A stretch of DNA of 63,646 nt, filler included, from Reticulomyxa filosa (lineage: Eukaryota; Protista; Foraminifera): NCBI GenBank assembly GCA_000512085.1. It is 18 parts of 18 records of this genome, joined end to end, with 100 filler letters (N's around TTAATTAATTAA, not from the genome) between each part and the next. Parts side by side here need not be neighbours in the genome. Positions count along the whole stretch, not along the records: positions 43,954 to 48,781 come from ASPP01017965.1; 17 more parts are not named here. One strand, given 5' to 3'. Position 1 is the first letter of the stretch; each line of letters begins with the position of its first letter. Below the pieces are notes generated by a model. It saw only the letters and a list, made by a program, of their open reading frames with translations. It had not been told where the DNA came from and ran no database searches. Shown piece after piece: positions 1 to 63,646 of the stretch. A program made the position numbers and the translations under genes.

Positions 1-11774: not shown

Positions 11775-12805
11775 ATGTATCGTGGTCTTGTGCAAAATTT
11801 GTCGCAATTAGATTGGGCAGAAGTGACCAAAAAATTAATAAATTCGAAACATGCCCTCATCGCCGTTGGACTTGTCACAGTCAGTGCTTGGGGGTTAGCA
11901 AGACATACGAGAGGAGGATCAAGTCCCAAAGAGAACACCGAAGAAAAGAAAGGTGAAGAATCTGACGAAGAATCGGATGAAGAATCGGACGAAGAACATA
12001 TTGAAGAAGAAGGCAAGGACGCAACAGAAAAACAAGACGCCAAGCGTAAGAAAACAAGAGACAATACGAATAAACCCCCCGAATCGGCGGCGGAGGATTT
12101 CAACTCATATAAAGTACAAACTCATAACATTAATGAATATTCACATCAACATCCACAAACCAATGACCAAGTTCATCCCTGAATTTTTTTTTTTTTTTGA
12201 AATCCCTTATTTAAAAAAAAAAAAAATGTTTGGGTCTTTGCGTGCAAATGTAGAGTCATGAAAAGAAAAAGGAAGAAGCCGATGATGATTTTGGTTTTTC
12301 AGCAGACGAACACTTTGTGCCCGGTCTTCGAATAAGCCAACAACATATTAAAAGAGACTCCAACAGGTTCAGCGAGACTTTTTTTTTTGTTGAGATTAAT
12401 CCTGTTTTTTTTGTTCTCTGATTCTATCAACAGTCCATTTTTTCAATTGGCGAACATATACTCATATTGTTCGGAGACGTCACCACAAGACGCAGAGCAC
12501 AGTGCCACGAGAGAGAGAAATAATGATGCATTAGCATTTAATGCACAGTATATGCAGAATGATCGAGTGATTCCAAATGACGAGACAACTTCCAACACCA
12601 CAAACCATATCCCTACCAATACCACCCAAGAAACTATTTCGAGGATAAGGCAAATGTATTTGAACAACAATTTGCCCCCTTCACTCCAACCTGAATCTTT
12701 AAACGAGGTACGTTGTTAATATTGGTTGCCCCTCCCCCTTTTTTTTACAAAAAAAAAAATTGTTTGTCTTGAAAGCAATGACGATACGTGAGAAATTGCC
12801 GTAAA
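11775..12805 (+). CDS. Hypothetical protein with an N-terminal hydrophobic anchor and acidic tract (multi-exon)
   Basis: MYRGLVQ...HALIAVGLVTVSAWGLAR followed by ESDE repeats; further exons at about 12254-12367 and 12433-12707. The 3' end is uncertain. Confidence 0.55.
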
Positions 12806-13180
12806 TTTGAACTGTATGAAAAATTCTTAAATTAGCTAACCATTTCGAATGTATTTCCTTTTTTTTTGTGGTCGAAAGTTTTATAAAGGAGGATGAATTT
12901 TTATTTTTTGCTGGTTTGCGGTTGTTTGTTGTGACATTATCAGTAAGTCTTTTCATTCTCACAAAAAAAGCGTTGTGCTGATGTCACTAAGGAAAAAGTC
13001 AATGCCAAAACGGAAGTGAGTTCATACGATATGTTTATCACTGCAGAAAATTAAACAACACCATCATTCTCAATTTTTCCAGTGAAAAAAGGAAAAAAGG
13101 GGTGATAGCAAAATGACCACTTTCATCTGACCAAAAAAAACTAAACAATAAAGTTGCTCAGTTTTTTGTTGTTGTTAAGT

Positions 13181-13590
13181 TCAGAATCTAAATTCGGGCT
13201 TTGATATATCAACAGGATCGTGCTCTGGTGCAATAATTCCCGCGTTCATAAATATTTGCTTAACTCCTCCCTGCAAAAAGAAAAAACATGAAAAAAGCTA
13301 ACATTAAAAAAAATTTAAAAAAAGACAAAACTGGAGTTTCAGTTAATTTTTTGATCTCTTGTTCATTGTCAGAATTCATTAAATAAGTGCCCAATGCCAA
13401 TTTACGATCGTTTCGAAAAGCTAACAATGGCAAGTAGTCATTTAATTCTGCCCCGAGTCTTTCTCGGTTTCTAATTCTTGTTTCGTAGTATTTTTGTCTT
13501 TCCTCACCATTCAAAGACAGCAGAGTTTTTTCTTCTTCCTCCGTGCGTTTTTTCATCATTTTATGCTTTATTGATTAATTGATTGACGAG

Positions 13591-13641
<51 letters not shown>

Positions 13642-14803
13642 CCAATTGATTCAACACAATGTTATACACGCAAACAATAAAAGTGTAACATCAATGGTAT
13701 GTACGCATCAGATATCACACAATTGTAAGAAATGTATGCACACATACGCAACATAGCATATATATATACATATATATATATGCTTATAATGTAAAATAGT
13801 CGTGTTGCACAGCCATCTAAATAATTCATACATGAAAATCTTTCCATCCTGGGACATTCCATAGATATCTACTCAAAGTATTTGGTTTGGGTTTTTTATT
13901 CTCCTCTTCAATATGTGCATCCAAGTCCGTTTGATACACCCATTGGATGCTTGGTTTGATCTGTTCAGTCCCTCACGGGCAAAACAGCACCCAAGCAATT
14001 GCTCTTTGTTGTATGCATTTGCGTTACAACCACGAAAACGAACAAACAAAAAAACAAAGAGACCCATGGCCATACCACTTGCTTTGTTTGTTCTGGATAA
14101 GGGTCCAAATCTTCAGGATAATAATAAGTCACCATTTTTTGTATCGTTTCATGTAAAGGCTAGCAAAAAAAAAGGGGGTCAATGTGCAATTCCAAAAAAA
14201 AAAAAAAGTAAAAAATTCAACACACATATTGATATTGTGTGATATTTCTAAACAAATTTAAAACCCAATTTTAAAAGATTATTGTTTGAAGTATCTATTC
14301 GGAACTTTTGCTGGGTCGACACCGCTCTGTTCATCAGTTTTGTTTGAAACACATTGCACCCAACACACCGTCAAATAACTGGGCTTCTTTTAACCCCCTT
14401 TTTTATATATAATATATGTGTATATATATTATACTTATATGCACATAACTTTTTCTGCCAATTTGATAAACTCGTCACACACAGCTTCATATTTAGGCGG
14501 TTGTTGAAATCGTTGCTCACCAAAGAGATATTTGTCAAAAACACTGCCGCTCATCAAGCCTACAGATGGAATGATCATATTTCCTTTGTTTTGATTTGCC
14601 CATCGTGATAAATATAGTTTCCATTGAAAGCCTTCACGCTCTTTGTATTCCTTATAATTTGGATCAAAGAAAAAGGCCGCTGTTCGCATTTCCTGGTATT
14701 TTTGGAAAAATGTTGGGTCAATGAATAGATTGTAGCCAACACCCCCCAGAAATGCCCACAACATCATGCGGTAACGATTTGCCCAAGTCGTTCGGATTCT
14801 CAT
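13181..14803 (-). CDS. Hypothetical protein (6 exons, one N-terminal hydrophobic segment)
   Basis: Exons can be joined in frame at GT-AG sites: MRIRTTWANRYRMMLWAFLGGVGY... / KPSYLTVCWVQC / PLHETIQKMVTYYYPED / IKPSIQWVYQTD / HKMMKKRT / ...PEFRF*. Confidence 0.65.
13570..13650. repeat. (ATTG)n tetranucleotide microsatellite within an intron
   Basis: Direct tandem GATT units. Confidence 0.9.
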
Positions 14804-15057
14804 ATCTTCTAATGTTGAAACACAAAGAAAACTTTCTACTGAATGTTGCCAAAAAAGTTGAACTGTTTCGGGCACCTGTTCACTTGGCAGTTGCAAGTGT
14901 GTTTATTATCAACTCTCAAGTCTCTACATGACAAAAGTTAACGCTTTACTCAAAACTACATTTTTTAGAGTGATTTGTTTTTAAACAAAAATTTCAGTTT
15001 TTGGAGTTAAAGAAAAAATGTAATACAAATATAAAATGACTGCATAAAATAAGTAAA

Positions 15058-15488
15058 CAGGAGAATAGAAAAGAAAATTGATCTAAAATGGCACTTTATG
15101 AAGACGATTGATTTTCTCCATGAAAAAACGACGTTTAATCAGAATTTTTTTAAGAAATATCTACGAATTGTGTAGTTTTTAAATATCATGTTGACTTTTT
15201 ATTTTATCTTTCGAAATTTTTTCAAAAATCTTAAAAAAAGAATTGGCAAATTTCACGACTACGAGAAAAACACGATTATCAATTTTTTCTTGAAAATTTC
15301 AAAAATCAAATGAAAAATTCCAATTTTTGAAAAAATTTCAAGATAAAATAAAAAGTCAACATGATATTTAAAAATTACACGATTTGTAGATATTTTTAAA
15401 AAATTTGATTAAATGTTTTTTCATGGAGAAAATCAATTATCTTCATAAAGTGCTGTTTCAGGTGTCAACTTTCTTTTTTATTCTACTG
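15058..15488. mobile_element. MITE, probably Tc1/mariner-derived, with about 170-bp terminal inverted repeats
   Basis: 15058-15229 is the reverse complement of 15323-15488, including a perfect 35-nt match TTTTTAAATATCATGTTGACTTTTTATTTTATCTT. Ends are CAG(G/T)AGAAT...ATTCTACTG, followed by TA on the right. No ORF. Confidence 0.85.
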
Positions 15489-16020
15489 TATCTTTGACAT
15501 ATGAGGTTTTATACCTTTCCTTTCTTTGTATGCTATTACAATGTTTGCTTTCAGTGATAGAAGTTATTTACAATAAAAATATTAAAGAAATAATGTGCTT
15601 AATAAATCAATTTAAGCTCACATTTATGCAAAGAAGCTCAAAATGTAAGTGAAGAATTCAATTAGAATACAATAAATACGTTCACTCAATACAATATATT
15701 CAATATAGAAAAAAACCCGAACAAAGCATTAATTATTTTATATGAACATTCATTTATAATTATTTCTACAATAAACATTGAAATAATTATATCTTGCGTT
15801 CACTTTTGCATTTGTACTTATTATATTGCATGATTGACATTTGAAACGAGAACATATTTGTTATTTTTTGGTGATAACTGTGCAATTATGCAAAATTCTT
15901 TTAAACTAAGAAGACTCGTTTTGTCGTGTTTTACTTGAAAAAGGGGTTGTTCCGCTTGGAGCTTTGCGAGGACCCTTTTCCGGTTTTGCCATTCTTTATA
16001 ACTTCAATAGATCGATCAAA

Positions 16021-16830
16021 ATGCTCAACATTTTGCTTGCCTCGAATATAGCATGTGATGATATTGATGGATCAACTGCTTGCTGGTTTTTCGGCTTCAT
16101 TGGTGTAGCTGCTGCAATTGTGTTTGCAAGTTGCGTTTGTCAAATTTTTTGTTTGTGCATTTTTACAACTCGCGAAAATATATGGCAAAAAGCAAAAATT
16201 TTGGATTTTGTGAACTTTTTTCAAATTGGTCGTCGAATTGCATGTAATAAAAACAAATACCAAAAAATCAGATTTGGGATCAGCTTACGGCACGGCAAAG
16301 TCTGGAGTAGGCATTTCTGCAATGGGTGTGATAAACCCTGACCCTGTCATGAAAAATATGATCCCTGTCGTCATGGCAGGTATCTTGGGAATTTACGGAT
16401 TGATTATCTCAGTCATTTTAGTTGGCAACAGTTAAGAACCGTTCAACCGATTGCTTTTACCTTTTCTTTTATTATTTGTATTTATTTCCGCAAACGCGCA
16501 ATTTTTTTTTGGTCACAACTTTATTTAATGTGGCTTCATGGAGGGAAAAAAAAGTATACGTTTCAAAGGTTTTTGTGTCGTTGCTTTTGAACAGTCAAAT
16601 CGTCAGGATACACGCATTACAAAGGTTATGCTCACTTGGCCAGTGGCTTGAGTGTGGGCTTGTCTGCTTTGGGAGCAGGTATGGCAATTGGAATTGTTGG
16701 TGACGCAGGTGTGCGAGCCAATGGACAACAACCAGCTTTGTTTGTTGGTATGATCTTGATTTTGATCTTTGCAGAGGCCTTGGGATTGTACGGTTTGATC
16801 GTGGCCATTGTGTTGTCACAAGCCAAATAA
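16021..16830 (+). CDS. VMA3: V-type ATPase 16-kDa proteolipid subunit c (3 exons)
   Basis: [80 protein letters not shown] with the proton-binding Glu. Confidence 0.97.
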
Positions 16831-17430
16831 ATAACTCACAAATACTTAAAATTTCATCTCCTTGTGTGGTGCTTAATTTTGGACATGTGACGCAATGAGA
16901 ATTTTTTTTTTGCAAAAGAGAAAAATGAGCACATTTTTGATACAATAAAGCTGAACGCTTGTGATTGATATTCTGATTTTAAGATGTTTGTGTTTTTGTT
17001 CCCAGGATGTTGGGGGTTAATTATTGGATAAAGGCAATATCTTGTGCGAAAAATTTGTGAGGGGAAATTGCGTTTCCAAGGCACTTGTTGTTTTTGAAAA
17101 ACTTGAACCACTTACCCAAAACCTCGTACCTATGATTATCCGTTAAAAGGAAAAAAAATCAGCGTTACTCTAAACCTAAATATAAAGAACGTGCGTTTCT
17201 TTTTGAATCAAGTATAGATTGCTCTTCTAAAATAAAAAACTTCGATTTTCCGGTTTCATGTTTTTAGGTTAAATTTTCACAATTTTTCATTCTATACAGT
17301 ATTGCATCGACATAGTTGAATATTTTTCCTTCAAAATCAGCAGTTCGAAGGGCAAGAGCTCATCCAAAAAGGACTAACTGCACAAGCTTGTGGCAGCAAA
17401 ATCGTTATAAAATTTTATTGTCAAGAACAA

Positions 17431-19256
17431 ATGTCAAAACAACCCTCGACACCAAATGAATCATTTTGGAGTTTAGAGACCTCTCTAGGTTTGTTGAGAA
17501 ACAGCTTAGCGTTTTTTTTGTTTCTGCAGACTCTGTCGGAGGGCACAAAAACAGAACAAAACTTTAAAAAAACCAGTGAAAACTAAAAAAGAAATAGAAT
17601 ACATGGAAGACTCTGTGAATTGGGACGAATATAATGGCATGAATGAAACAAATGAAGAGAACATGAATAGTTTGGATTCGGAAGTAGGTATGACAGAAAC
17701 AAAACAAGAACACACGATAAGTCCGCAATTAAAAAAAGGCAAATCAGAAGCCAACATGCTGTGGTGTACAATTCCCCTAATACAATGCAACAGAACTTTA
17801 GGTTCAAATTTATTTTTACTATTGTCGTTATAATATTGTATTTGTAGTCTAAACAATCAACTGGAACAAAAAAAAAAACAAACAAAGACGATAGTAAGAT
17901 ATCAAATTCAGTGGAAAGCCAAAAAACAAGCATGACTAGTTCGGAAGTAAAGGCAAAAGCAAAAAAAGAAAAAGTAAAGTTACTGAAACAAGAAGAGTGG
18001 CCAAGAGAAGAGACAGATACTAGTAATGGAAAGAGCGAGCAAAAAAGAATGGAGTGTGAGGACATGGCAATGAAAATAGGTTCCTCGTCAAGCGAGTATG
18101 AAGTGAGACAATGTGTGTCGATAGTGTGGACAAACTTACAAAGAGCGACTCAAGAGCTCGAGAAAGTGCAAGGCGAGCTCTTGCTCCAAAAGCATGAGAC
18201 TATGACATGGCAATTGAAAAACAAAGGTATTTGCATTACATTCATCAACACAACATACACATATTACAATACTCGCATTAAAATGGCAACCTATCACATG
18301 TATGTATACATAAACATATATGACGCTCAAATGAAAAATATAAAGCCCTGCAAAACAAAGTGGACGAAATACACAAACAATTGCAAATTGCAGTTGAAGA
18401 TCGCAATGAAATTGCCAATGTTGCAGATACGTACCGTCAAGAAAATAACAACTTGCAGTGCAAACTTGCACGCTGCAAAGTCAATTTGGACACATGCATG
18501 CTCAAATATAACACGTTACAACTCCAACAAAAATCATTATCTTCAATGCAAGACCAATTTCAAACCCAACTGCACAAAGAGTCCATTTTGAGAATGCAAG
18601 ACAAACTGGGTTGGGAAGAAGTTGAGTTTTGGTTCAATTCTTATATTTTATTACATATTACAAATCATACATATATATACATATAATCATATGTTTAATA
18701 CTCTCCTACAGACAAAAACAGAGTTAGAACGGACTTTTCAACAAAATCAAACTTTGCACCAACAAATTGCTTCCATTCAAACTCAATTGGTGGATGAAAT
18801 ACAGCAACGACAACTTTTGCAATCCCGAATTGATAATATCAGCACCGGATCCAAATTGGTTATGGTTTGTTGTCTTGCTTTATTTTGTGTGTTGTTATCA
18901 TGTTCTCATTATGTGCGGATGGGGATGCAACGGAACAGCCTCAGAACAACTCCAAACATTGTTCACAAACTTGTGATCAATCACCACCAACACAAAATGC
19001 GCAGTCTCTCAATACATTACAGGATTACCACAAGTCAGACAAAAAACATGTAGTGACGTACAATCACAAACTCACCGTTCGGACCACTATGCAACGCTCT
19101 CTTGTGTCCAATTCAAAAACAAAGTTAAAGACGCCTTCTAACGTTTCTTCTGGTCTCTCTCATCCTCGAAAATTTGTACCCAGGGCTAAACATTCCAAAA
19201 CCAACGCAAAATGTCTTCGATCCAATTCTCAAACCAATTTAATTTGCAATGTATAG
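17431..19256 (+). CDS. Hypothetical coiled-coil protein with a basic Ser/Thr-rich tail (multi-exon)
   Basis: Successive GT-AG exons with Q/E/K/L heptads at 18130-18840. Confidence 0.6.
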
Positions 19257-20492
19257 ATGGTTCTTGTTTGTGTTCAAAGTTAAACAATATCTTTTTTTTT
19301 TTTTTTACTTTTTGCTATTTTATTCTCCTGCTTACTTATTTTGTGCTGAGTCATTTTATATTTTTATTCATTTCTATTTAATCGCTTGGTATTTTCTTAT
19401 TTGTATTCCATTTTTTCTTTAAAACTCCAAAAACTGAAATTTTCGGGTGATAAATGTAGAAACACCCTTTTCATTTTTTAAATAAAGCATTAACTTTATA
19501 ACTTACTAAAAATGAAAAAACGCAACGAGAAATGCAATAAATAGACCCTTTCTTGAGAAAAACAATTTTTAAAACTATTTCGTCAAAATATTGCCTTTGG
19601 TTAAATAAGATTTTTGCCAATAAATGATGGCAACGAAAAATTGGAATTCAATTTTAAAAATTTTAGAGTGGGTTATGACCTTATGTCACGTAGTATCGGT
19701 GCTACAGGGGTACAAGACAAAGGTATCTACTTGAGGACAAGGCTCTACTGGTTATGGGAATCCCTTTTATCTCAAACTTACTTACTTTCACTTTTTTACT
19801 TGTCTTTTCTTCTTTGTTGTTGTTTGTCATTTATTATTCTCTTTTGATTAACTCTTCCTTGTTGTTAAAAACATTGCTTAAAGAGCAACCTTTCGTATTA
19901 CACTTTGCGCAAGTCTTGTAGCGGCAGCCAGACACTCCGCACCACATTGCAAATTAAAACAAGCAACAAAAATTGATATTAACAATAATTCATTAAAAAA
20001 TCAGCAAACGAAACAGAATGTAAACAGAGGCAAGTGAAACTAACAAGCGATGTTTATCTTATTTTAAGTTTTGAATGGACAATATTTTTTAGAAATATAC
20101 TTTAACAAAGCGGATAATAACTTTTTGAAAGATCAAGAGTTATTGAAAGCTGCAAATTATTTCTAGACAAGTGTAGTTTATTTAATCTCCGAAAAAAATG
20201 ATACTTTTAATTGATTCGATTATGGCTAATTGCACTGCAGCATTCGTTTGTATATCCTTACTATTTCATTGCAAAGAAACATTAGTGTTTCTATTGATCC
20301 TCTTTGAAGATTTAATAATTGCGTGCTAGATTCTGACTAAACACGTCAACTATCAATTCTCAAAATAACTTTTAACGCAAAGACTAACACGCGTTTTTAC
20401 GCTGGTGCTGCACTTTAGGTGCGTGTCCAACCTGCTGAAAAAAAATTGCACAACCCAAAGGTGCTGAAGGAGGTTAACCGATAATCAAGCAT

Positions 20493-21924
20493 ATGTCAAA
20501 CGATGTGTCTACAATAAAGACCATTGGTCTTTTCCCTGCTACTTTTTGGGGTGCTCAACTGCAATGCTTCACACAGTTCGTTGTGACAAGCATAATTTTT
20601 TACGGATTTTGCCATGCAGTAGAGCATAACAAAGTGATGAATTTATTCTTGACCGGTGATAAACCAAATTAATACATAGTTTTTTTCTTTATGCAATCCA
20701 AAAAAAAAATCATTAAACAAGACGTAAAATTTAGATAAAGAGGTTGTTTTTTTTTATCCACTGAGGACTATGTGCTGTGACACAATATGTATGCAAACAG
20801 AGGACTCGTTTTCATGTGGTGCGATAAGTGGCAAAAAAGTTCTTTCAGATGGATTTATTCAAGTGATTTATTGGTATGGAGCCGCGTATTTGTTTTTATG
20901 GGTTGACAATTACCATGATAAAAACAAATCGCTTGGCCAGCATCGTATATTTAACCCAGGACGAAATCCTTTGCAAAAAGTGGAATGGTCGATGGTACAG
21001 TACGCATTTGAGTTATCCTTTTGGAACATATTGATTGGGCTTGTTGCTTGGTTGTCTCTTTACCGATACGCATTTGAAAAAATGGGTCTCTGCGAAGCGA
21101 ACAACCTATGGTTCAACACATATTCTTACACTGAGATTCTCATTTTTATCATTATAAAGATCCCTTTGCATTTGTTGTTTTCCGATATGGTCTTTTATTT
21201 CAGTTACTTCTAAAAAAAGAATTGCGAGTTTCCGTTTGTGCAAAAAATAAAAATAAAAAAGATGTAGACAAGGGGTGCAATAAATTTGCCTGCATACCTA
21301 TATACATACATAAACATATATAATATATACGTGCATGTGTAAATATATATGAATATAACAATGTACAGCTCATCGACTATGCCACGAAAATAAATGGCTG
21401 TATAAAAATGTCCATAAAAAACATCACATTTGGAATGACAGCTATGCGTGTGCATCCATCGCGTGTCATCCTCTTGGTATGATCATTATTTTTTTTTTTT
21501 TTTTGGCCCCTCTTGAAGGGAGAGATACGTATAAAATTGTTTGAAAAGAGATAATAAAAATAAAAATGCTTATGATATAGAACATTTGATTGTCAACTTA
21601 CCGACAGTATTTTGTCCACAGGTTATATTGTGTGGTCCTTACGGATTTCAAAAATTGTGGATGGTTATTGCTTCTGTCCACACATGTTTTTCTCATTGTG
21701 GGGCTATGGCGATCAGTGCCACCTTGGGAGGCGTTCCTCATGATTTTCATCATCATTTTCAAAGTGTACACTTTGGAAGCGGCGGATATTGCGATTGGTT
21801 TTTCAAAACAAGGCTGTGTGACAAGTATCCAGACGCTTGGAACAAAATACTTTCAAACAAGGACTATGAAATCTTATCAACTTACCGAAAATTAGGTGGA
21901 TTTGTAGCCAGCCACAAGAAATGA
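20493..21924 (+). CDS. Fatty-acid hydroxylase/sterol desaturase family protein (C-4 methylsterol oxidase-like), 4 exons
   Basis: The spliced product carries the His boxes HRLCH, HKKHH, HPLE, HTCFSHCG and HDFHH. Exon phases are consistent. Confidence 0.9.
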
Positions 21925-22416
21925 CGAATTAATTTGTTGTTGATTGCAATGTTTGTATTTTTGTGAGGTGAAATTGCTGTGTCTTTTTTCTTTTTTATCT
22001 TTTCATAAAGATTTCTTTTTTTGTCCATTACATTTGTTCATTATCTGTCATTTTTCTGACATATTTCGTACTCGTTTTTTTTATGAATGTACAAAAAAAT
22101 ATAATACAACATATTCTACTCAAAAATCGTGGCTGCTTTTATTTTGTCCATTTGAAGGTGAATCTGTTATACAATGTTTCTTTCTTCTAAAGAAGTAAGT
22201 AATGTTCTAGAAACCAACCAGTTTTCATAAGCATGATATGATATATCTTGACACGTTAGATAGCAGCAAAGCAAAGTCTAGATTTTTTCATGAAGAACAA
22301 ATACTTCATGTGTGAAAAAAACAAAAAGAGAGCGAGCACCAAACAAAGGCGCGGTAGGTGTAGAAGGGTTTTTTCGGTTTTATAAATTTTTTTCTCTACC
22401 CTTGGGCAGATATAAA

Positions 22417-22900
22417 ATGCAACAAACCACGCAAGTGAACGTAAAGAATGAGCAAGTTGTGCAACCTGCATACTCGCAACCCGTGTACACGCAGCCAGTG
22501 TACACACAACAGCCGGTGTACACACAACAGCCAGTGTACGAGCAGCAGGCAGTGTACACACAGCAGCCAGTGTATACGCAACCTGTCTATGTCCAACCGG
22601 TCTACACAACCCAATACCCTGTGCAAACGCAACAAGTGATCTATGCAAATTCAACCACAAGTGGAGTTCAGGGACAAGTTGTCACGCAGCCAGTTGTCGT
22701 TATCGTTAAGTGATCCTCACTTTAAAGTGTGCCATGTTTATCTAAAAAAAAATAAATATTAATAGAGCCAACAACGAGGCCCAGCCCTATGTGGAAGATG
22801 CGGTACACCCTACCCGTTGCCAGAAGGTGCAACATCTTGGCGATGCCGAAAATGTAACCACTTCAACGATTTGTACCCAAGTTGCTGCACAATTTTGTGA
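22417..22900 (+). CDS. Small QPVYT-repeat protein with an LSD1-like zinc finger and a C-terminal CaaX box
   Basis: Exon 1 (22417-22704) has QPVYTQ repeats. Intron 22705-22765. Exon 2 reads SQQRGPALCGRCGTPYPLPEGATSWRCRKCNHFNDLYPSCCTIL*. Confidence 0.8.
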
Positions 22901-23434
22901 ACGTACAGGAAAAAAATGGACCAAACATAATATTTGAGAATACTTTTGTTTCTTCTTTTTGTATTTTTTCTTTGTGGGACAAGTAACCAGCAAGTTGTAG
23001 TTGACTGATGTGATGTTTAATTAATTGTTTTTTGGCGATGATGAAATAACAATGCAAGCCTTAGCTGGTATCTTTTTTTCCCTTTCACGGCTTTAAACTT
23101 AGCGTATATACGTATCCTCGGATAAATAACTATACTTGAGTGAAAAATTATATGAATGAGAAATGTACGTGCACTTTTTTGAAAAAGTATTTTGTTCATG
23201 TTGACAGCAGAGTGTTCATCTCAATCAAATCTAAGGGGCATATCATCGGATAAATTTGCTCTTTTTGACACCTTTTGCGATATAATATTTCCATAGAGCC
23301 TATTTTTGCTTGGAAGTGTTGCCATCAAGAAGTTTAATTCTACAACTTGCAACAAAGGGAAAACGATTTAAAAAAGTGAAAGAAAAGGGGCAGCAAACAT
23401 TGATATAATTGATCCCCTTAAAAAAAACACCAAA

Positions 23435-24020
23435 ATGGCAAGATTAATCCGCCGCTTTCACAAGTTTTGCAAGGCTTACTCACAACAAACAAACAAAAAG
23501 TGACAGCAGCACAAATGTTTTACAAAACTCGTAATGTGCACAGCAACGCGTTTTCTCCTAAGATGACCCGCGCAAATTTGGCATTGGAATGGGAACGCAT
23601 AAGCAAGAATCCGCTTCCTTTGTCAGCCAAGCATCCTCCTCCCCCTGTAAACAAAGATCGAGTTTTTGTAAATAGGTAAATCAAATCGAGAGTGAATTGT
23701 TTTGATCATTGTTGATTGGTTGCTCGAATTGTCAGTCAATCATTATATATAATCTTTTTTTTGTTGATGTGTCGAACAGCAAAGTAGACACTGGCTTCAC
23801 AACAACAGTCGGGTTTGACTTTCAATACTGCCTTGCCAATTATCGTGCAAAACTTGAAGAATTCATTTACACGAAATCGTTGGAATATTTAGTCGAGGAG
23901 CTTGGTTATCCACGTTCCTTGTTGCGAAGAGAATATAACAAGGACTGGGCAGTCCGTGGGTTGGTGTTCGATCGCCAAACAGGGAATCTATGAAACTCAA
24001 CCAATTCTACAAAATCTCAG
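23435..24020 (+). CDS. HAD 5'-nucleotidase (cN-II/NT5DC family), N-terminal part, 3'-truncated
   Basis: RVFVNR...VGFDFQYCLANY...LGYP..LL...Y...WAVRGLVFDRQTGNL. The N terminus is presequence-like (MARLIRRF) if one homopolymer frameshift is corrected. Confidence 0.85.
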
Positions 24021-24027
24021 TTCATTT

Positions 24028-24067
<40 letters not shown>

Positions 24068-24199
24068 TTTTTNNNNNNNNNNNNNNNNNNNNNNNNNNNN
24101 NNNNNNNNNNNNNNNNTTAATTAATTAANNNNNNNNNNNNNNNNNNNNNNNNNNNNNNNNNNNNNNNNNNNNTTTTTTTTTTTTTTTTGAAATTTCAAA

Positions 24200-24783
24200 A
24201 CTTCGGACACATTTCTGGACAAATCTCCAATGAACAGACTCGTGTCATCTGGAAACACTTCAGTGTGTGGGTCAATTTGTTGGTGTTGGCGAATTTGTGA
24301 AATGTTGATGACATCCTTCGCAGGCACGCCTTCAATGATATCCACGCCGTTGACGTAATATCGCTTTGTGTTGAAGTTGTTGCTTTTGCCATGGCTGCCG
24401 AAATCGCCTTTCGTCATACCATTACTGCTGCCACTCATTGGATTGCGCATTGACACCTCAATGTTCGTTGCTGTATACATTGTATTTGAGCTCTTATAAT
24501 TGTTATTACTATTACTGCTGTTGTTGTTGTTACTGTTGTTGTTGTTGTTGTTGCTGTTATTTCCAGTTATGCCAGTGTTCGTACTCGATGTGGTCGTGGT
24601 TGTAGTGCTTCCTGTCATGTGTGAAACGTTGGTTCCGACCCCATTTTCTGTGGGATTGGGCATTGTGCCTTCGGTGCTGATGCTGATTGGACTCGTATTG
24701 TCACGCACGCTGCCGCTCATACTACTTTGTTCCTGTCCTTGTCCTTGGTTCCCTGAGGTCATTTCTGTCTTTCCTGACACCAT
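24200..24783 (-). CDS. RRM RNA-binding protein, N-terminal exon
   Basis: A low-complexity S/T/N region followed by the RNP2-like TSLFIGDLSRNVSE, then an intron and the contig end. Confidence 0.7.
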
Positions 24784-25408
24784 CTGCACTTCCAACGTCG
24801 ATCTTCTGTCCCATTTTTATTCTTGTCTTAAATCGTGCAACAAATCTCTTCCCCTCTCCCCTCTTTTTTTTTTACATAAAATGTTTTACTGTGCTTTCAT
24901 ACCCTGAAGTTGGGTTGTCGCTTTTTATCACGTAGCTTTTGCTCTCTATTTAAAAAAAAAGAAGGCAGTTGTGGTAATTCCCAACGCTCAACATGAATGG
25001 AGGAAAAAGCATGTTCGTCTTCTTATACCTTATATGAACTTATTTGGGGAATTTGTAACATTAAGCGATGTTGTTGACATGGTTCCGAAATATTGTTTTG
25101 AAAGGATTTTCAAAATATTTTGGCTGAGCCCGCCAGAGTGTCGAAAAAATGGAACGTTATTTTCTGTGTTGCGTCACAAGCGTGACTTGATACTTGAGGG
25201 AAAAAAAAGATAATTTGACTAGCTTTGCAAGTTTTGCACTTCAATGAAGATTTGACTTGAGAAGAATGTGGCAGTAGAGGTCTTTTGTAATTCACACATC
25301 CAAATTTCGTTTTATTTCAAAAAAAAAAATTTCCTCAGATAAAAAAATGTATTTTTGCACAATTACACTAACACAACAACAAATGCTTTAAAAATTTTAT
25401 TTTGTCCT

Positions 25409-27860
25409 CTAAAATTGTTCGTCCCAGCCTGTACCATCGTCCTCATAGTCATCGTCTTCATCATCAAGCTTTTAGTGTGTAATGTGTACGAATGAATATT
25501 GTTTGCCTTTTCTTTAATCTGTAAAAAAAAAAAGTAACTTCAGAATAAATTCCGACTTCAAAGTTGCTTCTATCTTCATCGCCAGTAATTTTTGGAATGA
25601 TAGGCGCAGGAATGTTACCGTCGAACAAAGCATCCCAGTCAAAGGTGTCGAACCACGATTGCTTATGGATTTTGGTGGCTCCGCCGTGAATAATGCCCAG
25701 TCTTTTGGTTGGCTTGGCTACTAAAAACCCCCGTACAATTTCAATAGCACCAGCGGAGAAATGGTTGGGATATTTCACCTTACCCAACATAATTTTGGCG
25801 TACGTTTTCATGGGGTCGTCGTCAACAAATGGAGGATAACTGGCGAGCATTTCAAAGATCAATACGCCCAAGGTCCACCAATCCACCCCTTTTCCGTGTC
25901 CAACGCCGTTGATAATTTCAGGAGCCAAATAGTCCGGGGTCCCTTTTTTTTTTTTAAAAAGTTCAAGCATAAAGTATAGTAAGATTGAACTTTGTAACAA
26001 AAAAGAAATGTATAATATAAGTAAATAAATACATATACATGTATATGTATATGTATATGTATATAAGAATACCACACAAAGTGTAAGTTCGATCCCAATC
26101 TTTGACCATTTTGGCAAAGCCAAAATCGGCAATCTTCAAATACCCTTTATCGTTGAGTAAGAGATTTTCAGGTTTTAAATCACGATAGATAATGTCTTTG
26201 CTGTGCATGTAATCGAAAGCACTAACCACGCTGGCCGCGTAAAACCTGGCCGTGTCCTCGTCAAAAACGGTGCGTGCACGCAAAACGGTAAATAATTCAC
26301 CACCCAAGACAACCTCTAACAAGAAGTACAGATACTTTTTGTCTTTGTAAGTTTGGTAGAGTTTGACAACAAATTGCGAGTCCAAAATCATTTGGACATT
26401 CTTTTCGTTGATGATATGTTCTTGTTGTCCCGTTTCCACAATTTGCTGTTTACTTACTTGTTTCAAGGCATACGTTTTGCCACTCTTTTTGTGTTTGACC
26501 AACTCCACACTCCCAAATGACCCTTTTCCTAATATCCCAACGGTAATGAGCTCTTGCTTTGGAATATGCAAGCGAAACTTGACACTGACATTGGTGTTGG
26601 GATTGGCATTGGCGTTGTTCGGAGATTGCATTGCATCATCACCTCCGGACTCGTCCAGATTGTTGTTCTTATTTTGTTTTTTTGGCTTGTCATTGTCATT
26701 GTTATTGTTATCATTATTTTTATTATTGTTGTTATTGCTATTCATAGCAGCAGCGGCAGCGCTGGCAATAGCATTACTATTGAGAGCATTGGCCGTTGCA
26801 ATCGCAGTGCCGGAGTAGTGGTATTGTTTGTGTCGATCTTGGAACGGGCTGATACTCCATCATACTCTTCATCGATCTTGCGTCTCATCAATTCGGCCAA
26901 AGGCCCCAACAGCAATGCAAAGGCTTCTCTGTCCAGACATAAACAGGTCATTTCGTTATCAATGACTTTGACTGTCGCAGATCGCACATCATTTTTAATC
27001 AGCGCACGTCGCCAAAGAAGTCGCCACGTGTGAGACGCTTTATCTCTTTGACCACTTGCTTTTTCTTCTCCACGCCGTCCGGCCCAGTCACCACGGTTGT
27101 CGTCCCTTTGTATACAACCGCATTTCCTTTTCGAATGATGTAGAACGTGTCTCCAATGTCGCCTTGGCGGATAATCACATCTCCTTTTTGGTACTTCACC
27201 TCGTCCAACGCTTCCGCCACCGCCCGACGTTCGTTCGACAATAGCGAATCCAACAATGGCACTTCTCGTAAGAAGCGCTCGTACTCGGCTAATTTCTCAT
27301 CGCTCACGCGGATCAGTATTTTCCGGAACATGTACCTCTCCACTGCCCATACCTTACAATCTGTGCGAGCCTATCTTACGCAATTTATTATTAATATTTT
27401 TATTTATTTATTTGTTTGTTTTAAAGAAAGTAAATATATACATATATAGTTTATATATGTATTTATATAATTAAATAGAATAATAAACTCGGACGGTGGC
27501 CGATCTCGGTGAATTGTACATGAGCGCGAGTTCTCCGAAAGACTCTTGTGCTGTTCTGGTTGCGACAAGTTTTTCAACACCGTTTTTGGCCACATAGACG
27601 TCAAATATCCCCGACTCCACGACGTAAAAGTTATCTCCGGGCTCGCCTTGCGTGATCAATTGATAACCCTTTTTGACGTCCAACTCCCACATCACCTCGA
27701 CGATGCGCGCAATCTGATCTTCGTCCAACGCGGCAAATAGCACATTGTTCTCCACTGCCGCTGCGATCAGCTCTTTCGTGGCGTCGGATTTGTCTGTGTT
27801 TACATGGCTGGGTCTTCCCTGATGGAACCGTTGTTTCGGGGTCGTATCTTCTGCACTTAT
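25409..27860 (-). CDS. PKG: cGMP-dependent protein kinase-like (at least two cNMP-binding domains plus an AGC kinase), 5'-truncated
   Basis: FGELALMYNSPRSATV and FGE(R)ALIKNDVRSATV cassettes; GKGSFG, YALK, YRDLKPEN, DFG, TLCGTPDYLAPE; C-terminal ...GWDEQF*. Homopolymer frameshifts present. Confidence 0.92.
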
Positions 27861-28179
27861 TGCCTTTTGTTGTTATTGTTATTGTTNNNNNNNNNNNNNN
27901 NNNNNNNNNNNNNNNNNNNNNNNNNNNNNNTTAATTAATTAANNNNNNNNNNNNNNNNNNNNNNNNNNNNNNNNNNNNNNNNNNNNTTGCAAATAAAAAC
28001 GTTGTCAAATGGTGAAAAAGGTTAAAAACCACAATACTAACAATATCACAGTAAAAAAAAATTTCGGATTTTGACTTGAGGATTCTTGTTTTGTTGAAAC
28101 GACTTGACTTTTCGACGATTTTGAGATATCGATATGTTTACTTGAAGTGATCTCGAGATAATCTTGACGATTTTCACGA

Positions 28180-28887
28180 TGACAAATAATCCCAAATATT
28201 TCACATAATCTGCTTCTTCAATATTGCTCCCATTTAGCTTTAATTCATCTTTGGATATTTCCTTTTGTCCTTCATCTTGAACGTGATCGATTGTGTCTTA
28301 TCTGGGGCCAATAACATTTTCCATTTTGATGCCCATAATGACATGTTATCCAAACTTGTTTGCATTAATTTCAATTGTTGCTCCATTTCCTTTTCATCAC
28401 TAGTGTAAATAGATGTCCACAGCGCAACATCCCACTGAATTGGATCTTGAACTGAATGAACAATATCGTTGATATACAATAGGAACAACAGTGGGTCCTT
28501 GTGGCACACCAACTTCAAATTTTCTTTCATTGGAACTGATTCCATTCAATACAACTTGTCCAATTCGATCTTTGAGGAAACTATCCAATCTTTCAATCCA
28601 AATTCTTTTCTCATCTTGTTTCTTAATCCGTCATATGCTGAAGAGATATCCAATAGTACTGCATATGATACTACACTATTATTAAACGACGAATAAATGG
28701 ATTCAGTCATTCGTAATAACAACTCAGATGTATTGTTGGTATTGTGTAATAATCGATTTTCATTCAGATACCACATTAACCTCATTGTTATTATTCTTTC
28801 CAATAGCTTTCCAACTCCAGATAGCAATGAAATTGGTTGTATTTCTTGCAGATGCTATGATCTCGATCTGGTTTTGGAATTGGTAAT
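28180..28887 (-). mobile_element. Decayed non-LTR retrotransposon (LINE) reverse-transcriptase fragment
   Basis: PIPKPDRD, PISLLSGVGKLLERII, LLDISSAYD, WIDSFLKDRIGQV, GVPQG, PLLFLLYINDI, WKMLLAPDKTQ, YVKYLG. Frameshifted, and the catalytic (F/Y)ADD motif is missing. Confidence 0.92.
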
Positions 28888-29724
28888 CAATAAATAGAAT
28901 TGTGGAGCGTCAACGTAGACTTTGGTCAGACCGATTGACACCACACAGCCTCCAAGTTCCCTAAGAACACAGTAGCTCACAATTCCAAGAGAAGGAAATA
29001 CAGCGCGGAATTCGCTCCAACTGGCTGTATTCTCACAAACTTCAAAATGTGCTAAATGAAAGTTGTTAAATGAACATTCAATTCAAAACAAACCAATGAA
29101 ATAAAAAAAACAATCAAATTGCAATATCAATTGATACTATTTAGTCANNNNNNNNNNNNNNNNNNNNNNNNNNNNNNNNNNNNNNNNNNNNTTAATTAAT
29201 TAANNNNNNNNNNNNNNNNNNNNNNNNNNNNNNNNNNNNNNNNNNNNGTAAGATTGTCAATAATTATTTTTAATCGAAAATCCTTAAAGAAACAAAATAT
29301 AATATTCAGAAGCAAAGAGAAAAAATGAAAGTGGTCATAGCTTCCTCAGGAATGTGTGCTATTTGTCACTTCTCTTTGACATATCAAAATAGAAAATATG
29401 TTTTCAATCAATGTAAAATTTTAATGTAATATATCTTTCAATATATTGTTTAAAATACAGTAACATTCTTTAATGAACATAAAGTGCATTTAAATAAATA
29501 CCATGTACCAAAAATAAACACATGCATAACACATTTTAAAATTTTTTTTGTTCAAGTAATAATTTATTTATTGCAAGAGAAGTTTTGCCATTAATAATTT
29601 AAAGTAATATTTGAAATACAAAATTTGAATGTTATGCAAAACCCTTTTCATTCCATTTGGTTATGCATTGTGATAATAGATTAATATTTGCAAAGTTAAC
29701 TATTTAGAATATCCATAAATGTAA

Positions 29725-30996
<1,272 letters not shown>

Positions 30997-31699
30997 AAAT
31001 AACGTTTTATTATGGTCAGTTGATTTAACATTTTTTATTGATGTTTATTGAAGAACATGTTTATTTCTAGAAATGCTATTCCTCAAAATCCTTTTAGTTT
31101 TCGTTTCTCTGATTAAACTTTCAGTAACAACTTCTGTATACAACTTACCACTTTTGCATCAATAACACTGAAGAAAAATATTATCCTAAACTTTTTAAAT
31201 ATATGATGCTTAATCAAGCTGAAAAAAAGTATGAAAAAATAGAGTTATTGGATCAACAAAAAAATGTTTGAAAAGTTACAAAAAATTGTAATTTTTATAT
31301 GATTTTTTAAAATTTCAAGAAAAAAGATAGCAATTGACATAACACTGTTCTTATTTTTTTGAGACAGTATGTTAAAAAAAATGATCTGCTTGATTGCATG
31401 GTTCTTGAGATAATGCCCAAATATTTACGATTGTTTATGAAAAAAATTTTGAAGATATTATTTCCAAGAAATAGATTGTCACGGTTTTCATCAAAAAGGG
31501 AAATGTTCACCGACACATTATTGCAGAAAAATGAATATCTCAAAGGTCATATTCAATATTGTTTTGAGGAAAAACGTATCTTTCATTGATTTTTGAACGA
31601 TGAATATAATCATAAAATTTGATCCCAGCAAAATGTAAATCTTAATAATTTAAAATTTTATAATAATCTCAGTTGATTTGAATGACAAGACATGGGATA

Positions 31700-33583
31700 T
31701 CAATTATTACTTGTAGTGCTTGTTTGTCTTTTGTAAAAAAGGATGTAGGCCGAGCTCAAAGGTAGATTACTAGAATCTAATTGTACCTCCTGTACAGAAG
31801 CATCATCACACATATACCATTTTTTGTTTTCTATGCATTTTGCGTATGCCATATTATGGTTATGCTGTCCGAATACACAATCTATTGCATATAAATTGTA
31901 TATTGCACGTTTCTTGTGATCTCACTTAGTACATACGAGGACAAATCCAATTTCTCCAGAGGAAATTGGATAGATCTGGAATTATTTTTTAAGAAATTGA
32001 AGGGAAGTGGATATCGCTTCAAGCAGATAATTAAAATATCAGGTAAGGACCACAAGCCCAACTTACGCTCCGCGCAACTATAAGCATTTATTCAAAGACC
32101 CATCTCCTGCTAAATACTTTTTCAGTATTATTTTTTTTAATCTTCAAATATGTTTGGATATGCGTGCAACTTACAAAAAATCTTGACATTTTGAGCAATA
32201 CCAAGCATCACTCTCGGGCAGCTTTTTTTTTTCTGTCCATAAATCTAAACAATCAAATAAAGTGATCGTGTTTATTTCTTCCAGCGATTGATTTGTTTTG
32301 CTATCTTTTTCTTCCTCTTGCTTTTTTTTTTTTTTTTTTGCACATGCAAGGACGGAGAAGATACATATCATTGTACTTTAAAGCTCAGACGTCGTCAATA
32401 ACAACAATAAAAAAAAAGGTATAAAGTCTAAGCTGATTTTTTGATTTTTTACTTTCGACGAGTTGCTTTTTTTTATCGGAAACAACTGCGGAAATATTTG
32501 TAAACGCATAAGGTAAAGATACATCCGCAGCGATGTACACTCGAAGTTCATTGAAACGCTGTACGTTTTGCCACGTACTTGGGAACAACGCCTCATGTAA
32601 CGACAGGTCTTCTTTTTCAATGGCATTAATCTTCGCTTCTTTTTGTAGAAACAGAGGAAGCGGGGTGATTTCTTTTCGCAGCATCCCATTACCCCAAAAA
32701 ATTTTGAAGGGCAACGATTCATAAATTTGTCGGCTCGCCTCGATTTTTTCTGGATTTTCGCAGTCACTAAGCATTGATGACACCAGCTCACAGTATTTCC
32801 CATCAAATCGTATTTTGATAGCCTGCCAGATGCGGCGATAGATATGGAACTGTAGTATATTAAATTGTCATAACGTATATTACGTATACAATATGTATGT
32901 GTTACGTAGTTATTTCTGTACATATCTCCTTGCTTCCCTTCCCCTCCCCTCCCCTCCCTCCTCTCGAATATCTTTCTCAAAATTTGGGCACTGATTCAAG
33001 AGACATAACATAGCAGTGACCAATGGGAGACTTTTGCAGCACGACGAGAAGTGGTAACAAACATGCCACATCTCCGACAAAGTTAGGATTCTGCTTTTCA
33101 CTGAGAAAAATGAGGTCCCAAATTTGTGCCGTTGGTGATACGTTGTTTTCAAAAAAATGAGTCATTTCATCCGGGACTGGAGTACACACACAATAGACAA
33201 CTAAATTATCTTTGGTTTGAATTCTGTGCAAAGGGGTATCCTCTGAGAGAACATGGAAAATATGATCTCTCCAAATATCTGTAATCCAAAGATCGGTCGG
33301 ACACAAATTATGTTCCACTGCAATTTGGTCACGTAAATCTTTCACTGTTGTCTTACCTTCTAGCTGAATACGTATACACAAGCAACATGCAAATATATAC
33401 TTACAACAACAACAACAAAATACGTAGATGCGAACTGTAATGGAATGAACGGTTGGGTTGTCACTATTTTCCAAAAGTAACGTATACACAAACACGTAGG
33501 ATTGCCGTTCCGAAAGAGGCAATTCCAGAAAATTACAGGGATCAAAGGTTACCGACAACCGTTCACAACTAGGACAGACCACC
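31700..33583 (-). CDS. Ubiquitin-specific protease (USP4/11/15-like), C-terminal part, divergent
   Basis: VCPSCERLSVTFDPCNFLELPL, TLFDCLDLWT..AWYCSKC, LWSLPDILIICLKRY, FPLEKLDLS, YNLYAI..H..AYAK, WYMCDDASV, SAYILFYKR. Confidence 0.85.
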
Positions 33584-33819
33584 TGTGTATTTGTTGTAGA
33601 ACAATGACTTCCTTATCTCCTTTTTTTTTTTTTTTTTTNNNNNNNNNNNNNNNNNNNNNNNNNNNNNNNNNNNNNNNNNNNNTTAATTAATTAANNNNNN
33701 NNNNNNNNNNNNNNNNNNNNNNNNNNNNNNNNNNNNNNTTTTTTTTTTTTTTTTTTTAAAAAAAATTAATAAATAAATTTTTTTGAAAGAATGGATTGAA
33801 TAAATGAATGAATAAAAAA

Positions 33820-34180
33820 CTTCTCTTTCTCGAAATAAAAGAGTCTTTGGATCCAACGACTCTTGGTCGCTGGGTCGGGGATTGAAAGCGTTTTTGTTGG
33901 TCATGGTCGCCAAAGAGACGATATTCGCAAAAGGGGAGGTTCCCTCTATCCCTTGATCAGGAACTGATAAAGAAGATGAAAGAGTGTTTTGTGCTGTGCT
34001 GGTCGCTTTCGTGTTCACCATAGTTTGAAAATGCCCGGCAAAAGCATTCTTCGCTCGCCGTCTATGTCTATGTGATAGACTAAGATCAAATGTAAATTTA
34101 TCTTGCTCTAAGTCATTATCGATATTTTCCTCTGCTCTTTCATTTGTAAAAGTATCCGCTTGGCTTTCAGAATTAGACAT
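33820..34180 (-). CDS. Hypothetical protein, first exon
   Basis: ATG-initiated, higher-GC ORF ending at a GT donor before the contig end; divergent from the Ras gene. Confidence 0.5.
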
Positions 34181-34543
34181 TGAAAAGGATTATTGCCCTA
34201 AAAAAAAAACTCCAAGAATAAATTAAAAACTGTTTGGTAGAAAAAAAACAAATAAACAAGTCCATAAATTAAAAAATACAGAGAAATACTGTTATTGTGA
34301 TTGTTTTTTAACGTACACACTCTTTTCCTAAACAATAATAATACGTTTGATTCACTCAAACAAGTCAATAGCAAGAAAGCTATGCACTGATTAACAGTAA
34401 ACGTCCTGACAAAATTTGTCAAATCTTTTATTGATTTTATGGCAAATCGTCAAGCGGGTTCTAAAAAGAGAGTGGCTAACCTGTGAAGAATTAGAGCTAC
34501 ACATTTAAAAATTCGATTTATCCGTTTTTCAATAAAATAGGAG

Positions 34544-35185
34544 ATGTCTGACAAATCCGCTTGTCGTATAGTTGTTCTAGGTAAGCCACTAGTCCACCGT
34601 TTTCTCTAACTGAGTTCTCTTTTTTTTTGTTCTGGGTACCGATTTATTTTTTGTTACGAAAAACACAGGAGCAGGAGCAGTGGGAAAATCTGCATTGGCA
34701 ATGCGTCTAACAAAGGACAAATTCTTAGGAGAATATGACCCAACGATTGAAGACAACTACAAAAAAAAAACTGAAGTTGATGGCAAACCTGCATTGCTAG
34801 ACATATTGGATACAGCAGTTTTGTATTGGTTTACGTATTTTTCTGTTTACACATCAGGTTTGCAAATTTTTCACCCAATCAAAAAAAATAAAAATAAATG
34901 AGACTTTTTATAATTGTACATTGCAATTTTTCAGCAATTTTTTTGTTGTTGGGACAAACATTAAGTTTTGCATGGGCACTTTGATGAACCTTTTTTTTTT
35001 TTTTTTTTTGCTGTTTTTAATGACCAGGGACAAGAAGACTTTGTGACAATGAAAAGTGAGTGGTTTCGCGAGGGGGAAGGTTTCATTATTGTGTACTCGA
35101 TCACTAGTGAAGACTCATTGCTTCAGGACGCAGCGAAATATCACGACGAAATATTGAGTGAAAAGGGGACATCCAAAGTACCAAT
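34544..35185 (+). CDS. Ras-subfamily small GTPase, 3'-truncated
   Basis: RIVVLG|AGAVGKSAL, effector loop [16 protein letters not shown]|[16 protein letters not shown] across three exons. Confidence 0.93.
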
Positions 35186-35972
35186 GTATTGTTTTTTTTT
35201 TTTTTACGTATTGCATTGTTGGTCAACAACGCCAAAACTATCAAAAGAAAGAAAAGAGGATAGGGCACGAAGGAAGGAAAGATAGACGTAAAAAAAAAAA
35301 AAAAAAAAAATACTTACCTGCCCCCCCCCCCCCCTTCCTTTTTCCTCCTCACTGTGACAATCTTTGACGAGAGAAAAAATAAAAAAAAAAGGAAAAAAGA
35401 TCCTACATTAGGCTTTGTTTGGTGATGTNNNNNNNNNNNNNNNNNNNNNNNNNNNNNNNNNNNNNNNNNNNNTTAATTAATTAANNNNNNNNNNNNNNNN
35501 NNNNNNNNNNNNNNNNNNNNNNNNNNNNAGACATAATAGGTGATAAAGATTTAAATCAATGTGATAAATGATATATCAAATGGAAATTAGCCACAATATA
35601 AATTTAGGGATTTAAAGAATGTGATAACAGAGATCACTAGTTAGAATATATGTATATGTAGTGACAAAAGATCATGAAACACGAAAATGACGACAATCAA
35701 TTTTATGTTTGAAAATTAACATTTTTCAATATTTGTGCATTTTCAAATGTTTTTCATTTTTTCTACAATTTAGTAACAAAATAAAACCAAAAAGACAATG
35801 TGCACTCGCCAACATACATAAAAAACGCAAAATAAAATCATTTCCACATTATCATGATAAATGCACATTTTTGGAGATCATAATCAAACTAACAACAAAT
35901 TTTTTGAAAAAAAAGAATTCCACACACGAATATAACCAGTTAAAAAACCGTACAACATATTAAAACGCATTT

Positions 35973-37050
35973 CTAGCCCTCACTTTTGTTTTTAAAAAGT
36001 GGAAATTTAAGACACGTAATTCCACGATCTTGATGGTCTCCCTCAATTATATATAATGGTTTCTTATTTGATCGAAGATCCCAAAAACGAATTGTATTAT
36101 CCAATGATGCAGTACAAATTACATTTGAATCAATATCAATTTCACTACTATCTATTCTAAATGGTGGATGGTCGACACTTGTCACACAATCTTCATGCCC
36201 ATCAAATGTTTGAATTTGTTTACTACATCGAATATCCCACAAACGAACAGTTTTATCTGCTGATCCAGATGATATTGTATTTGCACCACCAATAATTCAT
36301 GATTAGTCTGATCCATATTTTATACTTTTTACTTTATGTTCATGTTTGAATGTAGTTGTTTCTTTAGCTGTTTCAATATCCCATATACGGAGGGTTTTAT
36401 CATGCGACCCAGAACAAATTGTATATCCATTACCACCAATCATACTAATATTATTACTCTTATCAATGTTGTTATTGCTTTGCAAATATGAAAAGCATAC
36501 ACAACCGACAGGTCCTTCATGTCATTTAGAAGTATGCATTAGTCGGGATGTTTCGACATCCCATAAACGAGTAGTCTTATTAGCAGATCCCGAAAACAAA
36601 AATTTGCCATTATTAAATGATGAAAATTCAATCGTATTAACATGACATGTGTATCCATCAAATGTTTGAAATCGTTGCATGCGTACCACGTCCAAAAGAT
36701 GAATAAAATTCCATTTTCTGTATAGGCAATGACTTTACGATCCTCATAATAATGATATGGTGAAATTTTCACGTCAATACCCTTCTCTATTTTTTTCTGA
36801 TCCGTGGACCAGATTTTTTTTTTTTGGAATAATTGAGCTTGTCCATTGTCCTGTTCATGCAATATAGATATTTGCCCATCAATTGATGCAAAACAAGTGA
36901 ATGCACAACTTCCAGATGAACAATCAATACCAATCACAATATTTTTGTGTTTATCGAGTGTTACGTATTTTTTAGACTCCAAAAAGGTACAGATCGTGTG
37001 CTGGAACGCCTGTATTAAATAGTGACTTATGAATAAACGTTTAGCCATTT
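35973..37050 (-). pseudogene. WD40-repeat pseudogene
   Basis: GGNGYTICSGSHDKTLRIWDIET, ISSGSADKTVRLWDIR, ICTASLDNTIRFWDLR, interrupted by stops and frameshifts. Confidence 0.8.
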
Positions 37051-37488
37051 TGATATGCAGCCAAACGAAAAAACAATAAGCAAAACAACACACAACAAAA
37101 CAAAAATACATAACAACTTCGGTAATAATGTGACTAATGTCAGTGTGAAAATCATTAAACCCGAATTCTTGTTGAGCACAATTGTAGATAGTATTTGACA
37201 TGTGACCTGCTAGCTGATTTGATCATAAATTACAACAAATAAATACAATACAAATTCAAAGAAACTAGATTTCTGAAAGATTGAAATAAAGGTTACATTT
37301 AATTATATTTCTGATTCTGGTACTGGTTGTTCGGCTCGCGATTTTGGCATTGATTCACCATCATATTTGTTTTCTTTCTCTTTCTCTANNNNNNNNNNNN
37401 NNNNNNNNNNNNNNNNNNNNNNNNNNNNNNNNTTAATTAATTAANNNNNNNNNNNNNNNNNNNNNNNNNNNNNNNNNNNNNNNNNNNN

Positions 37489-38865
37489 TTGTTGTTGTTG
37501 TTGTTGTTGTTGTTGTTGCTATTGTTGTTGCCACCATGGGTATTGCCAATCCCGGCACTGCTTGCCATCTCCATTCTTACACCGCTATGTACACGTGTAT
37601 CTATTTTGTCTTCTCTCATTGAAACGCTGCTGTCATTCAAATTGTTCATCATCAAATACGCATGGCGATCATATTCTTTGTCTCGTTGCAAATCATATGT
37701 CCTGTACGTTTCTTTATTATTATCATTAAACAAAGAGAGAGAGAGAGCATAGTGATTGTTGTGCGATATTCCGAAGTGGGGACAGAAAAAGGAAGAAAGA
37801 ATGGAGAAAAGCAAAACACAAATACACCAAAACAAAATAAAATACCAAAGTCTGTATTTCTGTTAAAATCTTGTGAGTCTATCCCAAATCGATATTGATC
37901 GCTTCTATCTCGATCTCTGTCTCTATCTCGATCTCGATCTCTATCTCTGTCTCTATCCCTTTCTCGGTCTCTATCTCTATCCCTGTCCTTGTCCCTCCCT
38001 TCCCATGGCTTTTGTTTTGTTTCCATCTTGCGACTATAATAGTCGTGTGTAACAGCGGCGTTCGAGCCGGCGTCGTTGAGGTTTGTGGTAGTGCTTGTAG
38101 CTGCATTTGCAGTGGCAGAAGAGGTGAAGTTGGAGTTGAAGCCTGGCGTGACGAAGCCCGACGACGCAATTTTTTTAACATGCGTCGGAACGGGGATATC
38201 CGGCCCTTCGCCATCGACTCGTTTGTAAACATACACATGTCCACCACTGTTGTTATTCCCTCGGATTTTGTAGTGCTCCCTTCGGCGATGCTGGCTTTCT
38301 GTCGTTGGTGACTGTGCTTGCGACCGTGGATAGCCAAATCGAGATGGTTTTCGCTCATTCGAAAATCGAGAAAATTGGCTCGATGAACTTACGTCATTCA
38401 ATATAGCTGCCTGGGAGGAACAAATACAAAACAAATTTTTTTTTTTTTTTTTTTTTAAGCGGAACTGAACGCTATGGACTTTTTTTTTTTTTTTTTTGAT
38501 CTCTCTTTTGTTTGCTAGGCTTTGTTTTGCTTTCACATTATTACATGGCCGTGATGCTGGGAAATTTCTGGCTGTGTTGGTGTTGGAGTTGATGCCGTGG
38601 TTTGAGAATGCGTTAATGTATGCGCTTGCGCTACTTGGGATTGCGTTTGTAACAATGGCCCTTCGAATGTCGACTGATTATGTGAATTCGGCTGAAAAGA
38701 ATGGTCCGAGTAATTGTACTCGGGAGGTGTGCGCTGCTCTGCTGACGACAACGTCCCTTGCAAATGTCCACTCAGGTCAGCTGCTCCATCATCAAACCGT
38801 CCACTTGGACGATATCCACGGTAAGAATCGCGAGATTTACCTCGAGGTGGACGGCGAAATGACAT
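37489..38865 (-). CDS. Low-complexity protein with an Arg-Asp dipeptide repeat (multi-exon, 3'-truncated)
   Basis: MSFRRPPRGKSRDSYRGYRPSG..., (RD)n at about 37900-37995, poly-Asn at the contig end. Confidence 0.55.
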
Positions 38866-39598
38866 ACCTTTTCAAAATTAAACAATAACCCGTAAAAAAC
38901 AATTTCTGGCCTTGTGTCTTTTTGTCAGCCTTATCTCTTTCTACTCTAATTCTTCATTTGTTTGCCATTTTTGTTACTTTGTATGTCTTGTTATGTTTGC
39001 TACTTTTTTTTATTGTGTTTGAAAAATCAAAACATTTCATCTTTTAATGAGCTTGAAAAGAACATTTGTAAGGTCTAAAAAAGATATTGACTCAAATACT
39101 GTGTACAAATTTTTGTTAAAATACAAAATAAATCCATAAAATCAAATGATTAAAACTTTTTAAAATAAAGTAAATAACTCTCAATATGCTTATAGATTGT
39201 GCAATAGTACGAAAATATAATTTAAGAATTGAGATTTCCAACCAATTCGCTCTTCACCATTTTTAAAAGCAAACACATTGATTGAGCACATTCGATGTGC
39301 GTGTACTCAGAAAAGTAATATTGAACGAAAAATAAATGAGATCACTAGGGATCAAAAGATAATATTTTATTTGTGACTTGATAAACACAATCAATGAAAG
39401 TAAAAAGTGTATAGCTCTAATATGGCGGTGAAAAATGAGAAATACTTAAAAAAAAGTTCAGAACAAGAATGTTTCGAGTATGCAAACCTCTTTATTCAAT
39501 GTCTCGCAATAACAGAAAATTGCTTTTTATTCATCAACAATTATTTTTTTATCGTGCTGATTAATAGTAAAAGTAAACTCGAAACAATCAACGCACTC

Positions 39599-41610
39599 TT
39601 AGGTCAAAGGCTGCAACTCTTTTGCAAAAAGTAATAAAACAGGTTTGAGAGCGCTGACTGGGATGTCTCCATCACTAGCCAAGATATCAACGTTGCCAGT
39701 GGTGGTTGATTGCATTAATTCCACTTCTTTATTTTCGTACTCTTCCTTTTCGAATTCGCTGACGCTGCCGCTCTGTAGCTTTTTTGTGAGTCGTTTCATT
39801 TTGTTAACTTTGCGTTGTAACATTTCCTTTGCCAAAAATTCCATAAAATGAAAACCATTGTATCCATTTGGTCTTAATTGTTCAATCCAATCGGATCCAA
39901 TGTCTATGCTGATGTGACTCAATCATGGACATAAAACCAAAAAAAACAAACTACAAATTGACTTTTCATCCTTTTTTTATTTTCTTCTATCCCTTCCTCT
40001 CTATCTCTTTACAACTCCTCAATCAAGTGAATATATTGGTCACACCTTTCATTTATCGGGAATTGCTTTTTTTTCGACATTTCATAGTTCATAACTTTTA
40101 CTTCAATCCAAGCAGTCAACAGACGTTTGAAAATGTTTGCTTTTTGTATGGGGGTCAGCCAATCTTGAGATTTTTTATACGTTTCAATTCCTTGTCTCAA
40201 TCGAGAAATTGTTAATGGTGTAAGCAGCAAAAAATCGAGCATTTCATAGTAACGATTTGCATCATTGCATAAAATTACTCGAAACAGAATTCGTTGCTCA
40301 AACAATTCAAAGTCTTGCTTTGCTTTATTCTCTGTTTTAAAAAAAAAAAAAAAAAAAAAGCCAATATATACATTACTTTGTGTTATAAATTTTGAAAAAT
40401 GAATTGTTTTAAACAAAAGTAGGATTAAAAAGTCTCTTACGTTGTTCTTTTTCGTCTGCTTGCATAGCGTTGGAATTGGAAGCATTTTTTTGTCTTTCAT
40501 AGGAATCGTCACTGATTAAGACGTCGGGCAATGTGGTCAATCCATTCTTGACAGCTGATAAGCTTTGCAAAGCTCGATATGCGATTTGTTTGGTTGAGGC
40601 TTGTTGATGAAACGACAGTAGCTGGATTAACCGAATGCCAGCAACAGGATGCCAGTGATCGTAAAGACGACACACTGCGCCCAGCAGATAAAAAGGAGTT
40701 GTCAATTCCACACGAAATCGATTGGACTGTTTGTTTTCAGCGGTTATTTCCATCGTGTGCTTTTCCACGCTTGCAGGTAACAATAATATGCGACACAACT
40801 CATTTGGATTTGTTAAAAATGTAGATACATCGAATGGATCTGTGTTGTGTGAACGGTTTTGATTTTCTCCTTCCATTGGGGGAGAGGAGAGGAAAAAAAA
40901 ACAACAAAACGTCACCATTCCGAATGCCTTCCAATTTAAGCTTTTTTTTCCAATATAACGAGATCTGAAAGCACATTGGATGTCACAATAGTTCGGATTT
41001 CGTCAATGTCAAATTCATTGGTGCTATCAACGACAACAGCATTGGGTTTGCTTAGTGGATTTACAGGCAAAGGCTGTAAGTCGTCACTATTTATCAATTG
41101 CGTTATCTCTTTATCAATAAAAGTCACATTATTTGCCGATGAGCGATTCTCAGGCAAACTTTGATAAACATGTTTCAAGTATTCCAATAGCGATAGCATT
41201 AGTTTTTTTCCATATATTTTGGCTTTGGTTTTGTTTTTGTTTTTTTTTTAATTGGCATAATTTCTTTTTTTAAAAAAAAAAAAAAAGAAAAAGTTACCAT
41301 GGTGAATGATATATTTTGGATTTTTTTCACAAATTTTTTGAAGATATCGCAGTACCAAAGCATCATATTGCGGATATTTGTGCAACAAGGCGACAGTCAG
41401 TGGAAACGGTGTATGCATAAATGCTTCATGCACCTGTGCCGACCGAAGCACGTCATTGGTGTTCGATTGTTGCCAAAAAAAGTCGATTAAAAACTTGCTT
41501 CGAGAAACAAGCGTATTTTCCCCCCAGCGTGTCAATGCATTCAATCCTGCCAAAATTTTTTGTGTGGGTTCGTAGCGAGCAATCACATTGTCTACCTTTA
41601 GGATCAGACG
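39599..41610 (-). CDS. Hypothetical helical protein (multi-exon, 5'-truncated)
   Basis: A chain of minus-strand ORFs separated by poly-A/T introns; no recognised motif. Confidence 0.55.
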
Positions 41611-42479
41611 CCCCACCCCCATCCAAAAAAAATTTTTTGTACACAGAAACAGAGAATCCAAATGCAAAATGAATAATGATTAAAAAANNNNNNNNNNNNN
41701 NNNNNNNNNNNNNNNNNNNNNNNNNNNNNNNTTAATTAATTAANNNNNNNNNNNNNNNNNNNNNNNNNNNNNNNNNNNNNNNNNNNNTATACGTGTCCAC
41801 ACTCCAAAGAAAAACTTCGGGGTTGAAGCCATCCCCGTGTTCAAAAAAAAATTAAAAGATTTATCTATTTTTATTTTTTATTTTTTTTAATAACGTATAA
41901 TCATGTTTGTGAATAGGCATGCCCCCGGCAAAAAAATATTTGTCCTAACTCTCTTCGTGCAAAAGAAAAAAACTATAGGAAAATGGGATAGAGCTTTGAG
42001 CTCCAAGTCAAAGATATTGTTTTGTTTTTTTAAATGAAAAAATTTATTTTATGAATATTAAAATAGGAGTCAAGATCGATGCATTGTGGAAAGTTTTTTT
42101 ATTTTTATTCTTTATTTATATTTGAGAGGAAAAAAATTGATGGGAAAATATTTGGGAAAAGATTGGGAAAATTGTTGGAAAAAGAAGGGGAAATGATTTT
42201 GAAAAGAGGGAGGGAAGTAGTTGGGAAAAGATATGAAAAGTGGGAAAAAAAATGAGAAAAATTTTATTTAAGAAAAATAGAAACAAATATAGAGAAAATT
42301 TTGTTTAAGAAAAATAAAAAAAAATGAGAAAATAAAAAAAAAATGTTAATTGAAAAAAAAAAGATCAAAAAGATAAAAATGAAAAGATAAAAAAAGATAT
42401 AAAAAAAGAGAAAAAGAAAATGATAAAGTAATGAAAATAAAAAGAGAAGATGGCCAAATTTGTGGAGGATTTTGGTCAA

Positions 42480-43853
42480 ATATTGTAATAAAGAAAAGAA
42501 ATTTGGAGGATAATGAGGAGAATGATGAAGACAAAGAGAAGATCGTGTTGGACCTGTTTAAAAAACAGCTATGATAATTATTGGGGTGGCAAAGCGCCAA
42601 AGAGGACATCGAGCTGTGATCTACATGCGCCAGCAAACAAGTGAAATTTCGACGTCATGAAAATGAGCAAACTTCATCAACACAAAAATTGAAACTCGTG
42701 CTGAAACAGATCGTATGCTTACGCACATTCGCAACTTTGGATATTTGTAAGTGATATCGTGGAACAATTGGCAAATTGTACATGTTCAAGTCCATAAAGA
42801 TATATTTTGGTACAGCTAAATGGCGAAAGAAAGTTCATCAAGAAAAAAAAAGAGATGTGGAAATACGTAAAGTAGAAAAGTGTGGTGTCGCAATTGCGAC
42901 AGAAAATGAGTGGAAGTTGATGAAAAAAATCTAGTGGAGCAAGTTCGCCAAGAAGAAAAAAGAACGTGGTATGTTGTGCAAATGTGTGGAGAAGTTGTGG
43001 CGAAACCCGGCAACACAGCGGCAAGCAAGAAGAAAAAGATGTCAAGTGGGAGGATGAAGAGAATTAAGTACATGTCGCTTTGAACTTGTTTTTTTAACCA
43101 ATCAGATGTCTTTGTTGAGTTTTGGTATAAAATTGTTCTTCACACCTAGAAACGCGCAAAATCGCCACTCGAGGGCGTGGACCAACTTCATATGTCGTGT
43201 CCTAATGGAAAGCCCTTAACGAATGCGGCGATTTCAAGCAGTGGCAGTTCGAAGCATTGTAAAAAATGTCTGGAATCAATACAGGGGACAAGATTTTTTA
43301 CGGATAATGGTTGGCTTTTTGGATCGTACGTATACTGATTGGAGAAGCATTGATATCGCGAAACATTGAACATTGTTAATCCGTAAAGAAAGAAAGAGAA
43401 CTAGTTGCATTTTCCAAGTCAATCGCTGCAAGATTTGTGTGCCTTGCGTTTGTCGAAAAACGTCTGTTATCTTTGCCAAATTGCCTCCGAGGTCAACTAT
43501 GAACTACAGACGATGTGTTGGGTAGAATTTAAAAAAGTTAAGAAGTGGAAGACGAAGAAAGAGATAACGTGAAAATGGATAAAAAAAAAATTGATATTGC
43601 GATCGAGCAACCACCACATCAGGAGAACCGTCCCATGTAAGAATTATTCAACTTAACTTTGCCAAAACTCCAAGACACTGGCAAGAAAGAGGAGGATGAT
43701 GGCGAAGAGAAAGAAAATATTATCAAGTTGGATTTTAGAGTGAAAAAAAAAAGAAAGTAGTTGACAGGCTTTATTGAAATTAGTAATTAATTTGCTCTTT
43801 ATGTCCCGAAAGCGCAAAATCGGCACTCAAAACGTATACTAACTTCAAATAGC
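42480..43853 (+). pseudogene. Heavily decayed gene of unknown family with an internal repeat
   Basis: Protein-like patches (MRRFQAVAVRSIVKNVWNQYRGQDFLRIMVGFLDRTY) with many stops; the AQNRHS-x-x-(W/Y)TNF unit occurs twice. Confidence 0.5.
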
Positions 43854-44039
43854 NNNNNNNNNNNNNNNNNNNNNNNNNNNNNNNNNNNNNNNNNNNNTTA
43901 ATTAATTAANNNNNNNNNNNNNNNNNNNNNNNNNNNNNNNNNNNNNNNNNNNNTTTTTTTTTTTGTCTGCATGTTATACATTTACGAATACTAAAGATCG
44001 AATTTTTTAACCCCCTTTTTCGCCCACTCAAAAAAAGTA

Positions 44040-44802
44040 TACGTAACAGCATTTGCCGCGAAATTATTCCACAAAAGTACCATTATAGCACCATCCATAA
44101 TCACCGTACAAATAATAAAGCCCATAGTCGTATAAAAGAGGCAGTGGGGGACTAAAGCAAAAAAAAAAACATTGTGTTTCAAACAACATAACGAAAACAA
44201 ATACAATTTTTTGCTAGTTGCTGCTCCTCCCTCTCTTAAAAAAAAATGCATAAGATTATGTATACAATTTTTTTTAAAGGTTTACCTTTTCGCTTACAGC
44301 ATCGCAAGAGCAAGTTGATCATATTTGCACTTAAGGCAATACCACAAACAACCATCAGCACAAAAGACAGGTAATGAACTTTTACTCCAGCCTTTTTTAA
44401 TGCCTTCAGCTGGATGCAATAGTCGCCGTGGCTGTTGTAATCTCTAATGTTATCTTTTTTGCACATGTCATCGTAGGCATCACTATAACTCACAGTCAGA
44501 GTCTCGTTTAATGCTTCGCCATTAAAAGCGTAGGATGCTGTCAATTCCATTTCCTTGTACCTGTTAACAACCAACATTCGGTCACCTTTCAGTCTATCAC
44601 TCAAAAAAAAAAAAGGAATATTTCAAACATACTTGAATGTAGCATCGGAATAAATGCCGTACGAATACATAGAAGACGTATCATTAAAATGCGAGGATCC
44701 ACTTACCGAAAAAAACTCGTCTACTTCAAGCACTACCCAACACATTGAAAAAGATATGATCAAACACATTGGGGCAAACCAAACATACCGAAATGTGCAC
44801 AT
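44040..44802 (-). CDS. Multi-pass membrane protein (claudin/amastin-like topology), 3'-truncated
   Basis: An N-terminal TM helix, an extracellular loop with two Cys, then two further hydrophobic helices separated by CCKRK. Confidence 0.55.
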
Positions 44803-45402
44803 TGTTACAAGACTTGCTATTATTAATAAAAGAGAGAAACTTTCACAAGCCTAAATTTTTTCCTTGTGCTAGCACCGAACTTCAGAAACTCTCTTGCAAG
44901 TAAAATTGTCACTATGTAATAAACATAAAACGTTTTAGCCTGACGTTGTTATTTCATACTTTTTTATTCGGTTTTCATTCAAATTACTCTAGATATTGAC
45001 TCCAACAGCTTTTGGCCTGTTCCAGTAAACAATTTTTCTAAGGTGCGATACTTCTTTTTGGTTTTAAGTAAACAAGAACTGTTTTGTTTTTTATTGGCAA
45101 AATGTCATTCATTGATTTAATTGGTTTTTTTGTTGATAACTTTGTCATCTTTAACAGAAGTGGTTATGATACACTATCAATATTGAGAAGTTATAATAAA
45201 TAATTAATGTTTTGATACTTCTATTAAATATGCTACCGTGATGGTTTGTAATACATGGTGTTCAAAGAAATTTCTTATAATTAAAGCGCGTGATTTTCTA
45301 CGGTTTTTTTGCGTGCAAACTCTATAATAATTCATTTTTGGAAATGAAAACTTCATAAATGTTGTACAGGAAGCCTTTTGTAGGAGTACAAAAAAATTCG
45401 AA

Positions 45403-46160
45403 ATGTCAAGATCAAATGTACAAAAAACCTTTGCAATACCGCCATTTGGATATATATTATGCAATGGGGTTTTAATGAAATGGGATGATTATTTAGCAGA
45501 AGAAATAGTGGAAGAAGTACAAATCATGCCACCGTTGGAGCGAGACAATACGGAAGAATATGTCGTAGAAAAATTAGAAAAAGCGATGGAAGCATTAGAA
45601 AAGGAAAGAGATGAATATGAATGCAAAGTGAGGAACCACTATATGAAATTAATGGAGCAACAAGTGGCAAAGATAAAAGCGATATTTAACGAACAAATAA
45701 ATCGAATACATGATTTTATTAAAAAGCAGAAGTCGGAATGGACATCAAAGGGAGAAACTTCAAAAAAGGATAGTGACAACGGCCAACGTATTCAAAATAC
45801 ACTGACGCTAGAAGCAGCCGCCAAGATAAAAAAAACGAGTGACAAACCGCAAATCCCTTTGTCGTCGTGTATCTATTACAAAGAATATGTAACCATTAGC
45901 AATACCAATACAAATGCAAATATAAACGCAAGTGCAAATACAAATGTCAATGCAAACACAAATGGTATCGCTCAATTGCTTTTGGAATGGAGCAATGATG
46001 ACAAAGCACAATCACAATCCCCAAGCTCTAATACATCATACACAATACAATATCCGAACGAAGAAGGTCGTGAGAGTCCCATCCTTGCACATAACAACAA
46101 CAGCTGCTATAATAATAATACTACGCATGTTTTCGATGAACTCGATGATAATGATGATAA
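45403..46160 (+). CDS. Hypothetical coiled-coil plus Asn-rich protein
   Basis: Long ORF that runs out into a (TA)n microsatellite; its link to the downstream ARM exon is unresolved. Confidence 0.55.
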
Positions 46161-46187
46161 TATGATGATAATGATATACATCATCAT

Positions 46188-46218
<31 letters not shown>

Positions 46219-46269
46219 ATCATTACAATAAATTCTTTTATTATTTTTCCTTCCTTTTTTTTTTTAAAG

Positions 46270-48781
46270 CTGCTCATATCATGGTTCAATTGGGAGTGCT
46301 GGATTTGATATTGACAGTAAGTAAAGGCTATCCGGATGAAATTGAAATCCAAAAGTCATGCTTGGGATGTGTTGGCAATCTGATGAATGAAACCTCAAAC
46401 GCAGTGGCCTTCTTGGACAAGAAGGGACACCTTCGCATCTTTGAAATAATGAAAGGGCTCGTATTTGAAGAGTCGGTCACATCTTTGTGCTGCAGGCTAT
46501 TGGAGTTCCTGGCCGCCGACTCGGATACCGCAAACACATTAATGGAAAGTGGGGGATGTCGGGCAGTGGCAAGATTGTTGGAAGATAATATCAATCAATC
46601 CTCTTTGATCGCATTAGGTGTAAAGTGCTGTGCAGAATGATATCAACAGATGAGGCAGTACAAATGATTGCAAAGGAGGGCATTGTAGAATTGATGGTCA
46701 CAATTAGCAATGAACAAGACAATTGGAAAAATCTGGAAATTATGAGTGAGGTTATCAAAGTGGTTGGAAAATGTAGTGGATTAGAAGAAAATGCGCAGTT
46801 GTTTGCGAAAGGAGGCTCCGTTGCATTGTTGAAGGCAATTGAAATCCATCATGCCAATGCCGCGTTTATAGGGAATGCCGCAATAGCTTTATCCAAATTG
46901 TCCGTTCATCCTGCCGCGTCGCGATCTTTGGTCAAACGAGGTGCCATTGCGGTGATTGTCGAAAGTGCCAATGTCAATGCAGAGCTCAAAACAGTCATTG
47001 CAAGATATTTACGCACATTGTCGAACTTCTTATATACGGAAATAAAAGCAGGAGAAGAAATCGCGCGCACAAATGCCTATCAAGTGATGCAACATATCGC
47101 TGAAACACATTCGAGCTTTGAACCTTTAACAAAAGAATGGACCGAGTTTGAACAAGCTATTCGCTTGAAAGCTAACAAAATCGGCCAAGACTCGGCCAAA
47201 CACTACAGTGTCTCTATTCGAGACAGAATTGACAAAGCCAATCTACGACTTCTCACTGCCGGCACAGTGATGCGCAAACATGACGACGGTTAGTTTATAC
47301 TTTTGAAACACTTTTTTTTTTTTGGATTTAATCACATATAATTTTACCTTTTTTGCATCATTCCTATTTAATGATCATAACAACAGTACACTTAAGTAAG
47401 GCTCATAAGAAATTAGTTCGCGTGGATGAAAGCTGTGAACTGCTTCTATTTGAAGATACAAATGGAAAGAGAGAACCCGGGCGATTAGATATCAAAAGTA
47501 TTCGACACATTCAAGGCGGAAATAGCCATCCGTCAATGCGTAATGTTCCAAAAGGGTGTGGAATTCAGATTGTTTCGACTGATCCAAATGGTCGCGAGAT
47601 TGTTGTCTGTTTGGAAACCGAGACTGGCATTGAATGTGACAAATGGCTCAGTGCCCTCCAAGAATTAGTGCATGCATGGTCAAATGATAAAGAAGAAGAA
47701 GAAAAAGAAGAAGATAAGAAAGAAGATAAAACTGAGAAACAAAACAAAATAAACAAAGCTATCGATGTTAAATATCACTTTTTTTTTTGCTTGATTATAT
47801 TCAATGATAATCGCATTTACATAAAAAAAAAAAAAAAAAAAAAAAATAGGAGAAAGAAGAAAAAAGGAAATGGATGAAATGGTGGAAAGCAAAAAATGAA
47901 AAAGACAAGTCAGAAATTATTTCAAAATTTGAACATTTATCTAAAAGTGATTTTGGAATATGGCTATTACATCAAAGTAAATGGAAAAATGATTTAACGA
48001 ATGAAAATTTATCTGCAATTTGTGCTGTAATTGAAATTTACATTGACTATAATTTCATTGACAATGTTTTGTTGTTTTTGTTTAGTAAAAAAGAAGTAAT
48101 TACGAAAAAATTAATAAGATTGTCATTTATATTACTTTGTTAAAATAGCAAACAGAAAAAAAACAAGAAGACGACGGAGTTGATTGTGTGCTTTTTGTTA
48201 TTGTTTTTTTTTATTATTATTATTTTTTTTATTCAAATCATAATAACAAACATAACAATAGTTGACAGCTTATGTGATAGTGGATGAAACAAAAAAATTG
48301 ATAAAAATGAAAGAATTAACATTTGAAGAACTTCTTCACCAAGCATATATCTGCTTGGAATCAAAAGCTTTCCAAAAAATCAACAATGAAAATTTAAAAT
48401 TGCAATTGGTTGATATGAAGAACAATATCATTGAATCGAATGAAGCTGTTAAAAAAGAATTTGAAAGTAACGAACCCACATTTAAAATTGTTTGGATTTC
48501 GTTTCAACAGCCGGCGATATTTGGAAAAACAAAAACCATAAAAAATGCATTGGTAATACTAATTGCTATCAGTGAATATGAGGATAACAATATATGGAAA
48601 AATCTCAAAAATGTGAAAGAAAAGGATATTAAGAATTTTAAACAATTGTTCGAACAAGAATTGAACTATGAAATTGTGTACAATCCATCACCAAAAATGA
48701 CAAAAGAAGATATCCAAGATTTTATGGATCAAGTAACGATCAATTTCAAACTTCGAAGAAACACTAATAAATATGATGGAT
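46270..48781 (+). CDS. Armadillo-repeat + PH-domain + caspase-like (peptidase C14) protein, both ends incomplete
   Basis: ARM-like helices at 46270-47200; PH-like LLTAGTVMRKH...CDKWLSALQEL; phase-0 introns 47767-47849, 48066-48148 and 48179-48261 join it to NALVILIAISEY...DIKNFKQLFEQELNY...TKEDIQDF...KYDG. Confidence 0.7.
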
Positions 48782-49019
48782 NNNNNNNNNNNNNNNNNNN
48801 NNNNNNNNNNNNNNNNNNNNNNNNNTTAATTAATTAANNNNNNNNNNNNNNNNNNNNNNNNNNNNNNNNNNNNNNNNNNNNAAAAAAAAAAAAAAGGGGC
48901 TTGAAGGAAAAAATGCTTTTGAGAAATGTTTTCCCTCCCTTCTTATTGTTCTTTTCATCGGGATTATTCCATGGAATTTTACGTGACATTAAAAAAAAAA
49001 ATGACGTGAATTAGGTATT

Positions 49020-49323
49020 ACGTACCAATTTGCCCCAAATAAGAATTAATGTGCTGTGGCAAGTCTTCTGTGCCTCTTGTGCCTTTTGCTGCTAACATCT
49101 GAGACATTGCAGTAAATCCGCTGACATCAGCAAATAACGCCGCGGAATAAAATGTTTCACAATAAGGCGCTTTCAGCTTTTCTTGTCGTTGCAACGCATG
49201 CTTCACAATTTCTGGAACAAATGAAGTTAACGCTTGTGCATATACTTCTGATATTACTTTATCCTCTTCTTGAGCTAATGGTGCTGAAGTCACCCTCACC
49301 AATGGTACAGGACTTGTAGCCAT
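49020..49323 (-). CDS. Soluble adenylyl cyclase (ADCY10)-like class III cyclase, first exon
   Basis: TSFVPEIV...AALFADVSGFTAMSQML...GTEDL..HINSYLGQI matches the sAC C1 start (AHLPD.IV...LMFVDISGFTAMTEKF...GAEQL...LN). Confidence 0.8.
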
Positions 49324-49861
49324 TGAACTTTGTTGGACCTTTAAGCGTTTTAAAAAACATTGCAGCGTGCTTACTCGGCAGTTCATTTATTTCGTTATGT
49401 TTTAAACGATGAAAAATAAACTTCAGTTTTATCCTTCAAGCACTTAACAGAGCACAGCGTGAGCAATACTTTCGTTTAAATGTATCCAATCGAATGTATA
49501 AGCAGTTGTTGAGATTGAACAAGTTTTTAAGTATAAATTGGTATAATAAAAAAAGGAAGATATCACTGCACTTCTATAAGCAGAAATCTTGTCCAAAAGG
49601 AGTCAATTGAAATAGAAGAATATTCAGGAAATAGTTTTGCATTAACTTCATTTGGATTTAGGTTAATAACTAAGACTACACCATTGAAAATTTATTGCAA
49701 AAAAAAAATGCTTTGCAATGAAGTAAAAAATTATCCACATTATATTGTTCTGAGTATGATTTATCAGAATACCACATTTGAAGACAGCCACACAATATGA
49801 AAAAGGGGGCAAAGAATTTGAAATATTTTTAGTCGATGATATGAATAATCCTCGAAACAAA

Positions 49862-50911
49862 ATGTCATATTCATTCATCTTTAAAATAGTTCGGCAACAT
49901 TACAATGCGTATCGCAAATATTGGAGTAATATATGTCTTCGACGAGGTTATGTTACGTCTCGTCCCTTCTATAACCCGTCCAAAGCGGTGATGTGGCCGT
50001 TAATAGCCAGCACCGCCATGAGTTCGGTAAGACTCTAAGAACTACAAAAAAAAAAAAAAAAAAAATCAGAAATTTCCAGAAATATATTATTTTTTAATTT
50101 TTTTAAAAAAAAAGTTATGGTGGGCCAATAAGAATGTATTATTATGCGAATCGAACAACAATAACAATCGGAATTCAACCCCAGATCGACGAGCACATCG
50201 TCGTCAGCAGCTAGAGCGATTCGGACATGAGTTGTGCATCGCAGTTCGCAACAAAGAGTACGAGGTGGTGGAGCGACTGTTATCGGAGCCGCAATCAGAC
50301 CCGGACGCGCGCAGCCCGTACGGATGGAGTGGACTGCACATTGCGGTGGTGAACAACGACAAGCGAATGGCGGAGCTGCTGTTGGAAAGCGGAGCGAACG
50401 TGGACCTGGCGGACTTGACAAATCCTTACATGAACAGCAGCATCCGTCGCCAAGAGTTTAGCGATCGCATCCACGCCAATGCGCCGACGCAAGGATGGAC
50501 GTCGCTGCACTACGCGACAGCGTTTTTGAACGAATCCATGATCGAGTTGCTGTGCAGCTACGGCGCCGACCCAGATAAGAAAGATAGTCGAGGCTTCACG
50601 TGCTACGACTACTTGGACGAAAGCGTGCCAAAGGCATCGCAGATCAGTCAACTGCTAGATCAAAAACGCGAAGCCTATCTGCAACATCGCGAGCAACTGG
50701 AGCGCGAAAGAAGACTCAAATACCCCTTGGAAGACCAGCTCAAAGAACGCATCGTCGGACAAAAGCTACCCATTAATAGCGTCGCCAGCGCCATTCGTCG
50801 CAAGCTCAATGGTTGGCATGACGAAGATCATCCTTTGGTCTTTTTGTTTTTGGGCTCCAGTGGTGTTGGTAAAACTGAATTGGCAAAGACTTTAGCAAGT
50901 AATATATATGT

Positions 50912-50957
<46 letters not shown>

Positions 50958-52032
50958 ATATATATGTGTATATGCATGTCATTGATTTAATAGGTATATT
51001 ACATAACAGAAACAAAGATGCCTTCATTCGTGTGGATATGAGCGAATTTCAACACAAACACGAAGTAAGCAAATTCATTGGAAGTCCGCCTGGCTACGTA
51101 GGGTACGAACAGGGCGGCCAACTAACCAGCAAACTGAAACAATATCCCAATGCCGTCGTCTTGCTTGACGAGGTCGAAAAGGCACATCCGGACATTCTCA
51201 CTGTCATGCTGCAGCTGTTCGACGAAGGGCGCATCACTGACGGCAAAGGCGAAACCGTTCACTGCAAAGACGCCATTTTCATCATGACCTCCAATTTGGC
51301 CCAAACCGAAATTGGAGATCAAGCCGAGCTGTTGCGAAAAGAATCCGAAAAAGCAGATTACACAAAGTATGTTTTAATGTGTCTATGTGTGTGTGTATGT
51401 GGTGAAAACTTGGATCACTTAACCAATCTTTTTATTTTTTGTACGCGTATGATAGCACCTCAAATGACAACACTCCAAAAATTCACGACGACGCCTTGAC
51501 ACTGCCGCGTCAATTCATCGAAAATACCATTCAACCCATTTTGAAAAGCCACTTTCAAAGGGACGAGTTTTTAGGACGCATCAATGAAATCCTCTACTTT
51601 TTGCCGTTCAGCGAATTGGAGCTGAAACAACTGACTGAAAAGGAGTTACGAAAATGGAAAGATTATGCGATGAAACGTCACGGCATTCAAGTCGAATGGG
51701 ACGACAAAGCTGTTGACTTAATTCGAGACGGATATAATATGAGATACGGAGCCAGAAGCATTCAACACGAAGTTGAAAAACGCATTGTCAATCAAATTGC
51801 CAAATACCACGAGTCTGGTAACATCCGACCAGGCTGCAAAATTCGTATCACTGGGGACATTTCAAAAAATGTCATTCAACTTGACTTGTTGCAAAAAGGT
51901 AAAAATGACAGCGGGCAAGACAGCTGGCTTGACCGAGTTTTGCCTCAAAAAAAAGACAAAGAAATTATTGCTGAAAAAGCCAGTGGCTACTCACTTGACG
52001 AAGGAACAAACAAAAAGGGCTGGTTTTGGTAA
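49862..52032 (+). CDS. CLPB: Mitochondrial ankyrin-repeat AAA+ disaggregase (CLPB/Skd3 type)
   Basis: Presequence-like N terminus; ankyrins GWSGLHIAV and GWTSLHYAT; [19 protein letters not shown]; [27 protein letters not shown]; GSPPGYVG; [10 protein letters not shown]; YGARSI. A single AAA+ domain. Confidence 0.95.
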
Positions 52033-52390
52033 TTTTTAATCTCTTTCTCATTTTCAAAACTATCTCTTATTGATAAGCACCATTTTTTTCTGTACTTTCA
52101 ATTTTTAAAATATTGCATTTGTTGCCAAGTTTTGTCGCTAAAAAATACTTTTGAATTTGACACTGAATACGGTCCAAAAATTTTTTTCAGCAATCACCAA
52201 CTGTTTACACAAGCTCTTGTATACCGCATTAAAATGTCACTGCATCCAAAATGACGTCATAGACCATCTTGATCGTTACTAAAACTGGCAATCCCAATTC
52301 ATCAGTCTACACTTGTCTTCCGGAGAAATAGTGGATCTTTCCAGAAAAAAAAACAAACAAGGTCCTTATACTATCACAACAAAATGTAGA

Positions 52391-63646: not shown

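What the first reader, a model, noticed from the sequence alone, without database searches (positions are those of the whole stretch)
46270..48781. Apparent in-frame fusion of an ARM-PH module to a caspase-like protease: candidate modular sensor-protease system
Seen: the PH frame has no stop after KWLSALQELVHAW. It runs through an acidic linker and three phase-0 GT-AG introns into a Trp-rich helical unit (KWMKWWK...FGIWLL..SKWK), a small alpha/beta domain (LTAYVIVD..LIKMKELTFEELL) and a caspase/metacaspase p20 start (NALVILIAISEY...D...FKQLF...LNY...TKEDI...YDG). The contig ends just before the expected catalytic His strand. Base composition drops from moderate GC to very AT-rich at the junction (about 47685). 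Known: C14 proteases are activated through N-terminal recruitment domains in immunity and cell death. Inference: an AT-rich caspase-like cassette has been joined to part of a cytoskeletal/membrane gene, which suggests caspase effectors with swappable sensor or decoy N termini, helped by uniform phase-0 introns.
Basis: partly seen in the sequence, partly recalled or inferred. Interest (0 to 1): 0.8.

Follow-up and report, generated by a model that had tools for sequence, protein, structure and literature searches.

The report
ARM-PH fragment fused to foraminiferal caspase cassette
This contig, almost certainly from the foraminifer Reticulomyxa filosa, joins a duplicated tail of a large ARM-repeat/PH-domain gene to a standard three-part caspase cassette; the same genome attaches that cassette to Kelch, TPR, TRAF-zinc-finger and HSP70 domains, so the fusion looks real, but whether it is expressed or active is unproven.

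Summary
The PH frame has no stop after ..ALQELVHAW. A Glu/Lys-rich linker leads to a phase-0 GT..AG intron (47767-47849). Next come a Trp-rich four-helix exon (47850-48065) and an exon (48262-48780) holding a PB1-like beta-grasp domain and the start of a caspase p20. The contig ends about 9 residues before the catalytic His.

Relatives are almost all Reticulomyxa filosa proteins. Full-length ones match Peptidase_C14, keep the GHG and DxCRG motifs, and model as animal-type caspases.

The cassette recurs behind Kelch, TPR, zf-TRAF and HSP70 domains. Its acceptor lies exactly 8 codons before the W-x-K-W motif, so the ATG at 47871 is internal rather than a start.

An unfused ARM-PH paralog in the same genome (L007) and a cDNA-like relative (L012) both stop 12-15 codons after ALQEL. 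Their similarity to the window ends at 47667.

Caveats: no reads or transcripts could be laid across the junction. The ARM part has a 1-nt frame break and relaxed constraint (dN/dS 0.53). L006 is nearly identical around the junction, so it is only partly independent. The caspase family is published; its architectures are not described in the papers searched.

The parts
45403..46165 (+). Open frame (MSRSN.., coiled-coil-like, then Asn/Thr-rich low complexity). It may be the 5' exon of the gene or a separate orphan ORF; its link to the ARM exon is not established.
   Evidence: Searches show the ORF. It has no Pfam family and no homolog in the word search. Phase-1 donors that could reach the 46270 acceptor exist, for example at 46070. 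Paralog L007 has no similarity upstream of window 46262.
46270..46622 (+). ARM-repeat exon, first part (frame 2), after acceptor AG 46268-46269.
   Evidence: Pfam gives weak ARM_ARMC5, ARM_LRRK2 and Arm hits. It is 78-88% identical at protein level to R. filosa L007/P0090.
46624..46630 (+). 1-nt frame change inside the ARM repeat. Paralogs read ..LG-x-x-x-LCKMIST.. straight through here.
   Evidence: No GT..AG intron of suitable length restores the paralog-like reading. P0090 and P0097 read through. This is either a homopolymer sequencing error or a real disabling mutation.
46631..47288 (+). ARM-repeat region, second part (frame 1), up to the phase-1 donor G|GTTAGT.
   Evidence: It is 71-74% identical to P0089, P0090 and P0097. 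dN/dS against L007 is 0.06-0.09.
47289..47386 (+). 98-bp intron, phase 1.
   Evidence: The sequence reads GTTAGT..ACAG. The cDNA-like relative L012 aligns to window 46864-47289 and then to 47401-47667, skipping the intron. L006/P0105 has an intron at the same place.
47387..47667 (+). PH domain. This is the last stretch shared with unfused ARM-PH genes.
   Evidence: Pfam PH scores E=0.006 on the exon, and PF00169 is precomputed on homologs P0093-P0100. The blastn alignments to L007 and L012 both end at 47667.
47668..47766 (+). Junction and Glu/Lys-rich linker (VHAWSNDKEEEE..KAID). The parental stop is absent and GC drops here.
   Evidence: L007 reads ..QAVCTTAENKMEE-stop and L012 reads ..QSVTLAAKETE-stop at this point. 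Only L006 shares this stretch, at 86-98% identity.
47767..47849 (+). 83-bp phase-0 intron (GAT|GTTAAAT .. A22-TAG|GAG) joining the ARM-PH part to the cassette.
   Evidence: The GenBank model P0105 on L006 uses the same intron. Donors and acceptors are of the same type in L002, L003, L005 and L010.
47850..48065 (+). Trp-rich four-helix unit ('W-unit') exon. The ATG at 47871 is internal.
   Evidence: The 23-sequence alignment has invariant W and K columns. The acceptor lies 8 codons before W[MTA]KW in L002, L003, L005 and L010. The AF2 model of the paralog shows four helices at pLDDT about 90.
48066..48261 (+). Intron or introns. A possible 30-bp phase-0 mini-exon at 48149-48178 (atag|..|gttgatt) may be the remnant of a second W-unit exon.
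   Evidence: Similarity to L005 starts at 48200, just after the L005 donor that follows its second W-unit exon. Use of the mini-exon was not tested.
48262..48510 (+). PB1/ubiquitin-like beta-grasp domain.
   Evidence: In the AF2 model of the paralog this region has pLDDT above 90. VIA-align gives Z 8.1 to a PB1 complex (4mjs), with further PB1, CIDE-N and ubiquitin-like hits at Z 6-8.
48532..48780 (+). N-terminal part of a caspase p20 (first strand KNALVILIAISEY ..), cut by the contig end before the His strand.
   Evidence: The last exon as a whole (48262-48780) is 82% identical to P0001, which matches PF00656 at 1.5e-20. dN/dS against L001 over that exon is 0.115. The paralog model matches caspase-8, -3 and -6.

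Best explanation
The piece is a Reticulomyxa filosa locus (or one from a very close relative). A duplicated 3' portion of a giant ARM-repeat/PH-domain gene has lost its stop codon. Through a Glu/Lys-rich linker and a phase-0 intron it is joined to the standard R. filosa 'caspase cassette'. That cassette has three parts: a Trp-rich four-helix unit, a PB1-like beta-grasp domain and an animal-type caspase (C14) domain.

Shown: the anatomy of the locus, an unfused parental-type gene in the same genome, a second copy of the junction, and the same cassette behind other N-terminal domains at conserved phase-0 splice positions.

Inferred: the product is one polypeptide. Its ARM-PH part would bind a partner or a membrane lipid. 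The W-unit and PB1-like domain would bring protease domains together, activating the caspase by induced proximity, as prodomains do for initiator caspases. The window copy may be relaxed or decaying.
For: 1. The family is real. The last exon has 88 relatives, and the 18 looked up are R. filosa proteins or JGI metagenome contigs. 31 match Peptidase_C14. Most keep GHG and D[AVI]CRG. The AF2 model has pLDDT 89 and best matches caspase-8, -3 and -6.

2. The W-unit exon is internal. Its AG acceptor lies exactly 8 codons before W[MTA]KW in the window, L002, L003, L005 and L010. The residues before the Met are conserved (K/R/E-rich, then W). The Met itself is Thr, Ile, Ala or Val in some paralogs and repeat copies.

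3. GenBank models that start at MKWW (P0001, P0007) sit 62-146 bp downstream of a Kelch gene. In L005 that gene can be spliced in frame to the W-unit exon; in L001 only after a 1-nt shift in an A run. Other models (P0004, P0008, P0012) and an uninterrupted 731-aa metagenomic ORF (P0068) are Kelch-caspase fusions.

4. The parental state exists. L007 aligns to window 46262-47667 and its frame stops 15 codons after ALQEL. The cDNA-like L012 and other ARM-PH proteins also end shortly after the PH domain.

5. Contig L006 has the same junction, linker, intron and W-unit exon. Its flanks are only about 80% identical to the window, and the coding linker differs by a 6-bp in-frame indel. Its GenBank model P0105 splices ..KAID|EKEEK...

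6. The cassette exon is under purifying selection, with dN/dS 0.115 against L001.
Against: There is no read or transcript evidence. No served run holds the stretch; only a 188-bp contig over 48316-48503 was found.

The window and L006 are 94-100% identical from about 47600 onward, so the two junctions are not fully independent. L006 also jumps from window 47997 to 48410.

The ARM part carries a 1-nt frame break. dN/dS between the two fused copies is 0.53, and the window branch has more derived amino-acid changes than L006, 29 against 17.

The catalytic dyad lies beyond the contig end. The window's p20 fragment alone gives no Pfam hit. The linker and intron (47668-47835) have no alignable counterpart in other cassettes.
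Confidence: 0.68

Rival explanations
1. These are two adjacent genes, not a fusion. The ARM-PH gene would read through to the TGA at 47875 or end near it, and an independent caspase gene would start at the ATG at 47871 (MKWWK..).
For: An ATG is present at 47871. Several GenBank models (P0001, P0007, P0016, P0019, P0025) start at this Met. There are no transcript data.
Against: The acceptor 8 codons upstream and the residues before the Met are conserved, and the Met is replaced in paralogs. The two 'stand-alone' models whose loci were fetched (P0001, P0007) each lie 62-146 bp behind an upstream Kelch ORF that can be spliced to them, directly in L005 and after a 1-nt shift in L001. The two reading frames would overlap by 7 nt (47871-47877), leaving no room for a promoter. 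The unspliced tail (VKYHFFFCLIIF..K-run) has no counterpart in any ARM-PH relative, and the parental stop is missing.
Confidence: 0.12
2. The junction is an assembly chimera: a contig falsely joined at low-complexity A/G-rich sequence in a very repetitive, fragmented genome.
For: The junction lies in (GAA)n-like sequence with a sharp GC change. The assembly shows homopolymer frame errors, in the window at 46624-30, in the L007 A8 run and in L001. L006 is short, nearly identical around the junction, and itself has an odd internal jump.
Against: The near-identical block shared by the window and L006 starts inside true PH-coding sequence (about 47600) and runs across the junction into the cassette. 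Two different ARM-PH flanks (80% identical) are therefore each linked to it, with small differences of their own. The unfused parent has no GAA-rich 3' end that could seed a false overlap. The join preserves frame, donor and acceptor.
Confidence: 0.08
3. The fusion is real in the DNA, but this copy is a decaying pseudogene among many fragmentary duplicates and makes no functional protease.
For: The ARM region has a frame break. dN/dS between the window and L006 is 0.53. The window branch carries 29 derived changes at otherwise conserved ARM-PH positions. L006 has a frameshift and a roughly 410-bp deletion. Several family members have lost His or Cys. Only the 3' third of the giant parental gene is present.
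Against: The frame break may be a sequencing error of the kind also seen in L007 and L001. The cassette exon shows dN/dS 0.115. All splice signals and frames downstream of 46640 are intact. A dN/dS of 0.53 also fits one dead copy paired with one live copy, or adaptive change in a sensor or bait domain.
Confidence: 0.3

Closest known systems
Reticulomyxa filosa caspase-like proteins (Klim et al. 2018, PMC5982838; e.g. ETO26590.1 = P0001, ETO33708.1 = P0008)
   Same: The C14 domain is the same, 82% identical to P0001 over the last exon. The W-unit and beta-grasp units and the exon/intron plan also match.
   Different: The N-terminal partner is an ARM-PH fragment rather than the usual Kelch propeller. 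The published work treats only the protease phylogeny, not the accessory domains or the fusions.
GenBank model 'exopolyphosphatase, partial' of R. filosa (P0105, contig ASPP01040839.1 = L006)
   Same: It has the same ARM-PH / linker / 83-bp intron / W-unit junction, spliced as ..KAID|EKEEK...
   Different: It is a 1.2-kb fragment, misnamed, and its 5' end is read in the wrong frame. It lacks the rest of the W-unit exon and the start of the beta-grasp exon. Its flanks are about 80% identical to the window.
Animal initiator caspases (CARD or DED prodomain plus caspase)
   Same: The catalytic domain is of the animal-caspase type (GHG, DxCRG; Foldseek top hits caspase-8, -3 and -6). It is preceded by small non-catalytic modules that could drive oligomerisation.
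   Different: The modules here are a four-helix Trp-rich unit and a PB1-like beta-grasp, not a six-helix death fold. In addition there is a large repeat or ligand-binding domain at the N terminus.
Unfused ARM-PH proteins (R. filosa L007/L008 genes; P0093, P0095, P0100; cDNA-like L012)
   Same: The ARM repeats and PH domain are 47-74% identical, and the intron before the PH exon is at the same position.
   Different: These proteins end 10-50 residues after the PH helix. In R. filosa they carry more than 1700 further ARM residues upstream. The window has only the last 460 residues or so and continues into the cassette.
PB1 and CIDE-N domains (p62, NBR1, MEKK3, PKC-iota/Par6; DFF40/45, FSP27)
   Same: They share the beta-grasp topology: Z 8.1 to 4mjs, 7.7 to MEKK3 PB1, and 6.1-6.6 to CIDE-N domains.
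   Different: There is no Pfam PB1 or CIDE-N match. The acidic OPCA and basic-cluster interaction motifs were not examined. Z values around 8 are at the level of a common fold.

Membership tests
Peptidase C14 (caspase family, PF00656) | Significant match to the family profile | tested here: inconclusive
   The window's last exon alone gives no PF00656 hit at E<=1, because only about 80 residues of p20 are present. Its 82%-identical relative P0001 scores 1.5e-20, and 31 of 88 relatives match.
Peptidase C14 (caspase family, PF00656) | Catalytic His-Cys dyad | not testable with these tools
   The contig ends at ..NTNKYDG, about 9 residues before the GHG of P0001. In paralogs, 29 of 33 aligned sequences have His and 22 of 29 have Cys; several are degenerate.
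Peptidase C14 (caspase family, PF00656) | Caspase/hemoglobinase fold | tested here: met
   This was tested on paralog P0008:320-726, not on the window. AF2 gave pLDDT 89. Foldseek gave E 4e-13 and TM 0.78 to caspase-8, then caspase-3, -6, -7 and CED-3.
R. filosa modular caspase cassette (W-unit + beta-grasp + C14) | Trp-rich unit with W-x-K-W .. F..WLL .. KWK motifs | tested here: met
   Window 47850-48065 aligns with 22 paralog units. W38, W45 and K46 are invariant.
R. filosa modular caspase cassette (W-unit + beta-grasp + C14) | Phase-0 acceptor 8 codons before the W-x-K-W motif and a phase-0 acceptor before the beta-grasp exon | tested here: met
   The window has AG at 47848-49 and 48260-61. 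The same positions are used in L002, L003, L005, L010 and L011.
ARM-PH protein family (ARM_ARMC5-like repeats + C-terminal PH) | ARM repeats followed by a PH domain, with sequence similarity to family members | tested here: met
   The window is 71-74% identical to P0089, P0090 and P0097. PF24768 and PF00169 are recorded on homologs. Pfam hits on the window exons themselves are weak.
ARM-PH protein family (ARM_ARMC5-like repeats + C-terminal PH) | PH domain is C-terminal, with a stop within about 10-50 residues | tested here: not met
   The window frame stays open and leads to a splice donor. L007 and L012 end 12-15 codons after ALQEL, and the other unfused relatives end within about 50 residues.
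Death-fold prodomain caspases (CARD/DED/PYD) | Six-helix death-fold domain N-terminal to the protease | tested here: inconclusive
   The W-unit models as four helices. It has no Pfam hit and no meaningful PDB sequence match. The only hint is a weak alignment of the W-unit plus beta-grasp model to a SAM-SUMO fusion (E 0.011).
PB1 domain (PF00564) | Beta-grasp fold of PB1 type | tested here: met
   VIA-align Z is 8.1 (80 residues, rmsd 3.5) to 4mjs, and 7.6-7.7 to MEKK3 and MAP2K5 PB1. Foldseek probability is 0.97-0.98 to PB1 domains at E 0.01-0.04. This is similarity of fold only.
PB1 domain (PF00564) | Profile match and OPCA or basic-cluster interaction motifs | tested here: not met
   No PF00564 hit was found on the window exon or on any of the 88 relatives. 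The motifs were not examined.

The most novel reading that the evidence does not exclude
Foraminiferal caspases may form an innate-immune-like surveillance family. In this reading a constant oligomerising effector cassette (W-unit, PB1-like domain, caspase) is moved by phase-0 exon shuffling onto duplicated fragments of host proteins such as ARM-PH and HSP70, or onto repeat sensors such as Kelch, TPR and zf-TRAF. The fast-evolving ARM-PH fragment in this window would then act as an integrated bait or decoy, analogous to the integrated domains of plant NLRs.
Probability: 0.12. Interest if true: 0.8.

Novelty: new variant of a known kind. Interest (0 to 1): 0.55.

Why it matters
True caspase-type C14 proteases outside animals are rare, and those of R. 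filosa are used as outgroups in work on apoptosis evolution. That work does not consider that they are multidomain proteins.

This analysis shows that they share a fixed adaptor-plus-protease cassette, placed behind very different N-terminal domains across symmetric phase-0 introns. That gives a concrete protist example of exon-shuffling-style assembly of cell-death or signalling proteins. It also yields testable ideas: PB1-like oligomerisation may drive caspase activation, and the ARM-PH, HSP70 and TRAF-zinc-finger modules may serve as sensors or baits.

It also flags annotation errors. Several Kelch/caspase gene pairs in the GenBank annotation are probably single genes, and one fused model is misnamed.

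Tried and rejected
- **Reads.** The look-up of sequencing runs found no run that holds the stretch. Read laying placed only a 188-bp contig from a 'synthetic metagenome' on 48316-48503, so the junction could not be tested.
- **Pfam on the window exons.** There was no C14 hit and only weak ARM and PH hits.
- **PDB sequence searches.** The last exon, the ARM exon and a W-unit profile gave nothing meaningful. The W-unit profile hit only GIP and oxyntomodulin peptides through a chance DF..WLL..KWK-like motif.
- **Protein atlas.** It gave a weak caspase lead (0.75) for the last exon and nothing for the W-unit.
- **Tiny intron at the ARM frame change.** No GT..AG candidate restores the paralog-like reading.
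- **Retrocopy idea.** I considered that the A22 run before the W-unit exon marks a retroposed ARM-PH mRNA. I rejected this because the ARM-PH part keeps its intron and A-rich intron 3' ends are a family feature.
- **Acidic linker.** I first took it to be homologous to the linkers of the Kelch-type genes. blastn shows only compositional likeness; alignable similarity to other cassettes begins at about 47829-47843.
- **Exon A.** It has no relatives, and the minus-strand ORFs have no Pfam match.
- **Joined gene model.** Exons were searched separately by reference.
Full report
**What the piece is.** The piece (43954-48781) is AT-rich eukaryotic DNA with short introns. The 18 relatives of its last exon that I looked up come from the foraminifer Reticulomyxa filosa (assembly GCA_000512085.1) or from JGI metagenome contigs. 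One R. filosa contig (L006) is 94-100% identical to the window over 47600-47997. The window is therefore R. filosa or a very close strain.

**Checking the observation.** On the + strand there is an ARM-repeat region (46270-47288). It carries a 1-nt frame change at about 46624-46630 that no intron explains. A 98-bp phase-1 intron follows (47289-47386). This intron is confirmed by a cDNA-like relative, L012, which skips it.

The PH exon follows. Its frame runs past ..KWLSALQELVHAW into a Glu/Lys-rich linker without a stop. A phase-0 donor (GAT|GTTAAAT, 47767) and an acceptor (TAG|GAG, exon from 47850) bound an 83-bp intron. The next exon opens with EKEEKRKWMKWWK.

GC drops from about 0.4-0.48 to 0.2-0.3 at about 47650-47700. 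The last exon (48262-48780) runs to the contig edge at ..NTNKYDG. In the 82%-identical P0001 the GHG of the catalytic His lies about 9 residues further on.

Corrections are needed. The Trp-rich exon extends to 48065, with its donor AAT|GTTTTG at 48066. It does not end after SAICA, because paralogs show the following ..AI.AIE.YIDY.. to be coding. A 30-bp phase-0 mini-exon (48149-48178) is possible but untested. The window's own p20 fragment does not reach any Pfam threshold.

**The cassette.** The exhaustive search with the last exon found 88 representatives, and 31 of them match Peptidase_C14. Most keep GHG and D[AVI]CRG; some have lost His or Cys.

An AlphaFold model of paralog P0008:320-726, built with a 48-row family alignment, has mean pLDDT 89. 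It shows three units: a four-helix unit, a beta-grasp unit and a caspase domain. The best PDB matches of the caspase domain are caspase-8, -3 and -6 and CED-3, at E about 1e-13 to 1e-11 and target TM about 0.75.

A second model holding only the two small units (pLDDT 91) places the beta-grasp with PB1 domains (Z 8.1 to 4mjs; MEKK3, MAP2K5, NBR1, p62). CIDE-N and ubiquitin-like domains score slightly lower.

The Trp-rich unit has no Pfam, PDB-sequence or atlas match. I could not fold and search it alone, so its fold class stays open. It is not a six-helix death fold in the model.

**One gene or two?** Exon mapping of GenBank models onto their contigs was decisive, together with direct reading of the junctions. 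In L002 (Kelch), L003 (Kelch), L010 (zf-TRAF/coiled coil) and L005 the W-unit exon starts at a phase-0 AG exactly 8 codons before the W-[M/T/A]-K-W motif. The preceding residues are conserved and K/R/E-rich, ending in Trp. The window has the same arrangement.

The Met is replaced by Thr, Ile, Ala or Val in some paralogs and second repeat copies. It is therefore part of a motif and not a conserved start codon.

The two 'stand-alone' models starting at MKWW whose loci I fetched (P0001, P0007) lie 62-146 bp downstream of a Kelch gene. In L005 that gene splices in frame to the W-unit exon; in L001 it does so only after a 1-nt shift in an A run. P0068, an uninterrupted 731-aa metagenomic ORF, is a Kelch-caspase fusion that involves no gene modelling at all.

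The W-unit exon in the window therefore needs an upstream exon. The only in-phase donor with an open frame is the one after the PH-linker exon.

**Where the ARM-PH part comes from.** The word search with the ARM region found unfused ARM-PH proteins from other organisms and three R. filosa paralogs. In L007 and L008 the gene is very large, with 640+231+278 aa and 1721+331 aa of ARM models respectively.

L007 aligns to window 46262-47667 at 72% DNA identity. It starts 8 bp before the window's acceptor at 46270 and ends exactly after ALQEL. The L007 frame then reads QAVCTTAENKMEE-stop, and no cassette follows in the 2 kb downstream.

L012 (JGI, cDNA-like, 74-78% identical) also ends its similarity at 47667 and stops 12 codons later. 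So an unfused parental-type gene exists. The window holds only its last 460 codons or so. The breakpoint lies at 47668, which coincides with the GC drop.

Upstream, the ORF at 45403-46165 has no relatives. Its link to the ARM exon is unknown.

**A second copy of the junction.** P0105, misnamed 'exopolyphosphatase, partial', lies on the 1224-bp contig L006.

The window and L006 are about 80% identical through the ARM2 and PH regions but 94-100% identical from about 47600 on. The coding linker differs by a 6-bp in-frame indel. The intron differs by small indels that cancel out in length.

This makes a one-off misjoin unlikely, because two different flanks lead into the same junction. However, the near-identity around the junction, and L006's jump from window 47997 to 48410, mean the two contigs are not fully independent. 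Gene conversion or a partly chimeric L006 cannot be excluded.

**Selection.** By the Nei-Gojobori method, the ARM-PH part has dN/dS about 0.06 against L007, with dS saturated. The two fused copies compared with each other give 0.53 over 241 codons.

Using L007, P0089 and P0094 as outgroups, the window branch carries 29 derived amino-acid changes and L006 carries 17. The cassette exon gives 0.115 against L001 and 0.24-0.36 against more distant paralogs.

So the protease cassette looks constrained. The ARM-PH fragment has evolved under relaxed or altered constraint since the fusion. Together with the frame break, this leaves three options: a decaying copy, one dead and one live copy, or a fast-evolving recognition or bait domain.

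**Partners of the cassette.** The partners found are Kelch propellers (at least eight representatives), TPR (P0006, joined directly to the beta-grasp exon across a phase-0 intron), HSP70 (P0023), zf-TRAF plus coiled coil (P0054) and ARM-PH (window and L006). One further member has a WD40 match, but I did not check where it lies relative to the cassette. The junction introns I mapped in L002, L003, L010, L011, L006 and the window are phase 0. The GenBank model on L004 gives a non-zero phase at its junction, and the HSP70 model on L009 is messy.

**Mechanism (inferred).** By analogy with initiator caspases, paracaspases and PB1-mediated polymers, I propose a two-part mechanism. The N-terminal module localises the protein or senses a partner. 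ARM-PH would do this through a protein partner or a phosphoinositide-containing membrane. The W-unit and PB1-like domains would then oligomerise and bring the caspase domains together for activation. None of this was tested.

**Literature.** Klim et al. 2018 (PMC5982838) reported that R. filosa has caspase-type proteases that group with animal caspases. Later papers use one of them as an outgroup. I found no paper in the held library that describes their accessory domains or fusions. The R. filosa genome paper (Curr Biol 2014, named from memory) is not in the held library.

**Limits.** No reads or transcripts were available. The contig ends before the dyad. Structure models are of a paralog (about 55% identical to the window exons), not of the window protein.

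**Verdict.** The fusion is probably real and is a new architectural variant of an already noted, lineage-specific caspase family. Expression, activity and role remain open.

Noticed in passing
L005:12442-17829 (minus strand): A 1795-aa NACHT + HEAT/ARM protein gene lies directly downstream of a Kelch-caspase gene in R. filosa. This is a possible clustering of immune-type genes.
   Followed up: no
L004:725-1687 and L004:1829-5108: Two caspase-family genes sit in tandem on one 6.2-kb contig: a 320-aa C14 model followed by the Kelch-C14 gene P0012.
   Followed up: no
L001:4951-7681 and L005:8722-11742: GenBank annotates a Kelch gene and a caspase gene 62-146 bp apart. In L005 an in-frame phase-0 splice (..KQIT|GTTGAG .. 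AAG|KKEEKKKWMKWW) would join them. In L001 the same works only after a 1-nt shift in an A run. These are probably split annotations of single genes.
   Followed up: partly
L007:7283-7292, L001:about 6265-6275 and window 46624-46630: There are single-base frame changes in or next to A runs inside otherwise conserved coding sequence. The pattern fits homopolymer sequencing errors in this assembly, so frame breaks here should not be read as pseudogenes without resequencing.
   Followed up: partly
L006 (ASPP01040839.1), protein P0105: The GenBank product name 'exopolyphosphatase, partial' is unsupported. The model is an ARM-PH-W-unit fragment whose first 30 residues or so are read in the wrong frame.
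   Followed up: yes
window 48316-48503: A 188-bp contig identical to this part of the beta-grasp exon occurs in two 'synthetic metagenome' runs (X1, X2). Its origin is unexplained.
   Followed up: no
window 45403-46308: A 301-aa ORF with a coiled-coil-like N-terminal half and an Asn/Thr/Ala-rich low-complexity tail, followed by an (AT)n microsatellite at about 46190-46215. It has no relatives in the word search.
   Followed up: partly
window 43991-44802 (minus strand): There are several ORFs of 59-122 aa, one with a hydrophobic C-terminal segment. None has a Pfam match. They may be exons of a minus-strand gene.
   Followed up: partly
L009 (P0023): A GenBank model has an HSP70 domain (Pfam E 9e-158) followed by a partial W-unit and the beta-grasp exon. 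The intervening model reads through likely introns, so the true junction needs re-annotation.
   Followed up: partly
alignment A4 (W-unit): The W-unit motif DF..WLL..(K)WK.. resembles the C-terminal helix of the vertebrate hormones GIP and oxyntomodulin (E 0.04-0.35). This is almost certainly chance.
   Followed up: no
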